A stretch of 64,000 nt of DNA from Mayamaea pseudoterrestris (taxonomy: Eukaryota): contig BROI01000038.1 in the NCBI GenBank assembly GCA_027923505.1, forward strand, positions 124,001-188,000. The letters are read 5' to 3'. The number at the start of each line of letters is the position of its first letter. The first letter of the stretch is position 1. Below are positions 1-64,000 of this stretch, piece by piece. Under the pieces are notes generated by a model. That model saw nothing but the letters and a program-made list of their open reading frames with translations, was not told the origin of the DNA and made no database searches. The translations under genes and the position numbers were made by a program.

Positions 1-266
1 CCAGAGAGTGTAAATGACCAAGTCATGGGCTTTTGTCGGCCGATACTTAACAATTTGGGATGCACTAATAGTAGCGGCATTAAGGAGACGGAACTATCGA
101 CAACGCCGTTGAATGGAACAAGCAACAATGGACGAAGGCATATATCCGATCTTGTCTAATTCAGCATGGCGCTACGAGGTTCATGACATGGAACAACAAC
201 GTGAAAATAAGCTATAGCATTTACAAGTTTACCATCTATCAGAGCACTTTTATAAGAACCACATGA

Positions 267-3200
267 CTACCTTGGCGGCATTGTATCTGGCTGTGAAAAT
301 GAGAAACCATCCAGTGCCGACGATCTTGGCATCGTCATGGTGCCAGTGCCGACTGGCTGCTGCGCAGCGGCGTCAAATCCATCCGTCTCGGTATCTCCAA
401 GTGCCATATCTCTCCAGACATCCATTCCTGACATGCTAAATGCTCGGCCGTACGATCGCCCGCCGCCATCGCCCCTCATGGCTCCACTGCCGCTGCCTTG
501 AGGTGCGCCTGGGGCGTAAGGTGACGGGTGGGCACCTGTCACTTGACCAAACGTGTTCGTTGACGTGTTTATGTCGCCTGCCCCAAAGCCAGCTTGTACG
601 AGCAAGTTCTCTTGTCGCTGAACAATCTTGCGAAGCTCTGACACTTGCTCAGTCAGTTCCTCGTTGCTGCTTTCCGCGCCGCCATTTTCTTGCGTCCGAC
701 GTGCGTACCGCAAGATATCCGAAACCACCACGTCGGTCGACAAGGCATTGTGATAGAGTAGCCAAGTCTGTATCATGCCGGGCAATTGCATGGCAGCAAG
801 TGCAAATAGCGGAACGAAGATAATGTGCCCGCACACAATGTCATGCACCAAATACAAAGGCTTGACAAACTTGAAACCGTACAAGAGTCCGACGAGACAA
901 ATCGCGCCGATATAATAGTACGCGGCAAGTGCCAAGCGAATGTAATTGGAGTCTTCAATGAAAAGAGTCGCGACGCCAGCGACAATGCCAGAAAATAGTA
1001 AAATCTGAACCGTCCGCCGAATAGGATATGGCACGAAACGCTCTCTCGAGCCAAAGATGCGGCTGATCACCAATAAGGTGAAGATGAAGATAAGAACGTG
1101 GGTAATGCTGACTGTCGACTGGTTAAGTGACATGTCTTTTCTAAACAGGCTTGATCGTCTGATGCCTTCTCCTACCAAAACGTATAGCGCGCACTTAATC
1201 ATGAAGAAGGATTTGGACATGACTGGCATGTTCTTGTAAAAAGCATTCTCCTCGTTCCACCACATCGACCAACTTTTAATGGCACCTCCCGAGGACCCTC
1301 TCATCCATCGCATCCATATATCGTAATCGGAACAGACTGTGTTCCAATCGAACGTGAGTGGGTTAAACCAAAAGGGGCTGCACAGAAAAGACGCAGACGC
1401 AAGCCAAAGCGACCATGATCGCCCCCAGTATTGCTTCGCGTCGGTGTAAACGCCCATGAGTATCAAGCCGCATGCCAGTTCAACGCCAAGGTATAAGTGA
1501 CTCGCCGCGAAAAATCGAAATTGCTCGTCAAAAGGAGCGTGCTGCGTCACAAACCCTCTTCCAGTGGGTCGGTATTTTGCTCCGCCAACGAGAATAGTCT
1601 GAGCCATGTACATTGCTTTCGTCTGGATGTGGAACATGAAATGTAGTGGACCACCAGTGACGAAGACCAGGAAGATTTCGCGAAGGCTCGTCCACCAGCC
1701 TCGCTCAACACCTAGAGTCGCGAAGAGCGGAATTGTCTGCAGCAGTCCCAGACCTCCGAGAAGCATCTGAATTGTACCCATTGGCGTTATCAGTCGATCA
1801 CCAATCTTTTCCAGATCGTAAATTGCCAGCACGGCCATGAGATAGACAACGATGTAGACCGTAAGAACAGTCAATACGTTCGAGAAATAGTGACCAATGC
1901 CACCGTAGTAAAACGAGAGCAGTCGGAAGAAATCGAGGCGGAGACACATCCGATAAACGTCGCGCGATAAACTTTGCTCTGCTGCGCCTTGGCTCAACTT
2001 CGCTTCAAACTTGTAAATCTGACTCATACCCACATCGCGACCTTTGCCAACCTGAACATACTCTTTAAAGGCAACGGATCCTCCACGAACAACATTGTTA
2101 TATCCGGCAAATATATCTTCGGAAAGGTTAATGCCCTTGGAAGCCTTGCTAATGCCACCTCGTGTAATGAAGAAAAGTTTATCGAAAACATCGGGATGGC
2201 CATAATGAAGACGCATATGCAGTGGCCGATAAAGAACGCGTTGGCCCAGCGTAACAAATGACATTTCCTGTAGCGCCATGTAGTTTGACAGTGAGCTGAC
2301 ACTACCAGTGAAAATATGCTCACGTAGACCCAAGATTGTCGTCGGCAGTGGTCCTTCACGTTTTGCGAACTCTTGTAGACAGTTCCGCATCTTCAAGGCC
2401 TCTTCAAAATAAAACTCCTGGTTCATATCGATGGTTTGAACAAACTCGCCGCGCGTAAATATCATTGCATGGTTTTGGTTTTCCGGCTTTCCTTCGCCGA
2501 TGACGGGGTTGCCAGGGAGACGTACACGGTAGATCTCTTGTATTTGTCCTTTCCCGTCACTCTTTACTAAAACAGAGTAGTAAGTTGAAGCCCCTGATCG
2601 GTTCAAACGTATGGTGTCAATATACGCGACGCGCATATGAGGGTATTGGTGCATCAGCAGTTCTATATCATCCGCCTTGGGGTCCTGGTTTCGTCTCATG
2701 TTTCCGTATACTTGGCAAGCCACAACGTAGCCAAACTTCTCGCCCAGCAAATCATTTGTCGTGTCCTCGTCGAGCCGCTCGAGGTTGGCGAGGAGTCGCA
2801 AAGCTTTCTCGTTATACATCATGCCGTGGACTGTACGTGAAAGTGTTTGCGAACGTAGACTTGCCCACCGGCGCGTCTCATCAACGTGTTTCTTTGACCA
2901 AATTTTCTCGTCGTTGTCAATTCCCATTCGTTCGAGAAAATTATTCCAATCTGTTCGATACAATGTTTGCAAATATAGAAGCGTCGACACACCAAGTGCC
3001 GAGGTTCGCCGCTCCAAGTCGCTCTTGCTGTACGTAACATCCTCAGAATAGTACGGTGTCAACACATTCCATGAGAACATGTCATGAATTGAAGGTGCAT
3101 CTGGCATGTCCATGAACAAAGTGTTCACGAAAAACGTTAGACGCCGCCTTACGTCCTTGGACTTTGGTTCGGCATCATCGGGGTGCATGTTGCAAAGACC

Positions 3201-6200
3201 ATTCATCTTTTTAAGCACCGATTTAAATGTTACATTCTTGGAACAATCGTCCAGTTGAGCCGAGGCATACACATCGTTCCAGAAGAATCCGTTTTCCATA
3301 CTTCCAAGGAAAGTCAGACGGTCGAGTACGTCGCGACTCTCCGCGTTACTTTCGCCATTCTTCAGCATGGTTTTCACCGAATGAAAAAAGCTACGGAGTT
3401 TGTCTCGTAATTGATCTCTTAACGCATCAATTATTTCTGTTTCCATCTGTGACGGCTCGTCATCATGGTTCTTTGCGTCTTTGAGCCTGCCATCGGTCTC
3501 TAAGCTGGTAAAAGATCCGGCGCTGACGACCCTGCGCATTCCTGCTTGTGCGGGTGGCTTGTTCTCCGTGGCTTTGCGCTTTTGGCGCGTCTTCGGCTTT
3601 CGCTTTTGTATGCCCTTGTCGAGAATACTGATCGCGGCTTGCAGATATCCCATCGTGTTTCTCACCCTCACCAGCGTCATATGTTCTGACAGCTTGCCAC
3701 TTTCAACCCACTTGTTCACCATTGCAACCATAGCATTTATATCGCTGCTGTGCGGCTTTCCAAGCACTTGGACGAGAAGATACGATCCCAGTTCCCATAC
3801 CTCTGCAACAGCCGTTTGCATCGTAACATGCTCGGCAATGGGCTTAAAGAATGTTTCATCTGTGTACTGGCCAGTGCGCATGTTTGTATACTCCTCAGGC
3901 GGGCGTTCAAGTTCAGCCATGACATCGTCAATGACTCCAGCTGTCTGAAACACCGGAAGGTAAATCGCTTGACTGAACCCGTCAAACTGACTGAATTTCA
4001 AATTGTCTCGCTCTTGATTCGAGATGATGTCCTCCGTTCTAAAATGATCAATGATCTCATTCCAAGCTGCGCTGAACATAACCCACTTCTGAATGCGCAC
4101 GTCCAGCAAACGATTAACATAACTTTGTAGCCGATGCGGATCTGATCCCAGAAGAGCGGCACTCTCCGACAAGTTGTTAGTCGATCCAAGAAAGCTTGCA
4201 GACGATCCGCGACGGCTTCCAGCATCAGGCGACAGCATCTTCTTGCAAAAGTGCTCAGGTGCTTGGCCGAAGTTCATCCGAATGTCGTCAATGGATCGGA
4301 CATCACCCAGATGATCCGAGAATCCGACTGAAGTTCCAGCAAATGCTTGCCATACAGCGTACCAGATACTCATGTCGACAATGTAAACGGTAAATTGCGG
4401 CAGCCACCTCATCGTCAACAAAAGCGACATTTTGGTAAAGCTCTGATCCGGGAAATTTAAATAGTCGTCAACAAGCTGCAGCGTTGGCAAGACCATGGAA
4501 TATACTTCAAAGACGTACGAGAAGAAAAGCTTCCAAACCATGAGTGTAATCCAGAATATGGCGTATACGACAACATGCCCAAAAGACTCCTGAACGTCCT
4601 TGCCCACGTATAGCCTGCTCAGGGGATAAAGGATATTGAGGAAAGACTGCACGTAATCGTTCTGGCTCGTCCATATCCTGTGAGCCCAGCATGGTGCAAT
4701 TTGGAGAAGAGCTTCCACAAAGTAGGGAATCATTACCAGAAGCGAAAGCCACACGTACTGCCACCACCAAAATGTCGAGTCAGCTTCAATTCCTAGATAA
4801 ATGCCCTTCTGCGGCGAGAATGCCCACATGAGGTACAGCGTCTGGTAAACTAGCGTCAAGAATCGAGCAACAACGACAAAAACAGATCCACAAACGTCCG
4901 TTCCCGTGAGCTGGACACCTGGATAACTAGACCATACTTCCAATAAAGCCCAAGTGAGGTGCAGGGCATTGAAGAGCCAAAATACACCGCTCGCGACTTG
5001 CAGCGAGTACACCCATCCCCAGACGAGGGCTCTGGCAAACGCAATTACAGCTAGAGCATAGAATGTCACGACATGCCATTCCAGAATCCGACTGAGCGCC
5101 AACACACTTCGCAACCACGACCGTTTCTCCAAAAACGTTTTCGGCATGGTCGATAGTCCATCAGCCACGGGTGGAAGTACTTCTCCAGGGAGCGGCCCCA
5201 TCAGAGCATTCATACGCTCTGTGTCACCCTTGGCGCCATCGTCATGATATGAATAGCGATAACGTAGGCAGTTTCGTGACCAGAAAAACTCGTTGTAGTC
5301 GTCGTAGTTTCGCATCATATCCTCATCCACATCGGAAGCAAAACTCTGTGTCAATTAGAGCGGCAACGAGTTAGTTACTAATAAATTTTCATTCTGCGCG
5401 ATATGCATTTGTGGGCGATGCTTTACCTTTGCCATCACCGAGTATATGGGAGCAATGACATTGTCTAAAAAGTGTCCAGCATACAAACTCCGAGTCTGAG
5501 TGAATCCCTCACTGCGAATGTACTCCTCCATCATCTTATGATATAAAAACCAAAGACACTCCGGTACATGGCGCAAATTGGATGCTTCGCCCCAAACGCA
5601 AAAGAAGAGCACCAAGTCAACGACGCGGCTGGCAACGGCCGGTGGCGCGTTCATGGAAGTGTTCATTTTAGAAAAGTGCGGAAGAACTCCCATGGCACGA
5701 CACCACTTGACATAGTTTGAAAACACCTTGGCGTGCAGCGCATGAATCGGGCTTGGCGGTTGCACTGACGGCGGCAAAATGTGACTGCTCATGTAACGTC
5801 GATTGTTGCTGAGTAAAATGAGCAGGTGCTCTGCCTGACTCCTAACAGATGAATCCTGAAAGCCGAAAAAGTTGCCAAGATCCTCGCACGCCGAGTATAC
5901 CATGTTGGCATATTCTGCCAGGCGAGGCGGCAAATCCGCTGGATCAAACATGTTGAAAGCATCAGTTTGACCATTTCCAATATCACGATGTGTCGCCGGA
6001 GCCGGAGTGGTTTGCACCCCCGCCGATCCATTGTCATTCGTCATAATTGGCGTGTAGCCCCACTGGAACAGGCCACCGTTTGTATAGCTTCCGTCGCGAT
6101 ACACAATAGCCGCCGCTGTCAAGACTGTCGCTGCCGCCCAGACTAAAGAAAGAAGCATTTCCTGTTGAAATGAAACATTGGCGTAGCTCTCATGCGTGCC

Positions 6201-7005
6201 CGAGTCGCCATGGTATGGATATCCGCGCGTAACATTCATCAAGTGAGGAAGCATTTGCTGCATGACGAGGCAAGATGCCATGGCACCAGCTTCCAAACTT
6301 GTTGCAAGCGTGACAAATACCGATGATTTCCAGCTGAAATGTAAAGCGTGGCAACGGCGATTGAAAGGGAAATATAAAGTGAGACCGTGAGTACTGTAAT
6401 GCGTGCGCACCTCACCACCTCATCCATGAATGCGAATCAAACTTACTAGATTGACGCAAACGTAAAGACCACAATGCAGGCGCCTCCAATGACAGGAAAG
6501 TAATACGGATTGGATATTCCAATGGCGCTGCCAATAAAGAGTGCCAAGGACGCTCCAAAGCAAGCTCCTGGAAAAAGAGCCGGTAGCAAAACGCCAAGTG
6601 ACATGGCCACGCCCGACCCAAGCACTCCCAACAAGCACAAGAATACCATGGCGACTTCGGATCCAACGGGAGCAAAGAGTGGTTCCAGATAAGTGTATAC
6701 GAGAAAGAAGCCGTAGACGGCAGTCAGCAGTCCAGAAAATAGACGACGTTCCCTGCGAAAGAAAAAGTGTAGCGTTTGGTTTAGACTCAAATGTTGCGCT
6801 CTCCCGCTCGCCTCATTCTCTCGAACCTGGACCGAAAGCCGGAAATGCAGTTTTACTCCACTTACTGGCTAGCCGCGCTTGCATATGCAATCAATCCGAC
6901 ACCGGCAAAAAGGCGAAGCAATGGATACGTGAACGGCATGACTGCGTTCAAGATTTTCCATTCCGGCCCGATGGATCCGGATAGAACAAGATCATCATCC
7001 GCCAT
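267..7005 (-). CDS. BGS: 1,3-beta-glucan synthase (GT48, callose/FKS family; probable chrysolaminarin synthase), 4 exons: 7005-6866, 6752-6447, 6333-5427, 5345-267
   Basis: GT48 motifs LTPYYSEDV, RLPGNPVIGEGKPENQNHA, QTIDMNQ, HYGHPDVFD, NLSEDIFAG, GKGRDVG; FKS1 domain motifs FFGFQDSSV, VWGEASNLRHVPECLWFLY, NYDDYNEFFW. GT-AG introns 6865-6753, 6446-6334 and 5426-5346 join the separate ORFs in frame. Confidence 0.95.
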
Positions 7006-7349
7006 GATGTTTCAATAGTCCTGCAAGTCAACTGCAGATTATCTGGATTTCAAAATGCAGCAGAGTGTCGAAATCGATGGAAATGAAATGCCAATGAGCC
7101 AATGGATCTTTTAGAATTTGTCGGTTGGCGAGCAAAGAATCTGCTCTCCGCTTGCGAATTGAAATAAAATTTATCCTCTCGTCGGCTGATTAGTATCTTC
7201 AATGTGCTTCAACGCAGGTTGCTGTAGCAGAAGCAATCGAATTGGCTGCTGCTGTTCGATAAAAAGAGTCTCGTCGATGCTGTGGCTGGAGTTGTCAACT
7301 GCAACCAGCGCGACGACCACCACGAACGTACGCGTCGTAATTCGTCGTA

Positions 7350-7700
7350 GCGGTTATGCCTTGACATTCGATTGCCCGTACGCGTACCGCATAACATGCC
7401 ATGTGCATAGTACACCCAAATCACACCAGAATTGTGTCAACATCATTATTCAGTCTGCGCTTCAAGATGGTATGCCTGGTGGATGTCTCAGTAGACTGCA
7501 ATGTGATTGATGACAACTTGTCACCAGTCTCAGCCCGCAGATACCTTGACATTCAAACACCCCTAAAGGAAGCCATGTATACACCCAAATTGCACCAGAA
7601 TGGTGCCAGCATTATTGTTCAGGCTGCGCTACAAGATAGTATGCCTATTTGGTGTCTCAGTAGACTGCAATGTGATTGGTGACAACTTGTCACCAGTCTC
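7350..7700. repeat. Left inverted-repeat arm: about two 169-bp satellite units in reverse orientation, matching the right end of the array
   Basis: gccttgacattc...cacccaaatcacacca...ctgcaatgtgattgatgacaa here is the reverse complement of 26700-27020, including variants seen only at the array end. Confidence 0.85.
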
Positions 7701-8134
7701 TGTATGTCATGCAGCAGCAGCGGCAGCACCCGCAGAACTTTGGCCATCCTCATCATTTGAACCATTCCCACCTTTCACGTAGCTTTTGGTAAGGTCAATC
7801 AACCACTACAAACTTGGCGGTTGTGCAAACCCCTCAATTTTTGGGTATAGACATGCTAGCTTCCACATAGCTAAGTATTACGTAATAAATGAATAATGTT
7901 GCCACACAACACCACCAGGTCCGATGGGCATCCCCATCAAATACAAACATTGCCACCTTGGGCCAAGATCTCAATGAGGCCAACAAACCCAAACAAACCT
8001 GGCAAGCTCAAGTTATGGAAAAGCTGTGGGAGTAGATGTGCCAAATAGGAAAAAAGAACAGTCGATGAATCTGAACCAGTCAAACTACGGACCTAATTGT
8101 TGTTAGACAAGGTACATATATGGAAAATTTTTTG

Positions 8135-8305
8135 GGGGTAGTCGTTGAAGGCTACACACTGTAGCACCATGGAGCTGGTTATTGTGTGGACCTCTGCCCT
8201 CCCAAATAACTGTTGCTGCAAGTGAGCTGGAAATGATTGTTATGCACCATCCTATAGCATACATGTCCCCAAGCATAGCCAGAACAGAAATCATGGAACA
8301 AGACT
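8135..8305. repeat. Repeat family B (~172 bp unit), left copy
   Basis: gtagtcgttgaagg...gcaccatggagctggtta...atacatgtccccaagcatagccagaacagaaatcatggaacaagact matches the units at 15057-15440. Confidence 0.85.
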
Positions 8306-8306
8306 C

Positions 8307-8628
8307 GATACAGGGTCTTTGGCCACGGTCATGTACAGCTCTTGATGGAGATGGCTACGAATGTCCGCCGCCACTACAGAATAGACAGCACCTCGTCGAA
8401 ACAAGTAGTTCTATATTGTGAGCTTATCGCTACACGCCACCACACTGGAAGATCATCCGATCAATCCGTTACTTTCAATCACATTACATCAGTCGAACTG
8501 GTGTTGCACTACAACGCATCCACACGATGGTTGCGCACTTTCTTCAACTCACATGTCACATACGACAGCTGCGGACTCGACACCAACTATGATGTTCGGG
8601 CTCTTGACTTCGCCGCTCTGGCTTGTAA
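8307..8628 (-). repeat. Degenerate/truncated 3' LTR of the copia element
   Basis: Direct repeat of 14722-15052, sharing blocks such as tgtacagctcttgatggagatggct, gtagttctatattgtgagcttatc, cacatgtcacatacgacagctgcggact and ttcgggctcttgacttcgccgctctg, with many indels between them. Confidence 0.75.
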
Positions 8629-8669
8629 TTCGGGCACCTACGCTGCTCGTCGTAGCCGCATTCTTGTCC

Positions 8670-8990
8670 TTCACGGCATCTGTATCCGCGCCGATACTGG
8701 TTGAGCAATTGTCACCAAATACATTGCCATCCTCTGAGACACCAGCCAAGCTTATCATCTTGTAGCGCAGCCTGACTAATGATGTTGGCACCGTTCTGGT
8801 GTAATTTGGGCATCTACAGGGCCTGCTGCAGGTGTGTCTGAATGTCACGGCATTTGCGGGCTGAGACTGGTGACAAGTTGTCCCCAAATACATTGCCATC
8901 CCCTGAGACACCAGCCAAGCCTACCATCTTGTAGCCCAAACTAATAATATGATGTCATCGGCACCATCCCGGAGCAACTGCCCAACACAC
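8670..8990. repeat. About two 169-bp satellite units between the pol 3' end and the 3' LTR
   Basis: 8710-8935 is near-consensus satellite (caccaaatacattgccatcc...tggtgacaagttgt), and both edges blend into retrotransposon sequence. Confidence 0.85.
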
Positions 8991-11900
8991 AGTGGCCACG
9001 CATTGTGTCGAATGTTGACAATGTCGAACTCGGGATTGTAGATTGCGTAATCACTGCTTGGTTGTCTCCGTACATCCAGGCAGACTTCTCCAATGGTACG
9101 CCCATAGCCATGAGCGACGCACGTAGAGAAATGCTGATATCCGTTCCACTCTTTGCTACGCCGAATTCCGATCCGAAGGTCGCAGTCTCGACTGTAGCCT
9201 GGAGTTTGCAATGCCAGTCGACAGGCGTCTGGTTGACAAATGACAAAACTCCTTCCAATGACTTGCCTGTCACCATGCAATGCATGAGACACGCTATTTC
9301 GAAAGTTGATGTTCGTACAGTCACACCCTTTGGCGGTGGGTAGACGTCCAACATCTCATCAACTCCGTCCTTCCCGTAAACGCTGCGCTCCCAATCTTGT
9401 TCCTCCATGGTGCCGAAGTGCTCCTCGTTGGCTGGCCACTTCGTACGGAAACGGATTGCTGCGTCCGGTAACTCTCGCAAATATCCACAGACTCGCTTCA
9501 CCCGCTGCAGGTGTCCCTTGCGCGGCTCCACACGGAATCGCGACAGACTCACAACTGCAACGGCAATGTCAAATCGTCCCAAAGTAATCGCCCACTGAAG
9601 TGCTCCGACTAGAGACTGGTAAATCTTCTTCTCTTGGTCGTTCAGTAGCTCGCTTTGGTCAAGTTCGGGATGATCGTCTTTGTCGATTGGTGATGAATAC
9701 TTCTTCGGAGGACCTTCAAACAAACGCTCGTACTGCGCCAAGAGTTTCGCAACGTAGGTCTTGGCCGACCAGTAAAGAGTTCCATCAGGGTCTCGTCCAA
9801 AGTCACCGCCGAGATGATACTCGGGATGTCCAACACCTTTGAGCTTAAACTTGTACTTCTCCTCTAGCATCTTGAAGAACGCTGCTGGATCGTCTGAAAT
9901 ATTCAACAGATCGTCGACCCATACACAGAGGTAGTCGTAGCTGTCGCCGGCGTCCTTGATCCACAGATCGGAATCGCAATAGGACGGCTTCCACCCTTCC
10001 GCAAGTAGGGCGTCGGCTAAGCGTTCGTGAAATCGTGCTCCGCTCGTTCGCAATCCGTACAAAGCCTTGACGATGACCAGGATGTGTCCTTCGCGCTCCC
10101 CGAACTCGGGGCCTCCAATGAAGTATACCTTCTCCTTGGTGAACGCTTCGAGATAAGCATTCCCAATGTCACCGACCATGCACTTCTTGCCGTTCGCTTC
10201 TCCAATGACGAGAGCTAGACGCATTGCCTTCAATGAGATAACACTGGAGTAGGCATCGTCGTTGTCTTTCGTCATGTGGCCGCCTGCAACGAGACGTGCC
10301 TTGTATCGCAAATCGTGCTTGACATCGTACACAAAATGGACTCGGATCTTCTGGTAACCAGTTGGTGGTGTTGTGGTGGAACTCGGACCAAGATCTTGAA
10401 ACGTCTCGTACTCGTCCAGGTTCGCAAGCTCCACGCCTTCCGCATCCGTCCACTTCATGTGCCCTGCAGCTTCCTGCAAACGCCGCGCTTCCTTCCAATC
10501 TCGGGGTACTTGGACTCCAAACTTGTAGCGCGGTCCGTTCTTCTGCTGCTCCATTCGGGCGGTCGCCACCTTGCGCGCAACCTTCTTGGCGTTCCGGGCC
10601 CATCGATTCAACGATGCCCATCCGTCCTTGTCGAGAAGATTATGCTTTTGCGCGTAGGCTGCCACTGATACTTTGTCGCTTTCGATCATCGCGTTGAGAG
10701 GCTCCCAAGTCTTGGATCCATCGTCCCATTGTACAAGGACGTTCCACTTGGAGTGCTTCCAGTTCTTCGACTTGCTCGTCAGCGGACCCTGATGGTCTAG
10801 AATCTCCTTGAAGAACCATTTACGCTCAGGATTCGCCATGTCTTGGTTCACTTCGGCCTCGTAGAGATCGGAAACCTCGACATAGGACATGACTTCGTCC
10901 GCTTCGCCGTTACCAAGTTTCAGCATCATTTTAATGTTTTGATGGTTCTGGGCGTCGCGATTGTTCAGCTTGCTCATGACGGTCGCTCGAACTTCTTGCC
11001 CGTCGTCCGTCTTCATGAGAAACGACTTGCCGATAAGTTCATCGGGTGCATACTTCGGGAGTTTGCGCCACGGATTGATGTTCTTCTTCTTCGGCTTGTC
11101 GTCGCCGTCATCGGCAGGATTAGGATCTAGCTCCCCGTCGGTCATATCGTCATCTTCCAGGTATTCCACCGTCTCGACCAAAGGGGTATCGTCTTCGTCA
11201 GGAATGAAAGAATCTTCATCTCTACTGTCGGCGTCGGTAATCTTCTTGATCATTTCCGGCATAAGGATCTCGCCACCTAGACCAGGTACGGTATAGAGAC
11301 GCGGCTCCCCTTCTTTCATGACTGGGGAAGCAGGTGCCGGTACGCGAAGGTTCAAAAATTTTGGGTCATTTCGGGGTAAGCAAACCGATCGCGTCATGAT
11401 CTCGTGGGTCTCGCAATCGCAGATGAAGTACGTCAGGTCGTCTCCGCACGTCGTGTTGGGACCAAGCCAGTACGCCGCGCGCTGGCGGGTACCCGGGGCC
11501 TCGACATCCTTGACAAAGTAGTTGACAATTTCAAACCAACGAAAATGCAAATACTTTGACACGTCGGGGACTTGCCCAGTGATAAACTCGATGGGAGACT
11601 TGCCGTCCAAAGCAGGATGCGACAAATGACGGTACATCTCGGTCTGAAAGAGTAAAGCGCGTAGCCAGAAGCATGCCGGAGTGCCCGTTCGGTCCATAAG
11701 TCGTTCATGACTTTCCTTTACGTGCCCGATGATGCGCTCGGCTGGGTTTTGATTCTGGTAGTACGGCTCCGATGTATGACGACGGCGAATCATGAACTCG
11801 CGCATTACTTCGTCAAACTCGGCACTCATCGCTTCTTTCGCATTATCCGAGAAGACTTCCAACGGAGCTCCAAACTCGCGGATGAAATCACGGAATCGTT

Positions 11901-13713
11901 TCGGTACGTCACCTTTCGTCCGCATGGGATACACGACAATGATCTGACTGCGACAACCATAGAATAGCTGCACGCATGTGCACCCTGCATGTCCGTCGAT
12001 ATGGTCATCCATGGCAGGTTCGTCGAAGAACATGGTGTCATGGGCCACTCGATCATCTAGACGGTAGACGTTCAGGAATCGGCTCTTTCGATGCATTCGT
12101 GGGGGGTATCGGCGCTCGTGCATGTTGAACTGCGTGCTATGGCGCAAAGTATCCTTGATCGTCTGCGCCGGGTACCATGCAAAGTTCGGCAGCAATGCGT
12201 CGATATCGGGTTTCTTTGGCAGGATAGACTTGTAGGGCTGATAGACGAGATCCGCATTGTACTTCTGTACGACGGCACAAACATTCAGCTCCTTCTCGGT
12301 GTAAACAGGTTGATTGTCGTGTCCGAGATTCGTATAAGTCACGTTGCTCTGACGATGGGTGCGATTCCGCGTACGCGAGCGTGTCACGCGCGTGAAGCCC
12401 TCTTCGTCGTCACTGTCTTCGTCGTCTTCGTCGCGCGACAACAAGTCCGGTACGTCGTCCTCGTCGTCATCGTCATCCGAAGAGTCATAGTCGTCGTCCT
12501 CGGTCGGCTCGACGTCAAACTCATTCGGATCCCAAGGCCCATCGAAAGTCATCATGACCCGAGGTAAGGTGTGAAGCTCATGCGCCGACACTGGAAACAT
12601 TGGCAAGGTCGCCATGCCACTTTCCATTCCGAGCATAAACTTGTATCCATCTGGCGTTTCGATTCGTAACTTGCCACCAAAGTTGTAATGCTTATCGTTG
12701 ACATGAAGTCCGAAGGCTTCCATCTGCATACTCGAATGAATCGTCTTGCCAGTTCCAGAATATGCGTAATTATGGAACTCGCCGATGACCCAACCCTTGG
12801 TGCTCTTAAGCTTGGCGACTGCTGTGACGGTAGACAGGTCCGGAAGCTTGAGACCACCGACTCCAGTGACTTCAATCTTGTGGAACTTGTCCTCGGTAAG
12901 GATGCGGCCGTCCGCTCCCCATACTCCGCCACTCGCGCCGCGATCGACAGTCGACGCTGAATGCTTATCCAAGTCAATGCTCGCGACTTTGTACTTGCGA
13001 CTCTGAGCAATATTTGCTCCCCGAGTCGTAGTCGTGGGCTGGTCTGGACCTAAGAAACTTCGCATCGCTGAGCCACGGCTAGTGTTGTTCACACGTTCGG
13101 TCGCCGCACTCGCCGTCGTTGCCGCTGATGAAGTGGCTGCGACGTTAGCGTTGCGTGTTGTACTCGTCGTTTGCGTGGTGCCTGCCTGTGTTGCTGATGT
13201 CGAACCACCTGCAGCACTGGCCGCTCGACTCGTACCACGGCGTTCAAACACTTCGTGTTGCTGATCGCGGGTAAGGAGTCGCCACGTGTTTGGTGGAATC
13301 GTCGCATTCACGTCGCTGGGAATTTCGATCGTCTTCGTGTCGGCATAGCTGCGAACATACGAGCGAGTATCTCCCCGACCGCGGCCGCCGCCGCCGCCTC
13401 GTCCCGTACTCAAGTCGCCGCGACCACCGCCCCCCTGATTGGATTGCTGATTGTTGCTGCTACTTGGCGTAGACTGGGAATTGTTCGCGCTTGCCTTCTT
13501 CATCTTCTCCTTCTCTTTCTTGGTTTGCTCAGATTGGTTCGCCTGGCGCTTCTCGGTCTCCTTGATGCCACGACAATTGTCAGATTGACGTGCGACGTCG
13601 TTCAGGAGGTTCCAAAACTGGGTGTACGTCATCGGGTTGCCGGTCTTGGACTCTTCGATCAGCGCCATGTTCACCGCCGATGCCATATCCGCATGGCGGA
13701 AAACCGCGCGCAA
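8941..13713 (-). CDS. Copia gag C-terminus/pol polyprotein (protease, integrase, chromo-like region, reverse transcriptase, RNase H); 3' end corrupted
   Basis: Protease VDRGASGG; integrase FSDNAKE and SEPYYQNQNPAER; RT YKARLVAGGH, DIGNAYL, KALYGLRTSG and CVWVDDLL; RNase H QATVETATFGSEF and MYGDNQAVI. Confidence 0.93.
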   Translation of the reverse strand: MRAVFRHADMASAVNMALIEESKTGNPMTYTQFWNLLNDVARQSDNCRGIKETEKRQANQSEQTKKEKEKMKKASANNSQSTPSSSNNQQSNQGGGGRGDLSTGRGGGGGRGRGDTRSYVRSYADTKTIEIPSDVNATIPPNTWRLLTRDQQHEVFERRGTSRAASAAGGSTSATQAGTTQTTSTTRNANVAATSSAATTASAATERVNNTSRGSAMRSFLGPDQPTTTTRGANIAQSRKYKVASIDLDKHSASTVDRGASGGVWGADGRILTEDKFHKIEVTGVGGLKLPDLSTVTAVAKLKSTKGWVIGEFHNYAYSGTGKTIHSSMQMEAFGLHVNDKHYNFGGKLRIETPDGYKFMLGMESGMATLPMFPVSAHELHTLPRVMMTFDGPWDPNEFDVEPTEDDDYDSSDDDDDEDDVPDLLSRDEDDEDSDDEEGFTRVTRSRTRNRTHRQSNVTYTNLGHDNQPVYTEKELNVCAVVQKYNADLVYQPYKSILPKKPDIDALLPNFAWYPAQTIKDTLRHSTQFNMHERRYPPRMHRKSRFLNVYRLDDRVAHDTMFFDEPAMDDHIDGHAGCTCVQLFYGCRSQIIVVYPMRTKGDVPKRFRDFIREFGAPLEVFSDNAKEAMSAEFDEVMREFMIRRRHTSEPYYQNQNPAERIIGHVKESHERLMDRTGTPACFWLRALLFQTEMYRHLSHPALDGKSPIEFITGQVPDVSKYLHFRWFEIVNYFVKDVEAPGTRQRAAYWLGPNTTCGDDLTYFICDCETHEIMTRSVCLPRNDPKFLNLRVPAPASPVMKEGEPRLYTVPGLGGEILMPEMIKKITDADSRDEDSFIPDEDDTPLVETVEYLEDDDMTDGELDPNPADDGDDKPKKKNINPWRKLPKYAPDELIGKSFLMKTDDGQEVRATVMSKLNNRDAQNHQNIKMMLKLGNGEADEVMSYVEVSDLYEAEVNQDMANPERKWFFKEILDHQGPLTSKSKNWKHSKWNVLVQWDDGSKTWEPLNAMIESDKVSVAAYAQKHNLLDKDGWASLNRWARNAKKVARKVATARMEQQKNGPRYKFGVQVPRDWKEARRLQEAAGHMKWTDAEGVELANLDEYETFQDLGPSSTTTPPTGYQKIRVHFVYDVKHDLRYKARLVAGGHMTKDNDDAYSSVISLKAMRLALVIGEANGKKCMVGDIGNAYLEAFTKEKVYFIGGPEFGEREGHILVIVKALYGLRTSGARFHERLADALLAEGWKPSYCDSDLWIKDAGDSYDYLCVWVDDLLNISDDPAAFFKMLEEKYKFKLKGVGHPEYHLGGDFGRDPDGTLYWSAKTYVAKLLAQYERLFEGPPKKYSSPIDKDDHPELDQSELLNDQEKKIYQSLVGALQWAITLGRFDIAVAVVSLSRFRVEPRKGHLQRVKRVCGYLRELPDAAIRFRTKWPANEEHFGTMEEQDWERSVYGKDGVDEMLDVYPPPKGVTVRTSTFEIACLMHCMVTGKSLEGVLSFVNQTPVDWHCKLQATVETATFGSEFGVAKSGTDISISLRASLMAMGVPLEKSAWMYGDNQAVITQSTIPSSTLSTFDTMRGHCVLGSCSGMVPMTSYY

Positions 13714-14576
13714 ATCTGACGCTTCGTGCTTGCTGTAAGTAGCTCGGTTTCCTTGGCGTAGTCATTGTAGTTCTCTTCCTTGCTGGACCACTGGATAAGC
13801 CAATTGACGAGAGACTTGGCGTAACTCGCGTCGAGAGTGAAATTGCGCCATTCGTCTTCGGCCGAACGTAGATCCAACTTGCGCGCCATCCCGTCGAGAA
13901 ATGTCGCCTCCAACTCTGCAATGCACGCTGAGGCATTCGCGCTGTCGATGTGCTTGCGGACAATGAGCTTGCTCTGCGGTGTCTTGCAGGTATACTCGAG
14001 CGCCGCTAAAAGCTTCGAACACTGATACTGATACTCGGCGAATTCGGGCTCGAGTGCAGCTGGTGCCTTGAACTCGTCGTCCCAAAAGTAGCCTAGTCCC
14101 GCTTCGCATGCGGTTCTTGAAGGCCCGCCAGTAGGAGCAGAACTTGCATCGTTCTTGAGCTCCAGCATGGTCTTCAGATCCAGCTTGATGTCGTGTCGTT
14201 TGTCGTGGTGTCGTTGCCTCCGATAACGCTCATGTCTCCGAAACTGCGGTTGCCTGCGGTCGGTGACCCCGGTGCTGCTGGGAGGTCTCGGCTCGTAATG
14301 TGGTCTTTCTCCAGGTCTTGCCATTGCGCAGTCGTCCGACGTTGCTCGTGAATCCAACTCATGTGCTTGCGCAATCGGCTTGTTTGTATCGTCGTGCAGG
14401 GGTCTTAATGTTCCCACGCTCACCGCCATGTTCGCCTCCGCAGTCGTGAGTTCCTCTTGCTCGAAACACACTGCGGTAGGGTTGTTTGGATCCCAAGTTG
14501 CGGATGCTGCGAGCCACGGAATGTCGAAGACTTTACCGACGGCACGCTTGTAGGTCGTTATATCAATTGTCGCCAT
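13671..14576 (-). CDS. Copia gag N-terminal ORF, joined to pol by a 1-nt frameshift
   Basis: ATG about 105 nt downstream of the 5' LTR; overlaps the pol ORF at cagatttgcgc, where one extra T gives continuous KRQILRAVFRH. Confidence 0.7.
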   Translation of the reverse strand: MATIDITTYKRAVGKVFDIPWLAASATWDPNNPTAVCFEQEELTTAEANMAVSVGTLRPLHDDTNKPIAQAHELDSRATSDDCAMARPGERPHYEPRPPSSTGVTDRRQPQFRRHERYRRQRHHDKRHDIKLDLKTMLELKNDASSAPTGGPSRTACEAGLGYFWDDEFKAPAALEPEFAEYQYQCSKLLAALEYTCKTPQSKLIVRKHIDSANASACIAELEATFLDGMARKLDLRSAEDEWRNFTLDASYAKSLVNWLIQWSSKEENYNDYAKETELLTASTKRQICARFSAMRIWHRR

Positions 14577-14682
14577 GGTGGAGGTTGATCAGAGGAATCG
14601 GACTCGCTGCAGACGAATGTGTCACGATAGCTCCCTCGCTCGTTCTTGCTCTCAAAGCACTGAAATGTTAATCTAACACCAT

Positions 14683-15052
14683 TGACAATTTTGCAGTCAA
14701 CGTCTTAACTCCAAAAAGCTCCAATACAGGATCCTTGGCCACGGTCTGTACAGCTCTTGATGGAGATGGCTCGTCGTTTAGTCATGCATTTGCCACTACA
14801 CGAATATGACTGCACTCTCATCGCAAAACAGTAGTTCTATATTGTGAGCTTATCACTACATCGCTACATCATTGGATCAATCCATTTCTTTCAATCACAT
14901 TACATCAGTCGTAATCAGTCGTTCCATTCATACAACGCATCCACACGACAATTGCGCACTTTCTTCATTCACATGTCACATACGACAGCTGCGGACTTGA
15001 CACAAGCTAATTAGGGTTCGGGCTCTTGACTTCGCCGCTCTGCGACTTGTCA
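14683..15052 (-). repeat. 5' LTR (370 bp) with adjacent primer-binding site
   Basis: Inverted termini TGACAA...TTGTCA; on the minus strand the LTR end CA is followed after 1 nt by TGGTGTTAG, the canonical TGG start of a tRNA primer-binding site. Confidence 0.8.
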
Positions 15053-15056
15053 TAGT

Positions 15057-15443
15057 ATACATGTCCCCAAGCATAGCCAGAACAGAAATCATGGAACAAG
15101 ACTATTGAGAGTAGTCTTTGAAGGCCACACATGGTAGCACATCTTATAGCATACATGTCCCCAAACATAGCCAGAACAGAAATCATGGAACAAGACTATT
15201 GAGGGTAGTCTTTGAAGGCCACACATGGTAGCACCATGGAGCTGGTTACTTTCTGGACCTCTGCCCTACCAAACAACTGTTGCTACACGTGACCTGGAAA
15301 TGATTGTTATGCACGAACCTCACCAGGTGTCCCCAAACATAGCCAGAACAAATTTCATGGAATAAGACTATTGGAGGTAGTCTTTGAAGGCCACACACGT
15401 TGCACCATGGAGCTGGTTATTCGTCTGCCCTCCCATACAACTA
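15057..15443. repeat. Repeat family B tandem copies (one shortened ~94 bp, one ~172 bp, one partial)
   Basis: gtagtctttgaaggccacac recurs at about 15111, 15205 and 15377. Confidence 0.85.
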
Positions 15444-18400
15444 CGGCATCTGCAGGCTGAGACTGGTGAGAACTTCTCACCAGTCACATTGCCATCCCCT
15501 GAGACACCAGCCAGGCATACTATCTTGTAGCGCAGCCTGAATGATGATGTTGGCACCATTCTAGTGTTATTTGGTTGTATAAATGGCCTGCTGTAGGTCT
15601 GTTTGAATGTCACGGCATCTGCAGGCTGATGAGACTGGTGAGAACTTCTCACCAGTCACATTGCCAACCCCTGAGACACTAGCCAGGCATACCATCTTGT
15701 AGCGCAGCCTTAACTATGATGTTGGCATCATTCCAAGTGTAATTTGGGCACATACAGGGCCTGCTCTAGGGGCGTTTGAATGTCACAGCATCTGAGGGCT
15801 GAGACTGGTGACAAGTTGTCACCAAATACATTGCCATCTCCTGAGACACCAGCCAAGCCTACCATCTTGTAGCGCAGCTTGAATAAGAATGTTGGCACCA
15901 TTCTAATGTAATTTGGGCATCTACAGGGCCTGCTGCAGGTGTGTCTGAATGTCACGGCATCTGCGGGCTGAGACTGGTGACAAGTTGTCACCAAATATAC
16001 TGCCATCCCCTGAGACACCAGTTAAGCCTACCATCTTGTAGCGCAGCCTGAATTAGAATGCTGGCACCATTCTGGTGTAATTTGGGCACCTACAGGGCCT
16101 GCTGTAGGGGCGTTTGAATGTCATGGCATCTGTGGGCTGAGACTGGTGACAAGTTGTCACCAAATACATTGCCATCTTCTGAGACACCAGCCAAGCCTAC
16201 CATCTTGTAGCGCCGCCTGAACAATGGTGTTGGCACCATTCTGGTGTAATTTGGGCACCTACAGGGCGTGCTGTAGGGGCGTTTGAATGTCACAGCATCT
16301 GAGGGCTGAGACTGGTGACAAGTTGTCACCAAATACATTGCCATCCCCTGAGACACCAGCCAAGCTTACCATCTTGTAGCGCAGCCTGAATTAGAATGTT
16401 GGCACCATTCTGGTGTAATTTGGGCACCTACAGGGCCTGCTGTAGGGGCGGTTGAATGTCATGGCATCTGCAGGCTGAGACTGGTGACAAGTTGTCACCA
16501 AATACATTGCCATCCCCTGAGACACCAGCCAAGCCTACCATCTTGTAGCGCAGCCTGAATAATGATGTTGGCGCCATTCTGGTGCATTTTGGGCACCTAC
16601 AGGGCCTGCTGCAGGTGTGTCTGAATGTCACGGCATCTGCGGGCCGAGACTGGTGACAAGTTGTCACCAAATACATTGCCATCCCCTGAGACACCAGCCA
16701 AGCCTACCATCTTGTAGCGCAGCCTGAACAATGATGTTAACACCATTCTGGTGTAATTTGGGCACCCACAGGGCCTGCTGTAGGGGCGTTTGAATGTCAC
16801 AGCATCTGAGGGCTGAGACTGGTGACAAGTTGTCACCAAAAATACATTGCCATCTCCTGAGACACCAGCCAAGCCTACCATCTTTTAGCGCAGCCTGAAC
16901 AATATTTTGGCACCATTCTGGTGTAATTTGGGCACCTACAGGGCCTGCTGTAGGTGTGTCTGAATGTCACGGCATCTGTGGGCTGAGATTGGTGACATGT
17001 TGTCGCCAAATACATTGCCATCCCCTGATACACCAGCCAAGCCTACCATCTTGTAGCGCAGCCTCAATAATGATGTTGGCGCCATTCTGGTGTATTTTGG
17101 GGCAGCCTTAACTATGATGTTGGCATCATTCCAAGTGTAATTTGGGCACATACAGGGCCTGCTCTAGGGGCGTTTGAATGTCACAGCATCTGAGGGCTGA
17201 GACTGGTGACAAGTTGTCACCAAATACATTGCCATCTCCTGAGACACCAGCCAAGCCTACCATCTTGTAGCGCAGCTTGAATAAGAATGTTGGCACCATT
17301 CTAATGTAATTTGGGCATCTACAGGGCCTGCTGCAGGTGTGTCTGAATGTCACGGCATCTGCGGGCTGAGACTGGTGACAAGTTGTCACCAAATATACTG
17401 CCATCCCCTGAGACACCAGTTAAGCCTACCATCTTGTAGCGCAGCCTGAATTAGAATGCTGGCACCATTCTGGTGTAATTTGGGCACCTACAGGGCCTGC
17501 TGTAGGGGCGTTTGAATGTCATGGCATCTGTGGGCTGAGACTGGTGACAAGTTGTCACCAAATACATTGCCATCTTCTGAGACACCAGCCAAGCCTACCA
17601 TCTTGTAGCGCCGCCTGAACAATGGTGTTGGCACCATTCTGGTGTAATTTGGGCACCTACAGGGCGTGCTGTAGGGGCGTTTGAATGTCACAGCATCTGA
17701 GGGCTGAGACTGGTGACAAGTTGTCACCAAATACATTGCCATCCCCTGAGACACCAGCCAAGCTTACCATCTTGTAGCGCAGCCTGAATTAGAATGTTGG
17801 CACCATTCTGGTGTAATTTGGGCACCTACAGGGCCTGCTGTAGGGGCGGTTGAATGTCATGGCATCTGCAGGCTGAGACTGGTGACAAGTTGTCACCAAA
17901 TACATTGCCATCCCCTGAGACACCAGCCAAGCCTACCATCTTGTAGCGCAGCCTGAATAATGATGTTGGCGCCATTCTGGTGCATTTTGGGCACCTACAG
18001 GGCCTGCTGCAGGTGTGTCTGAATGTCACGGCATCTGCGGGCCGAGACTGGTGACAAGTTGTCACCAAATACATTGCCATCCCCTGAGACACCAGCCAAG
18101 CCTACCATCTTGTAGCGCAGCCTGAACAATGATGTTAACACCATTCTGGTGTAATTTGGGCACCCACAGGGCCTGCTGTAGGGGCGTTTGAATGTCACAG
18201 CATCTGAGGGCTGAGACTGGTGACAAGTTGTCACCAAAAATACATTGCCATCTCCTGAGACACCAGCCAAGCCTACCATCTTTTAGCGCAGCCTGAACAA
18301 TATTTTGGCACCATTCTGGTGTAATTTGGGCACCTACAGGGCCTGCTGTAGGTGTGTCTGAATGTCACGGCATCTGTGGGCTGAGATTGGTGACATGTTG

Positions 18401-21400
18401 TCGCCAAATACATTGCCATCCCCTGATACACCAGCCAAGCCTACCATCTTGTAGCGCAGCCTCAATAATGATGTTGGCGCCATTCTGGTGTATTTTGGGC
18501 ACCTACAGGGCCTGCTGTAGGGGCGTTTGAATGTCACGGCATCTGTGGGCTGAGACTGGTGACAAATTGTCACCAAATACATTGCCATCTTCTGAGACAC
18601 CAGCCAAGCTCACCATCTTGTAGCGCAGCCTGAATGATGATGTTGGCACCATTCTAGTGTTATTTGGGCATATAAATGGCCTGCTGTAGGGGCGGTTGAA
18701 TGTCATGGCATCTGCAGGCTGAGACTGGTGACAAGTTGTCACCAAATACATTGCCATCCCCTGAGACACCAGCCAAGCCTACCATCTTGTAGCGCAGCCT
18801 GAATAATGATGTTGGCGCCATTCTGGTGTATTTTGGGCACCTACAGGGCCTGCTGCAGGTGTGTCTGAATGTCACGGCATCTGCGGGCCGAGACTGGTGA
18901 CAAGTTGTCACCAAATACATTGCCATCCCCTTGAACACAAGTTAAACCTACCACCTTGTAGCGCAGCCTGAATAAGGATGTGTGCACCATTCTGGTGTAA
19001 AATGGGTGTATACTTGGCCTGCGCTAGGGGCGCTTGAATGTCACGGCATCTGCGGGCTGAGACTGGTGACAAGTTGTCACCAAATACATTGCCATCCCCT
19101 GAGACACCAGCCAAGCTTACCATCTTGTAGCTCTGCCTCAAAAATGATGTTGGCACCATTCTGGTGTATTTTGGGCACCTACTGGGCCTGCTATAGGCGT
19201 GGCTGAATGTCACGGCATCTGCGGGCTGAGACTGGTGACAAGCTGTCACCAAATACATTGCCATCCCCTGAGACAGCAGCCAGGCATACCACCTTGTAGC
19301 GCAGCCTGAACAATGATGTTGGCGCCATTCTGGTGTATTTTGGGCACCTACAGGGCCTGCTATAGGGGCGTTTGAATGTCATGGCATCTGTGGGCTGAGA
19401 CTGGTGACAAGTTGTCACCAAATACATTGCCATCCTCTGAGACACCAGCCAAGCCTACCATCTTGTAGCGCCGCCTACCATCTTGTAGCGCAGCCTGAAC
19501 AATAATGTTGGCACCATTCTGGTGTAATTTGGGCACCTACAGGGCCTGCTGTAGGGGCGTTTGAATGTCACGGCATCTGTGGGCTGAGACTGGTGACAAG
19601 TTGTCACCAAATACATTGCCATCCTCTGAGACACCAGCCAAGCTTATCATCTTGTAGCGCAGCCTGACTAATGATGTTGGCACCACTCTGGTGTAATTTT
19701 GGCATCTACAGGGCCTGCTGCAGGGGCGTTTGAATGTCATGGCATCTGCAGGCCAAGACTGGTGACAAGTTGTCACCAAATACATTGCCATCCCCTGAGA
19801 CACCAGCCAAGCCTACCATCTTGTAGCGCAGCCTGAATAATGATGTTGGCGCCATTCTGGTGTATTTTGGGCACCTACAGGGCCTGCTGCAGGGGCGTTT
19901 GAATGTCATGGCATCTGCAGGCCGAGACTGGTGACAAGTTGTCACCAAATACATTGCCATCCCCTAAGACACCAGTTAAGCCTACCATCTTGTAGCGCAG
20001 CCTGAATAAGGATGTGTGCACCATTCTGGTGTAATTTGGGTGTGTACTTGGCCTGCGCTAGGGGCGCTTGAATGTCACAGCATCTGAGGGCTGAAACTGG
20101 TGACAAGTTGTCACCACATACATTGCCATCCCCTGAGACACCAGCCTAGCCTATCATCTTGTAGCGCAGCCTGATCGATGATGTTGGCACCATTCTGGTG
20201 TAATTGGCACCTACAGGGCCTGCTGTAGGGGTGTTTGAATGTCACGGCATCTGTGGGCTGAGACTGGTGACAAGTTGTCACCAAATACATTGCCATCCCC
20301 TGAGACACCAGCCAAGCCTACCATCTTGTAGCGCAGCCTGAACAATAATGTTGGCACCATTCTGGTGTAATTTGGGCACCTACAGGGCCTGCTGTAGGTG
20401 TGTCTGAATGTCACGGCATCTGTGGGCTGAGATTGGTGACAAGTTGTCACCAAATACATTGCCATCCCATAAGACACCAGCCAAGCCTACCATCTTGTGG
20501 CGCAGCCTGAAAAATGATGTTGGCACCATTCTGGTGTATTTTGGGCACCTACAGGGCCTGCTGTAGGGGCATTTGAATGTCATGGCATCTGTGGGCTGAG
20601 ACTGATGACAAGTTGTCACCAAATACATTGCCATCTTCTGAGATACCAGCCAAGCTTACCATCTTGTAGCGCAGCCTGAATGATGATGTTGGCACCATTC
20701 TGGTGTAATTTGGGCACCTACAGGGCCTGCTGTAGGGGCGTTTGAATGTCACGGCATCTGCAGGCTGAGACTGGTGACAAGTTGTCACCAAAAACATTGC
20801 CATCCCCTGAGACACCAGCCAAGCTTATCATCTTGTAGCGCAGCCTGACTAATGATGTTGGCATTATTCCTGGTGTAATTTGGGCACCTACAGGGCCTGT
20901 TGCAGGGGCGTTTGAATGTCACGGCATCTGCGGGCTGAGACTGGTGACAAGTTGTTGCCAAAGACATTGCCATCCCCTGAGACAGCAGCCTGGCATATCA
21001 TCTTGTAGCGCAGCCTGAATAAGAATGTTGGCACCATTCCTGGTTTATTTTGGGCACCTACAGGGCCTGCTGTAGGGGCGTTTGAATGTCATGGCATCTG
21101 AGGGCTGAGACTGGTGACAAGTTGTCACCAAATACATTGCCATCTCCTGAGACACCAGCCAAGCTTATCATCTTGTAGCGCAGCCTGAACGATGATGTTG
21201 GCACCATTCTGGTGTAAATTGGGCACCTACAGGGCCTGCTGTAGGTGTGTTTGAATGTCACGGCATCTGTGGGCTGAGACTGGTGACAAGCTGTCACCAA
21301 ATACATTGCCATCCCCTGAGACACCAGCCAAGCCTACCATCTTGTAGCGCAGCCTGAACGATGATGTTGGCACCATTCTGGTGTAATTTGGGCACCTACA

Positions 21401-24400
21401 GGGCCTGCTGTAGGGGCGTTTGAATGTCACGGCATCTGTGGGCTGAGACTGGTGACAAGTTGTCACCAAATACATTGCCATCTTCTGAGATACCAGCCAA
21501 GCTTACCATCTTGTAGCGCAGCCTGAATGATAATGTTGGCACCATTCTAGTGTTATTTGGGTATATAAATGGCCTGCTGTAGGGGCGGTTGAATGTCACA
21601 GCATCTGCAGGCTGAGACTAGTGACAAGTTGTCACCAAAAACATTGCCATCCCCTGAGACACCAGCCAAGCTTGTCATCTTGTAGCGCAGCCTGACTAAT
21701 GATGTTGGCATTATTCCTGGTGTAATTTGGGCACCTACAGGGCCTGTTGCAGGGGCGCTTGAATGTCACGGCATCTGCGGGCTGAGACTGGTGACAAGTT
21801 GTCACCAAATACATTGCCATCCCCTGAGACACCAGCCAAGCCTATCATCTTGTAGCGCAGCCGGAATAAGGATGTTGGCACCATTCTGGTGTATTTTGGG
21901 CACCTACAGGGTGTGCTGTAGGGGCTTTTGAATGTCACAGCATCTGCAGGCTGAGACTGGTGACAAGTTGTCACCAAATAAGTTGCCATCCCCTGAGACA
22001 CCAGCCAAGCTTATCATTTTATAGCGCAGCCTGAATAATGATGTTGGCACCATTCTTGTGTAAATTGGGCACCTACAGGACTTGCTGTAGGTGTGTTTGA
22101 ATGTCACGGCATCTGTGGGCTGAGACTGGTGACAAGTTGTCACCAAATACATTGCCATCCCCTGAGACACCAGCCAAGCCTACCATCTTGTAGCGCAGCC
22201 TAAACAATGATGTTGGCACCATTCTGGTGTAATTTGGGCACCTACAGGGCCTGCTGTAGGGGCGTTTGAATGTCACAGCATCTGAGGGCTGAGACTGGTG
22301 ACAAGTTGTCACCAAATACATTGCCATCTCCTGAGACACCAGCCAAGCCTACCATCTTGTAGCGCAGCCTGAACAATTTTGTTGGCACCATTCTGGTGTA
22401 ATTTGGGCACCTACAGGGCCTGCTGTAGGTGTGTCTGAATGTCATGGCATCTGTGGGCTGAGATTGGTGACAAGCTGTCACCAAATACATTGCCATCCCC
22501 TAAGACACCAGCCAAGCCTACCATCTTGTAGCGCAGCCTGAATAATGATGTTGGCACCACTCTGGTGTATTTTGGGCACCTACAGGGCCTGCTGTAGGGG
22601 CGTTTGAATGTCACGGCATCTGTGGGCTGAGACTGGTGACAAGTTGTCACCAAATACATTGCCATCTTCTGAGACACCAGCCAAGCTTACCATCTTGTAG
22701 CGCAGCTTGAATGATGATGTTGGCACCATTCTAGTGTTATTTGGGCATATAAATGGCCTGCTGTAGGGGCGGTTGAATGTCATGGCATCTGCAGGCTGAG
22801 ACTGGTGACAAGTTGTCACCAAATACATTGCCATCCCCTGAGACACCAGCCAAGCCTACCATCTTGTAGCGCAGCCTGAATAAGGATGTGTGCACCATTC
22901 TGGTGTAATTTGGGTGTATACTTGGCCTGCTCTAGGGGGTGCTTGAATGTCACGGCATCTGCGGGCTGAGACTGGTGACAAGTTGTCACCAAATACATTG
23001 CCATCCCCTGAGAAACAAGTCAAGCCTACCATCTTGTAGCGCAGCCTGAATAAGGATGTGTGCACCATTCTGGTGTAAAATGGGTGTATACTTGGCCTGC
23101 GCTAGGGGCGCTTGAATGTCACGGCATCTGCGGGCTGAGACTGGTCACAAGTTGTCACCAAAAACATTGCCATCCCCTGAGACACCAGTTAAGCCTACCA
23201 TCTTGTAGCGCAGCCTGAATAAAGATGTGTGCACCATTCTGGTGTAATATGGGTGCATACTTGGCCTGCGCTAGGGGGTGCTTGAATGTCACGGCATCTG
23301 CGGGCTGAGACTGGTGACAAGTTGTCACCAAATACATTGCCATCCCCTGAGACAGCAGTAAGGCATACCAACTTGTAGCGCAGCCTGAACAATGATGTTG
23401 GCGCCATTCTGGTGTAATTTGGGCACCTACAGGGCCTGCTGTAGGGGCGTTTGAATGTCACAGCATCTGCGGGCTGAGACTGGTGACAAGTTGTCACCAA
23501 ATACATTGCCATCCCCTGAGACACCAGCCAAGCCTATCATCTTGTAGCACTGCCTCAAAAATGATGTTGGCACCATTCTGCTGTAATTTGGGCACCTACA
23601 GGGCCTGCTGTAGGGGCGTTTGAATGTCACAGCATCTGCGGGCTGAGACTGGTGACAAGTTGTCACCAGTCACATTGCCAACCCCTGAGACACCAGCCAA
23701 GCCTATCATCTTGTAGCGCTGCCTCAAAAATGATGTTGGCACCATTCTGGTGTAATTTGGGCACCTAAAGGGCCTGCTGTAGGGGCGTTTGAATGTCACA
23801 GCATCTGCGGGCTGAGACTGGTGGCAAGTTGTCACCAAATACATTGCCATCCTCTGAGACACCAGCCAAGCTTATCATCTTGTAGCGCAGCCTGACTTAT
23901 GATGTTGGCACCATTCTAGTGTTATTTGGGTATATAAATGGCCTGCTGTAGGTGTGTTTGAATGTCACGGCATCTTTGGGCTGAGACTGGTGACAAGTTG
24001 TCACCAAATACATTGCCATCCTCTGAGACACCAGCCAAGCTTATCATCTTGTAGCGCAGCCTGACATATGATGTTGGCACCACTCTGGTGTATTTTGTGC
24101 ACCTACAGGGCCTGCTGTAGGTGTGTTTGAATGTCATGGCATCTGCGGGCTGAGACTGGTGACAAGTTGTCACCAAATACATTACCATCCCCTGAGACAC
24201 CAGCCAAGCTTATCATTTTATAGCGCAGCCTGAATAATGATGTTGGCACCATTCTTGTGTAAATTGGGCACCTACAGGACTTGCTGTAGGTGTGTTTGAA
24301 TGTCACGGCATCTTTGGGCTGAGACTGGTGACAAGTTGTCACCAGTCACATTGCCAACCCCTGAGACACCAGCCAGGCCTACCATCTTGTAGCGCAGCCT

Positions 24401-27020
24401 GACTAATGATGTTGGCATTATTCCTGGTGTAATTTGGGCACCTACAGGGCCTGCTGCAGGGGCGCTTGAATGTCACGGCATCTGCGGGCTGAGACTGGTG
24501 ACAAGTTGTCACCAAATACATTGCCATCCCCTGAGACACCAGCCAAGCCTATCATCTTGTAGCGCAGCCGGAATAAGGATGTTGGCACCATTCTGGTGTA
24601 TTTTGGGCACCTACAGGGCCTGCTGTAGGGGCTTTTGAATGTCACAGCATCTGCAGGCTGAGACTGGTGACAAGTTGTCACTAAATAAATTGCCATCCCC
24701 TGAGACACCAGCCAAGCTTATCATTTTATAGCGCAGCCTGAACAATGATGTTGGCACCATTCTTGTGTAAATTGGGCACCTACAGGACTTGCTGTAGGTG
24801 TGTTTGAATGTCACGGCATCTGTGGGCTGAGACTGGTGACAAGTTGTCACCAAATACATTGCCACCCCTTAGACACCAGCCAAGCCTACCATCTTGTAGC
24901 GCAGCCTGAACGATGATGTTGGCACCATTCTGGTGTAATTTGGGCACCTACAGGGCCTGCTGTAGGGGCATTTGAATGTCACAGCATCTGAGGGCTGAAA
25001 CTGGTGACAAGTTGTCACCAAATACATTGCCATCTCCTGAGACACCAGCCAAGCCTACCATCTTGTAGCGCAGCCTGAACAATATTGTTGGCACCATTCT
25101 GGTGTAATTTGGGCACCTACAGGGCCTGCTGTAGGTGTGTCTGAATGTCATGGCATCTGTGGGCTGAGATTGGTGACAAGCTGTCACCAAATACATTGCC
25201 ATCCCCTAAGACACCAGCCAAGCCTACCATCTTGTAGCGCAGCCTGAATAATGATGTTGGCGCCATTATGGTGTATTTTGGGCACCTACAGGCCTGCTGT
25301 AGGGGCGTTTGAATGTCACGGCATCTGTGGGCTGAGACTGGTGACAAGTTGTCACCAAATACATTGCCATCTTCTGAGACACCAGCCAAGCTTACCATCT
25401 TGTAGCGCAGCTTGAATGATGATGTTGGCACCATTCTAGTGTTATTTGGGCATATAAATGGCCTGCTGTAGGGGCGGTTGAATGTCATGGCATCTGCAGG
25501 CTGAGACTGGTGACAAGTTGTCACCAAATACATTGCCATCCCCTGAGACACCAGCCAAGCCTACCATCTTGTAGCGCAGCCTGAATAAGGATGTGTGCAT
25601 CATTCTGGTGTAAAATGGGTGTATACTTGGCCTGCGCTAGGGGCGCTTAAATGTCACGGCATCTGCGGGCCGAGACTGGTGACAAGTTGTCACCAAATAC
25701 ATTGCCATCCCCTGAGACACAAGTTAAACCTACCATCTTGTAGCGCAGCCTGAATAAGGATGTGTGCACCATTCTGGTGTAAAATGGGTGTATACTTGGC
25801 CTGCGCTAGGGGCGCTTGAATGTCACGGCATCTGCGGGCTGAGACTGGTGACAAGTTGTCACCAAATACATTGCCATCCCCTGAGACACCAGTTAAGCCT
25901 ACCATCTTGTAGCGCAGCCTGAATAAGGATGTGTGCACCATTCTGGTGTAATTTGGGTGTATACTTGGCCTGCGCTAGGGGGTGCTTGAATGTCACGGCA
26001 TCTGCGGGCTGAGACTGGTGACAAGTTGTCACCAAATACATTGCCATCCCCTGAGACAGCAGCCAGGCATACCAACTTGTAGCGCAGCCTGAACAATGAT
26101 GTTGGCGCCATTCTGGTGTAATTTGGGCACCTACAGGGCCTGCTGTAGGGGCGTTTGAATGTCACAGCATCTGCGGGCTGAGACTGGTGACAAGTTGTCA
26201 CCAAATACATTGCCATCCCCTGAGACACCAGCCAAGCCTACCATCTTGTAGCGCAGCCTGAAAAATGATGTTGGCACCATTCTGGTGTAATTTGGGCACC
26301 TACAGGGCCTGCTGTAGGGGCGTTTGAACGTCACAGCATCTGCGGGCTGAGACTGGTGGCAAGTTGTCACCAAATACATTGCCATCCTCTGAGACACCAG
26401 CCAAGCTTATCATCTTGTAGCGCAGCCTGACTTATGATGTTGGCACCACTCTGGTGTATTTTGTGCACCTACAGGGCCTGCTGTAGGTGTGTTTGAATGT
26501 CATGGCATCTGCGGGCTGAGACTGGTGACAAGTTGTCACCAAATACATTACCATCCCCTGAGACACCAGCCAAGCTTATCATTTTATAGCTCAGCCTGAA
26601 TAATGATGTTGGCACCATTCTTGTGTAAATTGGGCACCTACAGGACTTGCTGTAGGTGTGTTTGAATGTCACGGCATCTTTGGGCTGAGACTGGTGACAA
26701 GTTGTCACCAGTCACATTGCCAACCCCTGAGACACCAGCCAGGCCTACCATCTTGTAGCGCAGCCTGAATAAGGATGTTGGCACTTTTCTGGTGTGATTT
26801 GGGTGTATACTTGGCGTGTTATATGGGCAATGGAAGGACAAGGCATCTGTGGTCCGAGACTGGTGACAACTTGTCATCAATCACATTGCAGACTACAAGG
26901 ACACCTGCCAGACATACCATCTTGTAGCGCAGCCTGAAAAATGATGTTGGCGCCATTTTTGGTGTGATTTGGGTGCGTACATGGCATGGCCTATGGGCAA
27001 ATGAATGTCAAGGCGTAACG
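15444..27020. repeat. 169-bp tandem satellite array, about 68 units
   Basis: Unit caccaaatacattgccatcccctgagacaccagccaagcctaccatcttgtagcgcagcctgaa...gctgagactggtgacaagttgt repeats head to tail; the repeated shadow ORFs are offset by 169 nt (e.g. 21735/21904/22073/22242/22411/22580). Confidence 0.98.
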
Positions 27021-27160
27021 CACCGGTTATACCTGTAGAGTCACAGCGGTTATGCAGGAAACTGCGCCACCGCGCTCTCGCCCTGATCGCATTCATCGAT
27101 TCGGCAGCGACGAACATCCATACGCTTTGATCCAGCATCATAAATAACTCCAAAAGGTCA

Positions 27161-28093
27161 ATGAAGATAGCTTGTTTCATTTCATTTCTCATCATGTCGA
27201 CAACTCAAGCGTTTGTGACGCCGATGGCTCGACAGCAACTCGCATACACTTTACCACAGACGCAGCAAAATCCACCATTATCGTCGTCCGCGTCATCGCC
27301 GGAAGCATTTGTCAATGAAGACTTTGTTGATACCAAGGATGAACAAGTTGCAATAAAAGCCATATTATTTGACATTGATGGAACACTAGCAGATTCATGG
27401 AAGCTTTGCTTTGACGCAACCCAAGTTGTTTTAAACCGCAACAACGTGCCGTCCATTACCGAAGAAATATACCACCAAGGAACTCGATACTCGACACCAG
27501 AGCGACTGGCTCGACATGCCGGCTATGAGCCTGGACATGCTGACTTTGAGCGCATTGGCAATCAACTTGGAGGAGAATTCGACGAATTTTACGTCAGTTT
27601 AGTTTCGCTTGAAACGGCAAGATTCTATCCTGGCATTTTAGACATGCTGCAGAGACTACCATCGCATGTCAAGCTGGGAGCACTGACCAATGCGGCTGTC
27701 AAGTATGCGGATGCAGTGTTAAAGTGCAATTGTCCAGTGCATGCTCAGATGCAAGAAACTGGAAGGGCAAAGGTGCAAGTTGCAACTGCCACGATTGCTG
27801 CAGCAATCTTTTCTCGGTTTGGTTCCATTCATGGTGCCGACTCGGTTCCGAAACCGAAACCTGCACCGGATGGACTATGGATGGTCTGCAGAGATTTGGA
27901 GGTTGATCCAAAGCACTGCGTCTATGTGGGCGACAGTCCGACTGATGGCATGGCCGCCAAGAGCGCTGGGATGAAAGCAGTTGGAGTCACCTGGGGATCG
28001 CACAAGCAAGCAACCATGCAAGCTTCCTTTGATCACCTTTGTCAAGATGTGAATGAACTGGAAGATTACTTGCATGAGCTATTGCGAACATAG
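27161..28093 (+). CDS. HAD-family hydrolase (phosphoglycolate phosphatase-like), probably plastid-targeted
   Basis: Motif I FDIDGTLADS, motif II LTN, KPKPAPD, motif IV YVGDSPTD; N-terminal signal peptide ending TQA-F. Confidence 0.9.
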   Translation: MKIACFISFLIMSTTQAFVTPMARQQLAYTLPQTQQNPPLSSSASSPEAFVNEDFVDTKDEQVAIKAILFDIDGTLADSWKLCFDATQVVLNRNNVPSITEEIYHQGTRYSTPERLARHAGYEPGHADFERIGNQLGGEFDEFYVSLVSLETARFYPGILDMLQRLPSHVKLGALTNAAVKYADAVLKCNCPVHAQMQETGRAKVQVATATIAAAIFSRFGSIHGADSVPKPKPAPDGLWMVCRDLEVDPKHCVYVGDSPTDGMAAKSAGMKAVGVTWGSHKQATMQASFDHLCQDVNELEDYLHELLRT

Positions 28094-28440
28094 TTATCTC
28101 AAAATGACGTGTACTACAAAGCCGTAACAACAATCAGAAGCTTGCATCCTCATCATTAGTTACAACAAGTCTGTACACCTCTGTAGATCAATGATTGGTT
28201 ATAAGATAGAAAACATCGGAAGTTTTTGATATTTAAGCTGCCTGCAGATCAAGCTGCCGAAAACTCATTGACGTTGCCGTAGATTCTATTGGTGTCGCTT
28301 CAATGTCTTTTCATTGGCACTGAAACGTCATTTTCGTCGTCGGAAATCGGAAGGAACCTTGCCACTCATCACTATTTGCGCTGCTTGCTTCTCCCTTATA
28401 ATCATCAGCAACCTTTACTTGCAGATAAGACAAACTCATT

Positions 28441-29697
28441 ATGCAGCAAACTAATCGAAATGCCATTCTTCTACTATGTTTTTGGCTTTCCTACGGATTC
28501 ACAGCCGCCGTTATAACGCCCGGCCACCATTTAGACCGAGTGCACGATTCAACTAGCAGCAGCAAAAGCACGACCAAGCGACACGCGGAAGGCAGCCGAG
28601 GTAGAACAAGCAACGAAAAGAGCCAAAGAAAGCCGTGGTCGTCCATGCTCACGGTCGATCCAGCTAAAATACTGTCGCATTTGGTGAATCGAGGTGGACT
28701 GGTATTGCCTCGCGATGCTGCCAAGCAGTTTGAGGTAGCTCGCCAATGCATGGCAGTGGACCAAGCTGAGCTCAATGTCTTATCAAGGGAATTGAATCTT
28801 TACAATTTTACTATTGGACTCGACTCGACTCTTCCGGCGTTACGAGTGGCAAAGGCTCAAGTCAAGTGGGATTCGTACCTTCGACCGACCCTTGACATTT
28901 TGGTGGAAGACGTCAGCGTTCAAGTAGAGTTTACGAATCTCTTGCTGACGGAAAACAACTGGAACGATATTCGAGCAGCGGGATTTCCGCCTAGCGTACT
29001 TATGGATCGTGACGGGGCTGAAAAGAGTAGTAGCAGCAGCAAGCCACCGAAAGCAGCACCAAACGAGCATTTGGACGATGCAGCCTTTGTTCGCTTCCAC
29101 AATATTGATTTGAAAGGAACCTGTACAGTTCGTGTGACAAGTCGACCACTTGGAAACAAGGAAATTGGAACCATGACGCTTGATTTTAAAGAGTTGCGTG
29201 GATTATCGAAGGAAATACAAGCACTCAGTGATCGCAATCTGCAACGAATCGGACGGGCTGGATGCTCACCTGACGAACTGAGTCGAGTCATTCAGCAGTT
29301 CTTTGATCGAAAGATACGGCTATTCATACAAAGGCGAGTGGAAGAGCTTAGCAAAGATCCAAAGGCTGCGCTACGACAGGCCGAGGATGTGGTGATTCGA
29401 GCCGGCGATAGTGTCGTCGGATACGTCAAGGATGCTGGTCTACTGAAAAGCAATGAACTACAGCAAGCAGCGACGGAACGATTGAAACATTGGGGCATTC
29501 CAAACCCAACGACGGCCTTTGCAGCCATCAAGGAGCGAGCTTTGTATGGCGTACAAAAGATTAACGTGACGGCTGTACGAGATCATGTCAATAAGGAAGC
29601 GGCGAGTGTAATAGAAAGCCTTGATCAAATGCGGGACAGTCTCAAGAATCTGGATCAACGAGAGGATGAGACAGAGTTTGTCTTTGCAGATTGGTAG
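28441..29697 (+). CDS. Hypothetical protein with N-terminal signal peptide
   Basis: 418-aa ORF with ATG, hydrophobic leader AILLLCFWLSYG, beta-rich middle and helical C-terminus; no family recognised with confidence. Confidence 0.7.
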   Translation: MQQTNRNAILLLCFWLSYGFTAAVITPGHHLDRVHDSTSSSKSTTKRHAEGSRGRTSNEKSQRKPWSSMLTVDPAKILSHLVNRGGLVLPRDAAKQFEVARQCMAVDQAELNVLSRELNLYNFTIGLDSTLPALRVAKAQVKWDSYLRPTLDILVEDVSVQVEFTNLLLTENNWNDIRAAGFPPSVLMDRDGAEKSSSSSKPPKAAPNEHLDDAAFVRFHNIDLKGTCTVRVTSRPLGNKEIGTMTLDFKELRGLSKEIQALSDRNLQRIGRAGCSPDELSRVIQQFFDRKIRLFIQRRVEELSKDPKAALRQAEDVVIRAGDSVVGYVKDAGLLKSNELQQAATERLKHWGIPNPTTAFAAIKERALYGVQKINVTAVRDHVNKEAASVIESLDQMRDSLKNLDQREDETEFVFADW

Positions 29698-29728
29698 ATG
29701 AATTATGAATGTGTTACATAGACGTTTT

Positions 29729-30190
29729 TTACTTTTTCTTTAGCCCAGCGTCCAAAAGTAGGTCGAGATCGGCTTCCTTCTTGCTCTTTGGTTTTGGTTT
29801 CGGAGGTCCAGATTCGGTTGCAGCAGGCTTGTTCAAACCTTTAGGGTCGTTCGGATCAAAGTCTGCCAACGAATCAAAGCAAGCGACGGGGTCCAAGCCT
29901 GCATGCTTGGCGACAACATGTTCGTATAAAAGTGGTGGACGCGCATTGGCCATGAAGGTCTGTAAACATATCTTGCATTTGAACGCCTCCGCATCTTTTC
30001 TGTCATTGAAGCAGGAGATCAAGTAATGGAACGAGTCAGAAAGAGAAGAGTAATTGGTAGCAATGCTAGCAATAATTACGTACAGGCTCTTGTCTCGCGC
30101 GGCTTTTCGTTCTTCGTCTGTTTTTCCCTTGTTGGCGGCATTTCTCTCCTGCGCCTGCTTCTTCTTTTGTACATTCGATCCTTTGCCCAT
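29729..30190 (-). CDS. Small C2H2 zinc-finger protein (ZNF706/At2g23090-like), 84-nt intron 30083-30000
   Basis: MGKGSNVQKK...ERNA N-terminus and FKCKICLQTFM...LYEHVVAKH finger; removing GTACGT...ACAG gives DKSLKDAEAFKC. Confidence 0.85.
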   Translation of the reverse strand: MGKGSNVQKKKQAQERNAANKGKTDEERKAARDKSLYVIIASIATNYSSLSDSFHYLISCFNDRKDAEAFKCKICLQTFMANARPPLLYEHVVAKHAGLDPVACFDSLADFDPNDPKGLNKPAATESGPPKPKPKSKKEADLDLLLDAGLKKK

Positions 30191-30428
30191 TGTTAATGTC
30201 TGTGCATATACTGCTGCTTGGCCTGCTACTTAGTATGGAGGCGTCTCGGCGGCGTTTTCTATGCAAGTTCCTCCATGGTCGAGGTTCGGATGGTTCTGAC
30301 GAGTGGTTACGTCATCCCAGAAAGTCGATCCGGTATTCAGTTCGCCGCGCGCCTGCATGGTAGCCGTTGCGACATTTGAAACCGTTGCCATCGGCAGTTC
30401 ATGGCGTCGGCCTTTCGCGCAAACGACC

Positions 30429-32351
30429 ATGATGATGGAGAGCGACCGCAAGCGCCTGTCAACCCCAGTCGTCAAGTTTATGACGACCGGCATGATGTCT
30501 CCGTCTCCAGATACTAGGAGCAAGAGCTTTGGTCACAATTATAACTCAGCGACGCGAACGAACCATCAGATGCAGCAGAGGCAACTTCATCACCGCCAGA
30601 CAACGAATTTTGGCTCGACAATTCATGATAGTGGCGGCAGCCAAAACGTAGGCAGCATGACTCCACTTTTGACTCCGAACCGCAAGGAAGGCCATGCCTC
30701 TGACTGTCAATCGCCAACGCTGGCCTCAAAGCTGACGCAGCTTGCTTCGAGTACTGCGGAACAACTGGAAATGATTTGGGATGACATTGGATATGATCCT
30801 CAAGAGCGCGCCGATCAGCTTTCCGCTTTGCTCTTCAGGATGGAAGAAATTTGCAAGGCAAAGCTGGCGGAAGAAAATGGAGTCGCGGAACAATTTCGAA
30901 AGACCATTGCTGATACAAAGAAGAATATGCGAGTGACTTGCGCGGCTTTGAAGCAGCAACCAGACGCACGCTTGCTTCGAGACAATGACGGAACAGTCAC
31001 CCTGACGGAAGAGCTTCAGGCGCTGGAGGACGCAATGCGGAATATTCAAGAAGTGGCAAGCGCTGCGAAGGAAGATCTTTTAAACTCTCGCGACTATTTA
31101 ATCGAGGCGCATGAAGCGTTGGAGCTGGAAATGGATCCAAAGTGGCGAGACATTGAGTCGGATTTGACGCAATTGCGACGAGAGGCTTTCCACGCGAAGA
31201 TGAAGGAAATGAAGGAGGAGCTAGCGACTCGAAGCGCTGCTGTCATCCAACTCGTTCGTGACTGTCAGCACTTGATGAATTCCATTGCTGTCGATGCCGA
31301 GAATGGGACGGAGCTCGACAAGCGAATCATGGGGTCCGTCATCCGCTCCAAGGATGGAAGTTTCATCATGGCTTCCAAATTTAGAACAAGTACATGCGTT
31401 GGTATTAGTGCAAAGGCTCTGGACGAGCTGACAAAGCGAGTGGCCGAACTTGATGCGGAAAAGCGTCGTCGCAAGCGAGTGCTGCAAGAATTGGGTTCCG
31501 AGATTGGCGCGCTCTGGGACAAGTTGAACATTCCGCATGAAGAGCAGAAGGCATTCACAACGAGTGTCGACGGACTGGGAATGATTACAATTGAGCGTGG
31601 CGAAGCAGAATTGAGACGGCTAAAGAAAATCAAGTCTAACATGCTCGACAAACTCATTTTGGATGCTCGATCCACCATTCAATCGCTGTGGGAAGAGACC
31701 AACACTCCAAATGAGCAGCGCCGCTCTTTTGAAGCTTTTCGAGTGTCGGAAAGCATGTTTAGTGACGAGCTACTTGACGAACATGAAGAGTATCTTGCAA
31801 TACTGCAGGCTCGCCTGGAGGAAATGAAACCAATTGTTCGGCTCATTGAACGTCGCGAGGAAATCCTTGACGAACGGATGGAGTACGAAGAGCTTCAAAA
31901 GGATTCAGAACGTTTGCAACAGAGAGGAGCTTCCATGACGAACCAGCTCATGAAGGAAGAAAAGATGGCTCGACGCATCAAGAAGGAGCTTCCCAAATTG
32001 ACCGAGTCGTTGCTGTACCAACTGGCCGAGTGGAAGGCCAAGCACAATGAAGAGTTCCAGTACTTTGGTAGAGTCTACTTGGATGTCATGGATGAGCAGG
32101 AGGAGGAATGGCAAGAGTACAAGGCGAATGAGTTTCAGCGCAAGCAAATGAAGAAGAAGGAAGAAATGGCAATGGCGGCCGAGAATCGTTTCCAACCTTT
32201 TGGGCACTTGAAAAAGGGTGCATCGCGGCCGCTAGGTGACGCTCGACCCAAGGAGAACTCTCGCGGCGGTGTCGCTCGCACCAAGTCGGGCTTGGGCAAG
32301 GTCTCGAATCTGCGCGAGGGCAATCGCCAACGCTCCGACACAATGACGTAG
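30429..32351 (+). CDS. Microtubule-bundling protein, MAP65/Ase1/PRC1 family
   Basis: LEMIWDDIG, LWDKLNIP, coiled coils and the signature DSERLQQRG...LMKEEKMARRIKKELPKL...WKAKHNEEFQYFG; first ATG at 30429. Confidence 0.9.
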   Translation: MMMESDRKRLSTPVVKFMTTGMMSPSPDTRSKSFGHNYNSATRTNHQMQQRQLHHRQTTNFGSTIHDSGGSQNVGSMTPLLTPNRKEGHASDCQSPTLASKLTQLASSTAEQLEMIWDDIGYDPQERADQLSALLFRMEEICKAKLAEENGVAEQFRKTIADTKKNMRVTCAALKQQPDARLLRDNDGTVTLTEELQALEDAMRNIQEVASAAKEDLLNSRDYLIEAHEALELEMDPKWRDIESDLTQLRREAFHAKMKEMKEELATRSAAVIQLVRDCQHLMNSIAVDAENGTELDKRIMGSVIRSKDGSFIMASKFRTSTCVGISAKALDELTKRVAELDAEKRRRKRVLQELGSEIGALWDKLNIPHEEQKAFTTSVDGLGMITIERGEAELRRLKKIKSNMLDKLILDARSTIQSLWEETNTPNEQRRSFEAFRVSESMFSDELLDEHEEYLAILQARLEEMKPIVRLIERREEILDERMEYEELQKDSERLQQRGASMTNQLMKEEKMARRIKKELPKLTESLLYQLAEWKAKHNEEFQYFGRVYLDVMDEQEEEWQEYKANEFQRKQMKKKEEMAMAAENRFQPFGHLKKGASRPLGDARPKENSRGGVARTKSGLGKVSNLREGNRQRSDTMT

Positions 32352-32508
32352 TATCGGTGCTGCCAAAATTACTCCATAGATGGCTTTTATATACTCTTCC
32401 GTAGCTGGCTTTGTATTACTTAGTTACACTGTAACCAAAACTACCATTTTATATAAACACGCGAGCGTTTGTAAAACAACACATCGTTTTTCCTGCATAA
32501 TTCCAAGA

Positions 32509-33216
32509 TTACTTCCGTTGTTGCCTTCCCACCAAGAAGGCTCCAAGCGCAACTCCTGAAACAAAGCCTCCCGTCATCCAAAGCATATTGACGACAAGCG
32601 GAAGGAACCAAGCTTCATCAGAACAGTTCTTCTTGTCATTTTGCGAAACCAACAAATCCTGCGGCACCAGCTTGAAGAAATGCCCCGTTGATTGCGAAAT
32701 GAGCGAGTTTTGCACGTCAATAATGCGTCGATAGGGATGGTAGTACCAGCAGCGAAAGGGACCAGGTTCGTTCCACTCGACCAATACAGTTTCATCCAAA
32801 AAGTGCAGAATATGAGGGGTATACATTGGCGTCACAAAGTATTGCCCGGCCGTGTATATTTTCTTGGTGGTGCATGTTGCTGTCAAGGTCCAGACTTCCA
32901 CCTTTCCGAAAACGACAAAGTCATGAGTATTATTGGGATGCAAATACCCGGATCGCATGACTTGCGCCTTGCTGTATAGCAAGTTGATTCGCTTATGACC
33001 GACTCGGAGTCGATGAATCTCGCCGCGATCATCCGAAAAAACTGATGGAACTGGTGCATTGGCAATCCGGCCAGGCCCTTCGGAAACGTGAGGAGACTCG
33101 AGGATTCGTTCGGAACCCACGTGCACATGATCGGCTACGACGGGCGTTGGTTCGAGCTCGTCGTTGCAGCTGCCATTTTCCTTGGTGGGAGGAAGTGGCG
33201 ATGAAGCAGGTGGCAT
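32509..33216 (-). CDS. Cupin-fold protein with C-terminal membrane anchor
   Basis: FSDDRGEIH...RSGYLHP...HDFVVFGKVEV...PMYTPHILHF resembles RmlC-like cupin motifs; hydrophobic tail followed by basic residues. Confidence 0.65.
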   Translation of the reverse strand: MPPASSPLPPTKENGSCNDELEPTPVVADHVHVGSERILESPHVSEGPGRIANAPVPSVFSDDRGEIHRLRVGHKRINLLYSKAQVMRSGYLHPNNTHDFVVFGKVEVWTLTATCTTKKIYTAGQYFVTPMYTPHILHFLDETVLVEWNEPGPFRCWYYHPYRRIIDVQNSLISQSTGHFFKLVPQDLLVSQNDKKNCSDEAWFLPLVVNMLWMTGGFVSGVALGAFLVGRQQRK

Positions 33217-33692
33217 GGTTATTGTCGTCTACCGTAATAGATGAAAGTATAGATAGCAGCAGCAACGAAGGACTTCTCAGAGGACGAGTAACAATTGCGC
33301 GCGATTGGGATCAGTTCTTTCCTTACCGAATCACGGCAAGAGTCAAACGTCTCGAACCTTTGCGAGCAGGAGGTGCTCATCGTCGACGAGCCAAACGGAT
33401 GAGTGCGTCACCGGTTCGGGAAAACGGGTGCGACGCAAAATCTAGATGGTTCGTTTTCCATATACGTTTTATGACCAGTGATATTGCCTCGCGCGTCACC
33501 TCCCCTGGGGCAATAACAATTGATGGCTCATGACTCGATGACACGTTGTTCTGCGCGCACGTAAAGGGGCGACGCATCCATGTCGTCAATGCTGAAGCTG
33601 TGAAGCCAATTTTTCCTTCTTCATCACAACTTCTCGTCTCAAGCCAAGGACAAAACAGTTTCACTTTTCTTCTCACTAATATATTGATCGTC

Positions 33693-34405
33693 ATGACAAG
33701 TACTGCAACGCTGCAATCGACGGCATCTTCGCAGCCATTTCGAACCAAGTTTCTCACCAGCATTGGTCTGCATCATCCTGTTACTCCACACACCGACAAC
33801 AACAGGAAGGCATACAGCCCCTCGCCGTCAACTTCTTCACCGTCCAGCGTCATGTCGACTATAGGTTTCTCGTCAATATCAATACCCAATGTCCCATACC
33901 GGTACAGTAATGTACGTCCGCCAGTTTCTACATCCATCGAGCCACTCAAGTATGACCCCCTCGCGGATGCGCACTACTCCAAGCGACGCATATCTTCATC
34001 ATCCAGAAACATTAGCAACAAGAAACGCATTGTCTTTTCGGAAACTGTCAAAGTGATTCCCATTCCCATGCGGACGGAGTACAGCACGCGCGTCAAGTCG
34101 AGGCTATGGACGAATGGGTACGACCTGTACGAGAATTCGAGGCGCAATACGATTGAGTTTGCTTATGAAGGGTAAGTAAGCAAGTGTAAATGCAAGACAA
34201 CGACTTGTACAAATGAGAAAAACGACGATCTAATGTATTTTTTCTCGTTTTCCTCTTCTTTTTCGTCGTTAACAGCTGGAACTGGCGCAACGTGACCGAG
34301 GACGAAAACATGCATGTCTGCGTCGCCACTGGCGAGCTCATTCACCCATGCCACTACGCAATGCGAGGCAGCAGTCACAGCAGCAATCGCCAAACCAACG
34401 AGTAA
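33693..34405 (+). CDS. Hypothetical protein with an RVxF-like motif, intron 34172-34275
   Basis: KKRIVFSETVKVIPIP...SRLW...RNTIEFAYEG splices (GTAAGT...AACAG) to WNWRNVTEDENM...GELIHPCH, stop at 34403-34405. Confidence 0.75.
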
Positions 34406-34684
34406 AGATTTTCACTGATAACAGTGACTTTCCTTCCTTTCATTGATGAATGTTATTCCAATCATCGGCATTCATCAATTGTACACTCAACCAACTACTA
34501 CACACTCACACAAACTCCATATGATGGTCGCCACCCATACATTACACTCATTTAATTAACTAGAGTACAATATTCTTGTTTTGTAGCCAAAAGCTGCTGA
34601 AATGTTGCAAGTATGACGCGTATGCTAGATAGGTAGTCTTCACGTTTTATGGTGTCGTCTATCTGGTCCTTTCGAAGAGTTTAT

Positions 34685-35236
34685 TTAAGGCTTGGTTTCG
34701 CGGAAGAGGCCTGGGTAGGTCTTCTTGTAGGCAGTAAAGTCGGGAGCGTTAATGTCCAAACGTGTCTAAGGGGTTAAATTTAGAAGCAGACGTGAGGGCG
34801 AATGTGAAATGGCCGACGACAACATTCAACTCTCCCAGTGGATAGTTCTTATAACGCGACACCAAAATCATTCGATCAACTATGTCACTATACATACCAC
34901 AGGACTCTTGCGCTCCAACGTCAAACGCTTTTGGGGTGCAAAGTTGGACGTCATTTGCGTGCGCGCGTTGGTGTATCGCGAAACGCGCAAAGCGGCCGCC
35001 TCGGGCGTTGGTGAGCCACTCTCCCACTGCTCAGTCTTGTCAGTCACTAACTCTTGGTCCATGGCGAACGCTGGTAGGACCATACCTCCAAAGACGGCAG
35101 CAGTAGCGGCTCCGATGAAGGCCTTGCGTGAGGATTCAGCGTTCAAACATGTGGAGCTTGAGGACGAGGACGCCGACGGAGCAAATGCCGACGAAACTGC
35201 CAATGTAGAGAAGATTGCGACGAGAGAAAGCTTCAT
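34685..35236 (-). CDS. Small plastid protein, probably thylakoid lumen, intron 34897-34766
   Basis: Signal peptide plus SSA-FAP motif, then SRKAFIGAATAAVFGGMVLPAFA (Tat-like signal ending A-x-A); exon 2 reads TRLDINAPDFTAYKKTYPGLFRETKP. Confidence 0.85.
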
Positions 35237-35760
35237 GATGTATTGGTAATCTAATAAACAAAGCAAGCAGCGTCAGTTTTAGTTTATTAATGACTTGTAC
35301 ACTGACAAGCTCGTCAAGTCCATGGTGCTTACCGCGAGAATGTGACACCTTGAAGCCGCCGTCGCGCAAGATACCGAATTCTATCTAAAGTCAAGGTTAA
35401 GGATAAGGATAACAATGTAGCTAGGGAAACTGTGCCTGACGACTGCAAAGCAATAGGTCAGCATTGTCAATGTCGATAGGTAGGTACGTTGCATTCTGAG
35501 CTTGTACGCGCCAGATAGTCGAGTTTTTACTGATGGATTGCTAGTACTTAATAGAAATTTTTTAAAGAATAGATTCTAAACGCATGTAAGTCGGCTTACA
35601 CTGCCGCATCTACGTCATGAGAATGGAAAATTAAGTGAATTCGGAGATAACAATTGCTTGTATTTGTCAAAAAAAATAAGCACATTGACTGCCATGAGAG
35701 ACGATCCGTGGAGCTGTTGCCTGTGTGCAGCGACTGTAAAATAATGCGAGTGTTCGCCAA

Positions 35761-37842
35761 CTAATCAGTCTTCTTTTCTTCTCCGTTCTTGACAGGGTTG
35801 CCAAGAATTGTGTGATTGAGGCCTTGAGGTGTCGTAACTGTCATTCGGCGACAGCAAGTAACGTGGTGGGGTATCAATACACCAGCCAGCTTGCGCTGAA
35901 AGCGAGCAGTTGTCACCTGGTGGTCGTCAGTCAAAAACTTGGCATGGACAATTTGGCGACTTGCGGCTTCAATGCGAACGCCATCTTGCTTGTACCATGT
36001 GTGAATGATCCAATCCTTGATCGAACTACCTCGCTCCGTGTATGTGTCAAAGTCGGAAATAAGCAGCCGTCCATCAACCGACATGAGAGTCTTGGCTGAG
36101 TCCAGCGCACATTGCCAGTCGGGAATCATGCTGAGCGAGTAACTGAAAGTGACAGTGTCGAAACCGCGGCCGACAGCTTGTCCGCAAACGTCAGCAAGCT
36201 TTGAGCGAACGTCCTTGGAGTTGATGTCAAGACATAGCCAGATGATCTTGTCGCACTGCGCAGATGTGAAGGAGCGACGCGCATTGTGCTCGCCAATGGC
36301 AAGCAACTCTTGGCAGATGTCGAGCACTACAATATGATCAAACAAGTCCAGCTGCGCTCGCAAATAGTGAAGGTTTCTACCAGTGCCTCCACCAATATCG
36401 AGCCAGGTATGTCCCTTCTTGATCGTTCCAAAAGCCGACATCATTTCCGGTCGCGCAACTAGCATCTTTTCGCGGACAGCATCGTAACCAATTGCTTGAT
36501 CCGCGTAGAATGAAGACATTTTGTCGCCATGCGCGCTCACCTTGCCAGCCGTCAGTGGATGCAAAATCATCTTGGTGGTTGTCTTTAGCTTGCGGACAAA
36601 CGACGCTCGCTGGACTGGTGACGGTTCAGGATCAATGAATGGAAAGGGATCACGTGGCATGAAGCAGCAAAACGTCCCAGGGTACATCTTGACGCGGTCC
36701 TTGGAGTACCATGCAGGACTTAGATCGGTAATGTTGAGATTGTTGAAGAATGGCTTGTCATCCATCTTGGTAAAGGCCGATCGCCAAAGGCAAAGTGCAC
36801 CTGGAACGGCCGCTCGCTGAAGGGCGAGCCACTCGTCGTGAACAATGTTATTGGGCATCCAGTCCATGTGATCTAGGAGCACCAACTTGGTAAAAGAGTG
36901 AGGTTTAACGCGCTCCATGGTTTCTTGAACGGTCGCATGATGCCATTCAAAGCAGCTAGCGTTGGCCCGCAAGGCTTCAAAGTGTTCTGGCTTGAGCGTA
37001 CGTGGACAGCATGACTGATCCTTGTATCCCTTTTCGTAGTAAAACCGATAGAAGTAGTTGGTGCGTCCAAAGTCTGGATCCAAAAAGATTTCACGGAGGA
37101 TGCTTTCGTAGAACTCGACCGTGTAAAACTCGGGTCCTATCTGGTTGGACGGCACTCCGGCAAATGGCGCCAATACGCTTGGAAAGAGCTTGCGAAACCA
37201 CCAAGCCGATCGTTCAATCATTGCCGAATTCTCGCGGATGTACTCGTGGCTAAAGCCAGTCTCGGCCCAAGACTTGATATCGAACCCAACCACATGCATG
37301 AGCCATGGCACTAATAGCTTGGCAGCGAATCCAGTCGATCCACTGGTGGCGTAGCCATTTCGAAAGACACGTTCAATGCGACCATCCCACCATTTGCGTC
37401 CAGTGCTGCTCATGGTGTGTCGCATACGCTTCCAAACACGCATGGCAACGTTAACGTCGGACGACCCCCAAATGCTCCACCACTCGTCGTAGGTGAGACT
37501 TGCGTCGCGAAGCATGCGAATCTTGAGTTCGAAGAGCCAAAGCTGGTGTTGATTCATGTCGCAAACGACAATCTTTTGCGGACCTTCAATGGCATAGTCG
37601 AGCACAATGTCCCCAGCACTGCAGATTCGAAAGATGACATCGTCCTTGGTAATCTTGAGTATTTCATGATCGACCGCCGGATCCTCCCAGCAAATGTTGT
37701 AAATGTAGGTTCTGTTGCAGATCTTTTCAATCATGGAGAAAGAGCCAGTGAGCAAGCGGCGGAGAAAGACGTATGAAAGCGTCAAGGCCGTGAGCCACGT
37801 GTATGGCGAGTCGAGGGGAATCTTTTGAATGGTTGATGCCAT
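35761..37842 (-). CDS. BTA1: Betaine lipid (DGTS) synthase, BtaA-BtaB fusion
   Basis: BtaA/DUF3419 motifs YIYNICWEDPAVD, CSAGD, DMNQHQLWLFELK, NYFYRFY, LLDHMDWM, RVKMY; BtaB methyltransferase FYADQAIGYDAVREKML, WLDIGGGTGRN, TFSYSLSMIPDW. Confidence 0.93.
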   Translation of the reverse strand: MASTIQKIPLDSPYTWLTALTLSYVFLRRLLTGSFSMIEKICNRTYIYNICWEDPAVDHEILKITKDDVIFRICSAGDIVLDYAIEGPQKIVVCDMNQHQLWLFELKIRMLRDASLTYDEWWSIWGSSDVNVAMRVWKRMRHTMSSTGRKWWDGRIERVFRNGYATSGSTGFAAKLLVPWLMHVVGFDIKSWAETGFSHEYIRENSAMIERSAWWFRKLFPSVLAPFAGVPSNQIGPEFYTVEFYESILREIFLDPDFGRTNYFYRFYYEKGYKDQSCCPRTLKPEHFEALRANASCFEWHHATVQETMERVKPHSFTKLVLLDHMDWMPNNIVHDEWLALQRAAVPGALCLWRSAFTKMDDKPFFNNLNITDLSPAWYSKDRVKMYPGTFCCFMPRDPFPFIDPEPSPVQRASFVRKLKTTTKMILHPLTAGKVSAHGDKMSSFYADQAIGYDAVREKMLVARPEMMSAFGTIKKGHTWLDIGGGTGRNLHYLRAQLDLFDHIVVLDICQELLAIGEHNARRSFTSAQCDKIIWLCLDINSKDVRSKLADVCGQAVGRGFDTVTFSYSLSMIPDWQCALDSAKTLMSVDGRLLISDFDTYTERGSSIKDWIIHTWYKQDGVRIEAASRQIVHAKFLTDDHQVTTARFQRKLAGVLIPHHVTCCRRMTVTTPQGLNHTILGNPVKNGEEKKTD

Positions 37843-38019
37843 GGTTGGTAAAGGTTGATGGTGGAAAGAGGGGACCTTTTATATGTTGTTTTGATCGTTC
37901 TTGCGAATGGAATAATAAAAGGGAAGAGTGTGAGACTGAACAAGTGGCAGGCAAACCCAGCAGACTCGCATTCACTCATCAGATTAGCTTTGCAATATCC
38001 GATCCGATCCAATGCAATC

Positions 38020-38425
38020 CAAGGAATCTTTACAGCTTTCTTTCTGACGAGGCTGTTTGTTCCAAGCTGCTGCACGTTCGAAATGAGCGATTCACTCGTT
38101 CAGAGAGCAGACCAGACGAAGCAATGAGCAGAAATGAATCCTTTCACGCAACGCTCATCAAGCACTTACTCGTTTCGCAAAAGTCTAACAATAATGATGA
38201 GCCTTGTCTTGTTTACCTTTGAGCGAATCTGTCACCAGTGCCGACTGTCTCTACAGATTCGATTCGTCGTCGTCGCGGTGGTGCAGCTTTTTCATCCGCC
38301 GCGCCGTTGTCGCGCGTCATTGGATTCATTCGAGTCCTTTGCGTGACGCGAATTTCAAAGCACAGCCGCTCATTCATGTGCAACAGGAATCTGGTGAATT
38401 TGGCGCGAACGTGAAAAAGATTCGC
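38020..38425. promoter_or_regulatory. Bidirectional promoter with clustered GAATC/GATTC motifs (candidate phosphate-starvation regulator sites)
   Basis: Nine GAATC cores on either strand at 38024, 38089, 38136, 38225, 38256, 38261, 38323, 38387 and 38419. Confidence 0.55.
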
Positions 38426-38488
38426 CGCGACCGAGGCGCGCCGCTCGACTCGTCACTTTCGACGAAGCGGAACCCCTCGCTTGCAACC

Positions 38489-40375
38489 ATGGGACCGACA
38501 AGTACTTCTTCTGCACCAGATGCTACGTCCAAGAGCAGCAGCAAGATTATAGTTGCTAGTGTCGCAAAACCAAAGAATACTCCGCTTCCAATAAGTGCTT
38601 CTTCCATCTTTTGGACCAAGGAAACCTACGCTCATGTCGCAGCCGACTTTCATGCCTTTCACAAGCATGACTTGAATGTATTGGCGCATCTATTCACAAC
38701 AACGCTTGGTGTTTGGGGCATGATGCAACTTGCAGTGGAATATAACTGCACTGCGGCTGTCCATGCATATGGATTGCTAGTGTTGCTGACGACGCCAATC
38801 AGGACGGCTCTCTTACATTCAATCCTTCTCTATGGAATGCTACCAGTGAATGCAAACCATATGGGAAGCTTGCTTTCGAATTTCTTGCAATCATATACTC
38901 CACTTCAAGCTCCAGACTCATTCAGCCCGATTCATGTTTGCCTCGCGGCCATTGCCCTCGGGTATGGACTCCAAGACCTGGCGCACTACCTAGCGTGTGA
39001 ACAAACCTATATGAACTTCTACATGGCTGCCTCCAAACAGTACATGCTAGTCATTCATTCGCTTTGGTTGCTACCATTGGTCATTGATTCAATCTTGATG
39101 AAAAGCTTACTGCTACCAAAGTTGCTCGTCACGAGGAACCGATGCCTTGTTGTTCCAATGGTGGCTTCCAAACAAGCCGTTGATGCACTGCGGACATGGA
39201 TCAACGTTAACGTTAAACCAACCAAAGAAACGACTCATCTTTGGCCGCACGAACATGCAGGAACGGATCTAGCCGTCACCCAATTGGAGCATGATGCAGC
39301 CATACAAGCAGCTTTTGAACAAATCTTTGCGCCGCATCACTACAGCATCAAGCCCGTCATTGACATGAACGAAATTTACGTCACAGCCGTTGGTCCAAAG
39401 ACGCAAATTAACTCAGACGCCGTCTTTTACACGCCACATACGGATGGACCCTACTGGTGGCTGCCTGGTTGCTCGCTCTATCGCGTCTTGGTCGGCGTGA
39501 CACCGAACAAAAAGGTTCGAACGCGCTTCAACCTGCAACATTCCTCCTGCGACCAAGCACTTGACTTGCACGGAGCGCTCGGGTTTGATTATAACCGCGA
39601 GCTGCACTGGATTGACCATGTTCCAAACACTCATAACTCGGAGCGCCGGTCCCTCGTCAAACTTCACTACATTGTATACCCATTCGGATGGCACAAGTAC
39701 GGCAGATTGGCGGCGCACTTGAATGCCAGCTACAACACATGGGCGCGAAACAACTTTCTCAAGACCTTGCGGCCCGCCACTGTGAGCGATCACTTGCTGG
39801 CGTGGTGGATTTGGTTGACGACCTGGGTGAATGCAATGTTTGAGGAGCACATTGGCTGGGCCAACTTGACCTATGTTTTGGCTAGCTACGCACTCTTGCC
39901 ACCGTTGGGGTTTCTCATTGCAACATCCTTTCGACACTATGCCGTCTACATTGCCACGTTTGCGTCTCGTCAACCTGCCGTTGCGCATGGATACTTAATG
40001 CGCGACGCGAAACTTTACAAGACGATTAGCATGTTGCACTTGGCGCGCCGCTTCTCTCCACTGGTCGTCTTGCCGCGCGACGTGCCGGCTTTGCTCATTG
40101 CTAGTCTTGGTTTCGCCACGACGCTCCTTGCAACGGCTCGGCTCGGCATGGTTCGCACTTACTTTGGATCGGAGCTTGGGTTTGTTCCGCCAAAATGGAT
40201 CAATGGCTTTCCATATGGTTACATTCCGCATCCCATGATCAACGGACAGATTTTTGGGTTTGGCGTTTTGCTTTGGTGGTTTTGGAATGACTTGTCGACG
40301 GAGAATGTTGCTTTGATGTTGGCGCACATTGGTTGCTACGCTACGCACATGTTTCAGGAAATAGTGTTTGGTTAA
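38489..40375 (+). CDS. Multi-domain membrane enzyme: Mpo1/DUF962-like N-terminus, HxD...H dioxygenase-like centre, PEMT-like C-terminus
   Basis: FHAFHKHDLNVLAH and LQDLAHYLACE (His-rich Mpo1-like); FYTPHTDGP...FDYNRELHWI; LGMVRTYFGSELG...GFPYGYIPHPM (PEMT-like). First ATG in frame is 38489. Confidence 0.75.
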   Translation: MGPTSTSSAPDATSKSSSKIIVASVAKPKNTPLPISASSIFWTKETYAHVAADFHAFHKHDLNVLAHLFTTTLGVWGMMQLAVEYNCTAAVHAYGLLVLLTTPIRTALLHSILLYGMLPVNANHMGSLLSNFLQSYTPLQAPDSFSPIHVCLAAIALGYGLQDLAHYLACEQTYMNFYMAASKQYMLVIHSLWLLPLVIDSILMKSLLLPKLLVTRNRCLVVPMVASKQAVDALRTWINVNVKPTKETTHLWPHEHAGTDLAVTQLEHDAAIQAAFEQIFAPHHYSIKPVIDMNEIYVTAVGPKTQINSDAVFYTPHTDGPYWWLPGCSLYRVLVGVTPNKKVRTRFNLQHSSCDQALDLHGALGFDYNRELHWIDHVPNTHNSERRSLVKLHYIVYPFGWHKYGRLAAHLNASYNTWARNNFLKTLRPATVSDHLLAWWIWLTTWVNAMFEEHIGWANLTYVLASYALLPPLGFLIATSFRHYAVYIATFASRQPAVAHGYLMRDAKLYKTISMLHLARRFSPLVVLPRDVPALLIASLGFATTLLATARLGMVRTYFGSELGFVPPKWINGFPYGYIPHPMINGQIFGFGVLLWWFWNDLSTENVALMLAHIGCYATHMFQEIVFG

Positions 40376-40390
40376 GGTTGATAGCTACTG

Positions 40391-43320
40391 TCATAAACTC
40401 TTGTCGCCGTCAATAGGTGGCTCGTAGAGCTCTGTTGTGTTGCTGTTTGGTTCCATCGAAAGGCTCGAAATCACATCCATCGGTAGCAAGACTGTGTCAC
40501 CGATCGGCATGGCAATTTTTTCAGCGGACACGTTTGTAACAAGGACTTCCCCAGACAAAGTTGTATTGGTTGGCACATCCATCTCCAAAATGGCTAGCTC
40601 GTCGGCAGCGTCGGTAGCATTGGTGGCAATTAAGCCAGGACCCTCCTTCTTTTCGAGAATTTCTATACTGTCGGCGGCAATAGGTGCATTGAGGATTGCT
40701 TCCGTCTCGAGCTCCTCCGCCAGTGCTTCTTCTTCAGGCGTTAATGTCACCTTCTCGTTGGTTCCGTCGTTATCGTCACCTAAAGCCGATTCGTCGCCAC
40801 GCGCGCTAGTGCCACCGTCCGTGCTGGTCTGGTTACTCACAGTAAGTGCGATTACATCAAACGTTGAATTATAGTCGCCGTTTGGAACCGTAGCTATTGT
40901 CACGGCAGTGAGGCCATCCCTTCTAACTCCGTTACCCGACGAGTCAATCTCAGATATGCCAGTAGCATCAATGGTATCAGTCGAGTTCAACATTGGTATA
41001 GCTCCGTCCTTTCGTTCTAGTATTTCTATACTATCAGCAGCTATGGGAGCGTTAAGAATGGCCTCGGTCTCAAGTTTTTCAGCCTCAGCTTTTTCTAGGA
41101 GAGTTGAAATAGCCTCTATTAGTTCGGTTGCAGGCATCGGTTTTGATATGTCGTCCTTTGATGTCAAAGCGGGATCCTCTGCACTCGGTGAAGTCACATG
41201 CGACTCCTTTCCACTCACTTCTTCGTTGGCTGCTACAGAAGCGCCATTAACATGGCTTGTATCGGGAGGCCCACGAACTGGGTTCTCATCTCCGTGTGGC
41301 GGCTCGCCGTCGCCGTTCGCCGCGATGCCTTTAGCGATGAGGTTGGGCGATCGTACATCTTCAGCAATGGCATCTACTGATGGTAATGCTGACCTTATAA
41401 AGTTAGCCGCGCATCCAACCTGCATTGCAACAGCCTCTTGCGCACTCACAATCGGCTCTAGGGCAAGTGGAATACCCTTTGGTAAAATATCACCAGCAAT
41501 AATATCGGCATAGTCGGGCATGTGCGAAACGATTGTAGACACGGACTCGCCGGTGCTATATGGCAATGGCTTCATCGTACGAGCAAGGTCGAAACCACTG
41601 TTCGAGGCTGATGCTGATTTCGATGAGTGTACGGCGATATCAAGCTGCGACAGCAAACCGTCGACAAGGGGCACCTCGGTGACTCGTGCCGGTATCATGG
41701 CCTCTGCTGCGTTTCGAAGTATTCTTGCCTCTTGATCTCGCTTTTGGTTTTCTAGGTCTTCCAAAGCTTTGCGCTCTGCGCGTTCTCTCTCTTTTCGTAA
41801 TCGTTCAGCTTCGAGTTCTTCGGCCTCTTCGACAGTGTAGCCTCGGAGTGGAAGTTGCATGTCAGAGAGCTCGGCGTCCTTAACTTTTTGGTGCGACACT
41901 GGATATTGTTCCAAACCATTTAACCATCTTACGGACCCAGCATTCGTTTCGGCAATCAAGGTATCGACAACCAGTGGGTCCTCGCCTTTTCCGTATGACT
42001 GTACGATAAGATTATATGGGTGAAGGAGAGTGGTGAGAAAGAAAGTGGGGAACGTTGTAACAGCAATGACCGTTCGTAAGACATAACTATACGTACCTCG
42101 TTCTCATAAGGATCTAGCAGTTGTTTGGCAAGATCAAACAGACCTTGATACGAAATTGTAAGTAGGCCAATGCCCATGACAGTAATCAACGATGACATAC
42201 CGGATGTGTACGCCATCCAAGGATACATGCAGAGAATGAGATCAACGAGAACTTGCACGATATGCGCATATGCCAAAGGCATTCTTCCTTGTAACTCATC
42301 TCCGATAGCTCCATACTGCGCTCTGGCTACATGACACTTTTCGAGTATTTGGTCTTCGAATCCTGCTCCACCGAGAAAGTGCCCAGCCTCTCGCCCTTCC
42401 ACATACGTTCGAACGATCCAAAGCAAGACAGCCGTATGTCGCTGCGTCGCTGGAATGTCGGCATCCACCAAGATTTCCCTCTCGCGCGCCGTCATGAGCC
42501 CGCGCTCCACCAGTCGTCGCATTCCTCGCGGCGTCAATATTGGTCGATGCGATCGAGTAAAGGAGCCGTACGTCAAAATATTGAAGAGACGAACGTAGCG
42601 ACTGACTAGTTCAAGCACTTGTCGACTGCCAGCTGTATAAGTAGATGGTTCATTTGGATTGGTTGGTGGTTTGCGGACGGCGTGTGCGGCAAGCGTCAAG
42701 TTAATGTCGTGCAGTCGTCCCTGGAGTCGCCGACTGAGGTCGTAGCACTTGCGCCAAAGTGCGTAGCTTTGATTGACAAAGAATGTCAGCGTAAAGGTTG
42801 TCACGCTCAGCAGCTGTCCCCATAGAATGCCGAATCCAGATAACCACGTCTTTACTTGTGGAACGGAATGACAAACAATCAAGACAATGGTTGCGTAGGC
42901 CATGCGCTTGATTACGGAATCCCACGTTTCGGAAAAGATTGTTCCCTTCCATCGCTTCCATATGAAATTCGACGATGGATCAAACTGAAGCATAATGGGT
43001 CTCCGGGCGCTGGTGCGTACGCATTCGTCAATCAAGTCGTCAATGAGTTTCTGCGTCGATGCTTGTTCAATGATGGATTCGGGTGTTGTCAAAACCATGT
43101 GTAATGCGGTAGATGATTTACAGGGGGAGGATGAAAGTACTTCTTTCAAAGCTACACATAATGGAGTCGTATGCCTAGCGGCTAATGCTCCTTTCTGATT
43201 ACATTGTCCAGCATGATGGAGGCTCGTCGAAAATCCCGAGATGGAAGCCGCAGATAGCAGGACAAGCCAACAAGTTAGAAATCGTTCCTTTCTCCAAACT
43301 TTTCCTTGATTTATTATCAT
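40391..43320 (-). CDS. Bestrophin-family channel with long acidic C-terminal tail, intron 42096-41999
   Basis: TFTLTFFVNQSYALW, RMPLAYAHIVQVLVD, YQGLFDLAKQLLDPY; splicing gives DPYENESYGKGEDPLVVDTLIAETN; N-terminal signal peptide ending ISG-F. Confidence 0.88.
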
Positions 43321-43473
43321 TTGATCATAGATTTGTTTCTGTAGTAGGTTTTATGCAACGTTAAAGGATTGTCGGGCTGAGATGTTGAATCTTCGAGGAC
43401 AACTACTACTGACTGATGCCATGTTTCATGGCGAAAACAAGACGAGCGTTTCAGGAAATCTGTCGCACCACTA

Positions 43474-43853
43474 ATTCGTGACGCAGTTTTCACTTGCACC
43501 CGTTTCATAATATAGCCTCATGACGCTGTTTTCACTAGCACTCGTTTCATATTATTGCCTCATGACACAGTTTTCACTGGCACTCGTTTCGTACTATTGC
43601 CGCATGACGCAGTTTTCACTGGCACTCGTTTCGTACTATTGCCTTGCCACGCAGCTCACTGTCACTCGTTTCATTAATGTCTAGTGACGTAATTGACACT
43701 GGCACTCGTTTCACAATATTGCCTCGTGACGTAATTGACACTGGCACTCGTTTCACAATATTGCCTAGTGACGTAATTGACACTGGCACTCGTTTCTTAC
43801 TATTGCCTTATGACGTCATTGACATTGGCACTTGTTTCATACTATTGCCTCAT
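43474..43853. repeat. 42-bp minisatellite, about 9 copies
   Basis: Unit like ctcatgacgcagttttcactggcactcgtttcatattattgc; TGAC at 43479, 43521, 43563, 43605 and at 43685, 43727, 43769, 43811. Confidence 0.92.
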
Positions 43854-43978
43854 GTGAATGCGTCGCTTTTAGTCAAAGTAAAACAAGTGGAAGTTGTTGA
43901 TTCCTCATCATGCAACCATGGCGACGCTCCCTCTTTGATCTTTTTACATTATACAAAATACTCTTTGTCCTCTGAGAT

Positions 43979-45675
43979 ATGAAACGTCTTGGCAATGCTC
44001 TCTGGGGTCTTTTCTCACTCTGTCGGCGCATGCGTTTATGGCATTCCACGTCGCAACAACGAAAAGCCGATGCCCACGCCAAGATAGTAACAGTCGACAG
44101 CATCCATTCACCCTTACTTTCATGGCTCTGTTGACAGAGGAGGTCGCAGTAGAGCCCAAAGGACGAGTAAACAAGGTTTTTCGAGCAATCACTGCCATTG
44201 TTCAAGACAAGTATCCTGACGCTGGCGTCAACGACACATCAATGCAAGAATGGGCACGATTTCGAAGTTACCTATATCGAACTTACAAGCGGCTTTCAAT
44301 TCACCAGGTGCAGTCTGTTTTGGACTATCTCGACGAGCTGTTCCCAAATGATCCTGAATTGCACGTGTCCATCCTCCAAGCATCTCCCAGAATCATTGGA
44401 CGACCAGTCGACTCGTTTCTACGACCTACTGTCACCTTTCTGCGAGGGCTCTATGGGAACGACCTTTTTTATAAGGCTATTCGTCGGAATCAGGATTTAC
44501 TACTGACGCATGGCGTCGGCTACAAGGCTGAGACTTCATCAGCTGAATCGATTCAATCATTTCTACAGGAACAAATGGGATTTTCGGCGACAGCGATTAC
44601 GAAACTAAAGCGCAAGGAACCCTTGATCTTTCAGCGCCCACTGTATACACTGAATTCGGTTGTTGCGTTTTTGGATGACCTATTGCAGCATGGAAACTAC
44701 ACGGATTATGAAATACGAAACACGACAGCCAAGCTGATTACCAAGCATCCAAGAATGTTTGCACTGTCGGTTCCCTTCAAGCTGCAACCGCAGCTTGAGT
44801 TCCTTGAGGCGCACTGCAACTTACAGCCATCTGACATTGCAAAAGCTATAGTAACGAAGAGTGGCGCTGCCAATCTGCTGATTTTGTCGATTGAAGAGAA
44901 TTTGAAACCTTCAATTGAATACTTGTCCAAGGTTGTTGCTCGCGGATCCGACGGCAACGGTGATTTAAAGCATTGTCTTTCGACGTATCCAGGAACGCTC
45001 AATTTGGCTCTTCCTAACATAAAAAGCAAGGTGGAATTTTTTGATAGCATTGATCCTCCTCGAATCAATCATGATGGCTCACGCATACCTTCTCAGGGAC
45101 TTGCCGCGAGAGTTCTGCTCCGAGCACCGGCCGTCTACTCCATGAGTTTGTCGGATAACCTTATACCGAAAATAAAGTTTCTCGCTGGTGTCTGGGGGAT
45201 GAAGGTATATGATGCAGCATCTTGTGCTTTAGAGACTGACGATCCGGACAGAAGCTTTGCCTTGCTACTCGGTGAATCGCCGACGATATTGTCACTGAGC
45301 CTCGAATGCAACATCCAACCAACATACAAGTTTTACAACAGCACTGGATACATAGAGTTGGATGACAATTGGAAGCTGAAACCCAAAGCTGAAAGTGTGA
45401 GACTCATACGTGGGAGAGAAATTGGTGTTTCTCTTTTCAATCGTCTCTTGCCGCGCTGGCATTTTGTCCGGTCGAAGCAAGTTTCCGACCAAATGCCATC
45501 TCCATTGATTCCACTCGATATATTGGTCGGTGCGACGGATGCCGCGTTTTGTAGCATATACAATGCAACAGACGAAGAATACGATGAGTTCAAGGCGGAA
45601 GCGATTCCTCGGCTTAAATTTAGCTCGCAGTTTGACACTTGGCTTAAGACGGGTCGACCGATCGAGCTCGAATAG
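43979..45675 (+). CDS. mTERF-family protein, probably plastid-targeted; apparent 1-nt frameshift near 44012
   Basis: Repeated mTERF-like units: SPRIIGRPVDSFLRPTVTFL, HPRMFALSVPFKLQPQLEFL, LSIEENLKPSIEYL, PAVYSMSLSDNLIPKIKFL, SPTILSLSLECNIQPTYKF. Confidence 0.85.
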
Positions 45676-45982
45676 GTACAGTATTGTTGCTACTGTAGTG
45701 CACTAACAATATATCAACACTCGCCCGATTTAGTTGTATACTGTATTGTATGTAAAGTGTCCAAATTTTATTCTGGTGCGTTCTTTGTACTATATTTGTC
45801 ATTGGTCCGCAAATTTATCGATGCCTGTACCGGTAGCGAATCCGCGTGGATCGCGTTAAGTCATCAGTGCGGGCCATTTTGCATGTGTGTAGTGAGAAAG
45901 ACATAAAGTTAACATGCAGCCGACCAAGAAAGTGTGTCTTGAATACAAGCATTATATAAGGAAAAACCAGATCGTTGCACGC

Positions 45983-47957
45983 CTATACAGCAGGCGCCAC
46001 AAACTCGCCACTTCCTCCATCGTTACGAATTGGAGACGGATCGCGCGATCGACTACCCGACTCGTCCGTCTCGTAAGAAAATTCTGAATCAGAGCAATCA
46101 TCGTCGTCAGAGTCTTGCTCGACGCCTTCGCTCTGGTCCTCCGAAATGGTTTCCATGGCCGTCATGTTTTCGCGGCTTCCTACGCGCGGCATCATCTGAT
46201 TCTTCATCTTTTTCTTCTTCTTTCTCCGACGGCGTTTAGACAGCGTCTGTTGGACTGGCGGCGGTTGCTTGGAAGGTCCTTGCGGCGGTTTGGGTGGTAG
46301 ATCTAGTAGGAGCGCCGTCTTTTCGTCCGCCATGGCGGAGTTATCGGGCACATCCATGTCTTCACCGATGGCCTCATCCGAGTTTCCGCTCGACCCACTG
46401 ACGACCGTAGCCTCTCCGCCACTCGTGACAGTGACTTCTCCCTCGCTGTCGACGGTGGGAGCCTCGCCACTCCCAACCGTTTCATCCGTCATGACCGATA
46501 GGTCGGCCAGTGTGTCAATCAAGTGCTCTGATGGCGGCGACGATCGGCCATTTAGTGGAGACGTTTCCGGCGAATCCACGCACATTTCGGACGAGTTGCG
46601 ACTGCTGTCACCCGTTTCAATGTGTTCGAGTTCCTGGTCGTCAACTTCACTGATAATGCTAATCTTGCGATTCGAATCTGATCGCTTGCCTCGACGTGAG
46701 GTTGCCAGCAGGACGACGACAAAGAGACCCAAGATAACAACGGCAGCAGCGGCAGAAAGACTAGAAGCAAGTACAACGGATGATCGCGAGCTTGATGTCG
46801 TAGTCGTTGTCGTGCCAATCATGGGAATCGGTGCTGGAGCAGCGGCGGTTGCAATCGTTGGGCGCATCGAGGGGGCGAAAGTTGGCGGTGAAGTTTGCAG
46901 CAGCGTAGGTGGCAGTGTCACAAGCTCTTGACGATCGCCAAGATAAAGAGTACTCTTTACTGCTCCAGTCAAGACCAAATCTCCATTCATCTGCGATTCA
47001 ATAACGCTCAGTAAGTACTCTTGTACGCTGGAAGCTGTCGAATTGTCGCCAATAAACTTTGCCGTCATGCTACCAATCATGGGATAGCATTCGCCAGAAT
47101 CGTTGCTCAGATACTGACAGGTCGCGCCTACGAAAATAGTAGAGAGTAAGAAATGATTGATCATGCGAGAAAATGCAGAATGAAGCCATATCAAACTGCT
47201 TTGCAGCTCCACTACAGTCAAGGAGGTGCAATGTTCAAGTGCTGCCTCGACATTCGATCAAGCATCGTTCGCATCCATCATTCATTGAAAACGTACCTAC
47301 TGTAAAATCAAGTCGATCCGTTTGCAGACTCGACAAGGATACAATGACGCTTGGTTGAATTGCTTGTTGATAGGAAGCGTCATCCTTCAAGGCGCACCCG
47401 TGCAATCCAAGCTGATTCGCCGTCGTCCATAGCGTTCCCCACTCCAAGGCTGGAATCCAGTAGCTCAGCAAAGTTTCGCCCTCCGGCGCTGGCTGCTCCG
47501 TAGATAGCGTCATTTCATAGTCAAAGGAAACAGAAAGGCTTTGAAATGTAGTATTTGTACCATCCGTGGACGCGGCGTAAAGCTTTTCGCACAAGTCTCC
47601 ATAATGCGTCGCATATCCCGAGTTCACGTAGAGATTGTCCGCTGCCGTCGCTAAGGTATTACTGGTATTCGCAATCGCTGGCATTATTACATCATCATTC
47701 ATTGTTGCGGTAGAGCTAGGAGTCGGAGCTAATGTTGGAGGCATCGTGGCCGACCATTGCAGCGTCCTTGCACGAAGCGGCGCCGACTGCCGTGATTCAC
47801 GCTGCAGCATTGCTGGAATCTTATTCCTTTTGACTTTGCCGAGTCTAGTAGGGACTATGCTAACTACAGGCAGCTGCTCTTGCAATGAAATTATCGATTC
47901 AAAATGTTCTGGAAGCAGTAGCAATGCCAAGGAGCTTGCGTCGTTTTCGTCTTTCAA
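45983..47957 (-). CDS. Hypothetical single-pass membrane protein (at least 2 exons; start uncertain)
   Basis: Two collinear ORFs joinable by an intron of about 47297-47129; Pro/Thr stalk, TM AAAAVVILGLFVVVLLA followed by RRGKR, Ser/acidic tail and a polybasic KRRRRKKKKK stretch. Confidence 0.6.
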
Positions 47958-48394
47958 GGTTATGGCCGACTTGCACTTATCGAGTCTTTCGTCTCTTCGT
48001 CAAGCATGTCGTGCGCGACCCGCGCCTGGCATCCACGAATCACAGCCCTCCAATGAGGGGCATAGATAGCAATTTTCGACGTGGTTGCGACACAATTTGC
48101 ATGTGTGTCGCTTCTTCTTTTCTGTCCGTTCGAAAATGATACATTCAAATATTAGTTGATTCGCGACCCATGCTTCGTTTTAACGTCAGCTTTGCCGAGA
48201 GAGAGCTCACCCCACGTCAGACGACCATTGTCCGATTAGCTAACATACCGTACGTTGATTAAGGCGGAGGAAGTATTGAGGCGCAAGGCGCTGCTTTCTC
48301 TACCCACCACAAGTACACTAGGAATCTACCCGAATAGAAGCAGTTTAATAGGATTGACATTGTTATTTGGTGGAAGTTTAAGTGTTGAAACGCT

Positions 48395-48835
48395 CTACGC
48401 AGTCAGTACGCATGCACCACCGGCTGCCTTGATCTTTTGCTCGGCTAGCTTGCTGAAGTACTTGGCCTTGACAATGACAGGAACGGTGATTTGGCCGTTT
48501 CCTAAAAGCTTGAAGTAACCCTTCTCTACCAAGTCAATGACAGGTGCCTTGCCTCCTCCACTCTTGGCTGCCTCATAAACTCCTTCTCCAGCAACATTAA
48601 AAATCTTGTCAATGTTAATCGTCGAGCAATAGTTTCTGTTGCGCAGCATGTGAAACTGACGCATACCAATCTTTCCAAAGTAACCAGGGTGAAACTTATC
48701 CATGAGAATGCGGTGGTGATGCTGTCCACCAGCGTTACCTCGACCACCGGGATGCTTACGGTGCTTGCCAATACGGCCGTGACCGGCGGAAACGTGTCCG
48801 CGCTTCTTGCGGTTCTTGCTGTCGCGGGTTGGCAT
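48395..48835 (-). CDS. RPL27A: 60S ribosomal protein L27a (uL15)
   Basis: [35 protein letters not shown]...HPGYFGK...[13 protein letters not shown]. Confidence 0.98.
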
Positions 48836-49664
48836 GTTAACTTATGTGAAAGTTGTGTGAAGGCTGTATAAAGAATGAAGGAAAAAATGTAGTGAGATCA
48901 TGTTCATTGTCGATGCAACATTGTACACGCCAAACGGTGTTGCGAATTCTTCAGTCCGTCGTGAGAGCAAGCAGTAGTCGAACCTGCATACTCAGATATC
49001 AATCGGTACATTCTTTTTAATTATATTGTAGAGAAATGTCGTCCGCTTGGAACGAGCAGCATCCGCTTGACGTTTGATCCATGTCATTGATACAAAGACT
49101 TTGAAAAGTGGACTCCCTGCATCCTTGCTGCATGCAATCACTTTCAAAAATACTCGAGCAACAAATTGATTCGTACCTCGACTACACAGTAATCTACTCG
49201 AGTAGTAGACGCGTCGTTGTTCTTGGTCGCCGTCATGGCCGTCGCAAAGGCGCTTCTAGTAGAGCGGTAAGTGGAAAGAAAACGGTACTCACATACGACA
49301 TGTGGGACGCATGCCAGACGCTCACGGCTGAGCGCCGTCCATTGTGACAGAATCTAAGCACCTTTCTCTCGCTCGACCATGATGGGACCAAAGAGCGAGT
49401 TTATGCGCCTGAAACGTGAGTGCAGAGGTGGTAGTGGAATGTATTGATAAAGTGTGCATAATAGCAGTGATTATATACGTTTTTAGATGACGAGTCGGAA
49501 GACAAAGGACGCCGTTATGGACGTTCCTTTTACGTGTCGATTTAGAACGAGGCATTTGTATGAGCTATGTGATACAGACAAGATGAGGAAAAAAGATGCG
49601 ATGAAACGTGTTTCGGACTTGATCTTACACTTATGTTCATAAAATTACTATTAGATGAGTGAAC

Positions 49665-51536
49665 ATGAGAGGATTCCGCGCACTTGTCCGTCTCGGCGTC
49701 CTTGTTGTCACGATTGATGCCTGGATTTCATCGACTCGACCAAGGCAGCAGTGCAATCATGCTCAGTTACCATGGACTTGCTTGCAAATTACCAGCAACG
49801 ATGACTACACTGATTTCAACAGTGGAGCATGGAAGCCGGGTCGTCCACCGCTCCGACGACCAATACGAGCAAGCACCACTGCGGCGAGCCAAGAACAGCG
49901 AGACGGCTTAATGGGCAATCTAAACCAAACGACTAGCGCGGCGCCCTTGCTAACAGCACATGAACAAGCCATGCAGGATCCAACACTTCTTTCATCGACC
50001 AACGCCTCCGAAGTAGTGCAATCTCCACAACTGCTGCGATCGTTGCGCGAAGCTGGCATCCAACAACTCACTCGCGTCCAGCAACAAGCCTTTCAAGAGA
50101 TTCGCGACGGCAAGAGTCTCTGCGCCCGATCCAAGACGGGAAGTGGCAAGACATTGGCATTTCTTTTACCAGTGCTTGACAAGCTGTTGTCAACAGGTAG
50201 CATCAACACCATGGAGCAGCCTAGCGTACTAATCCTCGTACCGACGCGCGAGCTCGGATTGCAGATTACGGAACAAGTCAAGGCCCTCCTAGTGCACTGT
50301 CGTCCTGAGGCGATTTCTGTCATGAGCTTGTCTGGTGGCACAACTAGTCTGGCGGCGGACCGTCGCATGTTGAGCAAGCTTAAAGGATTACCCGATATCA
50401 TTGTGGCAACGCCAGGTCGGTTACTAGATCTGATCACGGAGCAACGGGCTGGGAGCAGTTGTACCACTCGCGTTCGCGGTCGCAAATTTAGTGATATTTT
50501 GGGCGGCGTCAAGCAGGTTATCTTGGATGAAGCGGATAGGTTAATATTGGAAGGTTTCCAAAAGGAGACGACTCGCATTTTGTCGGTTCTCCCTCGTGTT
50601 GAAAAGAGGCAGACGCTTCTCTTCTCAGCGACGGTTTCCGACAAAATGAAGGAGCTCATGACTGCAATCTTGCCGAGAGAATTTGCCCTGTTGGACTGCG
50701 TTGAGAACGGTGATAGTAATGAACGGATTGAGCGATCCTTTTTGCAAGTCCCTAGCATGGACTGCTACACAACTTCTCTTATCAAAATCGTTCGCCAGGC
50801 AATGAGGAACGACTTGGATTGTCACAAGATACTTGTATTCTTTCCAACGGCTCGTCTGGTTCGATTCTTTGCCAATTTGTTTAAAGACGTTATGGACATA
50901 CCCGTATTGGAAATTCACTCGAGAATGTCACAATCGGCCAGGAACAAAGCCCGCAATGCCTTCACTCGCGCCACGCAAAGCGTCATGTTCACTAGCGACG
51001 TATCCGCCAGAGGTATGTGTTTGTCGTGCCGCATAACTCGGACTGCTTCACAACGCGTTTTTTCACATGCGTCTGTTGTTTTATCAGGTATCGATTATCC
51101 AGACGTCACATTGGTGGTCCAGTTTGGCGCTCCTTTTAACACAAACCTGAATACGCATCGGATAGGACGAACAGCTAGAGCGGGACGAACTGGCAAAGCA
51201 CTACTTGTCACGCTTCCTTTTGAGACCAAGTCCGCGAGCAGCTTTGCGCGCAAGTTTGGGTACATGAAGAGGAGTACCGACTACGATATACATGACGACG
51301 GACGAGATGACATTACTCTCCGTCATATTCGCGGTGAGATAAGCAAGTCCAAGGGCCTTCGAACAAACGCGGAGAGCGCATATATCTCGTTTCTTGCGTA
51401 CTATTGTGAGTACAGTCCAAACTTCGTTGACGCTAAAACTTTGCGTCGCGCAGCTGAGGCATTCGCTGCAGAGCTTGGGTTTGTCCAACTACCGGAATTG
51501 CCTGAACGGCTGCAGTCTAGTCTTGATAAAAGATAA
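49665..51536 (+). CDS. DEAD-box RNA helicase (Mss116-like), probably organellar; 75-nt intron 51013-51087
   Basis: KTGSGKT, PTREL, TPGRL, DEAD, FSAT, HSRMSQ, SARG|IDYPDV, HRIGRTARAG; leader ending IDA-W. Confidence 0.93.
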   Translation: MRGFRALVRLGVLVVTIDAWISSTRPRQQCNHAQLPWTCLQITSNDDYTDFNSGAWKPGRPPLRRPIRASTTAASQEQRDGLMGNLNQTTSAAPLLTAHEQAMQDPTLLSSTNASEVVQSPQLLRSLREAGIQQLTRVQQQAFQEIRDGKSLCARSKTGSGKTLAFLLPVLDKLLSTGSINTMEQPSVLILVPTRELGLQITEQVKALLVHCRPEAISVMSLSGGTTSLAADRRMLSKLKGLPDIIVATPGRLLDLITEQRAGSSCTTRVRGRKFSDILGGVKQVILDEADRLILEGFQKETTRILSVLPRVEKRQTLLFSATVSDKMKELMTAILPREFALLDCVENGDSNERIERSFLQVPSMDCYTTSLIKIVRQAMRNDLDCHKILVFFPTARLVRFFANLFKDVMDIPVLEIHSRMSQSARNKARNAFTRATQSVMFTSDVSARGMCLSCRITRTASQRVFSHASVVLSGIDYPDVTLVVQFGAPFNTNLNTHRIGRTARAGRTGKALLVTLPFETKSASSFARKFGYMKRSTDYDIHDDGRDDITLRHIRGEISKSKGLRTNAESAYISFLAYYCEYSPNFVDAKTLRRAAEAFAAELGFVQLPELPERLQSSLDKR

Positions 51537-51579
51537 GTCATTTCTTATTCCATTGCATAAACAAATATTACGATTTATG

Positions 51580-54500
51580 TTACAGCCAAGCTTGGAAGCT
51601 TCCTTGCATTTTACACAAGTTTTCGGGGCTTCGTGCGTTCAAAATAAGTTCGATTACGCGAGCGTCGATCGGTTCGTCCTTTCCAGTCTCAAGTCTGATG
51701 GCACACTCGCAAAGTCTTCCCATGATCACCGCACTGTTTGCGGAAAAGCGATCTTTCAGTTGCTTCTCCATCTCCTGAGTTTTCGTGTCTGATTTCGGCA
51801 TTGACCGCGTGTAGAATGCAAGGAGGTCGTCTCTCATGAGCAACTTTAATATAGGCGCCAATTCTGCTTTACATATTCGAAGTGCACCGGAAACTCCACT
51901 CAGCGACAACGCAAAACGACCATCCAACAGTGGAAACCCTATCAAACTGCACAAGTTAGCCGTCAGCCGGAAAGGAAGTATAACTGTATCAATGTACCCC
52001 TGACTATTGTACGAAACTCGGAAATCCGGTGAAAAAACAGCGCCCGTGTCTTCAGCAAACGACACACGACCTGGCGTCCGTTCAGCGACGGAAAAGGCAT
52101 ACTGTAATAGACAGTTCGCTGCCCACTGCTGCGAAAAGGTCCGGCGAAAAGCGAACAGATTCTCCACTCCGCCAAGACGAGCATGGACGTGCTCTCGAAG
52201 GGCTGTAATTTCGTTCTCCGATTCAAGCTGAGCCCTCTGAAAAGCGCGTAGCCTAACTTCTGCGTGCATACCTTTTACATCAACACCATCGTCAGGAACA
52301 GTCTCGGCTCCTGACTTCACCTCGGCGTTAAATTGCAAACAGAGTCTATTAGTGTCTCTTCCTGTACGGATGCATCGCTGTAGCAGAACCTCTTCAAGCG
52401 AAGTCCTATCAGAAGGTTCGCTCACAAGACGCAGGCGCTGAGCAAGCGCGATGATGGGCTGGCTGTGAACAGCGTAATGGTTTCTCGATGCATTGATATC
52501 TGTGGCTAGGCATTTGGCAAGTATAAAATTAAACTGCGTCGTTCTCTCTTGCACCCTTGTCCAGTAAGGTACAGCGGCTTGCACCAAGAAGGCGTACGCG
52601 TTGCCATCACTGCCAACCATGGTGACGCGACGGACAACTTGGTCACCTCGGCGTAGTAGATCAACTTTTGATCGAAACTTAGTCAATTTTGCATGTAATT
52701 CGACTCGCGGTCTTCCGTCATCGTTACTGTTGGGTGGGTAGAAACCGGGAATTTCAACGGCTGCGGACCCTCCACCAAAATCACCCCCAACGCATTCATT
52801 GACTGCGGCTGTAGCCGCTGCTGCCGAGGCGGTTGCTGCTGCTTTGCGTGCAGCTGTTACTGAAGATGAAGTCGACTGTGACGCACTTGGGTCGTTGTCG
52901 CGCTCGTAACTACTATCAGAGCAGATAAACGTGTACTTAGAATCACACGAACCAGTCCACAGGCCCGGGGAGTCGCCGGCAACAAACGAAGCAAGCACTG
53001 GAGATACATCAGCCAAATCAAGAACGGTGACTTTTGACCGGGTGTTGCTAGTTTCTAATTTCGTCTTCCATTCGTTCAGTTTGCGCGTGAATTCATCCAG
53101 CGTCACAGGTGGCTCAGTATCCACCGGTGGGGCACTGGTTGGATCTGATGCCGAAACATGAAAATCAGCTTCGAAAGCCTCTTTGTATTTAGTTTTGAAC
53201 AACGATGTCTTGTTAGCTTTATCGTCTGAACGAGCAGAAGACGCAAGGTCTTTAAAGAATTTAGCTGAAATGCGCCAAATCGTCTTCCAAATGTACATGG
53301 ATGTCGATGCGTCATCGCTACGTGAAGGACTGCCCTGTTGCGTCTCGGCACGTTCCAGCAGTGCGATGATCGGTCCCAATAATTCTTCTTCGGCAGAAGG
53401 TCGGAACTTCACTATTAACTCCTCTAAAATTGCCTCTAAGGTACTCCACAAATAGGTATGCGAGCGTCTGAGTAAGGACATCATTTCTTCAGCAAGCGCA
53501 ACGGACTGCATGTGCAAGCCCGGAGTTTGCTCGCTCTTTGCGCGCTCAGCATCGCGTCGTTCAAGGTAAAATGTTCTTAAGGAATAATACGCTGCTTGTG
53601 GGTATGCTTTAACGACGCGAGCGAATAGAGTCTTGATCGCCTTTCCTTCGAGGCGACAAAAGCTCGTTAGTAACTGAGCCAACCACGGTAGCCAAACCCA
53701 AGGAGGAAGCTGACTGCCTCGGCTCTCGAGAGTGGCACAAAGAACACCCGGAGTCTCGCCATCCTTCGTCAGCATGTACAAACATTTCGGCAAATGTATC
53801 CGAGCCCCTTCATGTGAATCGATCAAAACAGCTTCCAGATAGCAACCCATGGCCTGCGCAAGGTATTGCGCTACTTTCTTCGCAGTAGTTTTCGGGTCGC
53901 CTCCGTCACTTCCAGCTTTGTCTGTCATGCTAGCAAGCGAGGAGCAAAGAGTTCCCCATGTTTCCCATGCTCGCCCATGTGTGGGACATATTTGAGGTGA
54001 GTGACAGCACGCCTGGTTTGCCTTTGAGCGACTACCAAGCGAGTTCAAGATGAGAGCTTTGATGCGAAAGAGCTCGCTCTTCTGGTACGAGTCAAAGAAC
54101 GAAAAGTTTGTCGTGTTAAGCAAATTTAAACTCCCATGCCGCTCAAGGTCGCTCGGGCCTGAACTGTAGACAAGAATCTGCTCGCGAAGTTTAAAAAATG
54201 CATCCGACACACTCATAGCACCCTCCACATCAACTGCACGACTGAGTAAGTCAAGAGAAACTTCGTTTAAATTGTGTTTGCGCGCTGCTTTGGCCATTCT
54301 TATTAGTGTCCATGGGCGATCATGCAGTCCTGCCAGCGTATTACTGTCACAATGGGCTCGAAACTTGGCGCAGATTGACTCATAAATAAAACACCTGCAT
54401 GCAACAATGTCGCCCCAAAAACTCATCGAATCTGATGTTTGCGGCAAACGGTGCCGCCAGGCGCTTAGCAGGTTTTTTAAATCGGGAAGAGTCTTCCCGC

Positions 54501-57500
54501 TCGAGTGATTTGCGGACTCCACCATCACCTGGCCTGCCTCCCGAATCTCGACAAGGCGATGGAACAAATGGAGAAGGAACATATGACAGTTGCTACCACC
54601 CGAAAGTTTTGGTAATAATTGCCAACGATGGAGTGCTAGCTGCGCACTTTGAGCGTGCAAATTTTCCACATCACTCAACTTTCCTTCCGCCACGCAAAGA
54701 ATGGTTTCGGCAATCTTAACAATAGGGTCACCAGCTTCGATGCTGGCAAGCATGTCATTTGTTGCAAGTGAACGAACGCGAGTCCAGTCATTGTTCTTCC
54801 AAGATACCTCTAGCTCCAGGTAACTGTTTGATCCCTTTGCAATTTCTTTCACCGTGTCCACTTGCTCAAGATCACGCTGTAACTCCGACCAACGCTCTTG
54901 CCAAAAATCGACTTCAAAATCACTCACGTCAACGACATTATCCGAATCCACCAAGTCAACAAGGTCTTCGTACTGGCTGACAGCTTCCTTCACCATGCCA
55001 GCTACGTCCAGAGTTATCGCTCGGTTGCTGAGCGGGTGCCGGCAGGATAGCCTAGCAAGAGCAAGACTTATTGCGTGTTCTCCTAAAAGGTGATAGCAGT
55101 GTCGAATAGCCTGCAGTGACGTCACTCCTGCAGCTTTTAAAGGATCTGGTCGCTCTATCAGATCTAGAACTTCATGCCACGCATTGTAGTTTTCGGCGAG
55201 GTAGACCAAGAAGGTATCGCTGAACACAGGCGCTGGTCGCAAAGAGCTAATGACTTTTAAAAACGAGCGAACTGTGTTTTGCGTCGAGCCAACATTGATG
55301 TCGTCCTTCAAAAATTGCGCAGGAGTCGCCCGCGACAGCAATTCTTCCAGCTGGGTCTGTATTAGAATTCGACAGCCGTCTCCTGGTAGCGCGCTCCACG
55401 CGGATCGTAATAGCTGCTCCAACAGAGTTTGGCAGACCACGGCGTTGCCATGAGATAGTAGACTGAGCGCTGATACATCAGCATTGTCTTCAATGAGATC
55501 TAGCAGCCCGTCAACAAAAATCACGCCCCAGAAACGTCCAGTTATTGCCTCGTAATTGCTTTGCATGAGTTTCGAAAGGCGATGCAGTAAACTCTTTCCA
55601 GATGTGCCGGTGTCGAAGTATGACCGAAACGATTGTTCTCGGGCAGTCAAATCTGGATTGAGCAAGCAAAACATCACTGACTTGTTGAATGAGACAATGT
55701 CGATGCCTCGTAGCTGCTCAACGAAGTGAGCCACAAAATCCACAAAGCGTTGGGCTTTCAAGTCAGGTAAGCTGACGGAGCCATTGCATATCCGCGATAA
55801 AAAGCTGCTGCGCTCGTGCGCCGTCAAGGGAATTGTATCATGGAGCAACCAAAAGCATATCATTCGACCTGCTGCAACTAGTAAATCCACGTTGTCCGTC
55901 GTGTCGAAAATTGACGCGACTAATTGAAGAAGATCCTTGCGTGCGTGAGAGAACGTGAATACAAGGTAGTCAGTGGCTGTTTGAAATGTGTCCAGTATCA
56001 GCAATAACGCCAGCTCATCTTTGGAACGCGTTTTACTTGGATGCATCGTCGCCTGTAGACACGCAGCCTGTGTAATACCCATCGTCGGACTATGATAGTC
56101 GTAATGGATAGAGTATGAAGCCTGCCGCTGTTTGCCCAAAGAATCCACAAGGTGGGTCGCCACACTGAGCAACGTTCCTGCGACTATTCCTATTCGATCA
56201 CCGCGACGTCGACAGAGTGCCAGAACAAGCTCAAGGTAAAAAGACAATGGCAAATCGCTCATTTCCTGTTCGCGCCCGCGACCTGTTGGACGACCAGGAG
56301 GAAGCGTTTTTTTGCTGACAAGTACAGTTTGAAGAATGGCGTCAACTGAGACGAGAATCGCTTTTGCAAGAGGTTGCGCATCAGCACGAATAGAAACAAG
56401 CCTGCTGAATTGTTCTTGCATTCGATTATCGTCTTTCGTAACCGCTAAACCTTTGCCAAGAAGCTCACAGATAGTTACATTATGGGTAACAAAAAACCTT
56501 TCCTGGCCGGTATCGGCTAAAATGCAAATAACCTCAATGGCAGCAGAAAGTAATCCGGGGTGTTTTTGTGACTCCCGCATCGCTTTTTCGAAGGGCTGAA
56601 TATGAACGTCAATTTCTTTCGTCGCATCTGAAAGGATTTTCGCTAAAAGTTTTGAGCATCTATCTACCAAAGAAGCACTTGTAGTGTTGTCGATCTTCTC
56701 CGAAACCAACATTTTCAAGCGCACAAGAAAGTTTACAAGCGAGCAAAGCATCTCATCGTTGCCCCAAGACAGCAGCAATTCAACCACCGAAATTGAAATT
56801 ACGCGATTCTGTAGATTCGGCGGTAAACCAAGTTTTGCTAGGGCATTAACCATATGGCTTGTGAGCTCCCCCTTCCGACTTTCGAACACTCCAGGGTTTC
56901 TAACAACCATGTGACACACATGAGCGATAAGAGGGGTAGAGCTTCCTTCTTCGAGCATTATTTTACTTGCTTGGTTGACTGACTGATTGTACAACTCACT
57001 GGGAAGGCTAACTCGAAGGGAGGGTAGTAGAGCATCAAGACTGAGGCGTACTAAATCACGTCCTTCTTGCTGACATGCTTTAAGCAATGAGCCATAAAGC
57101 TGTACCATGAGCTTTGCTTGTAGGCCGTATGCTTTGATAATATCGCAAATAACTAGGTGCGACCACCCCTTACATGTATAGTCGTCGCTCTTTAGTTGAC
57201 CCCAACAAAATTTGACTAATTGGTTGGAAAACAGTTCCAGCTTGGATTGCATATGGATGATTAGTATGTGGCAGACGATGAGAAGGGAGGCCCGAAGACG
57301 GTCGCCCGACGCATTCAGAAGAGCTTCTTTGACAAATTTCTGAACATCAAACAAATCACATTTTGCTTCCTCAGACGTCGCATATCTAAAATGTTCCTCA
57401 AGCAAAGGAATGAGAATGTAATCAGTACTGAGAACTTTTGTATCCTCGCTGCTCTCACCAGCAAGTAGCGCGAAGAATCGATGGACGACTTGTTTCTTCA

Positions 57501-60500
57501 GCTCAAAAGCGAGGGTGCGCACCAAGTGTTTAATGAAAGAGATGACAGATGCGCAGTCTTTCGTTGACGGAAGAAAGCTACCTCTGACTAGTTCAAAAAG
57601 TATATCAAGTCCTTCCTCTGGATACGACTTTGCGTAGCTCATCAGAAACGCCATTAAATAAGTTGTCTCTTTCTGATATCGGGGAGAAATGAATTGCTCA
57701 TGCTGCATTCGAAGCAGCCGCCCACGACTCCGCCAAAGCCACCGAAATGCGCGGACAATATCACCATGCTCCATGAAGTATGACTGATCATGTTCGGCAA
57801 GAATTTCAACTAGACGTAGCCCGATAATTTGACTCTCCTGCGACAATGTATCCATGTGCTTCAAAGCAGCCACGCCTTCCCTTTCCGATGTGGGCCTAGT
57901 GCCTATTCCGTGGACATACAAAGAGTCTTTTGTTGCCGGGCTTTCCGCGTTCTTATCTTGTCGTACAATGGCAAGCGGCCGTTCGAAACAAATGTTTAGC
58001 AGCATGATGGAACACTGCTTGTCACCCAGGTGCGTTCGCACAGCTTCCAACTCATTCATTTGAAGAAGCTGCAAAAAGAGTTCAGAGTACGTGGGCGTTT
58101 TTAGCCTAGGGAAAAAGAATCCGACGGTCTGATGAACATGTCGATTCAGATATTTCGCAAGCGGGCGTCGGAAGGGCGAGGTAACGAATGAAACCTTGTA
58201 TACAGGTAGTGTCGCTTCGAGCCTGATGCAAGTCTTTACAAGTGGATCAACAAAATGCGATGCTGACGGAAGCAATGAGAATATATCAACAACTGCCGCA
58301 GCAACCATAATTGCTTCGCCACCTTTCCAAGTCTCTAGACCAATAATCCCAACCGGATCTGTCCATTTCTGCAAGTGATCAAGAAGCTTGTCGCCGAGTG
58401 TTCTGTTAAACCAGTTGGATAGCAGCGAGAGTAGCCTCTTTAGTCCACGGAGTAAAGGTACTGTTAGCCTGGTGTGCTCGCGAAGGTTAAGAAGCACAGG
58501 CCTTATGCAAGTTTGCAATAATTCTTTCGGGAGACGCGTTTGTGACTTGACCGACACATCGCCAGCTGTCGTCGACAAACTTAAGCTTAATACATCCACC
58601 AAGGCAAAATGGGCTGCAGAGACTGTCTTCGCTGGCCAACATACAAGCGAGCGGAAAAACAAACTGATGACATGCGGTCTGATGTTACCTAAATAGGGCG
58701 TTCGCTTTGGTCAGAAGCTTTTATATACTCCAATTCTTTGCATTTAAAGAACTTACCAACAGGAGTCGTCGAGTCAGCGTCGAAAAAAGCGTCGCTATAT
58801 ACTTTAATAACAGAATGAAGCAGTAATATGCCCGAGACCCGCATCTGGACGCCTGCTGGAAGCTCTTCGGGACAAACCATTCTCGCGTTTCCAACATTGA
58901 AGACACAGACACGACGAAGGAAAACAGAAGACGCATGACTCGGATGTGACAGTGTTTTCGGGTCAACTTGGCCGTTTGCTAGCGCGAATCCGTTTTTGTC
59001 AACGACGCAATCTAACAAGGCTTTATCGGACATTTCACCGTCAGCAACCGAAGACAACTTTAAGAGTTCAGACAAGAAGGACATGAAATGTTGGTCCTCG
59101 GTTAAGTTGAATGACGTCGGAAAAGATTTGACAAAGAAAGCGAGCCCTTCAATGATACCGACTTGGGCTGGCAGCGGTAGCAACCTTAAGGCTCGCGAAA
59201 AGAGAAGTCGTCGTATAAACGGCATATTTCTTTGGACAAGAGCATCAGCTTTCTCAGGTTGCAAGATTTTGACGATAAAATTCGTTAGAGCAAATCTCGC
59301 TGCGAACCTGCGGACCAAGCAGCATGAAAGTGAGTCGCGTTGTTTCGTCTACATGAAGAACAATTTTGAGTAATACATACCTCATGACTTGCTGCGACGT
59401 TGTTACTTCTGTCAAAAGCAACCGAAACACTTCATCATTTGGAGAAACAATCTCGAATGCAGCCGTATCGTACACGGGGTGGTCGTCACCATGTTCCAGC
59501 GACAAAACATCCCACACACAAAATTCTTCAGAACTTTCTCGTCCAAGCCAAGGACTGCCGTATAAGTTCACACATACTCTGACGAAAAAGCGTAAGGACT
59601 CCACGACATCGCTCGTAATCTCACGAGGCACACTTTTTATTGTCACTGTGGCGGTATTTATAAGAATAAACTGCATGTCGCGACAATGCTCGGGACCAAG
59701 CTCGTCCATAACAGCGCATATCGCTCTCGTCAGCCCTCTGACACGAGTGGCTGAACAACACTCGCTGCATAGTAGCTCTAGGAGACACCCCGCTTCCAAT
59801 TTATCGCTCGCTGCCCATATCCTGGCTACATTCACCGCAACCTCCGTAGGCCTAGTCGACGTATATCCAGCAGCAAGAAACGTTGCAAGGCCTTCGTGTA
59901 GGGCGCGCTTGTTTTGGTGAACATAAAAAGCGTCGAGCAATGATGCAGCTTCTCGCGCCGTGCTAGCAATTGAAGAAGCGAAAAGGAGGCATTGACAAAC
60001 AACCAAATTCATATCGTAAACCATGCTAGAATGGTAGTCATTGTCCGCGTTGTCCATTGCAACGTCGCCATCGATTGCTTTTTTAACGACGACAAGGCAT
60101 GCCTCGGCTTGTTGCTCCAATGTCCTGTCGATTACCTTGTTGTTATACGACGCGTGATCCATGGTAAATTGTCTTGCAGCGTCACCGCAACGGACTTGGA
60201 GCATATCGACATCATCAGCAACACCCTGTTCTGCAGGTACAAGCTCTTCGTTGCGCGATGCCAATGTTTTGAGCATCTCCATGCACAGCCGCAGCGATAA
60301 CCTCAACGATATCCCACTAGCTGCAGGGTGCCCTGACCATACGCAATTGAATGCGACAGTCGGAGTGTCATCTTGGTGTTCATAAAGCCTTTGAGGAAGC
60401 GGCTCACGAAGAAACTCGCGGTTCTTGCCCCCTAGTTTCCCGAGAAGACGTAGCGTGAGCAACCCATAGGGATATGGAGCTGGCCGCAGATGGCGCGACA

Positions 60501-63394
60501 GCGACTGCATTAATGAAGCGAAGAGCTTCTTCTGCTTCGTTATCTCGGGGTAAAGGAATTGAGGATTTAGATTATCAACCCAAAACTCGAGCGTCCTCAG
60601 TCTAAAAAGTAAGGCAGCACAGGATATGAGACAAATGTTGAACAAATGCATTCACTCGTTCATCAATTACGCACCCGAGATTTACTAGATCGCCCGAGTT
60701 GGAATCCAAAGCGGGTATAATGACTCTGACGAGTAAATTCAAGTGGGGAAGTAGGCTCGACAATCGTGCTGGAATAGTCAGACACAACTCTACGGCAGTA
60801 TTTCTCACCATCTCGTCATGTGAAACACTTATGCGATAAAGTCCATTCAAGACAGTCGGTAACAATGGAAGCAAATCTCTATATGATTCTTCAAATTTTC
60901 CAGCCGAAATTGACCGAAATATGTATCGAAGGAGCATGCAGTAGTTGTCGGGCCAAACACAAGTCTGCTCCATCGACGATTTAAAGCAAACAAAGACAAT
61001 TTTTCGTAAATGCTTGCGGACCACCCCTTCATTATCTGAGAACGCCGCAAGTGATTTCAAAATACGTTCAAATAACTGCAGTAACGTTGTACCAACGCGC
61101 TTCTTGTGCTCGAGGCTTTCAAAGGGACGCTGCCCAAGCTCGTGCAAAGTCGAAGTCACTGCGAGGGCCTCGGTTTCAAGGTCATCACCGTCACAATTAA
61201 AGAAAACAACACCATCGTCCCGAGGCGAGGCAAGCTCATCCATGCGAGTTACAAGTAGTTCAAGCAAAAGGCCACAAAATTCTAAACTCGTCGTCGCATT
61301 CGATCCGAGCAGATGCCTTACAAATACCATCACAACGGAATCGTCGACAAGCGCATCAATCATCAAATTCAACCGCCGTCCAAGAATTCGTGCTAGATAG
61401 AAACCATCCAAGCCAATAAAGGTTGCGGCAAAGTAGGTTAAAGCCTCGCGATGATGCTCCGCTCGAGCCTTGTCTTCCTTAACTAACGACGACCCTGGAC
61501 CGTCTTCCTTTAACAGCCGAATGGCAGGAAACGCAGCAAGTATATATTCATCAATGAGCGCCATTTCTGTTTGTGTTATCCGTTGTAAAGCTGAATACAC
61601 TTCCTCATTGGAGCCTTGCGGATGAGGCTTGTCATCCTTTGCCCTTTGATCCCGATACGTGTGAATGTACTGGATCAAACTCTTGTTGCCAACAATGATT
61701 GCGCGCACCATAATCTGCACATCGCGCACCGTATCCGTCGGAGCTTTCGAGAGCGGGTCGGGTTCCATATCTCGCCGTGATTTCGTCAAATCGCTACCAT
61801 ACAAACGCTCGGCTTCTGCTCGCTGCTTCTCTGCCTCAAATACGCATGGAAAACATCGATTGAGTGCCTTTAACTTATCCGTCAGCGTACTAAATATTCT
61901 CACTAGCAAATCTCGTCCATGCTGCGGATTTGGATCCTTGTTATTGGTGATCACATCGCCCATGGTCAACAGCGTACGAACCGCCATATATTGTGTCGAC
62001 ATTGGTAGCACATTAGTCGAGTCGTGCAAAGCCCGAGCAAACATTAGTACAATTCGAGTCATTTGTGACATATTCAATGAGTTGCGTACATGCTGCACCA
62101 AATCGGAAAGCATGGTGAACCCCAGCGGCCGCAACAAGGCTTGGTCCGAGTACGACAAGCCCTTTCCAATCAGGACGCGCTCATCCAGCAATGCGTCAAT
62201 GTGTTTGAAAAAGCCTTTGCGAAAATCCGTGTTCAGCAAGTGTCGCGTCGCCACGAGCAACTCTTTTCGCGTTGCAATCGACTCTCGTGGGCAAGTGGTC
62301 ATTAACGTCACCACATTGGTCGCCAATTTCTCCTCGTATGGCTTGAGCTCATTGGAAAAGCTGCGGAGCAAGTATGTGACAAAGGATAGTGTCTTGGCCT
62401 GGGCAGCAACGAGCTCGCGGACACGAGAGTAGTAGGTGCGCTTGAGATTGGAGTCAGCCTCAACTTTTAAATTAGCCTGGATGATCTTATCCAAAGGAGG
62501 AGCTCGCAATGACAGCGCCTCCATCATGACGGATATCAGGACTGGAATATTCGTCTTGAGAAAGGCCGGCCAAAGTTGAAACATGAGCATGACAATGAGT
62601 GGGCTTTCCGTCAGCACGCGAAAGGACAAATTAGCCTTTAGTGCCAGTTTTTGTTGTGAACTAGAAGTAGATTGTGGTGATGTCGTCAACTCGGGGTCGG
62701 TTGAAATTGTTAACATTTCAGTGGCATCCGTGATGTCCATTGGAGTTGTTCCCTCTTTATCAGGACTAGCAGTTTCCTCGCTCGGTTGTAGGGGATTGTC
62801 GACTTCCATACTCGTATTCTTGTCATCCATGGACTGCGACAAAGCAGCTGAAGTATTCCTTGTCGAAGCTGAAGCAGCTTGCTGCAAAACGCTCTCCGTA
62901 AAGTTGCGCTGCACTGCCATTGGCAAGGATCGATACGCGCTCGCTACAAAGTCCAAGTATGGCTGCACATAATCCTGCGGCAATGAGCGATAGGCCTTGT
63001 GCAAGTCAAATATAACTCTCGACGCCAATAGTGCATTCTCTTCATAGTCTCTATTCAAAACGTCAATGCAGAGTGCGACGCAATGGGGAGCGTGCGGGCG
63101 CAGAATGGAATTGGTTGGCATTTTGCTAATGATATCCAGAATCAAATGACGTAACTTGTGTTCAATGCTGTTCGTATCTGCACTGGGAGTCGTTCTCTGC
63201 GTCAAGACGCTACTAAAAGCAGGAAGTAGCGCTGCAAGCATGAGCGGAAATTCGTTGGTGTAAACAATTTGGATCCGCTCGCGAAGCTCAGTGGCGGCTC
63301 GGAACGATTCATTCAAGTCGGTAGACAGCAGCTTCTGGCGAATTGGTTCCCAATTCATGGTGCTTGACGTGGTTTGTATGGAAGGTAATGACAT
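51580..63394 (-). CDS. TRRAP: TRRAP/Tra1 PIKK pseudokinase; introns 60674-60602, 59380-59308, 58756-58689
   Basis: SFRVLTESPLIVMLMFQ, AAQAKTLSFVTY, RKELLVATRH, ELCLTIPARLSSLLPHL, GLRTLEFWVDNL, RLLGKLGGKNR, FAT region, degenerate kinase (PFRLT) and FATC end LCKMQGSFQAWL; GT-AG introns join four ORFs in frame. Confidence 0.95.
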
Positions 63395-63646
63395 GCTGAT
63401 GTACTTGGTATCGCTCTTGCTCTTAGTCCGGTTGTCGATATTGCCGATCGAAAATGTGATGAGCTCATGGTCGCAGCATCAAAGGTGCGACACCAAGTGA
63501 CACAGTTCGTTTTTAGAATCGTACCGGTTATGAGATGAAGACGGACAGACGCCACTGCGCGTCCAACCAAGTGCGAGTTGTTCACTGTTCTTTCGCAGCT
63601 TGATTTCCACCAGATATAAATCAAAAGGTTAACAACTAGTTCAACA

Positions 63647-64000
63647 ATGGCCGGCGGCAGTAGCAAGCCAACCAAGCGAGAACGCAAATTCAAGGCGACT
63701 GGCGGCATTGAACGTCGCCTCAAAAAGGGATCCGTCACGAAAAAGGGAAAGCTTCGAAAGCGCAAGCCACTCTCCACCGACAAGGATGCTTCCAACAAAA
63801 AGGAGCCTGTCGTTGAGCAACGCGATCGATCGGATGACTTGACGGCCAATGATAATTTAGGAAGTTTGGATCTAGATAGCTTTTTCGCGCAGTTTGCCGA
63901 AAAAGTGGAGCAGGGACAGGTGCTTGGTGATGACGAAGCGAGTGAGAATGACGATGCGATTGACGGCAAAGGCATTGATGCCAATGCTAGTGATGCTGAC
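63647..64000 (+). CDS. 5' part of a basic/acidic nucleolar protein, Noc2-like (runs off the window)
   Basis: Open frame from ATG 63647: MAGGSSKPTKRERKFKATGGIERRLKKG...LDLDSFFAQF followed by an acidic tract. Confidence 0.55.
   Translation, partial: MAGGSSKPTKRERKFKATGGIERRLKKGSVTKKGKLRKRKPLSTDKDASNKKEPVVEQRDRSDDLTANDNLGSLDLDSFFAQFAEKVEQGQVLGDDEASENDDAIDGKGIDANASDAD

Follow-up and report, generated by a model that had tools for sequence, protein, structure and literature searches.

The published phosphorus-stress lipid-remodelling cluster of marine bacteria consists, in the portion of the source available, of plcP followed by btaA and btaB, and the BtaA-then-BtaB domain order that we find in a diatom BTA1 is referred to in published excerpts as the 'marine' configuration. 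The enzyme that converts DGTS to DGTA was described as not known in a 2023 paper, in agreement with the preliminary description of the locus analysed here, which had called it not established. Production of DGTA by heterotrophic bacteria is suspected as well, again with no known gene according to the accessible part of the report. No paper discussing the gene denoted X below was found in the searchable literature.

The window, a 64,000-nucleotide stretch of a Mayamaea pseudoterrestris contig (BROI01000038.1, positions 124,001 to 188,000), contains BTA1 and X in head-to-head orientation across a spacer of 646 bp (Table 1), and the list of open reading frames gives the same coordinates for this pair as the preliminary description. 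Judging by its domains, the minus-strand gene is a type-A BTA1 and thus a predicted DGTS synthase: the DUF3419/BtaA match (PF11899) has an E-value of 9.9e-68 and 229.5 bits against a cut-off of 28.2, and a SAM methyltransferase region follows C-terminal of BtaA, with Methyltransf_23 (E 2.7e-13) as well as Methyltransf_12, _31, _11 and Ubie matching residues 468-611. The protein is 72-77% identical to the syntenic copies on metagenomic diatom contigs.

Table 1. Features of the BTA1–X locus (positions are those of the window)
Feature	Position	Strand	Basis
BTA1, predicted type-A synthase of the betaine lipid DGTS, 693 aa	35761..37842	-	ORF and Pfam
BTA1, BtaA-like (DUF3419) domain, aa 43-393	36664..37716	-	PF11899
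BTA1, BtaB-like SAM methyltransferase domain, aa 468-611	36010..36441	-	Methyltransf_23 and other families
Divergent spacer BTA1/X, presumed common promoter region	37843..38488	.	ORF starts, 646 bp
Partner gene X, predicted three-domain membrane enzyme, 628 aa	38489..40375	+	ORF
X, N-terminal helical membrane domain, Mpo1-like, aa ~37-213	38597..39127	+	model helices, PF06127 in relatives
X, middle soluble domain, predicted Fe(II)/2-oxoglutarate (2OG)-oxygenase fold, aa ~214-402	39128..39694	+	predicted fold
X, H317-T-D319, proposed iron-binding HxD	39437..39445	+	invariance
X, H373, proposed distal iron-binding His	39605..39607	+	invariance, model position
X, C-terminal helical membrane domain, PEMT/ICMT-like, aa ~403-628	39695..40372	+	PF04191

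The product of the X frame is 100% identical to a hypothetical protein of M. pseudoterrestris. The NCBI model of this gene (P0001, 691 aa) includes an additional, non-conserved N-terminal exon joined via an intron and, because of this exon, the spacer would shrink to roughly 280 bp; alignments with homologues of X cover the 628-aa frame only from about residue 38 onward. The spacer is rich in the motif GAATC/GATTC, which occurs nine times in 646 bp (13.9 per kb versus 2.05 per kb window-wide), at least nine copies being reached in just 0.5% of sliding 646-bp windows. The orthologous spacers of four metagenomic diatom contigs (L001, L009, L013 and L024) are also enriched in this motif (4.7-11.8 per kb).

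We consider the three-part architecture of X to be real: a putatively Mpo1-like part lies in the membrane, a soluble part has a predicted 2OG/Fe(II)-oxygenase fold, and a second membrane part resembles PEMT, a SAM-dependent methyltransferase; the AF2 model has a pLDDT of 85 and a pTM of 0.81, and the Pfam matches of relatives (PF06127 and PF04191) together with the modelled middle fold bear out the three-domain reading of the preliminary description. The N-terminal domain is helical in the model (residues 37-213). PF06127 (Mpo1-like) does not match the window protein at E <= 1 but is detected in seven of 32 diverse relatives (best E 2.6e-5), and a precomputed match to the same family exists for another diatom homologue (P0019). 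Among diatom X proteins, H58 and N63 are conserved and H67 is nearly invariant, the corresponding H-x4-N-x3-H columns are invariant in the diverse set, and H166 and E171 show little or no variation. Mpo1 depends on Fe(II) and frees CO2 from a 2-hydroxy acid; the histidines of H58-x4-N63-x3-H67 may be iron ligands and may correspond to those of Mpo1. The title of PF06127 in Pfam is '2-hydroxy-palmitic acid dioxygenase Mpo1-like'.

The middle domain is modelled as a jelly roll (double-stranded beta-helix), the fold of the 2OG superfamily, and contains the HxD/E...H triad of that superfamily: H317, D319 and H373 are invariant across 30 eukaryotic and bacterial X sequences, the first two forming the 'HTD' motif of the preliminary description. 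The role of H373 as the third iron ligand is suggested by this invariance and by its model position at the opening of beta strand 373-377. Candidates for a basic residue that would bind the C5 carboxylate of 2OG are the invariant R332 and R370 and the nearly invariant R387 and K391. Fold matches include PHD2, viral collagen prolyl hydroxylase, AndA, AsqJ, the TraH decarboxylase, AlkB homologues and others. The curated 2OG families of Pfam have no match in the window protein or its 32 relatives and a PDB sequence search returned none, so that membership in the 2OG oxygenases is proposed from fold and triad. The soluble metal-binding HxD...H domain suspected at the outset is thereby confirmed and sharpened to a 2OG/Fe(II)-oxygenase fold.

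In the C-terminal domain, PF04191 (PEMT) matches residues 534-596 of the window protein with 19.6 bits, under the gathering cut-off of 25, and 31 of the 32 diverse relatives at E <= 0.01 (best 6e-10). Thus, X is predicted to carry a PEMT-like domain, yet the Pfam threshold does not class it as a PEMT. Diatom X proteins share without variation the motifs G573-F-P-Y576, H581-P-M-I584 and Q623-E624; the HPM motif and the C-terminal QE resemble SAM-binding motifs of the PEMT/ICMT-like family.

The head-to-head pair is found in the window and, beyond it, in four of the five independent diatom metagenome lineages, on the contigs L001, L009 (= L023), L013 and L024; in the fifth, the organism represented by L005, L006 and L025, the two genes are not adjacent. 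BTA1 and X stay paired even without the flanking gene Y, as in the window, or with Y in another place, as in L013. The adjacency is not universal because in Ostreococcus tauri, for which only DGTA has been reported, the genes numbered next to BTA1 encode a kinase and ribosomal protein L24e.

In bacteria, BtaA- and/or BtaB-like frames are located within about 3 kb of X in 22 of 30 loci, from phyla including Planctomycetota, Myxococcota, Pseudomonadota and Spirochaetota. The usual arrangement is a tight plcP-like–btaA–btaB–X operon with X as the last gene and overlapping start and stop codons (for example, 8013/8016 and 9215/9218 in L031). By Pfam, a DUF3419 gene adjoins X in 18 loci, and in 12 a gene for a calcineurin-like phosphoesterase (Metallophos) is immediately upstream of btaA, giving the order Metallophos–DUF3419–methyltransferase–X and linking X to a PlcP-type phosphoesterase as well as to btaA and btaB; locus L060 also contains the Metallophos gene, with btaA itself missing. 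A BD1-7 gammaproteobacterium (L057) has X ahead of btaA and btaB, and X and the bta genes are convergent in a myxobacterium (L051); the linkage accordingly outlives rearrangement of gene order. The preliminary description had made conserved microsynteny with BTA1 a test of its proposal, and the pairing in diatoms together with the operons in bacteria puts the arrangement beyond chance. A DUF3419 gene is present somewhere in 27 of the 30 X-bearing genomes, and none was found in the other three, all of which are MAGs. Some of the DUF3419 genes encoded away from X could be non-BtaA paralogues. Among 201 sampled Planctomycetota genomes, 44 have DUF3419, and only one of these 44 has full-length X; X is thus rare among btaA-bearing bacteria and would therefore represent an accessory step rather than a part of DGTS synthesis.

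Expression data from Phaeodactylum point in the same direction. In the supplement (S1/S2) of Alipanah et al. (2018), the gene Phatr2_42871, denoted 'Phospholipid methyltransferase, putative' and regulated solely by phosphorus deprivation, shows log2 changes of +2.45 at 48 h and +2.90 at 72 h of phosphorus deprivation, and the BTA1-like Phatr2_42872 shows +2.31 and +2.73 at the same times. Phatr2_42871 is probably the Phaeodactylum orthologue of X, as indicated by its annotation and by a number adjoining that of BTA1 rather than by sequence; if so, X and BTA1 are induced almost identically.

It might be argued that X is an ordinary PE N-methyltransferase or an unrelated lipid enzyme that adjoins BTA1 through neutral synteny, given that homologues are named 'phospholipid methyltransferase' in databases and that flanking synteny is partly conserved among the diatom loci as well. 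However, the pair outlasts the flanking genes, four bacterial phyla likewise have X next to btaA/btaB, in differing gene orders, PC synthesis under phosphorus starvation would be counter-productive, and the PEMT-like part is the last third of the protein, where the window sequence scores below the Pfam cut-off; we consider this explanation highly improbable. The diatom adjacency, the bacterial operons and the shared induction strongly support the proposal of the preliminary description that X is a partner of BTA1 in the metabolism of phosphorus-free betaine lipids, as opposed to an ordinary PE N-methyltransferase, and it is very likely that X tailors lipids of the DGTS pathway.

The predicted iron/oxygenase-type and methyltransferase domains may be capable of the chemistry of head-group conversion, and X is the best available candidate for the enzyme of the DGTS-to-DGTA step. 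DGTA is its most likely product, with chances that we judge to be about even. With slightly more reserve, we propose that X is a DGTA synthase that would, as one membrane enzyme with three domains, move the carboxyl of the DGTS head group to its new position by O2/iron chemistry together with a SAM-dependent step. X would be a membrane-embedded tailoring enzyme downstream of DGTS synthase (BTA1 in eukaryotes, BtaA and BtaB in bacteria), acting while phospholipids are replaced under phosphorus stress. BTA1 would make DGTS in the ER membrane and X would remodel the homoserine-betaine head group within the bilayer, with its two O2/iron domains carrying out oxidative steps; one of these would remove the original carboxyl, which the classical labelling model calls 'decarboxylation'. 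A methyl transfer by the SAM-dependent domain would help to rebuild the head group, by re-methylation of nitrogen, by transient esterification of the carboxylate or by supplying the carbon of the new carboxyl; the derivation of that carbon from the SAM methyl group is given much lower odds. Both the sequence of these steps and their chemistry are speculative, and we know of no precedent for domains of these types moving a carboxyl group.

Alternatively, X could use DGTS or its precursor diacylglycerylhomoserine and yield a product other than DGTA, such as a hydroxylated, partly demethylated, methyl-esterified or other betaine lipid, possibly of an undescribed class. The linkage evidence speaks to coupling with DGTS synthesis and not to the product, hydroxylation and demethylation are the commonest reactions of 2OG oxygenases, to whose families the middle domain has its fold matches, uncharacterised betaine-like lipids ('BLL') are reported in marine bacteria in a figure legend of the source available, and X is present in choanoflagellates and diplonemids, for neither of which a DGTA record was found. 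We nevertheless view such a product as rather unlikely: DGTA is the sole known abundant DGTS-derived lipid and still lacks a gene, three catalytic domains would be superfluous for a simple hydroxylation, and the holders of X include diatoms, haptophytes and Mamiellales, groups with reported DGTA. The occurrence of N-demethylases among 2OG oxygenases and the AlkB homologues among the fold matches might also suggest turnover, in which X, instead of building a new lipid, would break betaine lipids down, perhaps through oxidative N-demethylation, or would make their nitrogen and carbon available again. This appears improbable, given that X is the last gene of an operon co-transcribed with the synthesis genes, that its probable Phaeodactylum orthologue is induced with BTA1 as betaine lipid accumulates, and that a SAM methyltransferase domain fits catabolism poorly.

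The phyletic distribution of X is broad. Full-length homologues are found in haptophytes, prasinophytes, alveolates, diplonemids, choanoflagellates and several bacterial phyla; named holders are diatoms, Chrysochromulina, Mantoniella, Pterosperma, Pyramimonas, Chromera, Prorocentrum, diplonemids, choanoflagellates and Corallochytrium. Hence X is not the ochrophyte matter envisaged in the preliminary description but is widespread in marine protists and extends to bacteria. Some of its holders, including a dinoflagellate and haptophytes, belong to DGCC-rich groups better known for that lipid, which is a point against the DGTA reading and in favour of the possibility that X makes DGCC, the third betaine lipid, the biosynthesis of which is likewise not known in the literature. 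Against this, X occurs together with btaA/btaB, the head group of DGCC is no simple DGTS derivative, and the DGCC producer Thalassiosira pseudonana, reported to lack BTA1, btaA and btaB, has no X among the named matches listed; this role for X seems very remote.

Returning to DGTA, the distribution of X overlaps the 'marine' BtaA–BtaB clade of BTA1, in which planctomycetes are basal according to the available portion of the source; no report of DGTA in planctomycetes was found in the literature, nor were betaine-lipid data for choanoflagellates and diplonemids. The 349 matches listed include no named X protein from Phaeodactylum, brown algae, cryptophytes or chrysophytes, and none from fungi; the matches were filtered by word, and the absence of these algal groups among those listed is weak evidence. 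For Cryptococcus neoformans, Bta1-dependent production of DGTA is reported, the lipid having been assigned by retention time, so that either DGTA arises without X or the assignment is wrong. The DGTS/DGTA assignments in green picoalgae conflict among papers, and isomer assignments in the literature are patchy, which allows just a loose comparison of X holders with DGTA producers.

If X is indeed a DGTA synthase, it would fill the missing DGTS-to-DGTA step in the pathway of phosphorus-free membrane lipids, and some marine heterotrophic bacteria (among Pirellulaceae, Myxococcota, BD1-7 gammaproteobacteria and spirochaetes) would make DGTA from a plcP–btaA–btaB–X operon. The btaA–btaB–X block would then be common to bacteria and marine eukaryotes, type-A BTA1 having arisen by fusion of btaA with btaB, and X having kept its place beside it in diatoms.

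The His-rich, helical N-terminal domain may resemble yeast Mpo1 (PF06127/DUF962), a 2-hydroxy fatty acid dioxygenase, given the PF06127 matches in seven of the 32 relatives, but these matches are weak, the domain is fused to two others, and the proposed substrate is a head group, in contrast to the fatty acid of Mpo1. The middle domain shares just 7-17% sequence identity with the Fe(II)/2OG oxygenases that it matches in fold and differs from them in its placement between two membrane domains. PEMT and bacterial phospholipid N-methyltransferases (PF04191; ICMT-like group) are matched by the C-terminal ~200 aa of X; however, PEMT, which N-methylates PE, consists of one domain and has about 200 aa, whereas X, with 628 aa and three domains, has its methyltransferase domain fused to two oxygenase-type domains and is encoded in the context of phosphorus-free lipid synthesis, not PC synthesis. 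The plcP–btaA–btaB cluster of marine bacteria and algal BTA1 share their neighbourhood and physiological context with X, as far as the available source text goes, and the gene order of this cluster is the domain order of the window BTA1. The clusters described in that text end at btaB and make DGTS, whereas in the loci analysed here X is appended as a fourth gene.

The gene order in bacteria provides decisive evidence that X, the 628-aa protein encoded next to the betaine lipid synthase BTA1 in the window, is linked to DGTS synthesis. When prokaryotes were scanned with a single genome for each species, 30 loci encoding X were identified, in 22 of which BtaA- and/or BtaB-like ORFs are located within approximately 3 kb of this gene (tblastn search with the window BTA1 as the query). 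Pfam analysis of 123 neighbor ORFs, a subset of the 204 selected from the regions within about 5 kb 5' and 3 kb 3' of X, placed a DUF3419 gene next to X in 18 loci and revealed a recurring one-strand unit in 12 Pirellulaceae-type loci, namely calcineurin-like phosphoesterase, DUF3419, methyltransferase and X, in this order, with coding regions that overlap or almost touch. A phosphoesterase followed by btaA and btaB constitutes the 'type 1' PlcP lipid-remodelling cluster, in which PlcP, induced by phosphorus starvation, provides diacylglycerol, according to Sebastian et al. Other arrangements include X-btaA-btaB in a BD1-7 gammaproteobacterium (L057), DUF3419-btaB-X in two spirochaete MAGs (L056 and L058) and a DUF3419 fusion convergent with X in a myxobacterium (L051). 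The myxobacterial fusion is a 922-aa protein in which DUF3419 accounts only for the C-terminal 360 aa and the N-terminal part of about 550 aa has no Pfam match. In nine planctomycete loci, the plcP-like-btaA-btaB-X genes are directly preceded, on the same strand, by a gene for a Ser/Thr protein kinase that may regulate the cluster, and a transketolase gene often follows X.

Among the genomes that carry the eight loci without adjoining bta genes, five encode DUF3419 elsewhere and three, all MAGs, show no DUF3419 gene; some of the distant DUF3419 genes, which score lower (E of ~1e-53 to 1e-63), may be paralogues from other pathways. In an evenly drawn sample of 201 Planctomycetota genomes, DUF3419 is present in 44 and full-length X only in the centre genome, with weak partial matches in two more. 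X is therefore a rare add-on that is nearly always found alongside the DGTS synthesis genes, as would be expected if the enzyme used what these genes produce.

In the window, the divergent BTA1 and X ORFs with a 646-bp spacer, as reported in the preliminary description, agree with the ORF calls in coordinates, strands and lengths. In the type-A BTA1, Pfam places a DUF3419/BtaA domain (aa 43-393, E 9.9e-68) N-terminal to a SAM methyltransferase domain (aa 468-611); NCBIfam yields generic methyltransferase matches only. The window is DNA of the diatom Mayamaea pseudoterrestris, and a database search matched X at 100% identity with a hypothetical protein of this species, for which the NCBI model gives 691 aa, with an intron joining an extra 63-aa N-terminal exon, so that the spacer is either 646 bp or approximately 280 bp depending on the gene model. 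The start of the 628-aa ORF looks more likely because none of the homologues examined conserves the N-terminal extension, the alignments beginning at about residue 38. Contigs from four runs of a single study (run type unspecified) are available for this region: those of one run span all of it, and those of the other three cover both ORFs and leave most or all of the spacer uncovered. In two of these three runs, contigs start at 38465-38467, slightly 5' of the ATG at 38489, with the caveat that contigs cannot show ends. No exon joints were seen in the contigs of the four runs, which are thus silent on the intron in the NCBI model.

Coordinates of the features discussed in the text
Feature	Sequence	Coordinates	Strand	Remarks
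BTA1	window	35761-37842	-	693-aa ORF, type-A
X	window	38489-40375	+	628-aa ORF, divergent from BTA1
BTA1-X spacer	window	37843-38488		646 bp, between the two ORF starts
Region of the 63-aa N-terminal extension with intron (NCBI model of X)	window	38121-38488
Acidic low-complexity protein	window	40391-41860	-	489 aa
Bestrophin-like gene	window	41956-43320	-	74-77% identical in the alignable part, syntenic in several contigs
Bestrophin-like gene	L006	6646-10125
Bestrophin-like gene	L023	11252-14632
Bestrophin-like gene	L026	5876-8918
Orthologous BTA1-X spacer	L001	3582-5153
Orthologous BTA1-X spacer	L009	7222-8169
Orthologous BTA1-X spacer	L013	394-1327
Orthologous BTA1-X spacer	L024	7045-10000
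Y directly before X	L005	1247-6130		Y and X on the same strand
Y directly before X	L006	1695-6578		Y and X on the same strand
Y directly before X	L025	1357-5308		Y and X on the same strand
Four coding regions of the bacterial unit	L031	7021-8016, 8013-9218, 9215-9994, 10001-11923
Ser/Thr kinase gene	L031	5010-6830		same strand as the cluster (all nine)
Ser/Thr kinase gene	L032	5049-6824
Ser/Thr kinase gene	L033	4112-5905
Ser/Thr kinase gene	L034	5199-6839
Ser/Thr kinase gene	L035	80-1966
Ser/Thr kinase gene	L038	6209-7855
Ser/Thr kinase gene	L041	4989-6815
Ser/Thr kinase gene	L042	6683-8533
Ser/Thr kinase gene	L060	7012-8850
DUF3419 fusion	L051	5338-8106	-	922 aa
Viral middle-domain relative	L061	1006-2106	+
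Viral middle-domain relative	L062	~1690-2405	+

A metagenome scan yielded 30 X loci, eight of which extend 1.3 kb or more upstream of X. BTA1 is located head to head with X in five of these contigs (L001, L009, L013, in which the contig end truncates it, L023 and L024) and is absent upstream of X in three (L005, L006 and L025). Because the flanking ORFs are identical, L009 and L023 represent one organism, as do L005, L006 and L025; the BTA1-X microsynteny across diatoms is accordingly retained in four of the five independent metagenome lineages as well as in the window. Synteny alone is weak evidence because the flanking genes are partly syntenic as well: a gene for a bestrophin-like membrane protein is found downstream of X in the window and three contigs, and Y, a gene encoding 670-790 aa, is located upstream of BTA1 in L001, L009/L023 and L024. 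The BTA1-X pair is retained where Y is missing (window) or moved (L013). In the exceptional lineage, Y directly precedes X and BTA1 is gone from between them. In Ostreococcus tauri, a kinase and ribosomal protein L24e are encoded by the genes whose numbers adjoin that of BTA1 (published supplement), and therefore the BTA1-X adjacency is not universal in eukaryotes. We also observe, between X and the bestrophin-like gene of the window, a 489-aa protein that has an internal duplication, in which 'ETEAILNAPIAADSIEILE', any of several residues and K stand in this order twice, and is weakly similar to portions of ORFs in L006, L023 and L026.

The spacer of the window contains nine GAATC/GATTC motifs, against 2.05/kb across the window, and GAATCT reaches 7.7/kb compared with 0.53/kb. 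Four other diatom contigs show the GAATC/GATTC enrichment in their orthologous spacers too, and the motif may be a common cis-element of the BTA1-X spacers; a GAATC-like motif is presumably that of the diatom phosphate-starvation regulator (PSR). The P1BS motif of plants and green algae (GNATATNC) is absent from the window spacer, occurs twice in total when the four orthologous spacers are included, and is thus not enriched relative to 0.25/kb.

Published expression data are available for a likely counterpart of X in Phaeodactylum. In their supplement, Alipanah et al. (2018) list Phatr2_42871, 'Phospholipid methyltransferase, putative', the number of which adjoins that of the BTA1-like Phatr2_42872. 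Under phosphorus deprivation, the log2 changes are 2.45 (48 h) and 2.90 (72 h) for Phatr2_42871 and 2.31 and 2.73 for Phatr2_42872, and the former gene is included in the list of those regulated only by phosphorus deprivation (Alipanah et al., 2018). From the gene number and the annotation, which is the one JGI and UniRef give to X homologues, we infer that Phatr2_42871 is X; a literature search found no paper that mentions this gene in its text. In O. tauri, the 'Phospholipid methyltransferase' ostta03g00520, by annotation a possible unlinked orthologue of X, shows a fold change of 11.0 in P-limited versus complete medium (proteome supplement).

X is not confined to diatoms. An exhaustive search of 50%-identity representatives detected 551 proteins with E <= 0.001, of which 128 reach E <= 1e-30; full-length matches with 33-43% identity are numerous. 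The holders include diatoms (Fistulifera, Seminavis, two Nitzschia, Licmophora, Thalassionema and Chaetoceros debilis), haptophytes (Chrysochromulina tobinii and C. parva), green prasinophytes (Pterosperma, Pyramimonas and the mamiellalean Mantoniella), alveolates (Chromera velia and Prorocentrum minimum), four diplonemids, the choanoflagellates Monosiga and Salpingoeca, Corallochytrium, and bacteria (Rhodopirellula, Roseiconus, and Planctomycetota, Myxococcota and alphaproteobacterial MAGs). In a maximum-likelihood tree built rapidly from 46 sequences, a fully supported branch separates all 20 bacterial sequences from the eukaryotic ones, which form three supported groups: diatoms, holozoans and an alveolate/green/diplonemid group. 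Viral contigs scanned with the diatom X alignment gave no match, and with the bacterial alignment only stand-alone relatives of the middle domain were detected. These proteins, from two giant-virus contigs and 29-36% identical to the middle domain (one is 366 aa long), lack both membrane domains of X and have no BTA1 nearby.

According to Bolik et al. (2023), BtaA domains form two clades, a 'marine' one with the BtaA-BtaB order and a 'freshwater' one with the BtaB-BtaA order. Planctomycetes stand at the base of the marine clade, which encompasses diatoms, haptophytes, cryptophytes, Mamiellales, choanoflagellates and alveolates. The named X holders come from groups included in this marine clade, and its domain order is also that of the bacterial operon, btaA then btaB. 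Common inheritance of a btaA-btaB-X block would account for both the holder groups and the gene order; the X tree itself resolves no more than the split between bacteria and eukaryotes. As for the lipids, the betaine lipid of Phaeodactylum is DGTA, Pavlova contains DGTA and DGCC, and Thalassiosira pseudonana, which has no named X match among the matches listed, produces DGCC and lacks BTA1. One report gives DGTA as the sole betaine lipid of O. tauri; another study called green-alga betaine lipids DGTS from phylogeny alone. None of the DGTS-only organisms (Chlamydomonas, Nannochloropsis, fungi, Rhodobacter and rhizobia) is found among the 349 X matches listed. Against DGTA as the product stands Cryptococcus, for which Bta1-dependent DGTA has been reported, yet no fungal X is present among the matches listed. 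For X-bearing bacteria, no lipid data were found in the literature.

Taken as independent comparative evidence, the operons and the diatom adjacency strongly support a functional link between X and betaine-lipid synthesis, as proposed when the partner was suggested to work with BTA1. X probably tailors lipids of the DGTS pathway, and there is an even chance that its product is DGTA. Diatoms, haptophytes, brown algae and others contain DGTA as one of their main membrane lipids outside the plastids. DGTA is among the lipids that spare phosphorus in marine plankton, and serves as an acyl-editing hub for EPA/DHA in diatoms; its origin from DGTS was reportedly proposed in labelling work of the early 1990s. 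That the converting enzyme has not been established, as the preliminary description stated, agrees with a 2023 paper in which both enzyme and mechanism are still described as not known, and the accessible part of a 2026 review of stramenopile lipids names no such enzyme. Our literature search on DGTA synthesis, BTA1/btaA/btaB and diatoms found no paper naming X or any converting enzyme; an earlier mention elsewhere is possible. With a concrete candidate gene, the DGTS-to-DGTA question becomes directly testable. If confirmed, X would be a molecular marker for DGTA producers, heterotrophic bacteria included, in ocean metagenomes and metatranscriptomes, would account for the betaine-lipid difference between type-A and type-B BTA1 lineages, and would open DGTA engineering. 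The fusion of two iron oxygenases with a membrane methyltransferase would then also represent new chemistry.

The three-domain architecture assigned to X is borne out by an AlphaFold2 model built from an alignment of 32 diatom sequences (pLDDT 85, pTM 0.81), by Pfam matches in relatives and by invariant residues. The model consists of helices (37-213), a mixed alpha/beta domain (~214-402) and a second set of helices (402-627). The C-terminal helices match PEMT in 31 of 32 diverse relatives and, below threshold, in the window protein, and the N-terminal helices match the Mpo1-like (2-hydroxy-palmitic acid dioxygenase) family in seven of these 32. The founding member of the Mpo1-like family takes the carboxyl carbon off a 2-hydroxy acid. 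In the model, the middle domain, previously described as metal-binding, has a 2OG-oxygenase fold, with H317, D319 and H373 invariant in 30 sequences from diatoms, other protists and bacteria, as are E295, S309, R332, D367 and R370. In the scheme that we propose, DGTS made by BTA1 or BtaAB would be remodelled in the membrane by X. According to the literature, the head group is decarboxylated and recarboxylated when DGTS is converted into DGTA, and the two O2-activating iron domains of X, Mpo1-like and 2OG-type, could correspond to the decarboxylation. The SAM methyltransferase domain might restore N-methyl groups, esterify the carboxylate or provide the carbon of the new carboxyl; any order of these steps is speculative. 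The 2OG-oxygenase superfamily, to which the fold matches of the middle domain belong, includes decarboxylating members such as TraH.
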